A stretch of 64,000 nucleotides of DNA from Methanothermococcus sp. Ax23 (lineage in GTDB: Archaea > AGJL01 > Methanococci > Methanococcales > Methanococcaceae). The notes beneath the pieces were generated by a model. The model searched no databases, was not told the origin of the DNA, and saw only the letters and a list, made by a program, of their open reading frames with translations. The position numbers and the translations under genes were made by a program. The stretch covers positions 992,001 to 1,056,000 of the forward strand of contig NZ_CP157522.1 in assembly GCF_049075655.1 (NCBI RefSeq). The letters are read 5' to 3'. This document shows positions 1 through 64,000 of this stretch, one piece after another; position 1 is the stretch's first letter; each line of letters begins with the position of its first letter.

Positions 1-2
1 CA

Positions 3-632
3 GTAATAAAATTAAACAATGAGAATTCAGATATTGATTTTGTAATATATGGAATGAAAAACCACAAAAAAGCAAGAAGTATTTTAAAAACTATTTTTGA
101 GGAAAATGAAAAATATAGGTTAAACCATATTCATCCATTATCTGATGAGTTTTGGAAGAAGGCATACAATAAAAGAATAAAAGATGGAACTCTTTCCTAT
201 GATGAATTTGTCTGGCATGAAAAAAGGAAATACAACAGAGGGGTGATAAATAACACAATGTTTGATTTACTTGCTACAAGAGATTGGAGTGAAATAAATT
301 CAAAATACGGGGATTATAGCTATAAAAATTTAGGGTTTATTAAAATTGAATGTGATATAGTCGATGATGATTATATCTTTGATAATCCTGCAATTTACAA
401 AATAGACAATGTTAAAATTGTTGATTTAGCTGAAAATAAATTGGAATTAAACTCTAAGGAGATTAAAGAAGTTGTCTCATTCACCCACACATACGCAGGA
501 CAGGCATTTAATGGTGAAAAGGTAATTGTCAGAGGAAAATTGGAAGGTGTGAGCTCCCCTCATGGTGGCTATAAAAGAATCGTTGTGGGCACTTCAAGAG
601 AGGCTTTTAATGAATATATTAAATTAATATAA
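3..632 (+). CDS. Predicted nucleotidyltransferase (COG1665-like), 5'-truncated by window edge
   Basis: Frame is open upstream of the listed ATG at 54 and reads ...NENSDIDFVIYG (NTase SDID motif); C-terminal SFTHTYAGQA..GE.V.VRGKLE region. Confidence 0.7.
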   Translation, partial: VIKLNNENSDIDFVIYGMKNHKKARSILKTIFEENEKYRLNHIHPLSDEFWKKAYNKRIKDGTLSYDEFVWHEKRKYNRGVINNTMFDLLATRDWSEINSKYGDYSYKNLGFIKIECDIVDDDYIFDNPAIYKIDNVKIVDLAENKLELNSKEIKEVVSFTHTYAGQAFNGEKVIVRGKLEGVSSPHGGYKRIVVGTSREAFNEYIKLI

Positions 633-642
633 GGTTGATATT

Positions 643-1700
643 TTGGAGCTCCTAAACTTAAACTCTCTGGGAAAATTGGAAAAGGCAGAATTCATAAAAA
701 GAGTAAATAGGTTTTTGGGTAAAATAGTAATAAATGGGCAGGAAAAAAGTTGCTATATTGCAGATACTGGTCGTCTTGAAGAAATACTAACAGAAGGTAG
801 GGAAATATTGGTGGTAAAGAATAGAGAAGGGCTAAAAACGGATTATACATTAATTACTGTAAAAATGGGGAATGAACTGGTTTTAGTAAATACATCCCTA
901 CACTCATCAATTGCATACAATGCCATAAAACAGGGTGTTCTTGGTTTCGTGCCAAAAACTATAAAAAAAGAGGTTAAATATAAAAATAGCCGTTTTGATT
1001 TTTTATTAGACAGTAAAACATTTGTGGAGTTAAAAGGCTGCAATCTTCTGACCTACTCCAACGAGTGAACTCGTTGGGTTCTCGCTTACGGTAGTAAGCG
1101 AGCAACGAAATCACGAAGTGATTTCGTCTAATTTTAGCAGGGTTTAACCCTACATGGGTGGCCAAGCCCACTACCCCTATCCCCGTTTAGGAGATTCAGG
1201 GCTACGCTGTATCACTAAGATTACTCTATCAAAACAAACCACGATACCAACCACTACCAGCGGTAGAGTTTTCACTAACCCTACCCATTAGAACTTGGAC
1301 TGGTAGCGTTACTTACTATTAATCTTCTCATATTTATATTTTACTACTTACTAGCCGATATAATGTCCGCCTCTCATCCAACGATTAAAATCGTTGGCTT
1401 TCTCGGCGGTTTATCGTAAAGGGCGGCATTTGCCTTTTCCCAAATGCTCCAACAGTTAGGGGAACAAAACACTTAAAAGAGTTAATTTTAGCTAAAAAAG
1501 AAGGTTATAATTCTATAATACTGATTATGGCAGTTAGGGACTGCAAATATTTTCTCCCAAATTCAAAAATGGATAAAGAATTTGCAGACACATTCTACCG
1601 AGCTCTGAAAAATGGAGTGGAATTTAAAGCTTTTAAAATTAGGATAGATGAAAATGGTAAAAAGGTATATCTATCATCTAACTTAAATCTCAAAGTATAA
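643..1700 (+). pseudogene. sfsA: Sugar fermentation stimulation protein SfsA, interrupted by a 368-bp IS200/IS605-type element
   Basis: RVNRF, DTGRL, SRFDFLL, VELKGCNL (643-1047) join in frame to VKGGICLFPNAPTVRGTKHLKEL...TAA (1416-1700) once 1048-1415 is removed. Confidence 0.92.
1048..1415 (-). mobile_element. Non-autonomous IS200/IS605-family element (family A, copy 1)
   Basis: Near-identical to 59230-59603; subterminal hairpins CCAACGAG..CTCGTTGG and CCAACGATT..AATCGTTGG; no TSD; abuts TTTAC on minus strand; right end ...GGTCAG. Confidence 0.88.
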
Positions 1701-1721
1701 AATTATCAATAATATCTGTGA

Positions 1722-2594
1722 TTATTGCAATAGCTCTTTAATCATGTTTATATATTCTTTTTTATCGGGAACAACCATTAATTCCTTTGAAGGAAGTTTT
1801 ATAGATGCCCTAAATCCATGTTTTCTTGCTAAATCCGTGATTTTTTTATTGTATGTATATAAATCATCTAAAAGTTCCTCAGTTATTGTTGTATCGTAGT
1901 CGCAATACTGTAATGGGCAACCTTCCCTCCAATATCCGAATTTATCGCCAACTTCGTGGATTCTTTTTATCTCTATTCCATAATAATTTTTGAGCTTAAT
2001 AACATCGTCATAACCGCATCTTATAAGAGGTCTAAAAAACATTTTATTATATCTTTTTGGAACTGGGGTGAGCTCCATTTTATCAAATTTTTCCATGCCA
2101 TATTTTTCCCTTAAATACTGAAATATTGGTCCAGAAATCTTTTCAAGTGCTGTATCCCCCGTTAGTATGATTTCCGCACCTTCATTCTCTGCTATTTCCA
2201 TCATTTTATCCTTCATTATGTTCTTGCAGATTCGGCAGATGCTCCCTCCTTTTGCACCTTTTGTTCGTTTTTTCAAGTCTTCGGTTATATCATAGAACAG
2301 TATGGGAATATTTAATTCATCGGCTATTTTTTGAGCCTGTTCCTTAGCTAAATTCCAGCTCCATTTATGGATAAAATGAACACACAAACAAACATTTAAA
2401 TTTAAATCCTTTGCTAATGCAAGGGCTGTTGAGCTGTCCTTTCCACCACTAAGCATGGAAACTATTTTTTTATCTTTAAGTTGGTTCTCTTCAAAATTCT
2501 TTATTATATCTCTTTTTAACTGATTCAAATCTTTTAAATTTCTTTTTTGAGCTGTCCAGTCTGTAAATAAGACATTGTTTTCCATAGTATCCAC
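1722..2594 (-). CDS. PP-loop (adenine nucleotide alpha-hydrolase) family protein with Cys motifs
   Basis: SGGKDS motif, CRIC and GCPL Cys motifs. Confidence 0.75.
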   Translation of the reverse strand: MDTMENNVLFTDWTAQKRNLKDLNQLKRDIIKNFEENQLKDKKIVSMLSGGKDSSTALALAKDLNLNVCLCVHFIHKWSWNLAKEQAQKIADELNIPILFYDITEDLKKRTKGAKGGSICRICKNIMKDKMMEIAENEGAEIILTGDTALEKISGPIFQYLREKYGMEKFDKMELTPVPKRYNKMFFRPLIRCGYDDVIKLKNYYGIEIKRIHEVGDKFGYWREGCPLQYCDYDTTITEELLDDLYTYNKKITDLARKHGFRASIKLPSKELMVVPDKKEYINMIKELLQ

Positions 2595-2641
2595 AATTTT
2601 ATGAATATTTTTTATTCATATTATTTTATTATTCTATAATT

Positions 2642-3370
2642 TTATTCTTCATCTATAATTCTTTCAAAACCATTATATACTACAAACCTGTTCTTTCGGG
2701 CAAAACCTATCAATATTATATTATTATTTTTTGCGAGCTCTACACCTTTATCTGTTGATGGAGATTTTGATACTATTGCAGGTATTTTGGCATTAACTGC
2801 CTTTTTTACCATGGCATAAGGCTGTCTTCCGCTTGAAACCAATATTTTATCATCCAAATTTATATTATTTAAAACTCCATAACCTATTACTTTATCTGCC
2901 GCATTATGCCTTCCAATGTCTTCAATAGTGATTATTTCATTACCTTTTAAATCAAATAGGCATGCCCAGTGAGTTCCGCCTGTTATTTTCCATATTCCTG
3001 TGATATTTGACATATATTCCATTATTTTAAAAATGGTTTTTAAGGGTATTTTTAATTTTATATCATTATAGCTTTTATCGTTATTGTTATTATTTGATTT
3101 ATTATTTGATTTATCGCTATCTGATTCATCAGTTATTACAATTATTCTATCGTTATTGATATGAACATCCTTAATATCCTCTGGTTCTAAATAACCCTCT
3201 GAAATAACATAACCTGCCCCGAGCTCCTTTAAATCCTTAGGTGATGCTGTCATTTTTTCTATAAATTTATCGTTAATATATAAATCATAATTTTCTTCAA
3301 TACACACATAGTCCTCTTTATGACTTGAAGAGAGCTCATCCCAGTTTAAAGTTTTTATCTTTTTCATCAT
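2642..3370 (-). CDS. fdhD: Formate dehydrogenase accessory sulfurtransferase FdhD
   Basis: TGGTH, EDIGRHNA.DK, SGR motifs; start moved to MMKKIK (3370) to remove overlap with upstream gene. Confidence 0.9.
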   Translation of the reverse strand: MMKKIKTLNWDELSSSHKEDYVCIEENYDLYINDKFIEKMTASPKDLKELGAGYVISEGYLEPEDIKDVHINNDRIIVITDESDSDKSNNKSNNNNNDKSYNDIKLKIPLKTIFKIMEYMSNITGIWKITGGTHWACLFDLKGNEIITIEDIGRHNAADKVIGYGVLNNINLDDKILVSSGRQPYAMVKKAVNAKIPAIVSKSPSTDKGVELAKNNNIILIGFARKNRFVVYNGFERIIDEE

Positions 3371-3377
3371 AGTATCA

Positions 3378-3773
3378 TTACTCCATAATTTTAACATAAA
3401 ATGTTCTGTTTCTTGGTCCGTCGAATTCACAGAAATAAATGCCCTGCCAAGTTCCAAGTAATGGTTTTCCATGTGATATTATTACAGTTAATGAGCTCCC
3501 AAATAGCGAGCTCTTAATATGGGCATCTGAGTTGCCTTCCAAATGTGAAAAATTATAGTTTTTTGGTATTTTTTCCTTTAAAAACTTCAAAATGTCTTTT
3601 TTAACAGATGGGTCGGCATTTTCGTTGATTGTTAAGCCTGCTGTTGTGTGCGGAACATATATTACAGCAATTCCATCGCTGATTTTTGAGTTTTTTATGG
3701 ATTCTTTTATATAATTTGTAATATCAATCATTTCTTCCCTTGAATTTGTTTTTATTTGGTGTTTAAACAACAT
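3378..3773 (-). CDS. YjbQ/UPF0047 family protein
   Basis: PHTTAG.TINEN.DP, H.EGNSDAHIK, LGTWQGIYFCEFDGPR. Confidence 0.92.
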   Translation of the reverse strand: MLFKHQIKTNSREEMIDITNYIKESIKNSKISDGIAVIYVPHTTAGLTINENADPSVKKDILKFLKEKIPKNYNFSHLEGNSDAHIKSSLFGSSLTVIISHGKPLLGTWQGIYFCEFDGPRNRTFYVKIME

Positions 3774-3943
3774 ATCACATCACCCTGCGGTAGTTGAATT
3801 AATTATGATGATGAAGTGATTAAGTAATTTCATCTAATTATTTCTTCAATTAATGATAAATATATAATATATAAAGGATATACTATATAAGTTAGATAAA
3901 TCACAATCACAATTATAAAATTATCTTAAAATTGAGGGAGATT

Positions 3944-5851
3944 ATGAACAGCACAGGCGAGAATTTAAGTTTGAATCTAAATTTACAAAACAAAAAAATT
4001 ACCGTTGATACCTGCGTAGTCATCGATGGAAGAATATCGGAGCTCATAAAAAAGGATGCAATAAAGAACAGCAAAATAATCATTCCAGAGGCTGTTGTAT
4101 CAGAGTTGGAAGCTCAGGCAAATAAAGGTAGAGAAATAGGATATTTAGGTATAGAGGAATTAACAAGATTGGTGGATATTGCAAAGGAACATAATATCGA
4201 AATAGAATATTATGGAGAGAGGCCATCAGTTGATATTGTTTCACTTGCAAAAGCTGGTGAAATAGATGCCATGATTAGAAAAGTGGCAAAGGAGACAAAC
4301 TCACTATTGCTCACAAGTGATAGGATACAGCATAATCTTGCAAGAGCTCAGGGTATAGAGTCCTACTATTTGGAGGTTGAAGAGGAAAAAGTGGAACTAT
4401 CTTTGATGGATTACTTTGATGATATTACTTCGTCAATCCATTTAAAAGAAAACTGCATCCCTTACGCAAAAAAGGGAAAACCTGGGGAAGTTAAACTTGT
4501 TCCAATTGGCGATGAAAAATTAACAAGAGAAAAGATGGAATATTTAATTGATAATATATTGAAATATACTGAACAAAACAATGGTCTTATTGAAATTCAG
4601 AAGAGAGGAGCCACAGTAATTCAACTTGCAAACCTGAGAATATCAATAGCAAGACCTCCATTTTCAGAAGGGCTTGAAATTACCGCAGTTAGGCCAATTA
4701 CCAAGGTTTCTCTTGATGATTATAAATTGTCCGATAAGCTTTTAGAGAGATTGAAGGAAAAAGCAGAGGGGATTTTTGTTTCTGGAAGTCCGGGAAGTGG
4801 AAAATCAACATTTGTATCAGCATTGGCAGAATTTTACTGTAATAACAATAAGATAGTAAAGACGATGGAAAGCCCAAGAGACCTTCAAGTTGGAAAAATG
4901 ATTACCCAGTATGCACCACTTGAAGGAAATATGGAAAACACCTGTGATATTCTACTACTTGTTAGACCAGATTATACCATATATGATGAGGTAAGAAAAA
5001 CAAGAGACTTTGAAATATTTGCCGATATGAGGATGGCAGGTGTTGGAATGGTTGGGGTGGTTCATGCCTCAAAACCAATCGATGCCATCCAGCGTCTTAT
5101 TGGCAGGGTGGAGCTCGGTGTGATACCTCAGATAGTAGATACTGTAATTTATATAGAAAGTGGGCAGATAAAAAAGGTTTATGAAGTGCATTTCACTGTT
5201 AAAGTTCCACACGGTATGAAGGAGGCAGATTTGGCAAGACCTGTAATTGAAGTAAGGGATTTTGAAACAAAAGAGCCAGAATATGAAATATATACCTATG
5301 GTGAGCAGGTAGTGGTCATGCCTATAAAAGAAGAGGAGGGGGAAAAATCCAAACCTCCAATTCACAAATATGCAGAAGAAAAAATAAAAGAAATTTTAAA
5401 AGAACACCTGCCAAGAAAGGTAAGAAAAGAAATGCGGGTGAAAGTTAAGAATGATAATACCATAGATTTAATAGTTCCGGAAAAATATGTTCCCGCAATT
5501 ATTGGAAAAGGTGGAAAGGAGATAACAAAACTGGAAAATATACTGGGCCTTAGAATAAATGTTGAAAGAAAAAGCGTGGAAATGGATTTTGAAGAAGAAT
5601 CTTTTGAAAAATATGAATTTGTAAGTGATTACGAAACCACAAAATTGACTGAAACAAAAAACCATGTTATAGTAGATGTTGGAGAAGAATTCATGGGAGC
5701 AAATGTCAAAATATATGTTGATGGAGATTACTTATGTAATGCCACAGTAGGTTCAAGCGGAATTGTCAAAATAACTAAAAAAACAGGTATAGGAAAGGAG
5801 CTCCTAAATGCTATGAAGAAAAATAAAGATATATATGTAGAAATTGATTAA
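3944..5851 (+). CDS. PINA-type PIN domain/VirB11-like ATPase with KH domain
   Basis: N-terminal PIN (VDTC..IDG), Walker [19 protein letters not shown]-terminal KH IIGKGG. Confidence 0.88.
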
Positions 5852-5858
5852 TAAAAAA

Positions 5859-6626
5859 TTAATTATTTGAACCTTCAATTACTCCTTCTTTTAATTCCTT
5901 AGCTTTTTCTTCAAGTTTTTTCACAGTTTCCTCAGAATCGCCATATTCTTCAATTATTTTTACATAGGCACTTCCAACTACAACACCGTCTGCACCGTTT
6001 TTTATAAATTCTTTTGCATGCTCTTTTTTTGATATTCCAAATCCAACATAAACTGGTTTTTTACATAAATTCTTTGTTCTATTAAGGAAATCTAGGGCAA
6101 GATTTGAAACATCATCCCGAGCTCCTGTTGTTCCATATACAGATACAAGATAAACAAACATAGAGCTCGCCTCATCAATCTTCTTCAATCTGTCCTCTGA
6201 GGTATTTGGTGCCGCAAGGAATACCGTTCCAATATCGTATTTTTTACAAACATCTAAATATTCCTCAGCATCTTCAACAGGCAAATCTACAACAATAAGT
6301 CCATTTCCGCCAACTTCTTTAAGTGTTTTAACAAAATTCTCCACACCTTTTGTAAATACCGGGTTGTAGTATGTCATTACAACAACGGGGGTGTCGGAAG
6401 TTTTCCTAAACTCTTTTATTATATCAAAAACCTTTGAAACTTTCATACCATTGTTTAATGCCCTTACATCTGCTTTTTGGATTGTTTCTCCATCTGCCAT
6501 AGGGTCGCTGAATGGAATTCCCAATTCGATTATGTCCGAGTATTTAGAAAGTGCGTTCATAAATTTCAATGTAGCGTCAGGAGATGGGTCTCCTGCAACA
6601 ATAAAGCTCACAAGTTTTTTTTCCAT
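5859..6626 (-). CDS. trpA: Tryptophan synthase alpha chain
   Basis: [32 protein letters not shown]. Confidence 0.97.
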
Positions 6627-6667
6627 AAAAACACCTCTTTTTGCATTTTTTAAATATGATGTCGTAA

Positions 6668-7423
6668 TTAATAGGATTTAATGGATATGTCATATTTTGC
6701 ATTAACACTAATGGACTTTAAAATATCTTCTGTTCGTTTTCTTATTGAATCCATATTTATTTTCTTTTTGAGAACTCCAAGGGTTCTTTTTGGAATTAAA
6801 ATTACATTACATCTGTAATGATATATTCCATTTTCATACTCCACTTCAACATTTAATGCATAATCGTGAATCATATCCTGCTCTTTTAGTATGTCAAATA
6901 AATTACATGATAGCTCATCAATGGCAGTTTTTTCCATGGTTCTGAGCTCCAATTTATCAGGTTCAAATGTTTTGCTTATAAGATTATCAATATATTCATC
7001 ATCAGGTAATTTGATGCCAAGTTTTTTTAGGAGCTCATCTCTTTCAGGGTTTCCACCACATCCTTCATCCTCACCTTTGAGATTTTTGGAAGATTTATTC
7101 CCTTCCCCAAATCCGTAGTCAATAACTGGGTAGACAAATATTTTTCCATCCCCGTAATTTCCCGTTTTTGCACTATTGGTTATTGTAGATATTATGTCTT
7201 CCAAATGTTCCTCATCAGTTATTAGCTCCATTTTTGTTTTTGTTTTTTGAACATCCATTACAAATGTATGTCCCCTATATTCCCTAACAACTTTTTCGCC
7301 AACTTCACGCCTTCTGCCTTTAACATCTGAAATAAGAATATCGTCCTTATGTCCAAATTTTGCAAGTGCGGCGATTACATCGGCTGTTTTCTCTGGTCGC
7401 AATACTGCTTCCACCAAATACAC
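6668..7423 (-). CDS. Divergent PII (GlnB/GlnK-like) domain fused to a ~140-aa C-terminal domain
   Basis: [13 protein letters not shown]-loop, [13 protein letters not shown]-loop; start reassigned to GTG at 7423 after GGTGAT RBS. Confidence 0.8.
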
Positions 7424-7473
7424 AATATCACCTAATGTAATCAATATACACACTATTATATCTCAATCAAATC

Positions 7474-8643
7474 TTAGAATTTAATATATTTCATAACAGT
7501 TCCTAAATCTTTATCTCCCCTTCCTGAGAGATTTACTATTATAATTTCATCTTTATCCATTTCCTTTGCCATTTTCATACCCTGAGCTACTGCATGAGAT
7601 GATTCAAGAGCAGGTATGATTCCCTCTGTTCTGGACAATTCTAAGAACGCATTTAATGCCTCTTCATCTGTAATTCCTGCATACTGCACCCTTCCTATGT
7701 CCTTCAAATATGCATGCTCAGGACCTACACCGGGGTAATCCAGTCCAGCGGATACGCTGTATGTTTCTTTTATCTGCCCGTCTTCATCCTGTAAGAAGTA
7801 TGAGAACATACCATGTAATATTCCCTTTCTACCTTTCAACAACGAAGCCGCATGTCTTTCTGTATCAAGACCTTCACCAGCAGCCTCAACACCAACAAGT
7901 TGAACTTCTTTGTCATTTTTGAATTCATTGAATATACCTATTGAATTACTACCTCCACCTACGCAGGCAACAATACAGTCAGGAAGTCGCCCTTCTGCTT
8001 CCAATATCTGCTGTTTTGCCTCTCTACCTATTACTGACTGGAAATCCCTAACCATTGAAGGATATGGGTATGGACCAACAACAGAACCTATTAAATAGTG
8101 GGTGTATTCGAATGTTTCCACCCAGTCCCTAAGTGCTTCGTTTATGGCATCCTTTAATGTTTTTGAACCAGATTCAACAGGATGAACTTCTGCACCGTGC
8201 AGTTTCATCTTATAAACATTTAACTTCTGCCTTTCTACATCTATTGCTCCCATGTAGATTTTTGCCTTCATATTGAACAATGCCCCAACCATTGCAGTGG
8301 ATAAACCATGCTCTCCTGCACCAGTTTCAGCAATAATTCTTGTTTTACCCATTTTTTTAGCAAGGAGTGCCTGACCTAAACTGTTGTTTATTTTGTGAGC
8401 TCCGCCTAAAAGTAAATCTTCTCTCTTCAAATATATTTTTGCTCCACCCATCTTCTTTGTAAGGTTTTCAGCGAAGTATAATGGAGTCTCCCTACCTGCG
8501 TATTTTTTTAGGTAGTAGTCGAGCTCCTCCTTGAACTCAGGGTCATCTTTATATTCTTTATATGCTTTTTCGAGCTCCTTTAATGATGGCATAAGCACCT
8601 CAGGAACATATTGACCGCCGTATTCTCCAAATTTAAATTCCAT
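7474..8643 (-). CDS. trpB: Tryptophan synthase beta chain
   Basis: GAHKINN (PLP Lys), [25 protein letters not shown]. Confidence 0.97.
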
Positions 8644-8679
8644 TTTATCACCTAATTTTTTATTATTTGTTAAATTTTG

Positions 8680-9309
8680 TTATACATTTGCCTCATTTAA
8701 ATTTTTAACAAATGATTTTATTAATAATTCATCTTTTTTATTATTCTTTTCAACACCGCTGGATAAATCGACACCATAAGGTTGCACATACTCAACAATT
8801 TCCTTAACATTCTCAGGATTAAGACCTCCTGCAAGAATTATGTTAAAGTTTTTTGCGATTATTTTGCTTACTCTTAAATCGTGTGTAATTCCGCAACCTT
8901 TTCCAGTATCGAGAAGTATATTACAAACATCAGTATATTTTTTTATTTCATTTATTAGATTTTCAGCATCTCTTTCTGGATTTGAACTTAATGAAGGAAC
9001 TTTAAACGCTTTTATTATATTAATGTTATAATTATTTTTCAATTTAACAATCTCATCAACATCCATCTTTGAGTGGATTTGTATATATTTAGTTCCAGTT
9101 TTTTCTATTATCTCCGCCCAGTCGTCATAAGTATTTACTGTGGATACAGCATAAACAGGAATATTTGCAATTTCCATTAATTCTTTTGCTTTTTCAAGTG
9201 GTATTTGTCTTTTGGACTCGCTTTTAACAATAACTCCTGTGGCATTAGCATATCTTTCAACTATTTTTAATTCTTCTTCTGATTTGATGCCGCATATTTT
9301 GATAAACAT
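8680..9309 (-). CDS. trpF: Phosphoribosylanthranilate isomerase
   Basis: KICGI, LAGGLNPENV, GVDLSSGVE. Confidence 0.95.
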   Translation of the reverse strand: MFIKICGIKSEEELKIVERYANATGVIVKSESKRQIPLEKAKELMEIANIPVYAVSTVNTYDDWAEIIEKTGTKYIQIHSKMDVDEIVKLKNNYNINIIKAFKVPSLSSNPERDAENLINEIKKYTDVCNILLDTGKGCGITHDLRVSKIIAKNFNIILAGGLNPENVKEIVEYVQPYGVDLSSGVEKNNKKDELLIKSFVKNLNEANV

Positions 9310-9319
9310 AATGTTCCCT

Positions 9320-9907
9320 CTATTTATAGCTCAATACCCTATCTACAAAGTTTTTTATTATTTTTAATCCCTCTTTATTTTCCCATTCAGTCAATACGCT
9401 TTCAGGGTGGAATTGAACCCCTTCAATAGGTTTTGTTTTATGCCTAATGCCCATAATTATTTCTTCATCCGTATCAATGGTAGTTGCTGTAATTTCAAAA
9501 TCCTCAGGAACTTCAAGGACTGCAAGAGAATGGTATCTTCCAACCTCCAACGGATTTTTAACATTTTTAAATATGGTTTTTCCGTCGTGTTTTATTATAC
9601 TAGACTTTCCATGAACTGGGGGTATTCTATCAACCTTTCCGCCAAATATATGGGCTATAATTTGATGACCAAGACAAACTCCCAATATTGGAACATCCAT
9701 ATTCATTATAATTTCTGGACAGTTTTCAATATCTCTTTTTTTGTCCGGAGCTCCGGGACCTGGTGATATAATAATCCCATCTGGATTTATTTTTTTAACC
9801 TCTTCAAGAGTTATAGTGTTTGGAACAACCTTTATTTTATCATATATGGAAGCATATTCTGCCAAATTCCATACAAACGAATCCTTATTGTCTATTATTA
9901 AAATCAT
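9320..9907 (-). CDS. trpG: Anthranilate synthase component II
   Basis: IDNKDSF, SPGPG, GVCLGHQ, QFHPES. Confidence 0.95.
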   Translation of the reverse strand: MILIIDNKDSFVWNLAEYASIYDKIKVVPNTITLEEVKKINPDGIIISPGPGAPDKKRDIENCPEIIMNMDVPILGVCLGHQIIAHIFGGKVDRIPPVHGKSSIIKHDGKTIFKNVKNPLEVGRYHSLAVLEVPEDFEITATTIDTDEEIIMGIRHKTKPIEGVQFHPESVLTEWENKEGLKIIKNFVDRVLSYK

Positions 9908-9937
9908 AATTTCACCTTTGTTGGGAAATTACCTGGA

Positions 9938-11299
9938 TTATTTATCGATATCATGTTCCACCTCTAATGCACGCATAACAGCCGCCATTTTTCTCTCGGT
10001 TTCGATATATTCATTTTCAGGAACAGAATCCGCAACTATTCCAGCTCCTGCTCTTAATCTAATGGTATCGTTGTCTATTTCTGCCATTCTTATGGCTATT
10101 GCAGTATCTGCGTGATTACTCAGTGAGAAATACCCCACAGCACCGCCGTATATTTTTCTTCTGGATTTTTCCAGTTCATCAATTATTTCCATTGCCCTAT
10201 ATTTCGGAGCTCCTGTTAATGTTCCCGCAGGGAATGATGCCTCTATTGCATCGAACATTGTAGCACTGTCTTTTAACTCCCCGATTACCTCACTTTCTAT
10301 GTGCTGAACATGACTGTATCTTATTACCTCAAAGAATCTAGTTAATTCAACAGTTCCAGATTTTGATATCTTTCTTACATCGTTTCTTGCCAAATCAACA
10401 AGCATCATGTGTTCAGCTCTTTCTTTCTCATCATTAAGGAGCTTTTCAGCAAGTTCTTTTGTTTCTTCCTCGGTTTTTCCAACTTTCGTAGTTCCCGCAA
10501 TTGGATTTATTTTTAAAATACTGTTCTCAACTGATGCCATTGTCTCAGGAGACGCCCCCACAACATCCTTTTCAAATTCAAGCAAAAACATATAAGGACT
10601 TGGGTTGAGCTCTCTCAAATTTCGATATATTTTAAATGCTGAATAATCGCTTTTTAATTGATACTCCCTTGATATTACAACTTGGAAGGCATCACCGCTG
10701 TAAATATAGTCCTTTGTTTTTTCCACCATTTCCATAAAATCGTTTTTATTTGCATCGCATCCAACGATATTTGTTCCGCCTTTTTCATCCACTATTTCGG
10801 ATTTTTTAGCTTTTTCAATAACTCTTTCGGCATTTTTCATTTCTTCAAGAGAATTGTTTAATGACAGGTAGTAATATCTGTTTAGTATGTGGTCATAAAC
10901 ATAAACATTGTTGTAATATCCAAATACAGAAGCTTCCTCAATATCTCCGCCGATATAGTTATGTATCGTATCATAGGCGAAGTATCCTAAAAAACCTCCC
11001 GTAAATCTCTCGTTTAATTCAATATTGCTAATTTCTTTTTTGTTTTTTATTTCTGATTCAAATATCTCTTTTAATGCCTTAAATGGATTACTTTCCTTTG
11101 AAACTGTGCTGTTGCCTATTTTTGTATTATTTTTAATATTTACAACAAACTCTGGATTTGAAGATATATATGTATATCTCGCTTTTGAAGGGTGTTTGTC
11201 CCTCGACTCTAAAATAAATGGATATTCCCCTTCCTCTCTTAAAACATTATACAGTTTCAATGGGTCGATATAATCAAACTTCTGCCTAAATAGCTTCAT
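9938..11299 (-). CDS. trpE: Anthranilate synthase component I
   Basis: NPSPY, PIAGT, KERAEHMMLVDLARND, FPAGTLTGAPK, AGAGIVADS. Confidence 0.96.
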   Translation of the reverse strand: MKLFRQKFDYIDPLKLYNVLREEGEYPFILESRDKHPSKARYTYISSNPEFVVNIKNNTKIGNSTVSKESNPFKALKEIFESEIKNKKEISNIELNERFTGGFLGYFAYDTIHNYIGGDIEEASVFGYYNNVYVYDHILNRYYYLSLNNSLEEMKNAERVIEKAKKSEIVDEKGGTNIVGCDANKNDFMEMVEKTKDYIYSGDAFQVVISREYQLKSDYSAFKIYRNLRELNPSPYMFLLEFEKDVVGASPETMASVENSILKINPIAGTTKVGKTEEETKELAEKLLNDEKERAEHMMLVDLARNDVRKISKSGTVELTRFFEVIRYSHVQHIESEVIGELKDSATMFDAIEASFPAGTLTGAPKYRAMEIIDELEKSRRKIYGGAVGYFSLSNHADTAIAIRMAEIDNDTIRLRAGAGIVADSVPENEYIETERKMAAVMRALEVEHDIDK

Positions 11300-11317
11300 A
11301 CTATCCCATTCTATCTT

Positions 11318-12346
11318 TTATTTATAATTTTGAATTTTTGTCAATTTATTTAATACAATTCCATCATCAATGGCATTTTTTGCCATTTCGAGACCTTCCT
11401 TATAATCTGATGCCACATCTGATGCATAAAGGGCCGCAGCAGCATTCAATAGTATAAAGCCCCTATTCTCATTAATTTTTCCTGAAAATATCTCAAAATC
11501 CTTCGGATTTTTACGATTTCCTTCGCTTCGCTCGAAAACCTCGATTATTCTTTTGGCACTTTCATCAGGGCTTCCGCATGGAATAGGTTTTGAAGGGGTT
11601 AATCCAATATCCCTTGGATGTATCTGGTATATTTCATTTTCCTTATTTTCGTTTATTTCGCAAATTGTAGAATAATCATTTGGGTTTAATTCATCCAATC
11701 CATTTCCATAAACTACAAGAGCTCTTTTAACACCAAGGAGTTTTAATGCATCCCCAACTTTTTCAACTAAATCAGGGGAATTTACTCCCATAATCTGATA
11801 ATCAGGGTTTGCAGGGTTTGCAAGTGGTCCCAATATATTGAATATTGTTTTTATCCCCAATTCTTTTCTAACAGGCATTATTTTTTTCAATGCAGGGTGA
11901 TATTTTGGAGCAAACAAAAACACAAAGTTTGTTTCATCAATCATTTTTTTAGCTTCCTCTGGTGTGGAATCAATTTTAATGTTCAATGCTTCCAAAACAT
12001 TTGCAGAACCGCTTTTTGAAGTAATGGATACATTTCCGTGTTTTGCAACCTTTTTAAAACATGATAATACGATAGATACAGCGGTGGAAACATTTATTGT
12101 GGAAAAACCATCCCCTCCTGTTCCGCAGGTATCACAAACACTTCCTAAATCTACTTTAACGGCATTATCTCTCATCGCCTTCGCAAAACCGGCAATTTCT
12201 TCGGAAGTAAAGCCCTTAGTTTGAAGTGCTGCAAGATATGCCCCTATTCTTATTTCACTTTCATTTAAAAGGTTATTGAATAAATTATATGCCTCTTCAT
12301 AAGTTAAATCCTTTCTATCCACTATTTTATTTAATAAGTCGTTCAT
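11318..12346 (-). CDS. trpD: Anthranilate phosphoribosyltransferase (with 16-aa hairpin-derived insertion)
   Basis: DTCGTGGDG, KHGN, SKSGSA, FNILGPLANP. Confidence 0.96.
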   Translation of the reverse strand: MNDLLNKIVDRKDLTYEEAYNLFNNLLNESEIRIGAYLAALQTKGFTSEEIAGFAKAMRDNAVKVDLGSVCDTCGTGGDGFSTINVSTAVSIVLSCFKKVAKHGNVSITSKSGSANVLEALNIKIDSTPEEAKKMIDETNFVFLFAPKYHPALKKIMPVRKELGIKTIFNILGPLANPANPDYQIMGVNSPDLVEKVGDALKLLGVKRALVVYGNGLDELNPNDYSTICEINENKENEIYQIHPRDIGLTPSKPIPCGSPDESAKRIIEVFERSEGNRKNPKDFEIFSGKINENRGFILLNAAAALYASDVASDYKEGLEMAKNAIDDGIVLNKLTKIQNYK

Positions 12347-13074
12347 AATTTCGCCTCCACAAATGATTTAACAAATTCCTCCATATTTTTTGCCTTCATA
12401 AAGCTTGTTCCTATAAGTGCCGCATCGGCATACTTTAAAGCTATTCTTAAATCATCTATCGAGCCAATACCGCTTTCACTAACAAATACTACATCCTTTG
12501 GAATTAAATTGGATAGTTGTTCCGTAAGGGATACTGTTCCATCGTCGAGCTCTAACTTTGTAATATCTCTATTATTAACACCAATCATTGTGGTGTTTGT
12601 ATCCTTTGCTATGTCAATTTCCTCCTTATTATGAACTTCCACAAGAGTATCCAATCCATGTTCAAGGGCATAATCAACGAATTCGGCTGTTTCATCCTTT
12701 AACATTCTCGCTATTATTAATATCGCCCCTCCCTCTGCTTCTGCTGTTTTTTCAATCTCATCTTTTGTGGTGATGAAATCCTTTCTTAAAACCGGGAGCT
12801 CGGTTGATGCACATATTTTTTTGAACATGTCAAAGTTCCCGTTAAAGTATTTTTTAGCGGTAATGTAGGATATTCCCGCAGCTCCTGCATTTTCATATAT
12901 TCTAAGAATATCTATTTCATCCCTTCCTTTAAGCATATCGCCATATTTTGGAGAATGGACTTTTATTTCTGCTATTATTGGATTTCTGCACTTGTGCGGA
13001 AATTCACAAATCTCTGATTTGGGTAAATTTTTGCTATTATTTTTTGTGTTTATTATTGAATTGACCATCTTCAT
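12343..13074 (-). CDS. trpC: Indole-3-glycerol phosphate synthase (with 15-aa hairpin-derived insertion)
   Basis: IIAEIK..SP, LRKDF, LVEVH, GVNNR, VSESGI. Confidence 0.95.
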   Translation of the reverse strand: MKMVNSIINTKNNSKNLPKSEICEFPHKCRNPIIAEIKVHSPKYGDMLKGRDEIDILRIYENAGAAGISYITAKKYFNGNFDMFKKICASTELPVLRKDFITTKDEIEKTAEAEGGAILIIARMLKDETAEFVDYALEHGLDTLVEVHNKEEIDIAKDTNTTMIGVNNRDITKLELDDGTVSLTEQLSNLIPKDVVFVSESGIGSIDDLRIALKYADAALIGTSFMKAKNMEEFVKSFVEAKL

Positions 13075-13225
13075 GATATCACCAGTTAATAGTTATGCTT
13101 ATATTAATATAATCATTAAATTAAATATATAAGTTAATAATTATAGGGGCTATTATGGCAAATAACCACATATTTGATAACATTTGAAAAGCATTTAATA
13201 TTTACACTAACAACTATTTAAAAAA

Positions 13226-13324
13226 TCACCACCATCTCCAAACAACATTGGAGTGGTTGCTAAAAAAAGAATCCATTTTATATATGTTCGAGATTTTCGT
13301 TCTCTTTATGTTGGATAATTCCAT
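13226..13324 (-). CDS. Putative trp operon leader peptide MELSNIKRTKISNIYKMDSFFSNHSNVVWRWW (32 aa)
   Basis: AAGGTG RBS 5 nt before ATG at 13324; ends TGG AGA TGG TGG TGA followed by T6; same strand as and ~150 bp upstream of trpC. Confidence 0.78.
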   Translation of the reverse strand: MELSNIKRTKISNIYKMDSFFSNHSNVVWRWW

Positions 13325-13373
13325 ATTTGCACCTTATTGGAAAATTATAATTAAAAAATATAATTTTATAGTA

Positions 13374-13387
13374 TATATAATTTTTTG
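13374..13387 (-). promoter_or_regulatory. BRE/TATA promoter for trp leader
   Basis: Minus strand CAAAAAA-TTATATA about 50 nt upstream of the leader ATG. Confidence 0.55.
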
Positions 13388-13451
13388 ATATCTTATGTCA
13401 AATTAATATTATTTAATCTAGTTAATCTATTTATTTAATCTATTGTGCCTT

Positions 13452-14126
13452 TTAAATATATTTTTCCATAGAAGTATCCCAATACTGTGTGTGGATATAA
13501 TATAATAACATCCCAAATATCCAAATGGCTACTGGAATTAATATAACAGTCATGGCAAATATAAATGCCACAATATATAATATTATCTCCAATATCACCA
13601 CTACAATAGTTAGTATAATATTGAATATTAAAATATCAAGCCATGTTTTTTTCAATATGTCAAATATGGTTCTAAATTCAAATATTGACGATAATTTACC
13701 TGTATTGGCATAATGAGATAATGCAATTGGAGTGATTAATGCAAATATTATAAGACATAATATATAAAAAATCAAAAATAATATAAAAATCAACATCATC
13801 ATAACGCCAAGTCCGGCTGTTCTATCATCAAGGATTAATAAAAAACCTCCTCCTAAAAATACATACCCAATTATCAGTATGATAATCGGAATTATGGCAT
13901 ATATTAAGATAATCACTATCCCAATAATTCCCCCAATAAACTGATTAACAATATTAAATTCAGGTAATTTGTTTTCAAATCCGCCGGAAACAAGTTTTAT
14001 TATATCTATCATATATCCATATAATGCCAAATTGAGAATTGGTATTGCCCCAATTATTCCACCAATGGCAAGTTTCTTTTTCCAATTTTCATCATTGAAC
14101 AAATATTTAAATGATTCAGATATCAT
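13452..14126 (-). CDS. DUF4013-type membrane protein (possible frameshift near C-terminus)
   Basis: ESFKY..NWKKKLAIGG, GY...IIK, LPEF, multiple TM segments. Confidence 0.7.
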   Translation of the reverse strand: MISESFKYLFNDENWKKKLAIGGIIGAIPILNLALYGYMIDIIKLVSGGFENKLPEFNIVNQFIGGIIGIVIILIYAIIPIIILIIGYVFLGGGFLLILDDRTAGLGVMMMLIFILFLIFYILCLIIFALITPIALSHYANTGKLSSIFEFRTIFDILKKTWLDILIFNIILTIVVVILEIILYIVAFIFAMTVILIPVAIWIFGMLLYYIHTQYWDTSMEKYI

Positions 14127-14362
14127 TGTACCCCTCCAACTTTTTTAAGAGCTCATCTGCAATACTCAAAAACACAGGAAGTATATAAAACACTCCGACA
14201 AAACCTGCAATAAGTCCCGTAATCAATCGCAATTCATTAAAGCTTTCCCTTAATCCTATCAGTTGAGTAGTTCCATCAATTCCCATAGGTATCAATGCCA
14301 TAATTAAATACCATTTGTTGGGTGTTTTAAAGTCATTTAGTTTTTTTACTGTCAAATTTCAT
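14116..14362 (-). pseudogene. DUF2085-type membrane protein remnant
   Basis: PMGIDGTTQLIGLRES.NELRL.TG C-terminal half only; the RBS-linked ATG at 14362 is out of frame with it and stops after 9 codons. Confidence 0.65.
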
Positions 14363-14422
14363 AATACCTCCCCTTAATTCTATATTTATATTTACAAATT
14401 TAATATTTAATATTTGTAATAT

Positions 14423-15688
14423 TTAAACATTTCCACATGCATCATACACTTCTCCATTAATAATAGTATATATCGGAGCTCCCCTTACACACCACCCTTC
14501 AAATGGTGTAAATTTAGCCTTAGATTTAAAGTTCTCACCTCTTATAATAATTTCCCTATCCAACTCAACAATCGTTAAATTTGCTTTATTTCCTTCCCTT
14601 ATCTCATTATCAATATTAAATATTTTTGATGGATTTTCCGATAGAACCCTTACAGCATCAAATATGTTAATTATCCCCTTATTTACCAAATCAAGCGTCA
14701 ATGGAACAAGAGTTTCAATTCCTGGAATTCCAGAAGGGCAGTTCTCCACGGAATTATTTTTTTCTTCATAAGTATGTGGTGCGTGGTCTGTTGCTATTAT
14801 ATCTATTTCTTTATTTACTATACCATTTATAAGTGCCTTATTGTCTTCTTTTGTTCTAAGCGGTGGATTAAATTTCCCCATCCCTTTTAATTCCTTAGCC
14901 ATATCCATATTTAAAAATATATGGTGCGGTGCAACTTCCGCAGTGATTTTAACATTTTTAAATTTAACTTTTGCATCAGTGATTAAATTTAGCCCCTCTT
15001 TTGTGGATACATGGCAGAAATGGACATGCGGCTTTTTATCATTTAATTTATCGATTATTTCTAAATTCCTTAAAACTTCTTTCACTGCCTCAATTTCGCT
15101 TCTTTTGTCCCTTATCTTACAATGGTTAGTCCAGCTGGTGAGCTCATATTTTTTTAAGTTTTCAGCAATTACATCCTTATGTTCCGCATGTATTGTAAAT
15201 AGTTTATTTTGGTTTAAAATGTCCTTTAATTTTGAATACTCGCTTATGAATAAGTCCCCAACGGATTTTACCATAAAAATCTTGTAGGATTTTGCATCCT
15301 TTATGGTTTCCATGTAGTTATTTTCAGTAATTCCAAAGTTGAATTCAATATTTATCTTACTTTGATTTTTCCCTTCATGATATTTTTTATAGAAGAGCTC
15401 CGTTGTGGTGGTTGGTGGGTTGCTGTTGGGCATGTCTATGGCATAAGCTACACCGCCGTTAATAGCTGCTTCGCTTCCACTTATGAAATCCTCCTTTTCA
15501 GGTTGCCCATATCTAAAATGAACATGGGAGTCAATAATTCCCCCCATAACTATTTTTCCTTTTAAATCGATTTTCCGCCCATCATGGTTAATATTTTTAC
15601 CTATTTTTTTAATTTCATCCCCTTCGATTAAAATATCTGCTTCGATTATATTGTTATTTTTTATTATTTTGCAGTTTTTTAGAAGCAT
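14423..15688 (-). CDS. pyrC: Dihydroorotase
   Basis: DSHVHFR, DMPN, HAE, NPPLR, ATDHAPH. Confidence 0.93.
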
Positions 15689-15843
15689 TTTTTCACCGCT
15701 ATTGTTATTGGATTATTATTAAAAATATTATGAATTCCAAAAGATAAAAATATATTGTAAATAAAAATAAAAAGTTAAAATTACTTAAAATCAAACATAA
15801 AAAACATAAAACAAAGTAAATATTAAAAAGGAGTATTTATTAT

Positions 15844-17571
15844 TTACTTATGTGCAAAATAGCATATTACTTCGTCATCCTTCTTTTCATCCACTCTTAC
15901 AAATCCAAATCTCTCAAACTGGACAATTTCATCAACAGATACTATTTTAAAGTCCTTTTCTGCAAATCCAATGTGCTCTTCTCCGTTGGTGTCGATTACC
16001 TTTGTTTTTACTGCATCATTTACTGGAATCCAGTGTATGATTTTTGCCTTATTTTGCCTTGCAATTTTAAAGTCATCACTGTGATATTTTGCATATATTG
16101 TATTGTTTTCGATTTTTTCTATAGTTATGTTGAATAATTCCATCAATCTATACATTTTTCCAATCTCCAAATCATCTGAGACATATATATTTCCATCAAA
16201 TATGAGCTCCCTTGTTCCTAAGTCTTCCCTATCTGGGTGAGCTCTTAAATTTAAAACTGTATTTTCTGCACCTTCTATTACAACCTTCTTTGGATTTTCC
16301 ACAAAGAAGAACCTTCTTGCGTCCTTATCTATTATATCCTTATTTGCGGCGTAGAGATTTTCCCATGAGAACTTAACATCAGCCTGCTTTATACCTATTT
16401 CTGTCATCAATTTATATATTGCCTCTGGTTTTATGCCTCTTCTTTTTAGAGCTCTAAGGGTTCCCAATCTTGGGTCATCCCATCCTTTATATTCTCCCTC
16501 CAAAATACCGGCGTGCATTTTTGACGTGCTTAAAACAGGTCCTTCTATCGGAGTGAGCGAAGCGAGCGAAGAGCTACAAAAATCACTTTGTGATTTTTGT
16601 CCAATCTTTAAAATACCGTAGTGAATGTATTCTGGCATTTCCCATCCAAAGTAATCAAATATATACTTCTGCTTTTCTGTATTCACTATGTGGTCTTTCC
16701 CTCTTAATACATGGGTCATGCCAAGTAAATGGTCATCAACTGGAACAGAGAAGTTCATTAATGGATATACGCAGTATTTATCCCCAGTTCTTGGGTGTGG
16801 TGTTTTTTCAATTCTGAATATTGGGAAGTCCCTTATTGACGGGTTTTTATGCTCTATGTCGGTTTTTAATCTAACTGCCACATTTTCCAGCTCACCATTT
16901 AACATCTTCTCCCAAAGTTCAAGGTTTCTTTCTACTCCCAAGTCTCTACATTGACATGCTGTTCCATTTGCCCTGAGCTCTCTAAATTCCTCAGGGTCGC
17001 ACTCACAAACATAGGCATATCCCATTTCAATTAATTTTCTTCCGTATTCGTAGTAAATTTCCATTCTATCGGATTGGATGACAACATCGTCTATTTTTAC
17101 TCCAAGCCATTCTAAATCCTCTTTTATCATGTCATAAGCTTCTGGAAGAACTCTTTTTGGGTCTGTATCTTCAAGTCTTAAAATTAATTTTCCATTGTAT
17201 TTTTTTGAAAAGTAATCATTTAAAACTGCCGCTCTTGCATGTCCAAGATGAAGGGGTCCAGAAGGGTTTGGTGCAAATCTCATTACAACAGTGTCTTTTA
17301 CATTTTTTAATGCGAGCTCTTTCTTTTTCCTTGTGGTAGTTTTTGCCTCTAAAAATTCTGGTGCAATTTCTTCTAACTTTGCTTTTTGTTCTTCCAATGG
17401 CATTGATTCAACTTCTTTTGCTATTTCCGCCACTATTTTGGAAACTTCTTTTGCTTCCTTTCTTAAATCTGGATTTTCTGCCAATATTTTTCCTATTACT
17501 GCTTTTGGATTTGCTTTTCCCTTGAATCTAATAGAATTTTGAAGAACATATTTTAAAATAGTGTCTCTCAA
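15844..17571 (-). CDS. gltX: Glutamyl-tRNA synthetase (with 19-aa hairpin-derived insertion)
   Basis: [34 protein letters not shown]. Confidence 0.97.
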
Positions 17572-17703
17572 TGTTTCACCTGATTAATTTGTAAAAAATA
17601 AAAGATTTATTAAAATTAGGATTTAAAATATTAAAAAAATTATTATTGATTATTGTTCATTATTTACATTATTTATTATTTTTTATTATTTCCTTATTTT
17701 ATT

Positions 17704-18939
17704 TTATTCTTTGAAATACTTGTATCCTGATGACAACAAGGCAGCTCCTACTGCACCAATGTGCTGTGAGTGCGGTGGAACAATGATTTCTTTACCAAGT
17801 ATCTCTTCCAATGCAAGCACCATACCTTTCAAAAGACTGCTTCCTCCAACAAGTATTACTGGGTCTCTTACATCCACTTCCTGCAACTGCTGTTCATAAA
17901 TCTGCTCTGCAACTGAGTGAGCTGCCGCCGCCGCCACATCCTTAGGTTCTGCACCACCTGCAAGAGCTGTGACTAAATCCTGAATACCAAATACAATACA
18001 GTAGCTGTTCATCATTACATTCTTCCAATCTCCCTCTGCGGCTAAGTCCCCGAGCTCCTGTATGGATACATCCAATCTTCTTGCAGTAATTTCAAAGAAC
18101 CTACCACTTGCACCTGCACAGATACCTCCCATTGTAAAGTTGTCAGGTATGGCATTGTTTAAGGATATTGCCTTGTTATCCATACCCCCAATATCAATTA
18201 CAGTAGCCTCTCCTTCCTGCTTTCCAGCTAAAAATGCCGCACCTTTTGAATTAACTGTTAATTCCTCTTGAATAAGGTCTGCTTTGAAATGCTCCCCAAG
18301 TGTATGTCTTCCATATCCTGTGGTTCCGATTGTTTCTATATCTTCCATCTTTAAACCAGCTTCCTTTAATGCCTCATCAATTGCCTTTTGTGCTGATTCT
18401 ATCACATCTCTTGTATATACCCATCCCTTTCCAATGATTTCGTTGTCCTGCATTATTACTGCTTTTGTTGTTGTAGAACCACTATCAAGACCTAAGCTTA
18501 TACCTTCCTGTTTCTTCCTACCTAATAGTGATTTTCTCTCCACAATTGTGGCGAGTGCCTCCATTCTTGTTGATAATTCTGATGCCTTTGTTCTCTCTGT
18601 AAATGAATACATAACAACAGGCAAATCAGTATGTTGCTGAATTAATCTCCTTACTTCGTTTCTAACCAGAGCTCCCTCAGCACACCTAAAACATGTTGCT
18701 ATAAAAACTGCCTCTGCATCTGTGTTTCCCTCGATAATGGACATTGCTCTTGCAAACATGAGTTTTAAATTTGGAGATGCTACTTCGAATCCCAAATGTT
18801 CATCAACTTTGTCAATATAGTCTAAATCCACCTCTGGAAATACAATTTCCCCGCCAACATCATTTGCCGCCTTTTCAATTTCAGCCTGAACTCCACTGTA
18901 TTCTGGACCGCATGTTAATTCAGCTATTTTTACCGTCAT
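17704..18939 (-). CDS. Methanogenesis marker protein 15 (acyl-CoA dehydratase activase-like ATPase)
   Basis: [40 protein letters not shown]. Confidence 0.88.
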
Positions 18940-19131
18940 AATATCACCAAATTAATATAAATATGATAATTAGTATATCATTTGATAATTATTAACTAAT
19001 GTTATGGTATTTATAAATAATTATTTTATGATTTTAGTTATAATATATTGCTTGTTGAGTTAAAAACAACTACTGCCTACTATTATTACTACTTAATTTA
19101 CATCTTAATATATTTTAAACCATGGGATATT

Positions 19132-20058
19132 ATGAAAAACGATATTAAATTTAGCAATAATGAAATAAAATGTGAGATGTGTCTTAACACAAGTAAAACA
19201 TCAAAAATAATCGAATATAACGGAAAAAATATATGTGTTGAATGTTATTACTCAATGAAATATCCAAGGGATTTTAAAAAAATGAAAAAAGAAATTGAAA
19301 CTATTTTAAAAGATGGTCAAAATAAAAAAATAAAAGGGAAAAATAAAAAATACGACTGCATACTGGCATTTTCTGGTGGAAAAGATAGCGTTGTGGCGTT
19401 ATATTTACTTGTGAAAGATTTTAATGTAAATCCTTTGTGTATAACTGTGGATAATAAGTATATGTCAAAAGATGCCCTTGAAAATTGCTACAATATCACT
19501 CGACATCTAAATGTTGATTGGATGGTTTTAAGTAGGGACTATACGGAGCTCTTCAAAGAAACTATACTAAGGGGAGAATCTCCATGTAGAAGATGCTCTG
19601 AACTTGTAATGAGAGATGTTTGGAAGATGGCAAAAATGCTAAATATTGATAAAATAATCACTGGGCACGAGCTCCCCTTTGGAACTTCACCATTTAAGAA
19701 GTTGAAGGATGATATTATTATGGTAAGATTGCTCACAGGTTATAAATTAACCGATGAAGATAGACGTAATATGTTGAAGGAGCTCCCTTGGAAGAACCCG
19801 AATTTGGGAGGATATACCACAAACTGTTTAGTGCTTGCACCGGCTTTAAGGGAATTTTATAAAAAACATGGTTTTAGCTTTGAATTTAATAGAGTTTGTG
19901 CAATGGTGAGATATGGATTAATTGACAGGGGAAAAGCTATGCAAGTGTTAAAATGTCCTGAGGTTCCCGAAGAGATATATGTAGAGCTCAGAAAAAGGGG
20001 ACTTGATTTAGAAAATAACAATAGTAATAATTATTGTGATGATGATAATAATTCGTGA
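19132..20058 (+). CDS. PP-loop ATPase with Cys-rich motifs
   Basis: CEMC, CVEC, SGGKDS, PCRRC, TNC; start reassigned to ATG at 19132. Confidence 0.75.
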   Translation: MKNDIKFSNNEIKCEMCLNTSKTSKIIEYNGKNICVECYYSMKYPRDFKKMKKEIETILKDGQNKKIKGKNKKYDCILAFSGGKDSVVALYLLVKDFNVNPLCITVDNKYMSKDALENCYNITRHLNVDWMVLSRDYTELFKETILRGESPCRRCSELVMRDVWKMAKMLNIDKIITGHELPFGTSPFKKLKDDIIMVRLLTGYKLTDEDRRNMLKELPWKNPNLGGYTTNCLVLAPALREFYKKHGFSFEFNRVCAMVRYGLIDRGKAMQVLKCPEVPEEIYVELRKRGLDLENNNSNNYCDDDNNS

Positions 20059-20062
20059 TATT

Positions 20063-20290
20063 ATGATAAAATTTAAAATGGAAATTCCTGCAAATGAGGA
20101 TATATTTAAAAGCTTAGAAGTTGATGATGTATTTGATGGGTTAATTATAAAAACTACCTATGATAAAGACTTAAAAAACTTGAAATTATATGTGAAAACT
20201 AATTCAATAGGTTCCTTAAAAAACATACTTGACGATTATTTTATCAATTATGACATGGCGACGAATATTATTGGAATAAATGAAAAATAA
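20063..20290 (+). CDS. pcc1: KEOPS complex subunit Pcc1
   Basis: Small protein with IFKSLEVD and SLKNILDDY pattern. Confidence 0.65.
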   Translation: MIKFKMEIPANEDIFKSLEVDDVFDGLIIKTTYDKDLKNLKLYVKTNSIGSLKNILDDYFINYDMATNIIGINEK

Positions 20291-20383
20291 GTGAAAAATA
20301 AGTAAATTAATGAAAAATTAATGAATAAATAAACTGAAAATCTAAATCAACACGGAAATTGATAGTATATTGAAATACTGTTT

Positions 20384-20430
20384 TCGCTTGCATAGCAAGC
20401 GAGCAACGAAATCACAAAGTGATTCGTCTA
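20384..20430. repeat. Double-hairpin repeat module
   Basis: TCGCTTGC-ATA-GCAAGCGA followed by ACGAAATCAC-AAA-GTGATTCGT; variant of 1081-1130, 51319-51366, 59263-59312. Confidence 0.85.
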
Positions 20431-20456
20431 ATATATTTTATTTTTTGTTTATTCTA

Positions 20457-21385
20457 TAGTGTGGGTCATATTACACTCTAACCTCTAATACCTTCATATA
20501 AGGATAACCTCTGGTAATGAGATTATATAGTGCTAAAACCTGTGCAGAAACTACTGCACAGAGACAGAATACTTTTTTACGAATATAACCTTTGATATTA
20601 ATCCAAAACTTATTCATAAATCGGTTCTTTAATATTGAATTGGTGTGCTCTATTTTAACTCTTATCTTAGAAACTTCCGAAGGAAGTTTCTTTTTATTTT
20701 TCCTACCCAATCTCCGTGGATTATGTGCTGTTATTAGTTCATTTTTGTATAATTCTATCGCTTTTTTTTAAATCTTTTGAATCATAGCCTGCATCTGCAC
20801 AGGACTTTTTGGTAGGTACTAATAATTTATCAGCTACTTTACAATCGTGAGTATTTGCTGTGGTAAATTCTGCTCTTAATGGTATTCCTAACTTATCTAC
20901 TGCTAAATGTAATTTAAAGCCTTTAAACATTCCTACACTGTTATATCCTATCTTTCCCTCAATATCTGTTTCGTCTTTTATTGGAGTGCTATCGTATATT
21001 GACCATTCAGGATTATTTAGTTCAATATATTTATCACCTAATAAAGTAATTATTGCATGCAATTCTTCATCTAGGGATTTTTTCCATCTATCGATGGTTC
21101 TTCTACCAGGGCAGGATTTAAATCCTAATGCAGTTAAAATCTGTGGATTATTTTGTAAGTGTAATACTAACGCTCTATTTGAATGTATGCCTTTTAAAAA
21201 GGCATACACTAATAGTTTAAGCCTCAACTCTAAATTATATCCTTTTCTCCCTACCTTTCTTCGTTTAGGGATTCGGTCAATTAAATCTGATGTAATTATC
21301 TCATTTACCACTTCCTCAGCCTTCATATTATCGTCTTTTTTATAATATTATATTTAGTATAGGTTATATATTTTGACCCATACTA
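20457..21385 (-). mobile_element. DDE insertion sequence (IS4/IS5 superfamily), 929 bp
   Basis: TIRs TAGTGTGGGTCA / TGACCCATACTA; direct repeat TTGTTTATTCTA at 20445-20456 and 21386-21397. Confidence 0.9.
20471..21326 (-). pseudogene. DDE transposase split by a frameshift at an A8 run
   Basis: YDST, GFKLHLAVD, ADAGYDS then R.KIEH.NS.LK in the second frame; removing one A at 20762-20769 gives one ORF. Confidence 0.85.
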
Positions 21386-21477
21386 TTGTTTATTCTATTT
21401 TAATGAAGATGTGATTTTCGATATGTGGTGATTAATATAGTAAAATATTTTAATAAAACAATAAATATGGGAAAAAT

Positions 21478-23106
21478 ATGGTTAAAAAAATTCAAATAAA
21501 TACAGCTGAACAGGCGAAAAATAGATTGGTAGATTTGGTAATACCTAAGTCAAGCAACCTTAAAAATGATATTTTATCAGGATTAACTGTTGCCTTGGCA
21601 CTGGTTCCAGAGGCAATAGCATTTTCTTTTGTGGTAGGGGTGGACCCCAGAATAGGACTTTATGCAGCTTTTATGATGGGATTAATAGCAGCAGTATTGG
21701 GGGGTCGTCCCGGAATGATTTCAGGGGCAACAGGTGCAGTGGCAGTCATTTTTGCACCATTGGTAATGACTCAGGTGCAAATCGGTGGAATGGATTACGC
21801 CCTTGGGTATCTTTTTGCAGCAGTAGCACTTATGGGAATAATTCAGATACTATTAGGACTGTTTCGTGTTGGAAAGTTTGTAAGGCTCATTCCTCATCCT
21901 GTCATGCTTGGTTTTGTTAATGGTCTTGCTATTATTATATTCATGTCACAGCTTGGACAGTTCTATACTGGCACAGGAGCTAATGCAACGCTTCTTCCAA
22001 CTCCTACACTGTTAATTATGTTTGCACTTATTGCAATAACAATGGTTATAAGTAAATTCCTTCCAAGGATTACAAAAGCAGTGCCTGCCACACTGGTGGC
22101 GATAGTTGTAGTTACAATTATTTCATATTTTTTGAATCAGTCAGGTTATGAAGTTCTTACAGTGCTTGATTTTGTAAAAAGTATAGACCCGACAAAAACA
22201 ACTATTGCAGCAACCCTACCATCGTTTAGCATTCCAAATATTCCTTTCACAATGGAGACTTTTAAAACAATTCTGCCTTATTCAATACTGGCTGCGTCTG
22301 TGGGTTTGATTGAATCCCTTATGACTATGAGGCTTATAGATGAGCTCACCGAAACACGAGGAAGGGGAAATAAGGAGTGCATTGGTCAGGGCGTAGCAAA
22401 CTTGGTTAATGGTTTCTTTGGAGGCATGGGTGGCTGTGCCATGATTGGTCAGAGTATGATTAATGTGCGGGCAGGAGGTAGAGGACGAGCTTCAGGGATT
22501 GCTGCTGCAATATTTTTGCTTGCATTTGTGGTATGGGGGTCATCCCTTATAGAGCTCATACCCCTTGCCGCACTTGTTGGTGTAATGTTTATGGTGGTTA
22601 TCGGCACTTTTGAATGGTCGAGCTTCCGTATTATTCGGCAAATTCCAAAATCAGACGCCCTTATTCTTATACTGGTGTCAGCCATAACTGTAATTTACGA
22701 TTTGGCAACTGCGGTTTTTGCTGGAATTATTTTATCGGCTCTTGCATTTGCATGGGAGCATGGGAAACAGATGCGTGCTGAGAAAGAGACTAGGGGGAAT
22801 AAAAAAGTATATAGGCTTGATGGACCCCTTTTCTTTGCATCCGTAACATCATTTAAGGATTTATTTGATTTTCGAAATGACCCTGATGATGTTGTAATAG
22901 ATTTTAAAAAATCACGAGTTTGTGACCATTCAGCAATTGAAGCAATTAATAATATTACTGAAAGATATGCCCAATATGGCAAAAGACTGCATCTTCTCAA
23001 TCTAAGTGATGATTGTTATAAATTAATTAAAAAAGCAGATAATATTGTAGAAGTAAGTGTTATAGATAACATAATATGGCCAGTGGCAGATGATAGACTG
23101 GGATAA
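21478..23106 (+). CDS. SulP/SLC26 family anion permease with STAS domain
   Basis: ALVPEAIAF, GGRPGMISGATG, GGMGGCAMIGQS, GPLFFAS. Confidence 0.93.
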   Translation: MVKKIQINTAEQAKNRLVDLVIPKSSNLKNDILSGLTVALALVPEAIAFSFVVGVDPRIGLYAAFMMGLIAAVLGGRPGMISGATGAVAVIFAPLVMTQVQIGGMDYALGYLFAAVALMGIIQILLGLFRVGKFVRLIPHPVMLGFVNGLAIIIFMSQLGQFYTGTGANATLLPTPTLLIMFALIAITMVISKFLPRITKAVPATLVAIVVVTIISYFLNQSGYEVLTVLDFVKSIDPTKTTIAATLPSFSIPNIPFTMETFKTILPYSILAASVGLIESLMTMRLIDELTETRGRGNKECIGQGVANLVNGFFGGMGGCAMIGQSMINVRAGGRGRASGIAAAIFLLAFVVWGSSLIELIPLAALVGVMFMVVIGTFEWSSFRIIRQIPKSDALILILVSAITVIYDLATAVFAGIILSALAFAWEHGKQMRAEKETRGNKKVYRLDGPLFFASVTSFKDLFDFRNDPDDVVIDFKKSRVCDHSAIEAINNITERYAQYGKRLHLLNLSDDCYKLIKKADNIVEVSVIDNIIWPVADDRLG

Positions 23107-23241
23107 GCAAATGCGAAACAACATCATCATAAACTTTAAAAACTGAAACTAATAATTAAGAGTTAGGTAAATATAAATGTATATAAAAATAAAAAATAAA
23201 GAAAGTAAAAAAGTAAAAAAAGTAAAATATAAAGGGGATAT

Positions 23242-23805
23242 ATGGTGAGCTTAAAAGACATTATATCGTGTTTTAAAATGGAAAACTTTGATATGAGATA
23301 TATAATAAGGGGACTTATTGACGGTTCCCTGTCGTCCCTAGGTGTAGTAATAGGGGCAAGTGGTGGAGATGTTTCTGTGATAATTGCCGCAGGGATTGGT
23401 GGTGGTGTGGCAAATGGTATTTCCAACATACTTGGAGCATTAACCGCAGAAAGGGCAATTTTAGAAGGAATGAGAGCATCACAGGAGAAGGTTCTTTTAA
23501 GGGAAGAAGGCTCTTTAAAAACTGCATTATTTTATAAAAAGGCACTTAATAAAACAGCAGTCAGCGGTGTGGGGGATGGGCTATCCACAACCTTTGGGTC
23601 AGTTATTCCCGTAATTCCATTCTTATTTTTGAGGAAGGATTTGGCAATAATCACTGCAATTATTATTACATTGGCTATATTATTTGGACTTGGAGTATTC
23701 ATAGGCAGAATATCTAAGGAGAATTTGGCAATATCTGGGCTTAAAATGGTATTGGGAGGATTGGCAGTGGCATTAATTAGTTTTACAATTGAACATATGC
23801 TCTAA
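23242..23805 (+). CDS. VIT1/CCC1 family membrane protein
   Basis: RGLIDGSLSSLGV, ANGISN.LGA..AE. Confidence 0.8.
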   Translation: MVSLKDIISCFKMENFDMRYIIRGLIDGSLSSLGVVIGASGGDVSVIIAAGIGGGVANGISNILGALTAERAILEGMRASQEKVLLREEGSLKTALFYKKALNKTAVSGVGDGLSTTFGSVIPVIPFLFLRKDLAIITAIIITLAILFGLGVFIGRISKENLAISGLKMVLGGLAVALISFTIEHML

Positions 23806-23816
23806 AAAGTGATAAC

Positions 23817-24305
23817 ATGAAAGGCAGAGAATTACTTAAAAAACTAAGGGAAGATGCAGCTAAATTTAGCATTCATGATTTAATGAATGTAAGAGTATTC
23901 TTGGAAAAAGATATGCAGTATCTGCCGAAGGATTATAAAGAATCTTATCTTAAAGGGCAAATCATGTATTTTATAAATACATTAAATGAAGTGCGAAAAA
24001 AGAGTGAAGATGAATTGGAAGACTTTGAAATTGATGAAAATATATTAAATAAATTATACGATAGAATAAACCGCTTTAAATGTGGCATTAAGGGGGAAGA
24101 CTCGTTTATTAAATTATCATATATTGTGGTTCCTTATTTAATATTCATTGCTAAAAAACCGCTTCACCCTGTTGGAATAAGATTTCCTGGGGGGAAGCAT
24201 ATTATTGAAAAAAATGGAACATACTACTGTCCAGTGAAAAACAGGCAGGAAAATGAGTATTCATTATGTGAATTTTGTATATGTAAAGGAATTGAAGAAC
24301 TTTAA
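23817..24305 (+). CDS. DUF2115/UPF0305 family protein
   Basis: PLHPVG..FPGG, YYCPVK, CEFCIC. Confidence 0.8.
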   Translation: MKGRELLKKLREDAAKFSIHDLMNVRVFLEKDMQYLPKDYKESYLKGQIMYFINTLNEVRKKSEDELEDFEIDENILNKLYDRINRFKCGIKGEDSFIKLSYIVVPYLIFIAKKPLHPVGIRFPGGKHIIEKNGTYYCPVKNRQENEYSLCEFCICKGIEEL

Positions 24306-24381
24306 TATTTATTATAGGAATAAAATAAAAATCTTAAAGAAATTGGAAATAAATTAAAGGAATTAGTTATTAAATAAGATA

Positions 24382-26124
24382 TTACATCTTACCAGGACAT
24401 TCTATACCTAAAATATTCAATCCATTTTCTATAACTGTTTTTGTGCATTCTACAAGTTTTAATCTTGAATGAACTATATTATGGTTTTCTTCTTTTAATA
24501 TTGGACAGTTTCCATAGAATCTATTAAATGCCTGTGCAACATCGAGCACATAATTTGCCACTATTTGTGGTTTTCTTACATCTGCGGATTTTTCAACAAC
24601 TTTTGGGAATTTTAAGAGTGTTTTTATTAATATCTTTTCGTTATCATTTAATTCGTAGTCAAATAGTTCGTTAATGTCAATATTGCCATTGTTGTTATTA
24701 TCATTGTTCAATCCATTTTCGAGAATTCTGCAACATCTGGCATGGGCATACTGTATTACTGGGCATCCAACTTTTTCAAAGTCAAGTGCTTCATCCCATC
24801 TAAATACCATAGGTTTTTCTGGCGAGATTCTAACGATATTGTATCTTACCGCACCGGTAGCTATTTTATGGGCAATTTCATTTATTTCATCTTCATCTGT
24901 TGCCACGCCTCTTTTCTTAACTTCTTCAATTGCTCGTGTTTTTGCCTCTTCAAACAACTCATCAATACTTATAAATCTTCCTCTTCTGGTGCTCATAGAG
25001 CCCTCAGGAAGTGAAATAAATTCATAGAATACGATTTCTGGCGTGTTGTATCCCAATAGTTTTAAACTTGCATTCACCATTTCAGCGGTGAGCTTGTGGT
25101 CTGCACCAAGTATATTAATCCCTATATCGCAGTTTTTCATCTTATCGATATGGTATGCAATGTCCCTAGTGGAGTATAAACTTGTTCCATTTAATCTTGC
25201 AAGAACCAGTTTTTTCTCTATTCCAAAGTCTGAAAGGTCTAATCTATATACTTCGTCCTTTTCCACTTTTCCAGTTTCCATCAGGTTTTTTATGACTTCT
25301 CTCACCATGCCGTTTTTAACATAGGAGCTCTCCCATATGAATTTGTCATGTTTAATATTAAGATTTTTTAAAGTTTCTTTAAATCCCTTTAAAGCATAAT
25401 TTACGGCATATTCGAACTTTTTGGTTATCTCGTTTTCTTCGTTTTTCTCAGAAGATTCTTCATATTTTTTCATTAAATCCAATATATTTTCTTCGAGCTC
25501 GGGGTTTTCATTTAAAAGTTTATTGGTTTCTACATAAACTTCTCCTATGGCATGGTCTGGTTTTTTATTTTCGTCTAATTTAAATTTATCCAATCCAAAT
25601 ACTACAATTGCCTCCTGTCTTCCCATATCATTTACATAGTATTGGGTTTCAACCTTATATCCTGCAAATTCAAGCACTCTTTTTAAACTGTCTCCAACAA
25701 TGGCGTTCCTACTGTGTCCTATATGTAAAGGTCCGTTTGGATTTGCAGATGTGTGCTCTAATATTATTTTTTTGTTTTTTTCATCTCCTTTTCCAAAATT
25801 ATTTTTTTCATCAAGTATCTTTTTTACGCCTTTTTTTGAATAGCTGTTGTAGTCTAAGAAAAAGTTTATGTATCCATTTACTGCCTTTATGTCCTTTATC
25901 CCTTCAATATTTTCGGATTTTAAAGAATCCGCCATTTCCTCCGCTATAATCATCGGTGATTTTTTCAATACTCTTGCCAATCTAAATGCTATGTTTGTTG
26001 AATAATCGCCCAAATCTAATGATGGTGGTTCATCTAACCTTATTGTTTCCATTTCTTCTTCTGATTTACCAGTTAATTCGTTTATTTTTTTGTATAATGC
26101 GTCAATTATATTTTTTTCAATCAT
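24382..26124 (-). CDS. argS: Arginyl-tRNA synthetase
   Basis: [27 protein letters not shown]. Confidence 0.97.
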
Positions 26125-26300
26125 TCTATCACTTTAATTTTAATTTATTTTTTATTTTTATTTTTAATTTAGTATGATTATATCATTTTCATTTAAATTA
26201 AAAGTATGATGGATTATAGTTTTATATAGAACACATACTTATTTGATATAGTATTACACAATATTTATAACTTTTAATTTTATTTTTTTATGGTGAGACT

Positions 26301-28346
26301 ATGAAAACGGAACTAACGAACATAGATATATATGTTGCTGTAAAGGAGCTCCAAAAAATAATAAATGGAAAACTTGATAAAGCATTTTTAGTGGATTCTC
26401 AGGATGGTAAAGAGTTAATATTAAAGCTCCACATCCCAGAGATTGGAACAAGGGAAATTGCCATAGGGACTGGAAAATATAAGTATATTACATTAACCGA
26501 ATATAGCAGGGAAAAACCAAAAAATCCTCCATCCTTTGCAATGTTGCTTAGAAAACATCTAAAAAATATAAAAATAACAAGTATAGAGCAACATAACTTC
26601 GATAGGATTGTTAAATTTACATTCCAATGGGGCGAAAAAATTTATAAATTAGTTGTCGAGCTCTTTGGTGAAGGGAATGTCATACTGTTGGATAATGAAG
26701 ATAGGATTATTTTGCCATTGAAAATTGAGAAATGGAGCACAAGGAGAATCGTTCCAAAGGAAATATATAAATTCCCTCCTCAAAAGGATTTGACGCCATT
26801 TAATTTGGAATATGCCGTGGCTTATGATATATTCAAGGACGAGTTCAAAAAGGATGAGAACAAAAACACAGAATGTGTAAGGATTATTTCAAGGACCTTT
26901 GGTCTTGCAGGAATATATGCCGAAGAAATTTGTGAGATAGCAGGAGTTGATAAAAAAATAACAAATCCTTCCGATGAGGAAATAAAAAATTTATTTGATG
27001 GGACAAAAACATTTTTTAATAAAGTATTCAATGAAAAGAAACCACAAATAGTGCTGAAAAATGGAGAATATCACGATATTACACCAATAGAATTGGCAAA
27101 ATATGGGGATTATGATAAAAAATACTATGAAGAGTTTTTAAATGCAATGGATGATTACTTTTCACAGTTTATATTGAAAAAGGAGATTAAAAAGGAAGAA
27201 ACAAAATTACAGAAGATGGTAAAAAAACAGGAAAGAATATTGAATAATCAGATTGAATCCCTGAAAAAATATGAAAAACAGGCGGAAGAAAATCAGATAA
27301 AGGGGGATTTAATTTATGCAAACTATACTCTTGTTGATGAAATAATAACTACCTTGAAATCAGCAAGGGAAAAGATGGATTGGAAGGCTATAAAAAAGAT
27401 AGTTAAAGAGAATAAGGATAATCCAGTATTAAGCAAAATAGTGTCTATTGACGAAAAAAATGGGGAAATTACATTAAAATTGTCCGCAGATTATGGAAAT
27501 GGGCTTATTGAAAAGAATGTTTCGCTGGATATAAGGAAAAACGCCTTTGAAAATGCCGATAACTATTACAGCAAATCCAAAAAGTTTAAAAGTAAGATAG
27601 AAGGGGTTAAAACAGCGATAGAATTATCAAAAGAAAAACTTGAAAAATTAAAGAAAAAAGAAGAAATTGAAATGGAATCCCTTAAAGAAAGAGAAGAAAA
27701 AACCATGGAGAAAAAAGAGAGAAAGAAAAGAAAATGGTATGAAAAATTCAAATGGACAGTTATAGGCAATCATTTAATAATTGCAGGAAAGGACGCCACA
27801 ACAAACGAAATGCTTATAAAAAGATACACCGAAAAGGACGATGTGGTATTTCATACTTTGATGGAAGGAGCTCCTTTTACAGTAATAAAAATGAATGGTA
27901 AAAATATAGATGAGCTCGATGAAGATGAGAGGGAATTTTTATTAAATGAAACTGCAAAGTTTGCAGTGTCTCACTCAAAAGCTTGGAGATTGGGGTTAGG
28001 TAGTGCCGATGTCTATTGGGTAAAGCCTGAGCAAATTTCTAAAACTGCTGAAAGTGGGGAATATCTTAAAAAGGGAGCATTTGTAATAAGGGGTAAGAGG
28101 AATTTTATAAGGAGCATGCCTCTTGAACTTGGAATAGGTATTGTTGAATATGATAATGAGGAAAAACTAACCACCGCACCGCCGGAGACGCTTAAAAACT
28201 TTAAAAAATATATTCTTCTAAAACCTGCTAAAAAGAAAAAAGGTGAATTAATAAAAGAGCTTAAAAAAGAGTTTAAAGAATACGGTGTGGATGATGAGGA
28301 TATACTCAGAGTCCTTCCACCTGGTGAAAGTGATATAAAAGTATAA
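26301..28346 (+). CDS. rqcH: Ribosome quality control protein Rqc2/NFACT family
   Basis: FAMLLRKHL, ELFGEGN, WYEKF, GKDATTNE, SGEYLKKGAFVIRG. Confidence 0.9.
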   Translation: MKTELTNIDIYVAVKELQKIINGKLDKAFLVDSQDGKELILKLHIPEIGTREIAIGTGKYKYITLTEYSREKPKNPPSFAMLLRKHLKNIKITSIEQHNFDRIVKFTFQWGEKIYKLVVELFGEGNVILLDNEDRIILPLKIEKWSTRRIVPKEIYKFPPQKDLTPFNLEYAVAYDIFKDEFKKDENKNTECVRIISRTFGLAGIYAEEICEIAGVDKKITNPSDEEIKNLFDGTKTFFNKVFNEKKPQIVLKNGEYHDITPIELAKYGDYDKKYYEEFLNAMDDYFSQFILKKEIKKEETKLQKMVKKQERILNNQIESLKKYEKQAEENQIKGDLIYANYTLVDEIITTLKSAREKMDWKAIKKIVKENKDNPVLSKIVSIDEKNGEITLKLSADYGNGLIEKNVSLDIRKNAFENADNYYSKSKKFKSKIEGVKTAIELSKEKLEKLKKKEEIEMESLKEREEKTMEKKERKKRKWYEKFKWTVIGNHLIIAGKDATTNEMLIKRYTEKDDVVFHTLMEGAPFTVIKMNGKNIDELDEDEREFLLNETAKFAVSHSKAWRLGLGSADVYWVKPEQISKTAESGEYLKKGAFVIRGKRNFIRSMPLELGIGIVEYDNEEKLTTAPPETLKNFKKYILLKPAKKKKGELIKELKKEFKEYGVDDEDILRVLPPGESDIKV

Positions 28347-28395
28347 TACGAATAAATTCCTTTTCTTTTTTATATAATAATTATATTATATAATA

Positions 28396-28737
28396 TTATA
28401 CTTCAACAACATCCACTATTTCAAGAGGAATGTCTTTTAAAGCCCTTCCTATTGATGATTTTGCAATTCTCACTGCATGTTCTGGACTTTCCGCATTAAA
28501 AATCTTCATGGATAATAATATTCCCACAATAGCAGTTCTTGCAACAACCAAAACACAATCTATCGGCTCTCCACATTTTGGACAGATAGTTAAACCAACA
28601 TCTATATCAACATATTCCATATTTTTTTTGTTTAATATCTTCCCTATATTTGATACTGCCACTCCTATGGCATCTTCAACATCTTCAACATTTTTTACTA
28701 TGTAAGGTGCCTGTAATGTTACATGATAATTTGTCAT
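28396..28737 (-). CDS. DUF555/UPF0212 family protein
   Basis: [26 protein letters not shown]. Confidence 0.8.
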
Positions 28738-28774
28738 TTAATCTCACCAATAAATATTATCTCGCATTTCTCCT

Positions 28775-29083
28775 CTATTTTGCTAGCGTAAATCTTATGT
28801 CATCATCGCCCACATTGAAAATACCTAAGCGAGCTCCTGCATCTATCCAGCCATAAGCATAATTTAGTGATGCGAACGCATTAACATAATCTCCTTTTTC
28901 TATAAATGTTTTTGCATCATTAAAATAACATTCAATCATGCATAAAAAATCTTCTGCAACATCATATAATAAACTTCTCTTTGGAGGAAGCCCATTTTTT
29001 ATAATGGATATGGCTTCTTCTGTTCTGCTTAGGTAGTTATCTATTTTTTCATCCGAGATGATATTGTCTATATTGTCCTTCAT
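28775..29083 (-). CDS. DUF357 family protein
   Basis: [24 protein letters not shown]. Confidence 0.85.
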
Positions 29084-29165
29084 AACATCCTCTTTAATCT
29101 TTGGTCAATATATTAAAAAATAAAATTAAAAATTAAAAAAATGAATAAAGTATTTTATTTAAGAA

Positions 29166-31466
29166 TTAGAAGTTCCCCATGTCTTTTTTATCTCTAATAG
29201 CATCGAGAATTACTCTTTGTTCGGTTCTTGCAACTGTTTTTCTTATAGTGTCTATTGCATCGATGTTTGCAGATATGCTTGTAATGCCCCATTCCACGAG
29301 TTTTTCAACAATAGCAGGTCTGCTTCCAGCCTGACCGCAGATTGAAGTCTTAATACCGTGTTTTTTACAGGTTTTTATAACTGATTCAATGAGTTTCAGA
29401 ACTGCGGGGTGGTTTTCCCTGTAATATTTTGCAACAAATTCATTGTTTCTATCTATTGCAATTGTATATTGGGTTAAGTCATTTGTTCCCAAGGAAACAA
29501 AGTTAATGCCTTCTTTTATAAAGTCCTCAATGATTAAAGCGGCAGCTGGTGTTTCAACCATTATTCCGAATTCAACATCCTTTCCAAGATTTAATCCTAT
29601 TTCATATGCCAATTTTTTAACTTCTCTGACTTCATCAGGGCTGGTGACAAGTGGTATCATTATATTTATGTTTTTATAGCCCTCTTCCCTTAATTTTTTA
29701 ATAGCCAGTAATTCACATTTTAAAATTTCTGGCTGGTCTAAACCTCTTCTGATACCTCTCCATCCCATCATAGGGTTGTGTTCTTCTGGTTCGTCATCTC
29801 CGCCTTCTAAACCTCTGAACTCATCTGTTGGAGCATCGAGTGTTCTGTATGTGATAGGTCTTGGGTAAAATGCATCTGCAACTTTTCTAATACCTTCTGC
29901 AAATACATCAACAAGTGCCTCTTCTCCTTTTTCCTCCAATACCTTAATTGGATGAACTCCTGTTCCAAGTATCATGTGTTCTGCTCTTAAAAGACCTACT
30001 CCATCTGCACCAGTAGCCGCAGCTCTTTCAGCAACCTCTGGCATGGATACATTTACCTTTATCTCTGTTGCAGTTATTATCGGAGCTCCTGCATATACTA
30101 CCTGAGCAGGTGCAGCTTCTTCTTTTTTCTTAATCTCTCCTTCATATACAATTCCTTTTTCACCATCTACGGTGATTACCATGTTGTCCTTTAATACTGT
30201 TGTGGCTTTTTGAGTTCCTACTACACAAGGTGTGCCGAGTTCCCTTGAAATAATTGCGGCGTGACAGGTCAATCCACCGTCATCTGTAACAATGGCACTA
30301 GCTTTTTTCATTGCAGGGACCATGTCAGGAGTTGTCATTTTTGTAACTAATATGTCCCCTTCTTTAATTTTATCTATCTCTTCAATGTCGTAAAGTATTT
30401 TTACCTTACCTGATACTACACCTGGTGATGCACCAATACCTTTTAAAAGTATTTTTGCCTCAATTTCTTCTCCTATTTTTTTTGCCTCTTTCTTTTTCTC
30501 CTTACCTAATGTTGTGATTGGTCTTGCCTGAAGCATATATACCTCCCCACTTTCCAAAGCCCATTCAATATCCATTGGTCTATTGTAATGTTTTTCGATA
30601 AGGATTCCTTTTTCAGCCAATTTTTTAAGTTCTTCATCAGATAATACTCTTTTTTCTTTCAAGTCTTCGGGGGTAGGTATCTCCCTAGTCTCTCCATTTT
30701 CGTCCTTAACGAACATCGTTTCCTTTCTTGCTATATATATGTCCTTAACTGATAAATCGGTTTTATCAATTATGTATGTATCAGGGCTTACAGTTCCACT
30801 TACAACTCCTTCACCAAGTCCCCATGCTCCTTCTATTACCATTTCATCGTAGTTCTGGTTTATTGGATTTACTGTGAATAATACTCCTGCTTTTTCCGCA
30901 TTTACCATTTTTTGAACAACTGCGGCTAATGCCACTTGGAAGTGGTCAAACCCTTTCTGTTCCCTATAAAATACTGCTCTTGGAGTGAATAATGATGCGA
31001 AACATCTCTGAACAGCATTAACTACTTCATCCGCACCTTTAATGTTTAAGTAGGTGTCCTGCTGTCCTGCAAAACTTGCGTCAGGTAAATCCTCTGCTGT
31101 GGCGGAGCTCCTAACTGCTACAAATGTCTCCTCTCCTCCGCTAATTTCACAGAGTTTGTTATAACTTTCAATAATACTTAACTCCAAATCCTTAGGCATT
31201 TTTGCATTGGTGATTAAATCCCTAACTTTTTTTGACCTATCCATTAGGTCCTCACTGTTATTAACATCAATACCTCTTAAAATTTCTCTTATTTTTTCAT
31301 CCAATTTTGTTTCCCTTATAAAATATCTATATGCTTCGGCGGTTACCACAAATGCTGGTGGCACTGGAAGACCTGCGTTCCACATCTCACCAAGTGAGGC
31401 TCCCTTACCTCCTGCTATATTCACATCATCGTTTGAAAGTTCATCCAACCATGCTACTAGTTTCAT
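29166..31466 (-). CDS. ppsA: Phosphoenolpyruvate synthase
   Basis: GGKGASLGEM, AVRSSATAED, GGLTCHAAI, GTNDLTQ; start reassigned to MKLVAW at 31466. Confidence 0.96.
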   Translation of the reverse strand: MKLVAWLDELSNDDVNIAGGKGASLGEMWNAGLPVPPAFVVTAEAYRYFIRETKLDEKIREILRGIDVNNSEDLMDRSKKVRDLITNAKMPKDLELSIIESYNKLCEISGGEETFVAVRSSATAEDLPDASFAGQQDTYLNIKGADEVVNAVQRCFASLFTPRAVFYREQKGFDHFQVALAAVVQKMVNAEKAGVLFTVNPINQNYDEMVIEGAWGLGEGVVSGTVSPDTYIIDKTDLSVKDIYIARKETMFVKDENGETREIPTPEDLKEKRVLSDEELKKLAEKGILIEKHYNRPMDIEWALESGEVYMLQARPITTLGKEKKKEAKKIGEEIEAKILLKGIGASPGVVSGKVKILYDIEEIDKIKEGDILVTKMTTPDMVPAMKKASAIVTDDGGLTCHAAIISRELGTPCVVGTQKATTVLKDNMVITVDGEKGIVYEGEIKKKEEAAPAQVVYAGAPIITATEIKVNVSMPEVAERAAATGADGVGLLRAEHMILGTGVHPIKVLEEKGEEALVDVFAEGIRKVADAFYPRPITYRTLDAPTDEFRGLEGGDDEPEEHNPMMGWRGIRRGLDQPEILKCELLAIKKLREEGYKNINIMIPLVTSPDEVREVKKLAYEIGLNLGKDVEFGIMVETPAAALIIEDFIKEGINFVSLGTNDLTQYTIAIDRNNEFVAKYYRENHPAVLKLIESVIKTCKKHGIKTSICGQAGSRPAIVEKLVEWGITSISANIDAIDTIRKTVARTEQRVILDAIRDKKDMGNF

Positions 31467-31574
31467 AATATCCTCCTCTTTTATTAAAAATAGCAATTTT
31501 ATATATTGCAGCAATAGTTTTTAAATATATCTTTCATTCATATTTTATGAACTAAATATGGTAAAATAGATAAT

Positions 31575-31630
31575 TTGAATAACATTTAATATTAAATCAC
31601 TATAAAGAATTCGTATTTCGACAACCTCGA
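31575..31630. mobile_element. Right-end fragment of the TIR-MITE family found around pstS
   Basis: Near-identical to 31918-31970, ending TTCGACAACCTC. Confidence 0.65.
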
Positions 31631-31809
31631 ATTATGGCCCTAATTGGAGAACATATTATTCTAAATAGGGGCAATTTTACTGCAAGAGTTGGGGGTTATC
31701 AGGAGTGTTGAGGAATATTGTCAAAAACCTAATAAGTAATTCATAAAATATGAACTTTAATTCAAAATAGAAAACTTTATATATCATTATGTATCTTACA
31801 ATCTTATCG

Positions 31810-31970
31810 AGGTTGTCGAATAATTGCTAAGTGTCTATTGTGCAATATATTATTCACACCAGTGATATCCTAAATATTTAATATTTGTAGAGTAAAGTTT
31901 TGCACAGTCGGGTATTATTGAATAACATTTAACATTAACTCACTATAAAGAATTCGTATTTCGACAACCT
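31810..31970. mobile_element. MITE with TIR AGGTTGTCGAA / TTCGACAACCT
   Basis: Perfect 11-bp terminal inverted repeats, no ORF; internal similarity (TATTCACACCAGT, ATATTTGTAG) to 33271-33447. Confidence 0.7.
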
Positions 31971-32044
31971 TATTGTTATCGTAAATTCACTCTTATCGTG
32001 ATTATAACACTTATCGTAATTATAACAACTCTAAAGGTGATGTC

Positions 32045-33214
32045 GTGAAAAAAATATTAACATTGATCTTAGGGCTGTGTCTAATAGTCCCTATAGTATC
32101 TATGGCAGGATGCATAGGGGGAGCTCAGTCATCAACTACAACAGCCACTACTCAAGAAAAACCTTCAACAACTACCACTAATGAAAAACCATCTACCATA
32201 ATACTTAGAACTACAGGGGCAACATTTCCAAAATATCAAATCCAAAAATGGATTAATGATTATCAAGAAACTCATCCAAATGTTAAGATTGAGTATGAAG
32301 GTGGAGGAAGCGGACACGGACAAGAGGCATTTTTAAAAGGATTAACTGACATTGGAAGAACTGACCCTCCTGTTAAAGAAAGCATGTGGAATAAATTTTT
32401 AGAAACAGGAGATCAACCATTGCAATTCCCAGAAATTGTTGGGGCAGTTGTTATAACCTATAACATCCCAGAAATTGGAGATAAGACTTTAAAATTAAGT
32501 AGAGGTGTTTTGGCAGATATATTCTTAGGTAAGATTGAATATTGGGATGATGATAAAATCAAAAAGATAAATCCTGATGTTGCTGATAAATTACCACACA
32601 AGAAGATTATCGTTGTTCATAGAAGCGATGCAAGTGGAACAACTGCTATATTCACAACATACTTAAGTTTAATTGGCAAGGAATGGGCAGATAAGGTTGG
32701 AGCTGGAAAGATTGTAGATTGGCCAGTCGATAAAATGGGCAGAGGTGTTGCTGGAAAAGGTAATTCAGGCGTTGTAGCTACATTAAAATCAACACCGTAT
32801 TCAATTGCATACACTGAATTATCTTACGCAATCGAAGAAAAACTTCCAGTAGCGGCACTGGAAAACAAAAATGGTAAATTTGTTAAGCCAACAGATGATG
32901 CAATAAAAGCAGCGGTTTCAGCCGTTAAAGCAAATATTCCAAATCCAACAGAAGGTTACAAAGAAGATTTAAAACAAATGTTGGATGCTTCCGGAGACAA
33001 CGCTTATTCAATAGTTGCATTTACTCACATATTAGTTTGGGAAAACAAAAATGGTAAGCACTACTCTTCACAAAAAGCTAAAGCTATAAAAGATTTCTTA
33101 ACATGGGCATTAACTGAGGGACAGAAATCATCACACTTAGCTCCCGGTTATGTAGGATTACCTGAAGATGTTGCTAAGATTGGATTAGATTCTGTAAATA
33201 TGATCAAAGAATAA
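32045..33214 (+). CDS. pstS: Phosphate ABC transporter substrate-binding lipoprotein
   Basis: Lipobox MAGC, TGATFP, GGGSG, RSDASGTT. Confidence 0.95.
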   Translation: MKKILTLILGLCLIVPIVSMAGCIGGAQSSTTTATTQEKPSTTTTNEKPSTIILRTTGATFPKYQIQKWINDYQETHPNVKIEYEGGGSGHGQEAFLKGLTDIGRTDPPVKESMWNKFLETGDQPLQFPEIVGAVVITYNIPEIGDKTLKLSRGVLADIFLGKIEYWDDDKIKKINPDVADKLPHKKIIVVHRSDASGTTAIFTTYLSLIGKEWADKVGAGKIVDWPVDKMGRGVAGKGNSGVVATLKSTPYSIAYTELSYAIEEKLPVAALENKNGKFVKPTDDAIKAAVSAVKANIPNPTEGYKEDLKQMLDASGDNAYSIVAFTHILVWENKNGKHYSSQKAKAIKDFLTWALTEGQKSSHLAPGYVGLPEDVAKIGLDSVNMIKE

Positions 33215-33270
33215 ATATTTATTTTTTTATTTTTATTTTAAGATTAAAGATTTCTGCTTATTAATTTTAA

Positions 33271-33447
33271 GGGGTTGCCAAATAATTAAATGTTATTGTA
33301 TGAAATATAATATTCACACCAGTAAACCTTAATATTCTATATTTGTAGTATAAAAATTTTACATTGTCATTATCGCTTGGAATGATATTTATAGCTTGGA
33401 ATGATATATATAATCGACTGCAAAGAATTCGATTTTTCGGCAACCTC
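33271..33447. mobile_element. Diverged copy of the TIR-MITE between pstS and pstC
   Basis: Ends GGGGTTGCCAAA / TTCGGCAACCTC; internal tandem GCTTGGAATGATAT x2. Confidence 0.62.
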
Positions 33448-33540
33448 CCAATTTAAGTAAGGTATAAATACTACTTACACCTATTTGATCTAAAATTAAT
33501 TCACAATTGATGCAATAAAATACCGACCTGGGTAGAAACT

Positions 33541-34479
33541 ATGGATTTGAGAAAGATTCTAAAAAAGATAGATAAATTTAAAATAATAACCTTACCAGCC
33601 ATATTTATTGTGTTTATATTATTTATTTTAATATTGGGCTTTTATTTCTTTAATGCACTCCCGGCTATTGAGAAATATGGTATTAATTTATTTATAACAA
33701 ATGTTTGGCATGCCGCAGAAGAAGTATCGAATGAAGTCTATGGATTATCGGCACCAATTTGGGGGAGCATATACACAGCAACAATTGCTGTTTTGATAGC
33801 TTTGCCTTTATCTATATGCTATGCAATATTTGTCAATGACTATGCCCCTAAAAAACTAAAATATCCTTTAATTATAATTTCAGACATTATGGCAGGACTT
33901 CCAACGATAATTTATGGGATATGGGGAGCTTTTATATTGGTTCCTCTGTTGAGAGACCACATTATGAAGTTTTTATACGAATACTTTTCATTCATTCCTC
34001 TCTTTGATTATCCGCCATTATCTGGTTATTGTTATTTGTCAGCAGGTATCTTATTAGGGATAATGGTTACGCCATTTGCAGCGGCTATTATTAGAGAAGC
34101 TTATGCAATGATTCCCTCTGTTTATAAAGAGGGTTTAGTTGCATTAGGTGCAACAAAATATGAAGCAACAAAGGTTTTAATAAAATATATAAGACCAGCC
34201 ATAATTTCTGGGACCATATTAGCTTTTGGTAGGGCTTTAGGGGAGACAGTTGCTGTTTCACTGGTTATAGGAAACTCCTTCAACCTAACTTACAAGCTCT
34301 TTGCTCCCGGATATACAATCTCATCATTAATAGCAAATCAGTTTGGAAATGCAGTTTTGTATGAATACATGACTTCAGTTCTTTACTCTGCTGGTTTGGT
34401 GCTATTTGTTATAGGATTGATCGTTAATTTCATTGGAATTTATTATTTGAAGAGGTGGAGAGAGCATGTCTCCCATTAA
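33541..34479 (+). CDS. pstC: Phosphate ABC transporter permease PstC
   Basis: AGLPTIIYG.WG, ALGAT, GRALGETVAV. Confidence 0.94.
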   Translation: MDLRKILKKIDKFKIITLPAIFIVFILFILILGFYFFNALPAIEKYGINLFITNVWHAAEEVSNEVYGLSAPIWGSIYTATIAVLIALPLSICYAIFVNDYAPKKLKYPLIIISDIMAGLPTIIYGIWGAFILVPLLRDHIMKFLYEYFSFIPLFDYPPLSGYCYLSAGILLGIMVTPFAAAIIREAYAMIPSVYKEGLVALGATKYEATKVLIKYIRPAIISGTILAFGRALGETVAVSLVIGNSFNLTYKLFAPGYTISSLIANQFGNAVLYEYMTSVLYSAGLVLFVIGLIVNFIGIYYLKRWREHVSH

Positions 34480-35311
34480 ATATAAAACTATTAGAATGGT
34501 CAAAGATAAGATATTCCTGTTTATTGTTGGAGCATTAACATTATTGGCAATACTCCCTTTATTCCATATTATTATTTCAATTGTTGAGAAGGGACTGCCA
34601 ATAATAATGGAGCGGGGATTAACTTTCATAACTGGGACGTTGAGCGAGGGAGGTATAGGTCCAGCAATAGTGGGGACGCTGATGCTAACATTCTTGGCAA
34701 ATTTGATAGGCTTACCTTTGGCTTTCTTAGCTGGAGCTTATGCCTATGAATTCCCAAATAGCCTTATTGGAAGAACCACAAAAATGCTATTACAGATAAT
34801 GTTGGAATTTCCAACTATACTGGTCGGTACGTTTGTTATGGGAGTCTTGGTAGTTCCAATGGGAACTTTTTCAGCGTTAGCTGGGGCTTTGGCTTTGGCT
34901 TTAATATTAACTCCTTATGTTGCTGTATATACAGAAGAAGCTATGGCAGAAGTTCCAAAAATTTATAAAGAAGGAGGTTATGCCTTAGGATGCACAAGGG
35001 CACAGGTTATATTTAAAGTCGTCACAAAGATGGCTAAAAAAGGAATCTTGACAGGAATTTTAATAGGCATGGCTAAAGTTGCAGGGGAAACAGCCCCTCT
35101 GCTATTTACTGCGGGTGGACTTTATGAGGTTTATCCAACAAACCCATTAGAGCCTGTTGGAGCAATCCCCCTCCTTATCTATACATTAGTTCAAAGCCCT
35201 TCGATAGAAGATCATCAGATGGCATGGGGGGCTGCCTTAGTCATGCTCATAATATTTTTGGCGATATTTGTTCCAATAAGATATGCGTTAAAAGATGACA
35301 TAAAGCTATAA
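34466..35311 (+). CDS. pstA: Phosphate ABC transporter permease PstA
   Basis: GGIGPAIVGT, YALGCT, AGETAPLLFT. Confidence 0.94.
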   Translation: MSPIKYKTIRMVKDKIFLFIVGALTLLAILPLFHIIISIVEKGLPIIMERGLTFITGTLSEGGIGPAIVGTLMLTFLANLIGLPLAFLAGAYAYEFPNSLIGRTTKMLLQIMLEFPTILVGTFVMGVLVVPMGTFSALAGALALALILTPYVAVYTEEAMAEVPKIYKEGGYALGCTRAQVIFKVVTKMAKKGILTGILIGMAKVAGETAPLLFTAGGLYEVYPTNPLEPVGAIPLLIYTLVQSPSIEDHQMAWGAALVMLIIFLAIFVPIRYALKDDIKL

Positions 35312-35332
35312 AACTCTAAAAAAGTGATAGGG

Positions 35333-36091
35333 ATGGCAAATATAAAGATGGAAACAAAAAACTTAAATTTATGGTATGGAGAGAAACAGGCGTTATTTGA
35401 CATAAACTTCCCAATCTATGAGAATAAAATCACCGCTTTAATAGGACCGAGTGGATGTGGTAAATCAACATTTTTAAGATGCTTAAATAGGCTAAATGAT
35501 TTAATTCCTAATGTTAAAATAGAGGGAGAGGTTTTATTGGATGGAAAAAATATCTATGATAAAGATGTCGATGTTTATGAGTTGAGAAAGAGATTAGGGA
35601 TGGCATTTCAAAAACCAAATCCTTTTGCCATGAGTATTTATGATAATATTGCATTTGGTCCAAGAATTCATGGAATTAGAGATAAAAAAGAATTAGATAA
35701 GATAGTTGAATGGGCTTTAAAAAAAGCTGCATTATGGAATGAGGTTAAGGATGAGCTGCATAAAAATGCCCTATCATTATCAGGAGGGCAGCAGCAAAGG
35801 TTGTGCATCGCAAGAGCTATAGCAGTTAAGCCAGATGTTTTATTAATGGATGAACCAACCTCTGCGTTAGACCCCATCTCTACATTAAAGATAGAGGAGT
35901 TGATGGTTGAGTTAGCTAAGGATTATACTATTGTTGTTGTCACTCACAACATGCAGCAAGCAAGTAGGATTTCAGACTACACAGGATTCTTTTTAATGGG
36001 GGAACTTGTGGAATTTGATAAAACAGAAAAGATATTCCTTGAACCATCTAAAAAGGAAACTGAGGACTATATAAGCGGCAGATTTGGATAA
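35333..36091 (+). CDS. pstB: Phosphate ABC transporter ATPase
   Basis: [41 protein letters not shown]. Confidence 0.96.
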
Positions 36092-36119
36092 TTATAATTA
36101 TATTATTTATGGTGGTATT

Positions 36120-36794
36120 ATGGCAAGAGAATTATTATATTCTAAAATTGAAGAAGTAGAAAATGATGTTGTAGATATGGGAAATATGTGTATTGATTCA
36201 TTGAAAAAAGCAGTAGATGCATTTTTAAATTATGATAAAAAACTTGCAAAAGAAATAAGGGAAAATGACAATTTAATCGACTTGAAAGAGATGGAAATCG
36301 AAGAAAAATGTGTTTCCATCATAGCACTTCAACAGCCCGTAGCGTCAGATTTAAGGACGATATTGACAGTTATTAAAATCATATCAAAACTGGAAAAAAT
36401 AGGGGACAATGCTTCAAAAATTGCAAAGATAGTTTTAAAATCTGAATTAAATATGAAAAGGGAAAACGAAATAATTAATGTTATGCTCGAATATCTTGAA
36501 AAAATGTTAAAGGATGCATTGACAGCATTTAGGACTGGAAATGAGGAGCTCGCCAGGGATGTTTATAGTAGGGATAAAAAAATAGATAAACTCTATGAAC
36601 AATTATACCGGGAAATGATTAGTTATATAATTGAAAATCCAAAAAACACCACAATGGCAACAGAAACAATATTCGTGGCAAAGTATTTAGAAAGAAGTGG
36701 GAACTTAGTAGCTTCAATTGGGGATAGGGTAGTTTATATGATAACAGGAGAAAGAATAAAAGAAGAAGAATTTGACTATAAACATTTTAAATAA
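36120..36794 (+). CDS. phoU: Phosphate signalling protein PhoU
   Basis: [21 protein letters not shown]; start reassigned to ATG at 36120. Confidence 0.93.
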
Positions 36795-36808
36795 AAATAA
36801 TACAATAA

Positions 36809-38329
36809 TTAATATTTTTTAGAATAAAATATATCATTATTTTTTTTTCTTTTTTTCCATTCCTCAATAGGTATTGAATATTTATCTTCCAATTCTTGCC
36901 TATATATCGTGTTGTAAGTGCAGAATGGTATTATCTTGTTATCTGGCAATGCGTAATGTATAACACACCTTTGGACCCTTTTAGCATCAAAATTATATGG
37001 GTCCATAAAATGCATGCATCCAATTAAAATTGTATTAAAATGGAATTTCGAAAGGGCATTGTAATCTCCCTTTAATATTTTTATTAAAGTTTCCGTAAAT
37101 TTTACATTTGATGGCGTTTTTGAAGAATCCACTAAATTAGGCAGTTCTTTTGTGATTTTTAAAAGTATTTTTCCTTTTTCTATTCTGGATAATTCATTAG
37201 ATTTATTCTGATGGTCATCATAAACCTCTTTAAGAAGTTCTATAAAACCTTCAACGTCAAAGAATCTTGTTATAGGTATGAGCTCATCATTTTCTACAAA
37301 TACATAGGTTGCAGCTCCACAGTGTTGGTGAGCTCCTAATTTTACTACCTGTCTATTTTCCCAGAGCTCGACAAATAATGATATTGGCACCACAAATGGC
37401 ACAGGATAAAAATCCTCTCTTAGAATTTCTCCGTTCGTCTGTTCCTCTACAAGTTTGATAAAATCTGGAATGGTTATTCTTTGTTCCAATCTTTTATTTT
37501 CATCAATTCTTCCTGTGAATGAAACCGGTTGAACATTTACATTTCTGACAACATCTCTGTTTTTAGCGGCGAATCTTATAATATTCCCAATCTGGTCATC
37601 ATTAATCCCTTTTACAAGTGTTGGAACTAAAACAACACTATTAAAATTGGCTTTTCTACAATTTTCTATAACCTTTAATTTCAGTGGTAGCAGATTTTTA
37701 TTCCTTGCAATCAAATAGGGTTTTTCCGTCAAACCATCAAATTGTAAATAAATTGTGGATAATCCAGCTTCTTTTAATTTTTTAATATATGCGATATTCT
37801 TTAATTTTATGCCATTGGTGGCAACTTGGACATGGGTGAATCCAAGGTCCTTAGCTATTTTTATTAATTCTGGTAAATCATCTCTAACTGTTGGTTCTCC
37901 ACCGGCGAATTGTATTGCAGGGCAGGGGACCTCCTCGCTTCTCAAATTAATCATCATCTTTTTTATCTCTTCAATGGATGGTTCGTATATTTTTTTAGTT
38001 CTGTTTGCATTTGCAAAACATATGGGGCAGTTTAAATTACATCTATTTGTTACGTCTAAATTTGCAAGTATGGTTGTAGATTTGTGATTTGGGCATAATC
38101 CACAGTCAAAAGGACATCCCTCTTTAACCTCAGTATTTGGGTTTTTTATCCCATTTCCAATATATTCATACTTATTATATTTTTTATACAATTCACTATC
38201 ATTCCAATAAATATCTCTAAATTTCCCATGTTCTGGACACTCCTTTTCTATTATTATCTTATTATCCTCTTCAAATACCTCCGCATTTATTTTCTTTAAA
38301 CATGCGGGACATAAAGATATGGTTTTCAA
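36809..38329 (-). CDS. tes: Tetraether lipid synthase (GDGT-MAS, radical SAM)
   Basis: SLCPAC..CPEHG, CPFDCGLCPNH, TNRCNLNCPICFA, MHFMDPYNFD..RVQRC, IPFC; probable TTG start at 38329. Confidence 0.88.
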   Translation of the reverse strand: MKTISLCPACLKKINAEVFEEDNKIIIEKECPEHGKFRDIYWNDSELYKKYNKYEYIGNGIKNPNTEVKEGCPFDCGLCPNHKSTTILANLDVTNRCNLNCPICFANANRTKKIYEPSIEEIKKMMINLRSEEVPCPAIQFAGGEPTVRDDLPELIKIAKDLGFTHVQVATNGIKLKNIAYIKKLKEAGLSTIYLQFDGLTEKPYLIARNKNLLPLKLKVIENCRKANFNSVVLVPTLVKGINDDQIGNIIRFAAKNRDVVRNVNVQPVSFTGRIDENKRLEQRITIPDFIKLVEEQTNGEILREDFYPVPFVVPISLFVELWENRQVVKLGAHQHCGAATYVFVENDELIPITRFFDVEGFIELLKEVYDDHQNKSNELSRIEKGKILLKITKELPNLVDSSKTPSNVKFTETLIKILKGDYNALSKFHFNTILIGCMHFMDPYNFDAKRVQRCVIHYALPDNKIIPFCTYNTIYRQELEDKYSIPIEEWKKRKKNNDIFYSKKY

Positions 38330-38406
38330 AATAATCACCCCACCATATAATTAAAATACTGAAATAATTATTACACACTAATGATTATCACATATATATT
38401 TATAAC

Positions 38407-38491
38407 ATGTGAATAATTTATTCACATATTAAGATAGTAACCATGATAATATTATATAATAATTTCTAAAATGTGCATAAATTACGCACAT
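38407..38491. promoter_or_regulatory. Two related 21-bp palindromes (ATGTG-N11-CACAT) upstream of tes
   Basis: ATGTGAATAA-T-TTATTCACAT (38407-38427) and ATGTGCATAA-A-TTACGCACAT (38471-38491). Confidence 0.6.
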
Positions 38492-38515
38492 GTCATTGTA
38501 GTATTTTAATAATAT

Positions 38516-39076
38516 TTAATCATTTCGCTCATCAATATCGTCATTGACAACTATTTTAACCGGTAAGAACGGTATCTTAATTTCTTTCTTTTTAATTTTT
38601 TTATCGAGCATTATTACTTCGTTTAATTTATTTTGGAGTCCTTTTGATAATTTTTTTACGAGCTCAGATGGAGACACCGCTGAGTAAATATAAGGTTTTT
38701 TACCCAACCCCTCTTTATCCAACTTTTCTCTGACTACAATTCCGCTTTTATACATTTCTAAAATTACCTCCCTAATAGTGGAAGGATATATTCCAGTTCC
38801 ATGGGCTATTTCATCCACTGTGCTTTTTCCATATTTTCTGAGGTAAATATATATCTTAGCCTTTACCTCACTTGATAAAAGGTTTGCTAAATTATCTATT
38901 AATGATTTGTCTATGTTTTCAATGGTTTTTTTGATTACAATTGATTTATTTTTTTCCTTGTTTTTGACCTTTTCTAAAATTTCTTTTACCTCATCTTCCA
39001 TATTTTTTTCTTCATTTTCTGGATTTTTCATATTTAAGTTATTTTCATTTGTATTAATTTCATTTTTATCGCACAT
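38516..39076 (-). CDS. Winged-helix (TrmB-like) transcriptional regulator
   Basis: KIYIYL, STVDEIA.GTGIYPSTIRE, GKKPYIY.A. Confidence 0.8.
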   Translation of the reverse strand: MCDKNEINTNENNLNMKNPENEEKNMEDEVKEILEKVKNKEKNKSIVIKKTIENIDKSLIDNLANLLSSEVKAKIYIYLRKYGKSTVDEIAHGTGIYPSTIREVILEMYKSGIVVREKLDKEGLGKKPYIYSAVSPSELVKKLSKGLQNKLNEVIMLDKKIKKKEIKIPFLPVKIVVNDDIDERND

Positions 39077-39329
39077 ACCACCACCTCATGAAATACATAA
39101 TGTCCTTATCCATAGGTCATAATATAATTTTTATAATATATAAATATGTCCTATTATATTATAAAAGCAATAATAATTTAGAAAAATTTAAATATTAATA
39201 AATTTGAATAGTTAATTTGAATGGTTAAAATATTTAAAAAATATAATGTAAATTTATAAAATAGGGAAAACCTTCGGTTTTCTAAATTGGAGATTTTTAA
39301 TCTCTCACTACATTCAAGATGGTGAAAAT

Positions 39330-40568
39330 ATGGTTGAATTGCTGGCACCTGCACGGGATTTAACATGCTTAAAAACTGCCATTAATTATGGTGCAGATGC
39401 AGTTTATTGTGGTTTAAAAGAGTTAAACATGAGATTTACAGTTAAAAATTTTAACAGGGATGAATTAAAGGAAGGAATAAAATTTGCACACGAAAATAAC
39501 AAAAAAGTCTATTTATGCACAAATACCGTTGTTTATGAAAATGATTTGAAGAAATTAAATGATATTTTTGATTTTGCCAATTGTTCCGAAGTTGATGCAG
39601 TAATAGTCAGCGATTTGGGAGCAATGGAACTAGCAAAAGAGTATGGCCTTAGAATCCATGCAAGTGTTCAAACAAATATCACCAATTCATTAACTGCTAA
39701 ATTTTATTCAAAATTTGCAAAAAGGGTAATTTTATCGAGGGAATTAACCTTGAACCAGATAAAAGATATTAGAAACAATTTAAAAAATGATAATGATAAT
39801 GGCAAATATAACAATAGTTATTATAATTTAGAGCTCGAAGGATTTATACACGGAGCTCTCTGTGTGGCAATAAGTGGAAGATGTTTTTTAAGTTCATACT
39901 TATTTAATAAAAATGCAAACTGCGGGGACTGTCTTCAACCATGTAGAAGAAAGTGGAAATTAATAAATGAACATGTTGATGGCACACATGAGATAGTTTG
40001 TGAGGGAAAATACCTTCTTTCTCCAAAGGATATATGTATGATTGAACATGTGCCTGAGCTCATGGAGGTTTTAGATAGTTTTAAAATAGAAGGTAGGGCA
40101 AAAAATGCCGACTATGTAATGAGAACGGTTAAAACCTATCGAGAAGCTATTGATTCTGTGATTGATGGGACATATATTGAAAAAATTCCATACTTTAAGA
40201 AGGAGCTCCAAAAAGTGTATAATCGAGAATACGACACAGGGTTTTATTTTAGAGATTTAACTAATAACCACGATTTTCAGCATGAAATAGAAGGGAATGC
40301 TTCACCATATAGAAAGATAGAAGTTGGAACTGTTGTTAATTTCTATAAAAAAGTTGGAGTTGCAGAGATAAAGCTTATAGGTGATTTAAAAGTAGGGGAC
40401 GAAATATTGATTATAGGCAATAAAACAGGATGCATAGAGGAAAAAATAAATTCCATCCAAATAAACCACAAAACCGTGAATATTGGAAAAAAAGGGGAGA
40501 ATATCGGAGTAAAGTTAAACAATATTGTGAGGGAGAATGATAAAGTTTTCAAATTGATTAGAAATTAG
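39330..40568 (+). CDS. Peptidase U32 family protein
   Basis: ELLAPA, GADAVY, HGALC.AISGRC, CLQPCR, KIEGR. Confidence 0.9.
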   Translation: MVELLAPARDLTCLKTAINYGADAVYCGLKELNMRFTVKNFNRDELKEGIKFAHENNKKVYLCTNTVVYENDLKKLNDIFDFANCSEVDAVIVSDLGAMELAKEYGLRIHASVQTNITNSLTAKFYSKFAKRVILSRELTLNQIKDIRNNLKNDNDNGKYNNSYYNLELEGFIHGALCVAISGRCFLSSYLFNKNANCGDCLQPCRRKWKLINEHVDGTHEIVCEGKYLLSPKDICMIEHVPELMEVLDSFKIEGRAKNADYVMRTVKTYREAIDSVIDGTYIEKIPYFKKELQKVYNREYDTGFYFRDLTNNHDFQHEIEGNASPYRKIEVGTVVNFYKKVGVAEIKLIGDLKVGDEILIIGNKTGCIEEKINSIQINHKTVNIGKKGENIGVKLNNIVRENDKVFKLIRN

Positions 40569-40665
40569 TTTTTTAAACATCATTAACATTATTAAGAACT
40601 TTTTTATATTATAAATATATATTATTGAAAAAATAAACTTTATAAAATTTCATTTTTGTGATACC

Positions 40666-41607
40666 ATGGATAATGAAAAAATGATTCATAAAAATCAAAA
40701 ACCTTTAACACCAGACGAAAAGAAAATGATGTCTAAATTTGCACATATAACAAAGGTTCATCCCTGCTATAATGAAAAATTACATGATAAAATAGGAAGG
40801 GTGCATTTACCAGTAGCACCAAAATGTAATATAGCATGTAAATTTTGTAAAAGAAGTGTAGGGCAGGAATCATGCTGTGAAGATAGGCCAGCTGTGGCAC
40901 ACCACATAATGAAACCAGAAGAGGTTGAGGATTATTTAAAAGATTTAATTAAAAAGATGCCAAATCTTAAAGTTGTAGGAATAGCAGGTCCGGGGGATAG
41001 TTTATTCAATAAAGAAACATTTGAAACATTGGAAATAATCGATGAAAAATTCCCTGATTTAGTAAAGTGTTTATCAACCAATGGTCTTTTACTCCCAAAA
41101 TATGCAAAAAAACTTGCTGATTTAAATGTAAAAACCCTGACTGTGACTGTTAATGCAGTTAAACCTGAAATACTTAAAAATATTGTAGATTGGGTTTATT
41201 ACGAAGGTAAAGTCCATAGGGGAGAAGAAGGAGCCAATATATTAATTAAAAATCAAATTGAAGGTGTTAAGAAGGCACATGATTTAGGCATAATTATAAA
41301 AATAAATAGTGTATTAATACCTGAGATAAATATGGAACATATTGTTGAAATTGCAAAAACCTTCAAAGACACGGCATATCTCCAAAATATCATCCCACTT
41401 ATTCCTATGTATAAAATGGAAAATCTTAGAAGACCTACCTGTGATGAAATTAGCAGAGTTAGGGATGAATGTGAAGAATATTTACAGCAGTTTAGGGCAT
41501 GTCAGCAGTGTAGGGCAGATGCAGCAGGATTGTTGTCAGAGAAAAAACATTTAGAAGGTAAAGGAAAAGAATTAAATATATTCGATTTGAAACATTTTTC
41601 ACATTAA
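40666..41607 (+). CDS. nifB: FeMo-cofactor biosynthesis radical SAM protein NifB (short form without NifX domain)
   Basis: HPC, HLPVAPKCNIACKFC, IAGPGD, CQQCRADA. Confidence 0.92.
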   Translation: MDNEKMIHKNQKPLTPDEKKMMSKFAHITKVHPCYNEKLHDKIGRVHLPVAPKCNIACKFCKRSVGQESCCEDRPAVAHHIMKPEEVEDYLKDLIKKMPNLKVVGIAGPGDSLFNKETFETLEIIDEKFPDLVKCLSTNGLLLPKYAKKLADLNVKTLTVTVNAVKPEILKNIVDWVYYEGKVHRGEEGANILIKNQIEGVKKAHDLGIIIKINSVLIPEINMEHIVEIAKTFKDTAYLQNIIPLIPMYKMENLRRPTCDEISRVRDECEEYLQQFRACQQCRADAAGLLSEKKHLEGKGKELNIFDLKHFSH

Positions 41608-41646
41608 AAATATTTCACTAAATCATTAAAATACGGTGGTGTTAAT

Positions 41647-41919
41647 ATGGAAAGAGCAGTTATAACAGTTACTGGAAAAGATAGAACAGGAATTGTAGCA
41701 AAAATAGCAAATGCACTTGCAAAAAGTGATGTAAATATTTTAGATATAAGACAATCCATTATGGATGATTTATTTACAATGATTATGCTCGTAGATATTT
41801 CGAAATCAAAAAAGGATTTTGAGGCATTAGGGCAAGAATTGGAAAATATTGGAGAAGAGATTGGTGTTAAAGTAATAATTCAACACGAAGATATATTTAA
41901 ATACATGCACAGAATTTAA
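41647..41919 (+). CDS. ACT domain protein (UPF0237)
   Basis: ITVTGKDRTGIVA, NILDIRQ, QHEDIF..MHRI. Confidence 0.88.
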   Translation: MERAVITVTGKDRTGIVAKIANALAKSDVNILDIRQSIMDDLFTMIMLVDISKSKKDFEALGQELENIGEEIGVKVIIQHEDIFKYMHRI

Positions 41920-41947
41920 TCAATATTATTAAATATTTATTATATTT

Positions 41948-42499
41948 TTAATTATTTTTTTCTAAATCTTCTTTTAATTCCAAAGCTTTTTTAATCCATT
42001 CTTCTGTAAATGGTTTTTCTGATGCTAACATAACCATGCTTTTTCCATAGAAGGTTTTTCTGACTCTCATGCCTTCGGGAAATACCCTGTTCATAAAATC
42101 AAGAACCTTTAATTTAAAATCATCTTTTGCATCATACACTATCATATCCATATCTATTGGAGAATCGGTTATTAATTCAAATCTTGAAGGCTGGTCAATA
42201 ATATTTATTATTTCAAATAGCTGTGGGGCATAGGTTTCGTCCTCTATTTTTAATTTGGTAATCGTTTTACCATCCTCTGTTTTTGTTTCCTCTATGGTCA
42301 CAAAATCCCTTAATTTTATAGGTTTTGATGTGGATTTTGGAAGAACGCCAATAATAAAAAACGGTTCTTTCTCTCTGCAAATCATTCTCACTTCAATTAA
42401 TGATTTTCCAAGTATTAAATCTTCAAGAGAGGTTTGAATAATTTTGTTGTATATATTTTTTCCAGCTTCATCTTCACAATCAATATATATCTTAGCCAT
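41948..42499 (-). CDS. Methanogenesis marker protein 17
   Basis: IEDETYAP, DQPSRF, RVFPEGMRVR. Confidence 0.8.
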   Translation of the reverse strand: MAKIYIDCEDEAGKNIYNKIIQTSLEDLILGKSLIEVRMICREKEPFFIIGVLPKSTSKPIKLRDFVTIEETKTEDGKTITKLKIEDETYAPQLFEIINIIDQPSRFELITDSPIDMDMIVYDAKDDFKLKVLDFMNRVFPEGMRVRKTFYGKSMVMLASEKPFTEEWIKKALELKEDLEKNN

Positions 42500-42612
42500 G
42501 TTATCCCTCCAGTTTTAATAATTTATTATTATTAAAAATATTTAAAAGTTCCTTTAATATAATTAAATATATGGATGGATTTTGGTTTAAAAAATAAAAT
42601 TTTTTAAAATAA

Positions 42613-42912
42613 TTAAAAATAATTGTTAATATTTAAAGTATCTAAATTCAAATGTAGTTTAGATGCTATCTTTTTAAATGTAATGGCTAATTTGGTTTTT
42701 AGTAATGGTTTTATATCAAAATTAATCTCAATAGGTTTAAACTCATAATCAAATTTGTAGGAGTTATAAACCATAATTTTATCCCCTACTTTTACATCTT
42801 CTGTTAAAGGTAATGGCATCTCTAAAATATTTCCACCGAGCTCTATGAGTGGAATCTTACAGTCGCATTTATAAACAAATCCTTTAATAGTTCCAACCTC
42901 GCCATAGCACAT
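42613..42912 (-). CDS. Hypothetical protein with HypC/HupF-like N-terminal region, last gene of nif cluster
   Basis: GGTGAT RBS then MCYGEVG...GG..LE..L.LTEDVKVGDKIMV. Confidence 0.55.
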   Translation of the reverse strand: MCYGEVGTIKGFVYKCDCKIPLIELGGNILEMPLPLTEDVKVGDKIMVYNSYKFDYEFKPIEINFDIKPLLKTKLAITFKKIASKLHLNLDTLNINNYF

Positions 42913-42947
42913 AATATCACCCAACAGTATATTTAAGTTATTTATTA

Positions 42948-44264
42948 TTATTTGCCATCTATTGACACCAATAGGTTTGCAATATCATTTATTATAGTTA
43001 AAGCACCGTTGTATCCAATCATTGCCTTTTTAGTGTGCCCATATCTGTCAATTACAGGGAATCCCACTCTTAATAATGGAATATCCAAGGCATCAGCCAC
43101 ATACTTGCCCCTATAATCCCCTATCAATAAATCAACAGGATGGGATTTTAAAAAATTCTGGAAGTTGTATAAATCCCCCTCAATTACTGCTATGTTTCTA
43201 TTGTTATGTTTTGTAATGTTATTTATTTTTTTCGTAAAGTATTTAGTTTTAGTGTTTGAAAGCACAGCCACAACATTCATTCCCATTTCATGGGCAAAAT
43301 CCACAAGACCTATGACTTTATCGGGGTCCCCAAATATGGCAACCTTTTTGTTTTTAATAATATGATTTGTATCTACCATGGCATCTAATGCATATCCCCT
43401 ATCATCCCACAATTCATCAGGTATTTCCTTGTTTGATATTTTTGATAGGGTTTTTATAAAGTTATCAGTATTTTCTATACCTATTGGGAATTTTAAATTA
43501 TATGATTCCACATCAAACTTCTTCAAATATTCAGCTCCACCTACACCTTCCATTCCAAATGATATTGTAGCTTTTGAATTTATGGAGCTTTTAATATTTT
43601 CCACTGTTGTATCGCATCTTGGGTATTCCTCCTTTGGTAGTCGCAAAGGCCTATCCATTGCCTTTATATCCATCAATAAGTTATATTCAATATTTAATGT
43701 TTTAAATATATGTTCGAGCTCCCGCACATCTCCCGGATTTACAACTCCGTGAATTATATTTATTACTTCCTTTTTGGTAGTTTTGTTTCTTCTACTACTG
43801 TTCTTTTCTAAAATGCCTTCTATAATGCCTTTTACTGCATTGTTGTATCCATCGATATGAGTTCCAATATACGAAGGAGTATTTACTGCGACAATGTTTT
43901 TATTGGTGTAATTTTTTTTAATCACAGTTTTTATATCTTCCCCAATGGTTTCACTAAGTCCCGTAGTTAATACCACCATTAATTCTGGATTTTTGGCTAT
44001 TTCAATGTTTTCAATCGCCTTAATTAAATTATCAATTCCTCCATGTATTGCATCGGATTCATAGAATCCTGTCGTGGCTATTTCAAGGGGCTCTTTAAAA
44101 TGCTCCACAAGGATGTGTTTTACATAATTTGCACATCCCAATGAACCATGCACAAGTGGAATGGTTTTATATATTCCAAGGGATGCAAATACTCCACCCA
44201 TGAGCTGATTCATATATGGGGGATTTATTGTAATAGATTCTTTTAAATCTGCATTTGATTGCAT
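42948..44264 (-). CDS. nifN: Nitrogenase cofactor scaffold NifN
   Basis: INPP, PLVHGSLGCANY, TTGLSETIGED, VGFPVIDR; follows nifE. Confidence 0.88.
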   Translation of the reverse strand: MQSNADLKESITINPPYMNQLMGGVFASLGIYKTIPLVHGSLGCANYVKHILVEHFKEPLEIATTGFYESDAIHGGIDNLIKAIENIEIAKNPELMVVLTTGLSETIGEDIKTVIKKNYTNKNIVAVNTPSYIGTHIDGYNNAVKGIIEGILEKNSSRRNKTTKKEVINIIHGVVNPGDVRELEHIFKTLNIEYNLLMDIKAMDRPLRLPKEEYPRCDTTVENIKSSINSKATISFGMEGVGGAEYLKKFDVESYNLKFPIGIENTDNFIKTLSKISNKEIPDELWDDRGYALDAMVDTNHIIKNKKVAIFGDPDKVIGLVDFAHEMGMNVVAVLSNTKTKYFTKKINNITKHNNRNIAVIEGDLYNFQNFLKSHPVDLLIGDYRGKYVADALDIPLLRVGFPVIDRYGHTKKAMIGYNGALTIINDIANLLVSIDGK

Positions 44265-44329
44265 AGCTGATTTGCTAATTATATTGTTAGCTGCATCGGT
44301 TGTTTTTATGATAGTTCCACCTCATTTAT

Positions 44330-44633
44330 CTAATGTCGGCGGGAAGTTTGATAAATTCCTTCGGAATTTATAAATGTCTTCGCTATCGCTCAGACATCCC
44401 CTTCCGTAAGGAGGGGATGAGGCCGACGAAAAATATAAATATTATGACATAATAAAATAAACGCATAAATGGGCGAAAACCAAGTCCATTCTATGCTATT
44501 TTCATGCACCTGCGGAAGGCGGGGGTGAGCCTGTGGAGAAGTGAGCCCCTACCTAGGTAGTTAATAACTACCGATGATGGCAAGCTCGTTCAGTGAAGCA
44601 GGAAGCCCCTTCCGTAAGGAAGGGTTACTTCAC
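44330..44633 (+). mobile_element. Non-autonomous IS200/IS605-family element (family B, copy 1) between nifE and nifN
   Basis: Starts CTAATGTCGGCGGGAAG after TTTAT; hairpin CCCTTCCGTAAGGA at both ends; right end GCCTGTGGAG..GAAGCAGGAAGCCCC..TTCAC typical of tnpB right ends. Confidence 0.88.
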
Positions 44634-45979
44634 CTTATTAGTCCCCATATTTTCGAATTTATAGCACCATAAACATCTTCTGCAAAGTTAATAAATCCAT
44701 CAAATCCAACATAAACAGTATCAGGAGCTCTACCATTTATGTATGGAATACCCATTTTATGAACCAATTCCTTAGTTTTACTATCGGATATAAACACATC
44801 TGGCTTACATTCCATCAGTGCCTTTTCCAATTCATAGGTATTTGGATTATCTATTATTATAGCACCTTTTGGAAGTTTTTTTACAATTTCTTCATAGTTT
44901 TCCTTATTTGCAAAGTATGTGGCAACACCCACCACTTCCATTCCGAGCTCATCCATTATTGGACCCATATAGTTGAGAGCTCTCTGAGCTCCGTGGCATA
45001 TAAATACCTTTTTGCCCTTTAATTCCTTTTTGTAAAAATTCAATTTTTCCTCGTTCTTTTTTAGATAGAAGTCAATTGTTTCGTTTATTTTTTCTTTATC
45101 AACATTTAGTATTTTTCCAATAGTTTCCAAAGCTTCACAGCAGTTCTTTATGCCGAAGAAGTTTGAAACAATGTATGGAACTTCATATACATTTCTCATC
45201 ATTTTGGCAAATTGTATGGAGCTCTTCATGCAATGGACAATATTTAATTTTGCATTATCCATAATTCTTATTTTATCGATTGTGGCATTTCCTGTAAATG
45301 AACATAAAACTCTTATTCCCATTTTGTTCAGCATATCTTCTATTACATTGGAACTTTTTACGCTGAAATCTCCTATTATATTCACATCATAGGGAGTAGG
45401 ATTTTTTAATTCCTTCGTAGCTATCAATTCGAAGAGCTTTTTATTTGCTATCATATGTCCCTTATTTTGAGTTTTTCCTTTAAATCCTGCACATTCAAAG
45501 GCGAGAACTGGTATATTTAATTTTGATTTTTTCAGCTCTTCATTGGCCTTTTTTACCACGGCATTTATATCATCTCCAATCAATGCAGGAAGGCAGGTTT
45601 CATAAACAAATATGGCATCTGGTTTAAATTCAGTGGCAACTTTAATTATGGCATCGTATAATTTTTTTTCACCGCCAAATATTACATTTTCTTCCTTCAT
45701 ATCTGTTGTAAAGCAATATGAATATGTGGAAGGTCTGTAATCCCATGAGTAATATGCACAACCGACATGGGAGTGAATAATATGGACCACATTTTTAATA
45801 TGGCTGTTAATGATAATCCTTGAACCGTGGAATGTGCATGACCTCTCTGAAAAGTCCCCCGGCTGCGTAGGTTCTTCACATGCAGGCACTATATTGTCAT
45901 TGCACTTAACGATACAATGGCCTATCCTGTCCTTTCTTCCTCCAATTTGATTCAATATTTCTGTGTCCATATTATTCAC
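44630..45979 (-). CDS. nifE: Nitrogenase cofactor scaffold NifE
   Basis: ERSCTFHG, GCAYYSW, FGGEKKL, TC...LIGDD, VHC. Confidence 0.9.
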   Translation of the reverse strand: MNNMDTEILNQIGGRKDRIGHCIVKCNDNIVPACEEPTQPGDFSERSCTFHGSRIIINSHIKNVVHIIHSHVGCAYYSWDYRPSTYSYCFTTDMKEENVIFGGEKKLYDAIIKVATEFKPDAIFVYETCLPALIGDDINAVVKKANEELKKSKLNIPVLAFECAGFKGKTQNKGHMIANKKLFELIATKELKNPTPYDVNIIGDFSVKSSNVIEDMLNKMGIRVLCSFTGNATIDKIRIMDNAKLNIVHCMKSSIQFAKMMRNVYEVPYIVSNFFGIKNCCEALETIGKILNVDKEKINETIDFYLKKNEEKLNFYKKELKGKKVFICHGAQRALNYMGPIMDELGMEVVGVATYFANKENYEEIVKKLPKGAIIIDNPNTYELEKALMECKPDVFISDSKTKELVHKMGIPYINGRAPDTVYVGFDGFINFAEDVYGAINSKIWGLIR

Positions 45980-46069
45980 CAGTGTAATTTAATTACCTTT
46001 TAAATTTTATTGGTCCTATACTACTTCAAAAATACAAAAAATACAAAAATAAATAAAAAAATTAAATAA

Positions 46070-46252
46070 TTAGTTAATTTTCACAGCCTCAGCAGGGCAG
46101 AAATCTTCACACATCTTGCAGAATGTGCATTCTTCTTCATTCACTATAACTATTTTTCCATCTTCAATTCCAAATACATCAGTAGGACATGCGTCCTTGC
46201 ATCCGGCACAATCTGGTCCTTCGCATAAATCATAATCAATTATAATCCCCAT
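46070..46252 (-). CDS. 2[4Fe-4S] ferredoxin in nif operon
   Basis: CEGPDCAGCKDACP and CTFCKMCEDFCP; ATG at 46252 after GGTGA. Confidence 0.9.
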   Translation of the reverse strand: MGIIIDYDLCEGPDCAGCKDACPTDVFGIEDGKIVIVNEEECTFCKMCEDFCPAEAVKIN

Positions 46253-46266
46253 GCTTTCACCAAACA

Positions 46267-46590
46267 TTAAATCCAATCTATACCTTTTGAAGTGCATATT
46301 TCTTTTAATTCAGAAGAAACTTCCTTTAATGATTCAAAGCTTTTCTCTGCATCTTCTAGTGTAGGGAAGTCATGAGGTCTTCCAAAGTTTCCGCCAAATT
46401 CATTATCTTCATACTGTGCGACAATCACAGGGACTCCCTTAATCTTTGTTACCTGAACGAATAAATCACCATCTACTGGTTCTTTATCCTTCCCAATATT
46501 GAATGTAATGTATGTGAAGTCACTTTCGTCTTCTACTTTCTTTCCAATCTTATCATAATACCCAATTCTAACAATTTTTAATTCTGACAC
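46267..46590 (-). CDS. Hypothetical acidic protein between nifK and ferredoxin
   Basis: Co-oriented ORF; AAGGTGA RBS before GTG at 46590; no family recognised. Confidence 0.7.
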   Translation of the reverse strand: MSELKIVRIGYYDKIGKKVEDESDFTYITFNIGKDKEPVDGDLFVQVTKIKGVPVIVAQYEDNEFGGNFGRPHDFPTLEDAEKSFESLKEVSSELKEICTSKGIDWI

Positions 46591-46652
46591 ACTCTCACCT
46601 TTTACCCGTCCCAACTCCATCTATCAAAAATAAATAATAGGTGATATATTGA

Positions 46653-48065
46653 TTATTGCTGGAGTCTAGTATCAGGCATATTGTTTTCCAATATTGTATT
46701 TACTATATTATCAAAGAATCTTAAACTTCCCATATATCCCATTATTGGCCATCTCGAATATCCTATTCTGTCATATATTGGGAATCCTGTTCTTACAAGA
46801 CCTACTCCTAAATCCTTTGCTATTGGAACTCCTTTTGGATGTCCTATGAGTAAATCTACGCCTATTCTCTTTACGGCTTTTTCGAAATCCCAAAGGTCTG
46901 AGAATTGCACCTCTATGTTTATACCATACTCTTTTGCAATTTTCTCCATTTCCTTCTTGTAAATTCTTGAAGGGGTTTGTGTGTTGACTACCACAGGTTT
47001 CATACCGATTTCACAGCAGAATCTTGCAATGGCAACCACTTGGTCAGGGTCTCCAAATATACCGACCTTCTTATCCATGGTATAATGAACTGTATCGGCA
47101 ATGGCGTCTATTAATTTACCTCTTTCATCTAGGAGCTCATCAGGTATTTCCTTGCCCGTAAGTTTTGCAATGTTTATAAGGAAATCATCAGTATTTTTAA
47201 TTCCTATTGGCACACCATAGAAATCAGGTATTTTAAATTTCTTTCTTAATAGTAGAGCTCCTGCTCCACCTGCGGACTGGCAGAATGCGAATGTTGCCTT
47301 ACCATTTCCAGCATCTACAAATTCTTCAATTTTAGTTCCAGCAGTTGGGTAGTAAGGTATTTCTTCAAGTGGGTATCTTAAAGGTTTGTAAAGATTCTCA
47401 CTAATGTCAAACAATATTGAGAAATCTTCGCCTTCATCTAATCCCATAACTTTAAGCATCCTTTTTATTTCCAGTATATCTCCAGGGTTGGTTCCAAATC
47501 CTGGAATTATATTTATTTTCTTAGGTTCTACTTCTGGGTCTTTTTTAGCCAAATACATCATAAATGCCTTTGAAGCATTGTCATATCCTGTGGCATGGCT
47601 TCCTTGATATGCTGGACAGTGGATTGGGATTATAGGCAATTCTGCCTTTTCCTCTCCAAGTTCTTTTGCAATATTTTTCTTTGCCGCCCTGATGAATGCT
47701 TCAATGTCATCTCCAATGGTTTCTGATGAACAGGTTGTAATTACAGATATTATTTTTGGGTCATATCTTGCTACAAGATTTGTCAGTCCATCAACGAGGT
47801 TTTTCATACCACCATAAACAGCAGCGTGCTCGTGGAATGATGCTGATGCAATTGGCACCGGTTCCCTAAAATGCCTTGCAAACTGATACCTTGCATAAGT
47901 TGTGCAACCTTGACCCCCTTGGACAAATGGGATTGCTTCACAAACTCCTACTGTTGCCCACATTGCCCCAATTGGCTGACATATTTTGTTTGGATTTATT
48001 GTTCCCTTTCTGGTTTTTTTGAGGTATGTTATTTCACCACAATTACAAGTTTCGGTATCGCTCAT
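46653..48065 (-). CDS. nifK: Nitrogenase beta chain
   Basis: INPNKICQPIGA, GGQGCTTY, TTCSSETIGDD, GFPIYDR. Confidence 0.95.
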   Translation of the reverse strand: MSDTETCNCGEITYLKKTRKGTINPNKICQPIGAMWATVGVCEAIPFVQGGQGCTTYARYQFARHFREPVPIASASFHEHAAVYGGMKNLVDGLTNLVARYDPKIISVITTCSSETIGDDIEAFIRAAKKNIAKELGEEKAELPIIPIHCPAYQGSHATGYDNASKAFMMYLAKKDPEVEPKKINIIPGFGTNPGDILEIKRMLKVMGLDEGEDFSILFDISENLYKPLRYPLEEIPYYPTAGTKIEEFVDAGNGKATFAFCQSAGGAGALLLRKKFKIPDFYGVPIGIKNTDDFLINIAKLTGKEIPDELLDERGKLIDAIADTVHYTMDKKVGIFGDPDQVVAIARFCCEIGMKPVVVNTQTPSRIYKKEMEKIAKEYGINIEVQFSDLWDFEKAVKRIGVDLLIGHPKGVPIAKDLGVGLVRTGFPIYDRIGYSRWPIMGYMGSLRFFDNIVNTILENNMPDTRLQQ

Positions 48066-49492
48066 TGTTTCACCTTGTACTCTTCAAATTTAGCCTCTTT
48101 TTCCTGGATTGTATTCCAAATTGGGTGGCAAACAGCTTTATAAATGTCCCTTGCAAAATTCACAAATCCTCTAAATCCTGCATAAGGCCCTTCTTCATAA
48201 CTGTGTGAGTTTATGGTAGGAATTCCGAATTTTCTAAACAAATATCTTTCTTTCAATCCTATGAGCATGAAATCAGGTTTATATAACTCTGCTGCTTCTT
48301 CTAATTCTGGTTCATTTGGAGAATCTATTACAAGGACATCTTTTATGCCTGCCCTTTTAAGGTTTATATTTAATTTTTCATAGTCGTCATCATGTGAGAA
48401 TGTGCAACATGCCACTGCATAATCTATTCCCAGCTCTTTCATAGCCATAATCCAGTGCCAGGTTCTTGGACCCCCCACATAAACCATACATTTTTTACCT
48501 TCAAGTTTTGATTTATAGAAATCTAATTCTTCTTTTATTGCGGCTAATTCTTCTTCAACCACCTTATCTACTTTTTCCTTAGGTATTCCTAATCTCTCAG
48601 CTACATCGTATAGTGCTTCGGAAGTTTTTGTAATTCCAAAGAATGAAACTCTTGTAAATGGTATGTTGAATCCATCTTTAACCATGTGAGCGATATATTC
48701 AGCAGACCTCTGGCAATGAACGACATTCAATTTTACATCAGGTAATTTAAATAAATCTTCCATTGAAGCATTTCCTGTAAATGTTACGACATTCCTTACT
48801 CCAATTCTTTCGAATAAATCGTTAATTACTGCAACATCCCAATCCATGTTGTAGTCCCCAATTAATGCAACGTCATATGGGGTTTTTTCATCTTCTTTTA
48901 AACATTTTTCAGGGTATTCTTCTCTCTTCCTTTTCAACCATCTGTAAAACATGGTATTAAATACATGGTGCCCTTTTGACTGGGATACTCCTGCAAATCC
49001 TGGACAGTTTATTGGGAATATTGGCTTCTTCATATGTTCTTCAACTTTCCTAGCTACCGCATCTATGTTATCTCCAATAAGTGCCGTAGGACAGTTCGTA
49101 TATATTATCATACCATTGGCTTGTGGAAATTCTTCAATGGCTTCCAAACATGCTTTTTCTAATGTTTTTTCTCCACCATAAACAATATCTGACTCCTGTA
49201 AATCTGTTGTCCAACAGTATCTCCTATGGAGCTCATTATCAGATAAGTTTCTTCTTGTTCCCCACGTGTAGAATGCACAACCAACCGGTCCATGCACCAT
49301 GTGGATTACATCTTTAACAGGACCTCCTACCACACCACGAGCTCCTGCAAATGCACAACCTCTTTCAGTCATGTCTCCAGGAACTGTGTTTATATTACAT
49401 GCTGGGATTATCTTTTCTTCTGGGTCAAATACATAGGTATGTTTCATTCTTTCAGGGATTGGGTTATCACAATCCAGTAATACATAAGGCAT
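48062..49492 (-). CDS. nifD: Nitrogenase alpha chain
   Basis: ERGCAFAGA, HGPVGC, GVSQSKGHH, HCQRS, NSHSYE..PY. Confidence 0.96.
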   Translation of the reverse strand: MPYVLLDCDNPIPERMKHTYVFDPEEKIIPACNINTVPGDMTERGCAFAGARGVVGGPVKDVIHMVHGPVGCAFYTWGTRRNLSDNELHRRYCWTTDLQESDIVYGGEKTLEKACLEAIEEFPQANGMIIYTNCPTALIGDNIDAVARKVEEHMKKPIFPINCPGFAGVSQSKGHHVFNTMFYRWLKRKREEYPEKCLKEDEKTPYDVALIGDYNMDWDVAVINDLFERIGVRNVVTFTGNASMEDLFKLPDVKLNVVHCQRSAEYIAHMVKDGFNIPFTRVSFFGITKTSEALYDVAERLGIPKEKVDKVVEEELAAIKEELDFYKSKLEGKKCMVYVGGPRTWHWIMAMKELGIDYAVACCTFSHDDDYEKLNINLKRAGIKDVLVIDSPNEPELEEAAELYKPDFMLIGLKERYLFRKFGIPTINSHSYEEGPYAGFRGFVNFARDIYKAVCHPIWNTIQEKEAKFEEYKVKQ

Positions 49493-49658
49493 TATTTCAC
49501 CTATTCTATTGTAAAATTCCTATTGTAAAATTAATTCATAATTTTGAAATCGAAGTTAATTCCTTGAACTCCTAACTTACAAACCTCGAAGGTTTTGTCA
49601 TTTAAGAGATAAAGGAAATGAATGATAAATTGAAGGAATATGCAATTTAAATTGAATA

Positions 49659-50045
49659 TTAATTTCCAACTGCAATATCTCCCGTTTCTCCGGTTCTAAT
49701 TCTTACAGCTTCTTCTGTTGGAACAACAAATATTTTTCCATCTCCGTATTTTCCAGTTCTATTGACTTTCATGATTATCCCAACAACCAAGGGGACATCG
49801 GCATCTTCAACAACTACGGAAATTAGCCTTTTAGGAATGTATTTTAAACACAAACCCATCTCTTCTCCTTCTTTTATTACTCTGTCCATATCGACAACAT
49901 CTGGCATATTTATTGCAAAATATCCCTTCTGTTTCCCCCTACCGAAGCATTCAGCCATAGTCATGGCAGGAAATCCCACGCTGGAAAGAGCCTCGGTGGT
50001 TTTCCTTACAAAATTTGGTCTTACTATTGCTATTATTTCTTTCAC
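49659..50045 (-). CDS. nifI2: Nitrogen regulatory PII protein NifI2
   Basis: PII motifs with long T-loop, GRGKQKG, TGKYGDGKIF, RIRTGE; second PII after nifH. Confidence 0.93.
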   Translation of the reverse strand: MKEIIAIVRPNFVRKTTEALSSVGFPAMTMAECFGRGKQKGYFAINMPDVVDMDRVIKEGEEMGLCLKYIPKRLISVVVEDADVPLVVGIIMKVNRTGKYGDGKIFVVPTEEAVRIRTGETGDIAVGN

Positions 50046-50065
50046 AATTTCACCTAAATATATAA

Positions 50066-50386
50066 TTAAATTCCTTTTTCGCCGGTTCTAATGGTGTATG
50101 CTTCTTCCAATGGCTGGATGAATATTTTTCCATCCCCAAAGCTTCCCGTTAATGCAGAGGATTTGATGATTCCTACAACTTCATCCACCTCGTCATCACC
50201 TACGGCAAGTAACAAAAGGGTTTTAGGTAATTCATCATAGTATATTTCTCCAACCTGCAATCCTCCCTGTTTCCCCCTTCCTACTACGTTTAATTTTGTG
50301 AAAGCAGGATATCCGGCTTCTTCGAGAGCATCTACTACATCATCTACTTTTTCAGGCCTAACAATAGCTTTTAATAATTTCATCAT
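50066..50386 (-). CDS. nifI1: Nitrogen regulatory PII protein NifI1
   Basis: GRGKQGG, YDELPK, TGSFGDGKIF. Confidence 0.93.
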   Translation of the reverse strand: MMKLLKAIVRPEKVDDVVDALEEAGYPAFTKLNVVGRGKQGGLQVGEIYYDELPKTLLLLAVGDDEVDEVVGIIKSSALTGSFGDGKIFIQPLEEAYTIRTGEKGI

Positions 50387-50444
50387 TTCACCTTTTTAAA
50401 TAATATGAAAATTTAAATTATAGTTAAATTAAATTTAAAGTAAA

Positions 50445-51371
<927 letters not shown>

Positions 51372-51395
51372 TTAATTTATTATTTATTAAATTTA

Positions 51396-51442
51396 GGAAA
51401 TATAATTCCTATGTTATTGTATTCATAAGGAAGTATATTTCC
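51396..51442. promoter_or_regulatory. Tandem NrpR operators of nif promoter
   Basis: GGAA-ATATAA-TTCC (51396-51409) and GGAA-GTATAT-TTCC (51429-51442), 33 bp apart, matching the GGAA-N6-TTCC consensus. Confidence 0.88.
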
Positions 51443-51473
51443 TGTTTCACAATCATTCCTTATGGTTTTATAA

Positions 51474-51488
51474 TATATAAAGCTTTTT
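51474..51488 (-). promoter_or_regulatory. nif BRE/TATA box
   Basis: Minus strand AAAAAGC-TTTATATA about 30 bp upstream of the first operator. Confidence 0.7.
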
Positions 51489-51584
51489 ATTTCAAAAATT
51501 TAAATTAATAAATAAAATAGTTTTTAAATTAAAAGAGTATATAATATAAAATAAATAAAAATAGAAAATTTTTATGTGATAATT

Positions 51585-52370
51585 ATGGGAAAAAAAGACA
51601 AAAGATGGGTTTTACAGAGAAAAAAAGATTTTTATTATAAACTTGCAAAGAAAAACAAATACCGTTCCAGAGCATCCTACAAGCTTCTTCAATTAAATGA
51701 AAAATTCAATATCATAAAAGAGAATAATGTAGTGGTTGATTTAGGGTGTGCTCCAGGTGGATGGTTGCAAGCGGCAAGGGATATTGTAGGAGAAGATGGA
51801 TTTGTGGCAGGTGTGGATTTACAAGCTGTAAAGCCTTTGGAATATGAAAATGTAGTGGCAATTAAGGGAGATATGACAAAAAAGGAAACTATTGAAAAAC
51901 TGATGGAGCTCATCCCTTCAAAAGCTGATGCCGTAATTTGTGATGCATCCCCCAACATAAGTGGAGTTTGGGAGGTAGACCATACAAGGTCCATAGAACT
52001 AACTACAATAGCACTTATGACCGCTACAAAATTATTAAAAAAGGATGGAAATTTTGTTGTTAAGGTATTTCAAGGTAGTTTATTTAATGATTATGTGGCC
52101 CTCTTAAAAAATTACTTTAAAAAAGTTCAAACAACGAAGCCAAAGGCTTCAAGGGATGTAAGTGCAGAGGTTTATGTTGTTGGAAAGAAATTTTTAGGAA
52201 AACCTTTCGATAGAAATTTAAAATCTCCAATATTAAAATTAATTGATTTTAAAGCAATTGACGGAGAAGAAAAAGACGAAGAAAAAATTAAAATAATCGA
52301 AGGAGTTCAGGAAGACAAAGGTCTTATGATAAAAAGAATAAAGGAGCTCCGAAAGGAGCGAAACAAATAA
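51585..52370 (+). CDS. rlmE: 23S rRNA 2'-O-methyltransferase RlmE/FtsJ
   Basis: [37 protein letters not shown]. Confidence 0.93.
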
Positions 52371-52395
52371 ATATTAAAATTAATAAATTATTATA

Positions 52396-52956
52396 TTATT
52401 TCCAGAGCTCTAACTCCCTTCTTTTAATATCCTGCCTATGCCTTTCAAGATACTTATACATCTTGGCATGAGAAGAACCTCTTAAAATCATAGATACTGC
52501 TTCTTTTGCTATTTGGACAGGTTCATATTCTCCAAGTATGGCAATGGTTTTTCCATAAACTGATAGGTCTGTATCTGTTAAGTCCTCAATATATCGTCTT
52601 GATTTTCCGCCACTGCCTATTACTCTTCCTTTAAGTCTTCTAATGGCATTATCTGAATGTGCATAGTCGGTAATATCAATTATTTCAAGAATATAATCGT
52701 CTGAAACTAATTTTAAAGCTTTTTCTGGATTGAATCCTCTTCCAATTGCCCTTATAATATCTCTTGCCTTCCATGTTGCCAAAGGGTCTTTCTGCTCTTC
52801 TGTGGAAAATACTGTAATCTCGCCGTCTTCATCAATATCAATCTCTACACCTAATTCTTTCTCGATTTTATTTTTGGTCTCTCCTTTTTTTCCAACTAAA
52901 ACCCCAATTCTATCTTTTGGGATTTTTAAAACTTCTATATTTCCTTCCATATCCAT
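52396..52956 (-). CDS. KH-domain ribosome biogenesis factor Dim2/Pno1
   Basis: RIGVLVGKKG, AIGRGF, GRVIGSGG; adjacent to rio1. Confidence 0.9.
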   Translation of the reverse strand: MDMEGNIEVLKIPKDRIGVLVGKKGETKNKIEKELGVEIDIDEDGEITVFSTEEQKDPLATWKARDIIRAIGRGFNPEKALKLVSDDYILEIIDITDYAHSDNAIRRLKGRVIGSGGKSRRYIEDLTDTDLSVYGKTIAILGEYEPVQIAKEAVSMILRGSSHAKMYKYLERHRQDIKRRELELWK

Positions 52957-53057
52957 AATCTCACATTTTATAGTTTATTAAATATAACTAGTTAATGATA
53001 ATATAATAAAAATAAAATAATATAAAATAATAATAGAATTTATTAATTTTAATTTAT

Positions 53058-53933
53058 TTAATAATTATTTGCGAGCTCCTCATCTATTGGTTGGAGCTCC
53101 TCTCCTGTGATGTATTTATATAATTCTTTATAGTTGCATGCTATTCCTTTCCTTTTAAAGAAATTACATATATTCTTTATATCTCTAATTAAAAGGGATT
53201 TTGATAATGGATGCTGAACAACAACGCCCTGTGAAAAGTCAATATATACTGGTTCGTTATCTTTAACCAATATATTATATTCCGATAAATCACCATGAAC
53301 AAGCTGGGCATCATTATAAAGTGTTTTTAAATCCTCTCTTATTAATTCATAAAATTTGCTATAATCAACATCAACAGCATCCTTTAATCTTGGTGAAGGA
53401 GCTCCTTCATCATCACTTATGAGCTCCATAAGAAGTATGTTTTCCCTTCTTAATATTGCCTTAGGACTATTGACATAATTATTTGCCCGTTTTAAATTTC
53501 TATATTCTTTCTCAACCCATGCGTGTATGATTTGTCTTGTAGAGCTCTTCCTTAAATGGAATCTTGGGTCTCCTTGAATATATTTCCACATGGTTTTAAA
53601 ATCACAGGTGGAAACTCGATATACCTTTACAGCAAAATATTTGTTTTCCTTAATTGCTGAAAAAACTATTGATTCCTTTCCAGAGTTGATTATCCCAAGA
53701 AATTCATCAATATGCTTTCCATTCAATAATCCATGAAGTGTTAAAAGAGTTCTATTGTCGAACACTCCATCTTCTGTTTTTAAATCTTCTAAAAACCTTT
53801 TTTTTCTTTCCACTATTTTCTTTTGATATTCTCTATCGAGACGTTTTTCCTGTTTTAATTTTGACACTTCATCGTTATTATTATTTCCTTTATTATTGAT
53901 ATTTTTATTACCAATATTTTGCTGTTTATTCAT
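53058..53933 (-). CDS. rio1: RIO1 family kinase
   Basis: SGKES, AVKVY, LVHGDLSEYN, IDFSQ. Confidence 0.93.
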   Translation of the reverse strand: MNKQQNIGNKNINNKGNNNNDEVSKLKQEKRLDREYQKKIVERKKRFLEDLKTEDGVFDNRTLLTLHGLLNGKHIDEFLGIINSGKESIVFSAIKENKYFAVKVYRVSTCDFKTMWKYIQGDPRFHLRKSSTRQIIHAWVEKEYRNLKRANNYVNSPKAILRRENILLMELISDDEGAPSPRLKDAVDVDYSKFYELIREDLKTLYNDAQLVHGDLSEYNILVKDNEPVYIDFSQGVVVQHPLSKSLLIRDIKNICNFFKRKGIACNYKELYKYITGEELQPIDEELANNY

Positions 53934-53943
53934 TATATCACAA

Positions 53944-54252
53944 TTAATAGAGCTCTTTCAAATATCCTTTTTTAGCTAACCAGCTAACTTGTCCTTTTGT
54001 GTATCTCCATATTATATCGCATTTTTCATCGGATTGAACTTCCCATGGGACTACTATTACAACATCTCCTTCCCTTACCCATATTTTTCTTTTTAATTTT
54101 CCAGGGATTCTGCCCATTCTTGTTTTTCCATCCATACATCTTACTCTTACTCTACTTGCTCCTAACATCTGTTCAATTACTCCCAAAATTTCATTCTGGT
54201 CTTTTCTTGGAGTCCTAACTCTTGTAGGTTGTTCTTGACTCTGGTTTTGCAC
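53944..54252 (-). CDS. eif1a: Translation initiation factor aIF-1A
   Basis: [29 protein letters not shown]. Confidence 0.95.
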
Positions 54253-54514
54253 GATTTCACCTTCTATTTTATTTTTCTGTTTTATTTTTTTATTTTTTAT
54301 ATAATACGATTATTAAATTTAAATTACATAAAATATTATATTTTCATTCAATGAGATGTATTAATCTAAATTTTTTAAAGTTCTTTTTAAATGAGTCATA
54401 ATATATAAATTTAAATAATCGACATTATCTTTTAGTTGCTGAATGAATATATTAAGTGGTTATTTATATATATAGTTATTTACAATTTATTATTAGATAC
54501 GGTGGTGATGCATT

Positions 54515-54910
54515 ATGTGTATATTTTGCAAAATAGTAAATAAGGAAATTCCTGCAAAAATAATATATGAAGACGAAAATACTCTGGCGTTTTTAGATAT
54601 AAATCCAAGAAGTAAGGGGCATACTCTTGTAATACCAAAGGAACACTATGAAACATTTGATGAGCTCCCAGAAGAAACTGCTGTAAATCTGACAAAAACT
54701 ATCAAAAAAGTTGTTAATATATTAAAATCACTTAATCCCGATGGATACAATATATTAAATAATAATAAACCAATAGCAGGACAGGAAGTCCCTCATGTTC
54801 ATTTCCACATAATTCCAAGATATAATGACGAAAAGGAAGCAGTAATAAAGTTCTCTGAACCTGTAAATGTTGATTTAGATGAAGTTTCAAAAGAACTGAA
54901 TATAGAATAA
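54515..54910 (+). CDS. HIT family hydrolase
   Basis: CIFCKI, GHTLVIPK, HVHFHIIPR. Confidence 0.95.
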   Translation: MCIFCKIVNKEIPAKIIYEDENTLAFLDINPRSKGHTLVIPKEHYETFDELPEETAVNLTKTIKKVVNILKSLNPDGYNILNNNKPIAGQEVPHVHFHIIPRYNDEKEAVIKFSEPVNVDLDEVSKELNIE

Positions 54911-55009
54911 CATAACTAAAATCATTTTATATTAAATCTATTATTTTATAAAAAAATTGGAAATGCATAAAAAATTTCCTATTAATTAAAAGAAAAAAAG
55001 GTGGGAAAA

Positions 55010-55342
55010 ATGATAATCACTACAACACCTAATATTGAGGGAAAAAGAATTGTAAAATATTTAGGATTAGTTAATGGGGATGCAATAATGGGGGTAAATG
55101 TATTTAAAGACTTATTTGCTGGAATAAGAGACATCGTTGGGGGAAGGGCTGGAGCTTATGAGCGAGAGCTCGCAAAAGCGAAAGAAATAGCATTAAATGA
55201 AATGATTGAAGAAGCGAAAAAATTAGGTGCAAATGCAATCGTTGGGGTTGATTTAGATTACGAAACCGTTGGAGCAAATGGAAGTATGTTGATGGTGTCA
55301 ATAAATGGAACTGCTGTTGTGGTTGAAGATGAAAATGAATAA
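55010..55342 (+). CDS. YbjQ/UPF0145 family protein
   Basis: [28 protein letters not shown]. Confidence 0.92.
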
Positions 55343-55364
55343 AAAAGAAAAATAAATTATTAAA

Positions 55365-56207
55365 TTATTCCTTTAAAAATTTAGGAACTGCCAAAAATAC
55401 CCCCTTATGAACATCTTCGTCATAGTATTTTGTTTCCATATTATTAAGTTTTTCTTTAATTTTTTCAGAATCTACTTCCAATGGATTGTATTTCTTTGAA
55501 GCTAATGTGAAGCTCCAAAATCCACTTGGATATGTTGGAATGGCATATACCAATGGTTTGATTATGCTAAATCCAGCTTCTTTTAAGTAGGTCTGAATAT
55601 CTTTTATTAAATCTTTGTTAAACAGTGGGCTTTCTGTCTGCTGAACCATTACCCCGTCATCTGTTAAACATTTATATACATTTTTGTAAAATTCCTTTTC
55701 AAAAAGTCCCTTTGCAGGTCCAACTGGGTCGGGGCAATCCACAATAATTACATCGTATTTTTCCTCGGTTTCAGCAACATACTTTATTCCATCTGTGAAT
55801 ATGGTATTTACCTTTTCATTGTCGATTTCACAGCTCAATGTTGGCATGTATTTTTTACACACCTCAACAACTTTTTCATCGAGCTCTACAAAATCAACCT
55901 TTTCAACAGTCTCGTGTTTAACAACTTCTCTAACTGTTCCACCGTCCCCTCCTCCAATTACCAATACCTTTTTTGGATTTGGGTGTGTAAATAATGCAGG
56001 GTGGGATATTAACTCATGGTATATAAATTCATCCCTTTCTGTTGTTTGGTATGTGTTGTCTAATATGAGAGCTCTCCCAAACTCCTCGGTGTCTAATATC
56101 TGAATCTCCTGATATTCTGAATTTCCAGTATATAAAACATCCTTTATCTTTGTGGATAATTTAAGTGCCTTTGTTTGATACTCTGAAAACCATAATTCAC
56201 ATTTCAT
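55365..56207 (-). CDS. speE: Polyamine aminopropyltransferase (spermidine synthase)
   Basis: DEFIYHE, VIGGGDGG, VELD, DVIIVD..DP. Confidence 0.95.
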   Translation of the reverse strand: MKCELWFSEYQTKALKLSTKIKDVLYTGNSEYQEIQILDTEEFGRALILDNTYQTTERDEFIYHELISHPALFTHPNPKKVLVIGGGDGGTVREVVKHETVEKVDFVELDEKVVEVCKKYMPTLSCEIDNEKVNTIFTDGIKYVAETEEKYDVIIVDCPDPVGPAKGLFEKEFYKNVYKCLTDDGVMVQQTESPLFNKDLIKDIQTYLKEAGFSIIKPLVYAIPTYPSGFWSFTLASKKYNPLEVDSEKIKEKLNNMETKYYDEDVHKGVFLAVPKFLKE

Positions 56208-56246
56208 AATATATCCCTCTTAAAATTATATAAAAAACTTATTAAA

Positions 56247-56342
56247 TTAGATGAAATCACTTCGTGATTTCGTTGCTTTTCCGGATGATAGGGGGAAAAT
56301 TTAAAACCGTAGGTTTTAGGTCGCTTGTTACTGCAAGCAAAA
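56247..56342. repeat. Inverted double-hairpin module with a second double-hairpin module nested in it
   Basis: TTAGATGAAATCACTTCGTGATTTCGTTGCT [~44 bp: TTTCC..GGAAAA + TAAAACCGTAGGTTTTA] CGCTTG..CAAGC. Confidence 0.72.
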
Positions 56343-56376
56343 TGAAAATAAATTATATGCTAAATATATAAATGAC

Positions 56377-56730
56377 TTAATCTACAATATTTCCTCTTTT
56401 AATGTCAATAACTTCAAAATTATCAGGCTTTAAAAAAGACCTTATTGTTGGAATAGCATCCTCTGGATTCACATGCTCTCCGCAGGTGAATATGTCCATT
56501 GCAGCATATCCGAGCTCAGGCCATGTGTGTATTGATATATGACTTTCGGCAAGAACGGCAACTCCGGTAACGCCCTGTGGTGAAAATTTATGGGTTTTTA
56601 CACATATCAAAGTTGCTCCGCAAGAATCAACAGCATCTACGAGCATATTTTCAATGCCTATTTGGTCATCTAAGGCCTTGCTCTCGCATCCCCATAACTC
56701 TAAAATCAAGTGTTTTCCTAAGTGTTTCAA
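56377..56730 (-). CDS. speD: S-adenosylmethionine decarboxylase proenzyme
   Basis: [29 protein letters not shown]. Confidence 0.95.
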
Positions 56731-56846
56731 TTATTTTCACCTCCTAATGTATTAAGCAGTTATTTAAATTTTTATGAAAGTTTTATTAAATGGCATATAT
56801 TTATTGAATATTATAATAGTATGTATAATAAATATTATTTATCAAA

Positions 56847-57368
56847 TTATGATTTATACCATAATGCTGCTGCGGCAAATGCACATCCTATGTTTTCTAC
56901 TGTATGTTCAGAAGCTATTGAAATGATTTTATCGATTTCCCAGCCTCTCATTTCAAATCCTTCCTTAGCCATATTTCTAACAGTATCTTCCGCCTCTTTT
57001 TTGCCGCAAACTCCTTCGTATTCCATGATAAGTCCGCACAATTCTTTATCTTTCGGAATGGCAATACTGATGGCAGCCGCTATTGTTTCTCCTTTTACAT
57101 CACTTATTTGATATCCGTATGCTGTTGGAACCAATGAACCCATTGGAATCTTTGGCAATGGTATAATATCTGCTTTTGGAGGCATGATGCTGCTGATTCT
57201 AATTAGATTTAAATTACCTATTCCTGCATCTAAAAGTGCCATGTCAAATGCATTTAATGGATTGTTTGCATCACCGACACCTGCAACAAGTGAAACTGTA
57301 TTTGGAACTTCAAATGGGGAATGAATAGGACTTTTCATGCTTGAACATCCACAAGTTTTATTATCCAT
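56847..57368 (-). CDS. pdaD: Pyruvoyl-dependent arginine decarboxylase
   Basis: [25 protein letters not shown]. Confidence 0.93.
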
Positions 57369-57534
57369 AAAATAAAACACCTCCTATATATTGTAAATTC
57401 TAATGATTTAAATAAATTTAATAAATATTAAAAATAATTAATTTTTTAAATTGGTATATTTTTTCACATAGAATAAAATTTTCTCATATATAAAGTATTC
57501 GGTTTGGTAAAAAATGGATTATTATTGTGATATT

Positions 57535-59124
57535 ATGAAAATAATGGTAATTACTGGGAAGCAGGCGTATCAGAAAGTAAAGAACGCTGTAAAAAAATAT
57601 GATTTTATAGATGTTCATAAAACAGATATATCAATAGCTGCTTTTTTAACTCCAAATATGATTATTAATGAAATTAAATCATTGGAAAAAGAAAAAAACA
57701 TGAGATTATCAAAAATTTATGATTTCATACTAGTTACTGGATTAATTAGGCATGATTTAAAAAAAGTGGAAGAAGAAACTGGAATAAAATGTTATAAATC
57801 AACAAGAGAAGCGTCAGACATCCCTCTTTTGATAGACAACCTTAAAGATATAACATTATCTACAAAAGATTATGCCGATAACCAAATTGTAAAGTTTGTA
57901 AAGCAGAAGTCTGAGGAAGAAATAAAAAAAGCAGAGGAAAAACCAATAGATTCTAAATCAAAAAGAAATATTAAGATAGGGACTCTAAAAGTAGGGGATG
58001 ATTATCCCATGAGAGTTTTAGGTGAGATTGTCCATACTCCATGGTTAAGCGACAAAGAACTGGAAGAAAAGATAATATACTACCTAAACAGCGGTGCAGA
58101 TATGATTGATTTGGGGATGGTATCAAATGAAGACCACTCCAAAGATTTAAAAAGAATAATAACTATTGCACGAGATATAACTGATAAGCCCATAAGTGTG
58201 GATACTCTTAATACAAAGGAATTGATTGAGGCAATAAATCTTGGGATAGATATGGTATTAAGTGTTGATGCAGGGAACATTGAGGAGCTCACCCCATATT
58301 TAAAAGATGGAGACACAACAGCAGTGGTTCTCCCAACGAATTATAAAATAAATTACGTTCCTGAAACAATAGATGATAAAATAAAAAGTTTAGAGGAGAA
58401 CATAAATAAATTAATTGAAAATGATATAAAAGTCGTTGGAGACCCAATATTAGAGCCGATAAATAACAATGGATGTAATTTTACAGAAAGTGTGATTGCA
58501 TGCAAAATATTTAAGGAAAGGAATAATATTCCAATGTTTTTTGGAATAGGAAATGTTACTGAGTTATTTGATGTAGATAGCAACGGAGCTCATGCAACCC
58601 TTACTGCAATAGGTTCTGAAATTGGTGCAAATATTTTATTTACTCCTGAGGCTTCATCAAAATGTAAATTTTCAATAAAAGAGTTGAAGATTGCTACAAA
58701 AATGATGTTTTTAGCAAAAAAAAGAAATTCACTTCCAAAAGATGTTGGATTTGATTTAATTAATTACAAGGATAAGAAATTTGATGAGCTCACCACCTAT
58801 CATAACTATAAAGATATTCCCGTAATAATGGCGGAAGAAAATGAGAAGCAGATTTTAGATGAAGGTAGCTTTAAAATTGAATTAGACCGAAAAAATAAAT
58901 TGATTGTTGTCATTTACTTCGATAGAAGAAAAAATCCAAAATACATTATTAAGGGAAAAACAGCAAAGGAAATATATGAAACGGCCATAAGATACAACCT
59001 AATTAAAAAAATGGACCATGCATCATATTTAGGTAAAGAACTGCAAAAGGCTGAAATTGCTTTGAAGATTGGAAAAAAGTATAATCAGGACTTTGAATTG
59101 TTCTATAATGAGTTTTGGAAATAA
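57535..59124 (+). CDS. Dihydropteroate synthase-like protein (archaeal)
   Basis: GADMIDLG, PISVDT, DPIL, GNVTEL.DVDS.G, HASYLGKEL. Confidence 0.85.
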   Translation: MKIMVITGKQAYQKVKNAVKKYDFIDVHKTDISIAAFLTPNMIINEIKSLEKEKNMRLSKIYDFILVTGLIRHDLKKVEEETGIKCYKSTREASDIPLLIDNLKDITLSTKDYADNQIVKFVKQKSEEEIKKAEEKPIDSKSKRNIKIGTLKVGDDYPMRVLGEIVHTPWLSDKELEEKIIYYLNSGADMIDLGMVSNEDHSKDLKRIITIARDITDKPISVDTLNTKELIEAINLGIDMVLSVDAGNIEELTPYLKDGDTTAVVLPTNYKINYVPETIDDKIKSLEENINKLIENDIKVVGDPILEPINNNGCNFTESVIACKIFKERNNIPMFFGIGNVTELFDVDSNGAHATLTAIGSEIGANILFTPEASSKCKFSIKELKIATKMMFLAKKRNSLPKDVGFDLINYKDKKFDELTTYHNYKDIPVIMAEENEKQILDEGSFKIELDRKNKLIVVIYFDRRKNPKYIIKGKTAKEIYETAIRYNLIKKMDHASYLGKELQKAEIALKIGKKYNQDFELFYNEFWK

Positions 59125-59229
59125 AGACCCTATTTTATAAATTATAATTTTTTATATGTTCTATCAAATTCCACATCAAATTATATCAATTATAAAATTA
59201 ACAATATATGAATTATATCAAAACAGTAG

Positions 59230-59603
59230 CTGACCTACTCCAACGAGTGAACTCGTTGGGTTCTCGCTTACGGTAGTAAGCGAGCAACGAAATCACGAAG
59301 TGATTTCGTCTAATTTTAGTAGGGTTTAACCCTACACGGGTGGCCAAACCACTACCCCTATCCCCGTTTAGGAGATTCAGGGCTACCTTTTGAACTTCCA
59401 ACCACTACCAGCGGTAGAGTTTTCACTAACCCTACCCATAGATACTTGGACTGGTAGCGTTACTTACTATTAATCTTCTCATATTTATATTTTACTACTT
59501 ACTAGCCGATATAATGTCCGCCTCTCATCCAATCTCGTAAGAGATTTTACAAAACTATGTTTTGTATAACGATTAAAATCGTTGGCTTTCTCGGCGGTTT
59601 ATC
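59230..59603 (-). mobile_element. Non-autonomous IS200/IS605-family element (family A, copy 2)
   Basis: Matches 1048-1415; abuts TTTAC; 37-bp insertion in left-end hairpin. Confidence 0.88.
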
Positions 59604-59655
59604 GTAAAAATAGCAAACCCTAACCTAAAAAACTAAAAAAAGGAAATATTTAAAT

Positions 59656-60111
59656 TTATTCTACTAACAACCTTGCGGTTTCTGGTGAATATCTCCATTT
59701 TGCAGGCAATACTTTCGTGTTTCTGTAGTATTTTACTAACCTTCTAATTTTTGATTCAATCAATTGTAATCCTCTTCTTGAATGTATATCTCTTGGATTC
59801 TGTTCAAGGTGGTTTCTTAAATTAATTGCTCTTTTCATTAAGTTTAACAAATCTTCTGGAATTTCAGGATAAACATTGTTTTCCTTCATTATCTGGCTTA
59901 TGCTTTTTCCTGTGATTAATTTTACATCAGGAACTCCGTAGGAATCTCTTAAAATTGTTCCTATAAGTGCGGATTGTTTCCCTTCTTTAGCCATTTCTAC
60001 GATTTTGTTTTCAATTTCCTCAGCTGTCAAATTAACCCATTTAGGAGCTTCTGTCCTTAAAGGTTTCTTTGAACCGGAGGAACCTCTTTTTCTTGAATGT
60101 AGCCTTGCCAT
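59656..60111 (-). CDS. rps15: 30S ribosomal protein uS15
   Basis: [32 protein letters not shown]. Confidence 0.97.
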
Positions 60112-60425
60112 AGTATCACGCTCATCATTTTATTTTAGTTCATTCCGATGATTCCCAGTTCAAAGTCATTACGACTTCATCAAAATTATAATAATATATT
60201 ATATATAGTTTATGGTCTTAATGGTTAGTTTAATTTTAAGGTATTATGTTTATTAATAAGCAGTATTATAATTATTGTTTGATAATACTATATTAATATT
60301 GTTTTAGAATATATCTGCTATTAATAATACGCATTGCCATAACATACCTATAAAAAATGCAAATATACAATATATTAAATATATATGCTAAAATCATATT
60401 TTTAACAAATGGAGGATGTGGTTTT

Positions 60426-61730
60426 ATGGGGAATAAAATTGCTGAATATTTTGAATTTGAAAAATATAGAACAAATTTTAAAGTCGAAACATTGGCAGGG
60501 ATAACAACATTTATGACAATGGCATACATCATCTTTGTGAATCCGCAGATATTGAGCATTGCAGGAATGGATTTTGGGGCAGTTATGGTGGCAACCTGTA
60601 TAGCTTCCGCAATTGCCTCATTGATTATGGGTCTTTTTGCAAGATACCCCTTTGCACTTGCTCCGGGTATGGGATTAAATGCCTACTTCACCTTTGGTGT
60701 GTGCTTAGGTATGGGAGTTGATTGGAGAGTTGCTTTGGGGGCTGTATTTATATCTGGAATATTGTTTATAATTTTAACACTCACAAAAATAAGAACTGTG
60801 ATATTTAACGCAATTCCAAATGCCATAAAATATGGAACTGCTGTGGGTATTGGTTTGTTTATTGCGTTTATTGGATTGAAAAGTGCAGGAATTATTGTTA
60901 GTAGTGAGGCAACTTTGGTTACATTGGGTAATTTATTGGAACCTCAAACCTTGTTAGCAATGTTTGGTATATTTTTAATAGGTATTTTACTATGTAGAAA
61001 GGTAGTTGGGGCTATTTTGTGGGGTATTATAGCAATATCTTTAATTGGGATGATTCTTGGCATTTCCCCATTTCCAGAGGGTATTGTTTCGATGCCACCT
61101 TCAATAGCACCAACATTTATGCAGTTGGATGTTATGGGAGCTCTGAATTTAGGGCTACTGACAATAATATTGTCATTCTTCTTTATAGATTTATTTGATA
61201 CATTGGGAACATTAAGTGCCCTGAGCTCTCAGGCAGGTTATTTAGAGGATGGAAAATTGCCAAGGGCTGAGAAGGCATTGATGTCAGATTCCATAGGAAC
61301 AACTATCGGCTCATTGCTGGGGACTTCAACGGTTACCACATATATTGAATCTGCATCAGGTATAGCGGTTGGAGGAAGGACAGGGTTTGTTTCAGTAATT
61401 GTGGCTCTGTTGTTTTTACTTGCCATCTTTTTCCATCCAATAGTAAGTGCAATCCCAGTCTATGCAACAGCTCCTGCATTGGTTATTGTTGGAACATTGA
61501 TGATGAGCCATGTAAAAAACATAAATTGGGATGATGTTTCAGATGCTATTCCTGCATTTATAACCTTAATCACCATCCCATTAACTTACAGCATAGCAAC
61601 TGGTTTAGCGTTAGGGTTCATATCCTATCCAATATTGAAAATTGCCAGTGGAAAAGCAAAAGAAGTCCATTGGATTGTTTATATATTGGCAGCAGTCTTT
61701 GCTTTGAGATTCGTCTATTTATCAGGATAA
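60426..61730 (+). CDS. NCS2/AzgA family purine permease
   Basis: TTFMTMAYI..VNP, APGMGLNAYF, FDTLGT, YIESASG. Confidence 0.93.
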   Translation: MGNKIAEYFEFEKYRTNFKVETLAGITTFMTMAYIIFVNPQILSIAGMDFGAVMVATCIASAIASLIMGLFARYPFALAPGMGLNAYFTFGVCLGMGVDWRVALGAVFISGILFIILTLTKIRTVIFNAIPNAIKYGTAVGIGLFIAFIGLKSAGIIVSSEATLVTLGNLLEPQTLLAMFGIFLIGILLCRKVVGAILWGIIAISLIGMILGISPFPEGIVSMPPSIAPTFMQLDVMGALNLGLLTIILSFFFIDLFDTLGTLSALSSQAGYLEDGKLPRAEKALMSDSIGTTIGSLLGTSTVTTYIESASGIAVGGRTGFVSVIVALLFLLAIFFHPIVSAIPVYATAPALVIVGTLMMSHVKNINWDDVSDAIPAFITLITIPLTYSIATGLALGFISYPILKIASGKAKEVHWIVYILAAVFALRFVYLSG

Positions 61731-61911
61731 TATCTTATTTATATTTTTTTAGAGCATGGCATAACATAAATTGATTAAAAATTAAAAAAATTAAAGTTAA
61801 AAATCTATTATTATATTATTTTATTAATAAAATGATTTAAAAAAATAGGATGAGCTCTCACATAATATTAAATTTTCATATAGGTGAATTATAATTCATC
61901 ACCAATTGAAA

Positions 61912-62751
61912 TTACTCCTCATCTACTGTTGGCCTAACTCTTGCGAAGGTGATATATCCAGTATGGCCTATCATCCTCGTAGATGGTCGAGCTCCCTTTT
62001 CAGTAATTTCAATATTTCTTACAATACACTCAACAGTTTGAATATCTAAAAAGCCATGTTCCTTTAAGGCATCCACACTCTTTTTAGCCTGTTCAATGTA
62101 TGGAACATATATAGCAATTCTCCCCTTTGCCTTATTCAGTGAGTTTTTGGCATGTTCAACAACATTCCATGGGTCAGGCATATCTAAAACTATTACATCT
62201 ACATCTTTTTCTTCAATACCTTCTGTAATATCTCCGATTTTTTGAATTACATTGTATAATCCGTTATCGTTGTTATCGTTATCGGATACTTCATTTTCAT
62301 CTTCTTCATCTAATCCGATGATTTTCTGATTCTTTTTCACAGCTCCAACAATTTCTAAATTTTTTCTCGCTATCTTTGCAAATTCTGGTCTTTTTTCATA
62401 GGTAATTACTTTTCCATTCTTTCCCACAGCATTTGCAAGGTATATTGTCAGAGCTCCGGAACCTGTCCCTGCCTCTACAACAGTTTCCCCATCTTCTATT
62501 CCACAGTAGGTTAATATCATACCTATATCCTTTGGTAAAAGGGTAGTTACGCTTCTTTTCATCTTTTTTACAATGTCATAAACTGTTGGTTCAACGAGAT
62601 AAAATGTATGGTTGTTATGTGAGGTTATTGCTGTTCCCTCTTCTACATTTTCCAAATCGATTACGCCTAAATCATTTCCAAAGTTATTCACATCCTTTTT
62701 TATAAGGTATTTTTTTTCTCTTTCATCGATTATGAGCTTTTTAGTCTTCAA
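61912..62751 (-). CDS. trmI: tRNA (adenine-N1)-methyltransferase TrmI
   Basis: PKD.G, EAGTGSGALT, LDMPDPW, HTGYITF. Confidence 0.92.
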   Translation of the reverse strand: MKTKKLIIDEREKKYLIKKDVNNFGNDLGVIDLENVEEGTAITSHNNHTFYLVEPTVYDIVKKMKRSVTTLLPKDIGMILTYCGIEDGETVVEAGTGSGALTIYLANAVGKNGKVITYEKRPEFAKIARKNLEIVGAVKKNQKIIGLDEEDENEVSDNDNNDNGLYNVIQKIGDITEGIEEKDVDVIVLDMPDPWNVVEHAKNSLNKAKGRIAIYVPYIEQAKKSVDALKEHGFLDIQTVECIVRNIEITEKGARPSTRMIGHTGYITFARVRPTVDEE

Positions 62752-62798
62752 AGTTTCACCATGTATTTAATTTTATTTTATGATTTTATATATTTTAT

Positions 62799-63100
62799 CT
62801 AATGTCGGCGGGAAGACACCTCCCGTAAGGGGGATGAAGGTTCCGACAGAAAATTATAAATATCGCTATCTAAATATAACATAACTGTTGCTACTTGTGA
62901 TTAACTAAAACTACAAACCATTTAGATTTGGACTGGCTCCATAAGGAGTTTCAGGTATGCTAGATGTGGTAAGCATAGCTCGGGATTCCAATAATGGATA
63001 CTGAGTAATGGGCTTGTGAATAGCCCAGTGAGGGTGAGGATAGTATAACTCCGATGACAGACCTCACGAAGCCCATCCCGTAAGGGAAGGGGTGATTCAC
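62799..63100 (+). mobile_element. Non-autonomous IS200/IS605-family element (family B, copy 2)
   Basis: Same start CTAATGTCGGCGGGAAG after TTTAT; CCCGTAAGGG hairpin at both ends; ends GAAGCCC..TTCAC; interior differs from 44330-44633. Confidence 0.86.
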
Positions 63101-63900
63101 ATTAACTTCATTTGTATAGATTTTTTATTTTTATTATTCTTATTAGCTTTATTATTTCTATTGCTTTTATTTTCATCTTCAAATTCTTTCAATATGTTTT
63201 TGGAAGTTTTCCAACTTTTTCGAGCTATCTCAGGGAGTTCCCCATGTTCTTTAACATAATTTTTTAAATAATTTAGGGTAATTTTATCACTGGGGTATCC
63301 ACTACCTATCTCGCCGTATATTTTTTTGTAATTGTCAATGATTCTATCTCTAATAACCTTTGCTATGATTGACGCCGCAGAGACGATTTTATATTTATCA
63401 TCCGCTTTATGTTCGGCTATTATTTTAATGTTTTCATTATATACTACCAATTTAGATTTTATTTGGTTTGAAAATGCCTTTTCATTACTACTACATGCGT
63501 CAATGTATATATTTATTTTTTTATTGTTATCTACCTTATAGTTTTTATCCTTATAGTCCTTATATTCTTCCTTTAAAACGCTGTTTATCAGTTTTGAAAA
63601 TGCCATCAATTCAATTTTATTTAAGTTGGTTTTCTCCATCATTTTGTCTATGTCCTTTGCTTCAAGGATTATGCTCTTAACTTCATAATTATTCATAATG
63701 ATTTTGTAGAGCTCCTCTCTTCTATTCTTACTCAATCTCTTACTATCCTTTAATCCCAATTCATCAAGTTTTTTTAAGTCCTTTTCAGTAGCTTTAACAA
63801 GTGCAACCACCATGGGACCTAAAACAGGACCTCTTCCAGCTTCATCTAAACCTATTATTATCCCATTATTTTCATTGCCATTATACATTTTAGACCTCAT
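63097..63900 (-). CDS. rnhB: Ribonuclease HII
   Basis: GLDEAGRGPVLGP, DSK, EHKAD, SAASIIAK, GSGYPSD, C-terminal PIP-like QMKL. Confidence 0.95.
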   Translation of the reverse strand: MRSKMYNGNENNGIIIGLDEAGRGPVLGPMVVALVKATEKDLKKLDELGLKDSKRLSKNRREELYKIIMNNYEVKSIILEAKDIDKMMEKTNLNKIELMAFSKLINSVLKEEYKDYKDKNYKVDNNKKINIYIDACSSNEKAFSNQIKSKLVVYNENIKIIAEHKADDKYKIVSAASIIAKVIRDRIIDNYKKIYGEIGSGYPSDKITLNYLKNYVKEHGELPEIARKSWKTSKNILKEFEDENKSNRNNKANKNNKNKKSIQMKLM

Positions 63901-64000
63901 TAATAATAAATAAAATTAAAAATACAAAAAATTAATATACTTTAAGATAATATTATAATTTGCAGTTGATTTGGTGATACTGCATTAGACAATCCCACCT

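Follow-up and report, generated by a model that had tools for sequence, protein, structure and literature searches.

A candidate tryptophan leader peptide gene upstream of the trpC-first operon of Methanothermococcus, with a counterpart in Methanococcus

Could an archaeon tune transcription of its tryptophan operon through the translation of a short peptide whose last codons specify tryptophan? Leader-peptide attenuation is the textbook regulatory use of transcription–translation coupling and, to our knowledge, has been described only for bacteria. The question is raised by a small ORF found in a 64,000-nt window of the genome of Methanothermococcus sp. Ax23 (NZ_CP157522.1, positions 992,001-1,056,000), which was the sequence analysed here and in which the feature lies on the minus strand. 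A spacer of 151 nt separates the ORF from trpC, with which a trpCDEGFB-x-A operon begins.

The leader ORF, its RNA signals and the trp operon

Focusing on the region upstream of trpC, a preliminary description had proposed a promoter, an AAGGTG ribosome-binding site (RBS), a 32-codon ORF with terminal Trp codons, a U6 and a U7 tract and a second TATA-like core, and all of these were found where it had placed them, with canonical spacings between them. The features are as follows.

13386-13371, minus strand: leader promoter, BRE/TATA-like, AAAAAATTATATATAC (from the sequence)
13335-13330, minus strand: Shine-Dalgarno motif AAGGTG, ending 5 nt short of the leader ATG (from the sequence)
13324-13226, minus strand: leader ORF, 32 codons plus TGA, MELSNIKRTKISNIYKMDSFFSNHSNVVWRWW (from the sequence)
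13268-13262, minus strand: in-ORF U7 tract (codons S19-F20-F21), possibly a pause or checkpoint site
13231..13258, minus strand: hairpin H1 (from folding energies, RNAalifold and pair conservation)
13240-13229, minus strand: Trp/regulatory codons TGG AGA TGG TGG (W29, R30, W31, W32)
13225-13220, minus strand: U6 tract adjoining the stop codon, a candidate for termination or for recognition by aCPSF1
13205..13213, minus strand: conserved motif TTGTTAGTG after the leader stop
13187..13190, minus strand: second, shorter U4 tract, 35 nt past the stop
13121..13135, minus strand: AT block AACTTATATATTTAA, containing the TATA-like core 13132-13125; may be an operator or a second promoter, serving trpC alone
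5859..13074, minus strand: trp operon, candidate target (from NCBIfam and Pfam matches above curated cut-offs)
13074-12343, minus strand: trpC
12346-11318, minus strand: trpD
11299-9938, minus strand: trpE
9907-9320, minus strand: trpG
9309-8680, minus strand: trpF
8643-7474, minus strand: trpB
7453-6668, minus strand: P-II/DUF2226 ORF, the "x" of the operon
6626-5859, minus strand: trpA

The TATA core of the leader promoter lies about 50-56 nt before the leader ATG, giving a predicted 5' UTR of about 25 nt. The leader peptide ends in WRWW, with three Trp among the last four codons (13240-13238, 13234-13232 and 13231-13229) immediately before the TGA stop (13228-13226), and such an ending is rare in this genome (1.67 Mb, the size used for the own-genome scans). 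Among 18,958 ATG-ORFs of 10-60 amino acids in the six frames of the whole genome, 80 have at least two Trp in their last six residues and four have at least three; the leader is the only intergenic one of these four, the other three lying inside or overlapping long ORFs. Trp accounts for 0.68% of the proteome proxy, as opposed to three of the 32 leader residues. A blastn-short search of the element against its own genome returned only AT-rich matches of 15-27 nt. A rough own-genome scan for leaders of other amino acids covered 3,063 intergenic small ORFs, of which 238 had a Shine-Dalgarno-like motif; it picked out 50 with a single-residue run and, apart from the present leader, no small ORF preceding a matching biosynthetic operon; the scan excluded K, N, I, F, L, Y, S and E as too common, so that Leu, Ile and Phe leaders would have been missed. 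In the four of nine sequencing runs examined, RNA-library contigs lie at 12700-12848, 12700-12774 and 12936-12985, all within trpC; the runs that reached the leader have no recorded library type and probably stem from genomic DNA.

The Trp codons are part of hairpin H1 (CCACUCCAA/UUGGAGAUGG), in which the 5' arm AACCACUCCAA (13258-13248) and the 3' arm UUGGAGAUGGU (13241-13231) enclose a UGUUGU loop, the 3' arm containing W29, W31 and the first base of W32. The folding energy of H1 is -13.9 kcal/mol at 37 °C (z = -2.73, with one of 200 shuffles equally good) and -5.65 kcal/mol at 65 °C. Its ten pairs are kept in 96% of 50 cells of the alignment, compared with 32-50% for slid controls; two pairs have changed on both sides, and wobble changes also keep the pairing, as supported by RNAalifold. 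H1 is the sole conserved helix in the clade of the window. Two further pairings had been suggested: both are kept only moderately across relatives, and less well than H1. The helix between UAGCAAC and GUUGUUA downstream of U6 has 88.1% of cells paired; the mutually exclusive hairpin between AGCAAC and the in-ORF GUUGUU, with 77.8%, is not conserved. A long A-U hairpin seen in a single-sequence fold, in which U6 pairs with downstream A-runs, was rejected: it is gone at 65 °C, it is left at 55 °C as a reduced fold of -0.88 kcal/mol, and its GGUGAU/GUUAUC base is absent in one related locus (L002).

The U6 tract begins 5 nt after H1, at the first base past the TGA. Tracts of T5-T7 stand 0-3 nt past the leader stop in L001, L002, L004 and the metagenome contig L173, and overlap the end of the ORF in L005 and L003; in the genome as a whole, a tract of T6 or longer starting within 5 nt of the stop is rare, being found for only 26 of 845 genes having non-coding DNA downstream. 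To judge from the sequence, H1 and U6 have the appearance of an archaeal terminator, and one whose position coincides exactly with the leader ORF end. At the position of the in-ORF U7, U6-U7 is kept throughout the six aligned sequences, even in L003 with its different amino acids, and the tract may act as a pause or checkpoint site. The genome encodes aCPSF1 (TIGR03675, 973.5 bits; cut-off 580.2). In M. maripaludis, aCPSF1 is reported to cut RNA downstream of U-rich tracts and to be required for termination, and archaeal termination is reported to occur without a need for hairpins (PMC7515710); M. maripaludis terminators with two consecutive U-tracts have been described (Yue et al., 2020).

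Within the clade of the window, RNAalifold predicted 0 pairs of conserved structure in the 151-nt spacer between the leader and trpC, including the AT block. Across 11 loci this block lies 89-124 nt past the leader stop, yet 54-163 nt before the trpC ATG; in the window its TATA-like core (13132-13125) is 51-58 nt before the trpC ATG, matching the TATA-to-ATG distance of the leader, and the core is lost in L003. The preliminary description had cautioned that a second TATA-like motif might serve trpC, and this caveat is strengthened by the conservation of the AT block across genera: in this window the block (13135-13121) stands at the usual distance of a promoter from trpC and might be a trpC promoter in its own right, the leader then being an unconnected small gene. 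TATA-like 8-mers occur roughly once per 150 nt in this AT-rich intergenic DNA, and the histogram of TATA positions is too flat to weigh for or against such a promoter. Sequestration of the trpC RBS by the leader was considered and discarded, the predicted RBS partners differing in 12 of 12 full-length leader-to-trpC folds.

Conservation in the Methanococcaceae and the Methanococcus counterpart

The preliminary description had named the alignment of trpC upstream regions as a check on its proposal, and the comparison had a positive outcome: RBS, frame and C-terminal Trp codons are kept at 12 of 22 Methanococcaceae loci and in one metagenome contig. The survey comprised 30 trpC loci, G038 and nine genomes of family f2 having been left out of 40 genomes, and a leader with at least two Trp codons at its 3' end was present at 12 of the 30, all within the Methanococcaceae. 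These ORFs, with two or three terminal Trp codons and each with a promoter and an RBS, precede trpC in four of 13 Methanothermococcus genomes, at seven of seven Methanococcus loci and in one member of a sister genus. Dropped from the count were an overlapping TTG-ORF in L004 and ORFs with at least two Trp in L013, L014, L016, L017 and L026, which sit within the upstream coding gene in a different frame or are that gene itself. The leader is absent in the other nine Methanothermococcus genomes, three of which (L006-L008) do have an intergenic region before trpC, and there is none at L012-L017, where trpC abuts the upstream gene. Covariance model R1, run on 40 Methanococcales genomes, matched only its five source genomes, and according to this model and the own-genome search the element occurs once per genome, exclusively before trpC. 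A metagenome pattern scan gave at least 119 stretches, nearly all of them chance matches; among the matches listed, L173 alone was related, its N-terminal half being different and its 3' half identical.

All 13 leader-bearing sequences (L173 included) have at least two Trp codons at the 3' end, with W-x-W kept in five of five Methanothermococcus-type sequences and in L003, and WW at all seven Methanococcus loci. The RBS before the leader start is GGTG at ten of 12 loci and AGTG in L005 and L003; in L019-L021 the GGTG lies inside an extended ORF, 7 nt before an internal ATG. A TATA-like box stands at a similar distance from the leader in L004, L005, L009-L011, L019 and L021. The leader frame contains no stop in the 30 codons before its own stop in any of the 13 sequences, whereas the other two frames contain 46 and 33. 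Within the clade of the window pN/pS is mostly 0.1-0.5, and length differences in the alignments preserve the frame, the sole exception being a shift after WRW in L005. The N-terminal half varies freely in sequence and length in these alignments, across which the only invariant coding feature is a set of two or three Trp codons within the last four codons. As far as aligned sequences can tell, the conserved RBS, frame and terminal Trp codons are the signature of a leader peptide.

The Methanococcus leader resembles that of the window in preceding the orthologous trpC, in having its own TATA box and GGTG RBS, in its length of about 31 codons, in carrying Trp codons at its 3' end within a hairpin and in being followed by an AT block about 95 nt past the stop. 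Several genomes of M. maripaludis annotate the ORF before trpC as a hypothetical protein (e.g. MMJJ_18460). However, the Methanococcus leader ends in QWWQ/H, whereas that of the window ends in WRWW, and the Trp codons pair with a sequence beyond the stop in Methanococcus but with an upstream one in the clade of the window. Methanococcus also lacks a U-tract at the stop, the first tract of T4 or longer being at +46 in three of seven loci and between +11 and +61 in the remaining four, and it has, unlike the clade of the window, two further covarying helices. Its helices 1:2 (with the Trp codons), 2:3 and 3:4, the last followed by U5, overlap and are mutually exclusive, with 97.6-100% of cells paired and compensatory changes; this predicted three-helix chain has the layout of a bacterial attenuator.

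Homology between the Methanothermococcus and Methanococcus leaders was searched for with nhmmer profiles in both directions, giving nothing at E up to 10; with covariance model R1 the top hit in Methanococcus had an E of 0.9. A motif similar to TTGTTAGTG, TTTGTTAGTG/TTTGTTAGCG, is found 12-20 nt past the stop in Methanococcus, its homology being without statistical support. Short motifs shared by the two clades (TTGTTAGTG, the ATATAT block and TKIS..MD.F) were set aside as evidence of homology, being anecdotal.

Candidate mechanism and rival explanations

We consider it probable that the ORF is a translated leader peptide gene, that it serves as a sensor of charged tRNA-Trp and that it adjusts the read-through of transcription into the trpCDEGFB-x-A operon. 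In the likeliest mechanism, a ribosome stalled on the Trp codons would melt H1 and mask the U-tract from the archaeal termination machinery; that the leader is translated and co-transcribed with the operon, in which direction it responds and which factor is involved are what we infer from this arrangement. A strong BRE/TATA promoter and the RBS would drive the 32-codon ORF, and a pause of the polymerase at the in-ORF U7 may give the first ribosome time to catch up. When Trp is ample, the ribosome would reach the stop and leave, H1 would refold with U6 bare, and U-tract-dependent termination, by aCPSF1/FttA and with the polymerase slowed on the U-rich spacer RNA, would end the transcript before trpC. 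When Trp is scarce, the ribosome would park on W29-W32, H1 would stay melted and U6 covered, and the polymerase would go on to trpC.

A stalled ribosome protects about 12-13 nt 3' of its A site, and because of this protection the U6 tract, next to the leader stop, would be covered within the footprint of a ribosome stalled at W31 or W32, whereas one stalled at the first Trp codon would leave most of U6 exposed. The proposed masking of the adjacent U-tract fits the geometry, and aCPSF1 is encoded in the genome. With the expressome spacing of about 34 nt known from E. coli structures, a ribosome closely following a polymerase at the end of U6 would have its A site three to four codons before W29. 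Since such a coupled ribosome would still be short of the Trp codons, a purely intrinsic decision at U6 would be unable to sense Trp.

The AT block bears on another explanation, according to which the ORF is an independent small gene with its own promoter and the H1/U6 terminator, encoding a Trp-rich peptide or a small RNA, and trpC is transcribed from the AT block, perhaps under a DNA-binding regulator, with no effect in cis. The 51-58 nt between the TATA core of the block and the trpC ATG equal the distance of the leader TATA from its own ATG, and the block is conserved in both genera without RNA structure, as a DNA signal would be; H1 and U6 resemble a complete terminator, pN/pS below 1 hints at constraint on the peptide, and genome annotations list the M. 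maripaludis ORF as a protein. We nevertheless hold this explanation to be unlikely, given that the invariant coding part comprises the Trp codons near the stop alone, the N-terminal half being free in sequence and length, and that the leader occurs only before trpC, in three genera, and nowhere else. In addition, the AT block lies at a conserved distance from the leader stop (89-124 nt), whereas its distance from trpC varies (54-163 nt), its core is lost in L003, and TATA-like 8-mers are common at roughly one per 150 nt of AT-rich intergenic DNA. A functionless chance ORF in AT-rich intergenic DNA is scarcely credible: short ORFs are abundant, 18,958 having 10-60 amino acids, but the leader is the sole intergenic one ending in at least three Trp, and conservation across genera extends to its RBS, frame, Trp codons, hairpin and U-tract.

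If attenuation were of the classical bacterial type, a Trp-stalled ribosome would allow an antiterminator to block a terminator hairpin and U-run with no protein factor. The overlapping Methanococcus helices 1:2, 2:3 and 3:4 with U5, paired at 97.6-100% and with compensatory changes, would suit such a scheme, as would the UAGCAAC/GUUGUUA pairing kept at 88.1% in the clade of the window; in this clade, however, H1 alone is kept, the spacer has 0 pairs, the in-ORF alternative reaches 77.8%, H1/U6 includes the Trp codons themselves and a separate antiterminator is not evident. The polymerase would moreover be past U6 before a coupled ribosome reached W29, and archaeal termination is reported to be hairpin-independent (PMC7515710), so that we regard this scheme as quite improbable. 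Post-transcriptional control, in which translation or stalling on the leader alters mRNA stability or trpC translation while termination is unchanged, for instance through release of the trpC RBS or occlusion of an RNase entry site, appears a shade less probable again. A ribosome parked by the U-rich unstructured spacer could conceivably shield the RNA from 5'-3' or endonucleolytic decay, and UGGUGGUGAU, with which the ORF ends, is similar to the Shine-Dalgarno sequences at this locus; against this, each of the 12 folds gives the trpC RBS different partners, none being consistently the leader, and the spacer is without conserved structure.

Within the preferred reading, that of a leader peptide sensing charged tRNA-Trp, a more specific proposal is offered tentatively, as possible and still doubtful: archaeal ribosome-mediated attenuation without an antiterminator, in which the Trp codons lie in the terminator hairpin, a stalled ribosome hides the aCPSF1/FttA signal, and the sister genera Methanothermococcus and Methanococcus would use two RNA architectures for the same sensor.

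Relation to known systems and significance

E. coli trpL, like the leader of the window, is a short ORF with its own RBS before a Trp operon, with late Trp codons in a hairpin followed by a U-run, and the logic proposed here is also that of trpL, in which the position of the ribosome reports charged tRNA-Trp. However, trpL has 14 codons and the present leader 32, and in the clade of the window the terminator-like hairpin itself takes in the Trp codons, leaving only 3 nt between them and the U-tract, with no conserved antiterminator; the timing model of bacterial trpL does not fit the window's leader. The host also differs, since it is an archaeon whose polymerase is eukaryote-like and which lacks Rho, and at the locus of the window there is a possible second promoter downstream of the leader. 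A cmscan of 12900-13600 at E up to 10 gave no match to Rfam RF00513 (Trp_leader); its six weak matches belong to five unrelated families, none near the gathering score.

E. coli tnaC is a case of leader-peptide attenuation with Rho, in which free Trp acts on the nascent peptide. The logic would be shared, in that a ribosome arrested at the end of the leader would mask an adjacent site of a termination factor. An association of translated uORFs with Rho is described for mycobacteria (PMC13675443). Unlike in the tnaC/Rho system, the factor here would be the CPSF73-type nuclease aCPSF1/FttA, acting at U-tracts, and not the helicase Rho, and the arrest would come from missing Trp-tRNA and not from free Trp acting on the nascent peptide.

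The absence of TGTACA, which we take to be the sequence of the TRP box, had been pointed out for this locus, and none was found on either strand in 12900-13600. TrpY is a DNA-binding repressor acting at promoter TRP boxes, whereas the feature of the window consists of an ORF, predicted to be translated, and RNA signals; both the TrpY system and the proposed leader would provide Trp-responsive control of a methanogen trp operon. In Methanothermobacter, TrpY controls the trpEGCFBAD operon, and little was known of archaeal trp regulation beyond TrpY, according to a 2019 paper (PMC6737238). In a 2026 review of termination across domains, a term search found no word beginning "attenuat" (PMC13675443), and full-text literature searches for an archaeal trp leader found no published case.

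In conclusion, if the proposed leader peptide gene is confirmed, it would mean that archaeal transcription–translation coupling is exploited for gene control, and the masking reading, if true, would be an instance of Rho-like attenuation logic run by a CPSF73 homologue. The locus would then provide a simple and genetically tractable site for the competition between the ribosome and aCPSF1/FttA on nascent RNA, M. maripaludis having a counterpart, as well as a natural Trp-responsive switch for the engineering of methanogens.

Leader region and trp operon in the window

Focusing on the region upstream of trpC, the BRE/TATA-like box, the AAGGTG motif, the 32-codon ORF and the U6 tract after its stop codon claimed in the preliminary description were all located on the minus strand, as listed below.

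Features of the leader region, located from sequence, and of the operon, assigned with NCBIfam and Pfam
13386–13371, minus: BRE/TATA-like box
13335–13330, minus: Shine–Dalgarno (SD) motif AAGGTG before the leader ORF
13324–13226, minus: leader ORF of 32 codons, MELSNIKRTKISNIYKMDSFFSNHSNVVWRWW
13225–13220, minus: U6 tract, its first base directly after the leader TGA
Leader to trpC, minus: AT-rich spacer of 151 nt
13135–13121, minus: AT block AACTTATATATTTAA, conserved in both genera
13074, minus: ATG of trpC, preceded by GGTGAT
Downstream, same strand: trpC, trpD, trpE, trpG, trpF, trpB, P-II/DUF2226 ORF, trpA

The host genome has 1.67 Mb and a G+C content of 32%. Ahead of the leader lie two genes for membrane proteins, one with DUF4013 (13452–14126, minus) and one with DUF2085 (14116–14355, minus); neither is related to Trp synthesis, so that the leader promoter opens a new unit.

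Between trpB and trpA lies a 261-aa ORF (6668–7453, minus) that begins with a P-II domain (46.8 bits to Pfam PF00543) fused to DUF2226. It is full-length in the own genome and G026 only, in both cases about 5.4 kb downstream of trpC, and a degraded copy with many stops lies near the trp operon of G033; the protein might regulate Trp synthesis by sensing a ligand. TrpC from Archaeoglobus and Archaeoglobaceae MAG contigs (L032 and L033) is 64–65% identical to the Methanothermococcus protein, whereas Methanocaldococcaceae TrpC is far more distant (about 40–44%), which suggests lateral transfer of trp genes.

Conservation and translation of the leader

Genome-wide, 18 958 ATG-initiated ORFs of 10–60 residues were found in six frames; 80 of these have at least two Trp among their last six residues and only four, the leader included, have at least three, the other three of these four lying within or overlapping long ORFs. 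Trp makes up 0.68% of the proteome proxy, and a T6 or longer tract begins at most 5 nt past the stop codon in only 26 of 845 genes. A 20-codon out-of-frame ORF outside the window (G000:C1:1300401–1300463, plus), inside a chorismate synthase-like gene, ends in WKWWH and resembles the Methanococcus leader ending QWWH; this is probably chance.

The comparison of RBS, frame and Trp codons upstream of trpC proposed in the preliminary description was carried out on 30 trpC loci, the gene being present in 40/40 Methanococcales genomes. The 450 nt upstream of each trpC were scanned for ORFs on its strand containing two or more Trp, which gave a leader-like ORF in 12 loci. The metagenome contig L173 (trpC 98% identical) carries MKIVSVVYDMQRIKTSNIYKMDSFFSNHSNVVWRWW, with an identical 3' half and a different N-terminal half.

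Leader endings by trpC locus
Own genus (own genome, L002, L004, L005): NVVWRWW, NVAWRW, NVAWRWW and NVSWRWCGFL, respectively
Sister genus (L003, genome G037): KWGWCF
Second genus, Methanococcus (L009–L011 and L018–L021, 7/7 loci): VVLFQWWQ or VVLFQWWH

The second genus was identified as Methanococcus because the L010 leader peptide exactly matches M. maripaludis hypothetical proteins. In six own-genus genomes (L012–L017) trpC directly adjoins the upstream gene and there is no leader, and no leader ORF was found in L006–L008 of the same genus despite an intergenic region before trpC. The other family (eight loci) and the fourth genus (one locus) have unrelated genes before trpC or no leader ORF. 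The scan also flagged ORFs in L013, L014, L016, L017 and L026 and a further one in L004; these were dropped because they fall within upstream genes or occupy overlapping frames. Upstream of the sister-genus leader, tandem GC-richer units of about 50 nt (cggagtgagcgaagcgaacgaagagcaacgaa...; L003:1100–1345, plus) lengthen the open frame, which reaches 82 codons; they seem to stand in for the usual promoter and may be an inserted repeat element.

An SD-like motif precedes all leaders (GGTG in 10/12 genome loci, AGTG in L003 and L005), with a TATA-like box 50–80 nt upstream of most. Over the last 30 codons of all 13 sequences the leader frame contains 0 stops, whereas the two alternative frames contain 46 and 33, a count with some selection bias since the leaders were picked as ORFs. 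Length differences preserve the frame, and pN/pS is mostly 0.1–0.5 in the own clade, from small numbers and with RNA constraints also bearing on the 3' half. The leader is real and conserved, and is very probably translated.

RNA structure in the two genera

In the leader RNA, hairpin H1 pairs AACCACUCCAA (13258–13248) with UUGGAGAUGGU (13241–13231), and the position of its 3' arm means that it includes W29, W31 and the first base of W32. Its folding energy of −13.9 kcal/mol (z = −2.73) was equalled by 1 of 200 shuffles, and −5.65 kcal/mol remains at 65 °C. It is the sole structure predicted by RNAalifold for the window's clade, with 48/50 cells paired across five sequences (32–50% in slid controls), two double-sided changes, both in L003, and three wobble changes. 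The alternative helices proposed earlier, UAGCAAC/GUUGUUA downstream of U6 and AGCAAC/GUUGUU within the ORF, had 88.1 and 77.8% of cells paired, respectively. A U5–U7 tract lies at or overlaps the leader stop codon in this clade, and 6/6 aligned sequences share a U6–U7 tract within the ORF, located 27 nt ahead of the first Trp codon and retained even where amino acids differ; no conserved structure was found in the spacer between leader and trpC. The arrangement is a terminator-like hairpin and U-tract built around the Trp codons. No Rfam family matches the leader region, and a covariance model of the element run against the 40 genomes matched its five source genomes only, indicating a single copy per genome, in every case ahead of trpC.

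The Methanococcus leader is built differently, its Trp codons pairing with sequence downstream of the stop codon. Helix 1:2 joins them to the sequence just past the stop (11 pairs, 100% paired), the alternative helix 2:3 joins this post-stop sequence to a third segment (97.6% paired, one compensatory pair), and hairpin 3:4, overlapping the third segment (100% paired, two compensatory pairs), is followed by a U4–U5 tract, a layout like that of a bacterial attenuator. Profile searches between the Methanothermococcus and Methanococcus versions detected no sequence similarity; the two are positional and architectural counterparts, for which common descent is plausible. The end of the window's leader ORF (UGGUGGUGAU, 13226–13236, minus) matches well the SD sequences AAGGUG of the leader and GGUGAU of trpC, and in Methanococcus the Trp codons (GUGGUGG) are paired with an anti-SD-like AUCAC.

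Possible mode of control

The preliminary description noted that a second TATA-like motif could drive trpC independently. This AT block, with the consensus (C/A)(T/A)ATATAT(T/C)T(A/G)A in the window, L002, L004, L005, L009–L011 and L018–L021, is conserved, and its TATA-like core in the window lies 51–58 nt ahead of the trpC start codon, a spacing normal for a promoter. However, across the 11 loci the block keeps a nearly fixed distance to the leader stop (89–124 nt) and a variable one to trpC (54–163 nt), and the core is lost in L003. The block may belong to the attenuator, or it may be an operator or a second promoter; in the latter two cases the leader would modulate only the read-through that comes from its own promoter, or would be an independent gene. 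The RNA-library contigs located for this region fall within trpC, none of them over the leader.

For attenuation at the leader, we infer every step of the following scheme. The position of the ribosome at the Trp codons would be the signal, because no other feature of the ORF is invariant. In E. coli expressome structures, about 34 nt separate the polymerase active site from the ribosomal P site. With this spacing, a coupled ribosome would be 3–4 codons before W29 when the polymerase completes U6, so that a purely intrinsic decision at U6 could not read the Trp codons, which would favour a decision after the U-tract has emerged. In M. maripaludis, aCPSF1, a factor also encoded in the host genome, is described as recognizing U-rich tracts on nascent RNA, cleaving downstream and being required for termination, with U-tracts proposed to slow the polymerase and give the factor time (PMC7515710).

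When Trp is plentiful, the ribosome would terminate at the TGA and depart, exposing H1 and U6, and the factor would act while the untranslated, U-rich spacer of 151 nt (second U4 at +35) is being transcribed. When Trp is scarce, a ribosome parked on W31/W32 would hide U6 and hold H1 melted, and the polymerase would reach trpC. The U7 tract inside the ORF might pause the polymerase until the first ribosome has caught up. The model has a weak point in that a ribosome stalled on the first of the Trp codons would leave most of U6 uncovered.

In a full-text literature search, neither a trp leader nor a ribosome-mediated attenuator turned up for archaea, and the main text of the M. maripaludis termination papers mentions neither trp nor a leader. 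In an M. jannaschii promoter study, uORFs occur at chance level and essentially without an RBS (PMC2699501). The leader is likely to be a regulatory element of the archaeal trp operon that it precedes.
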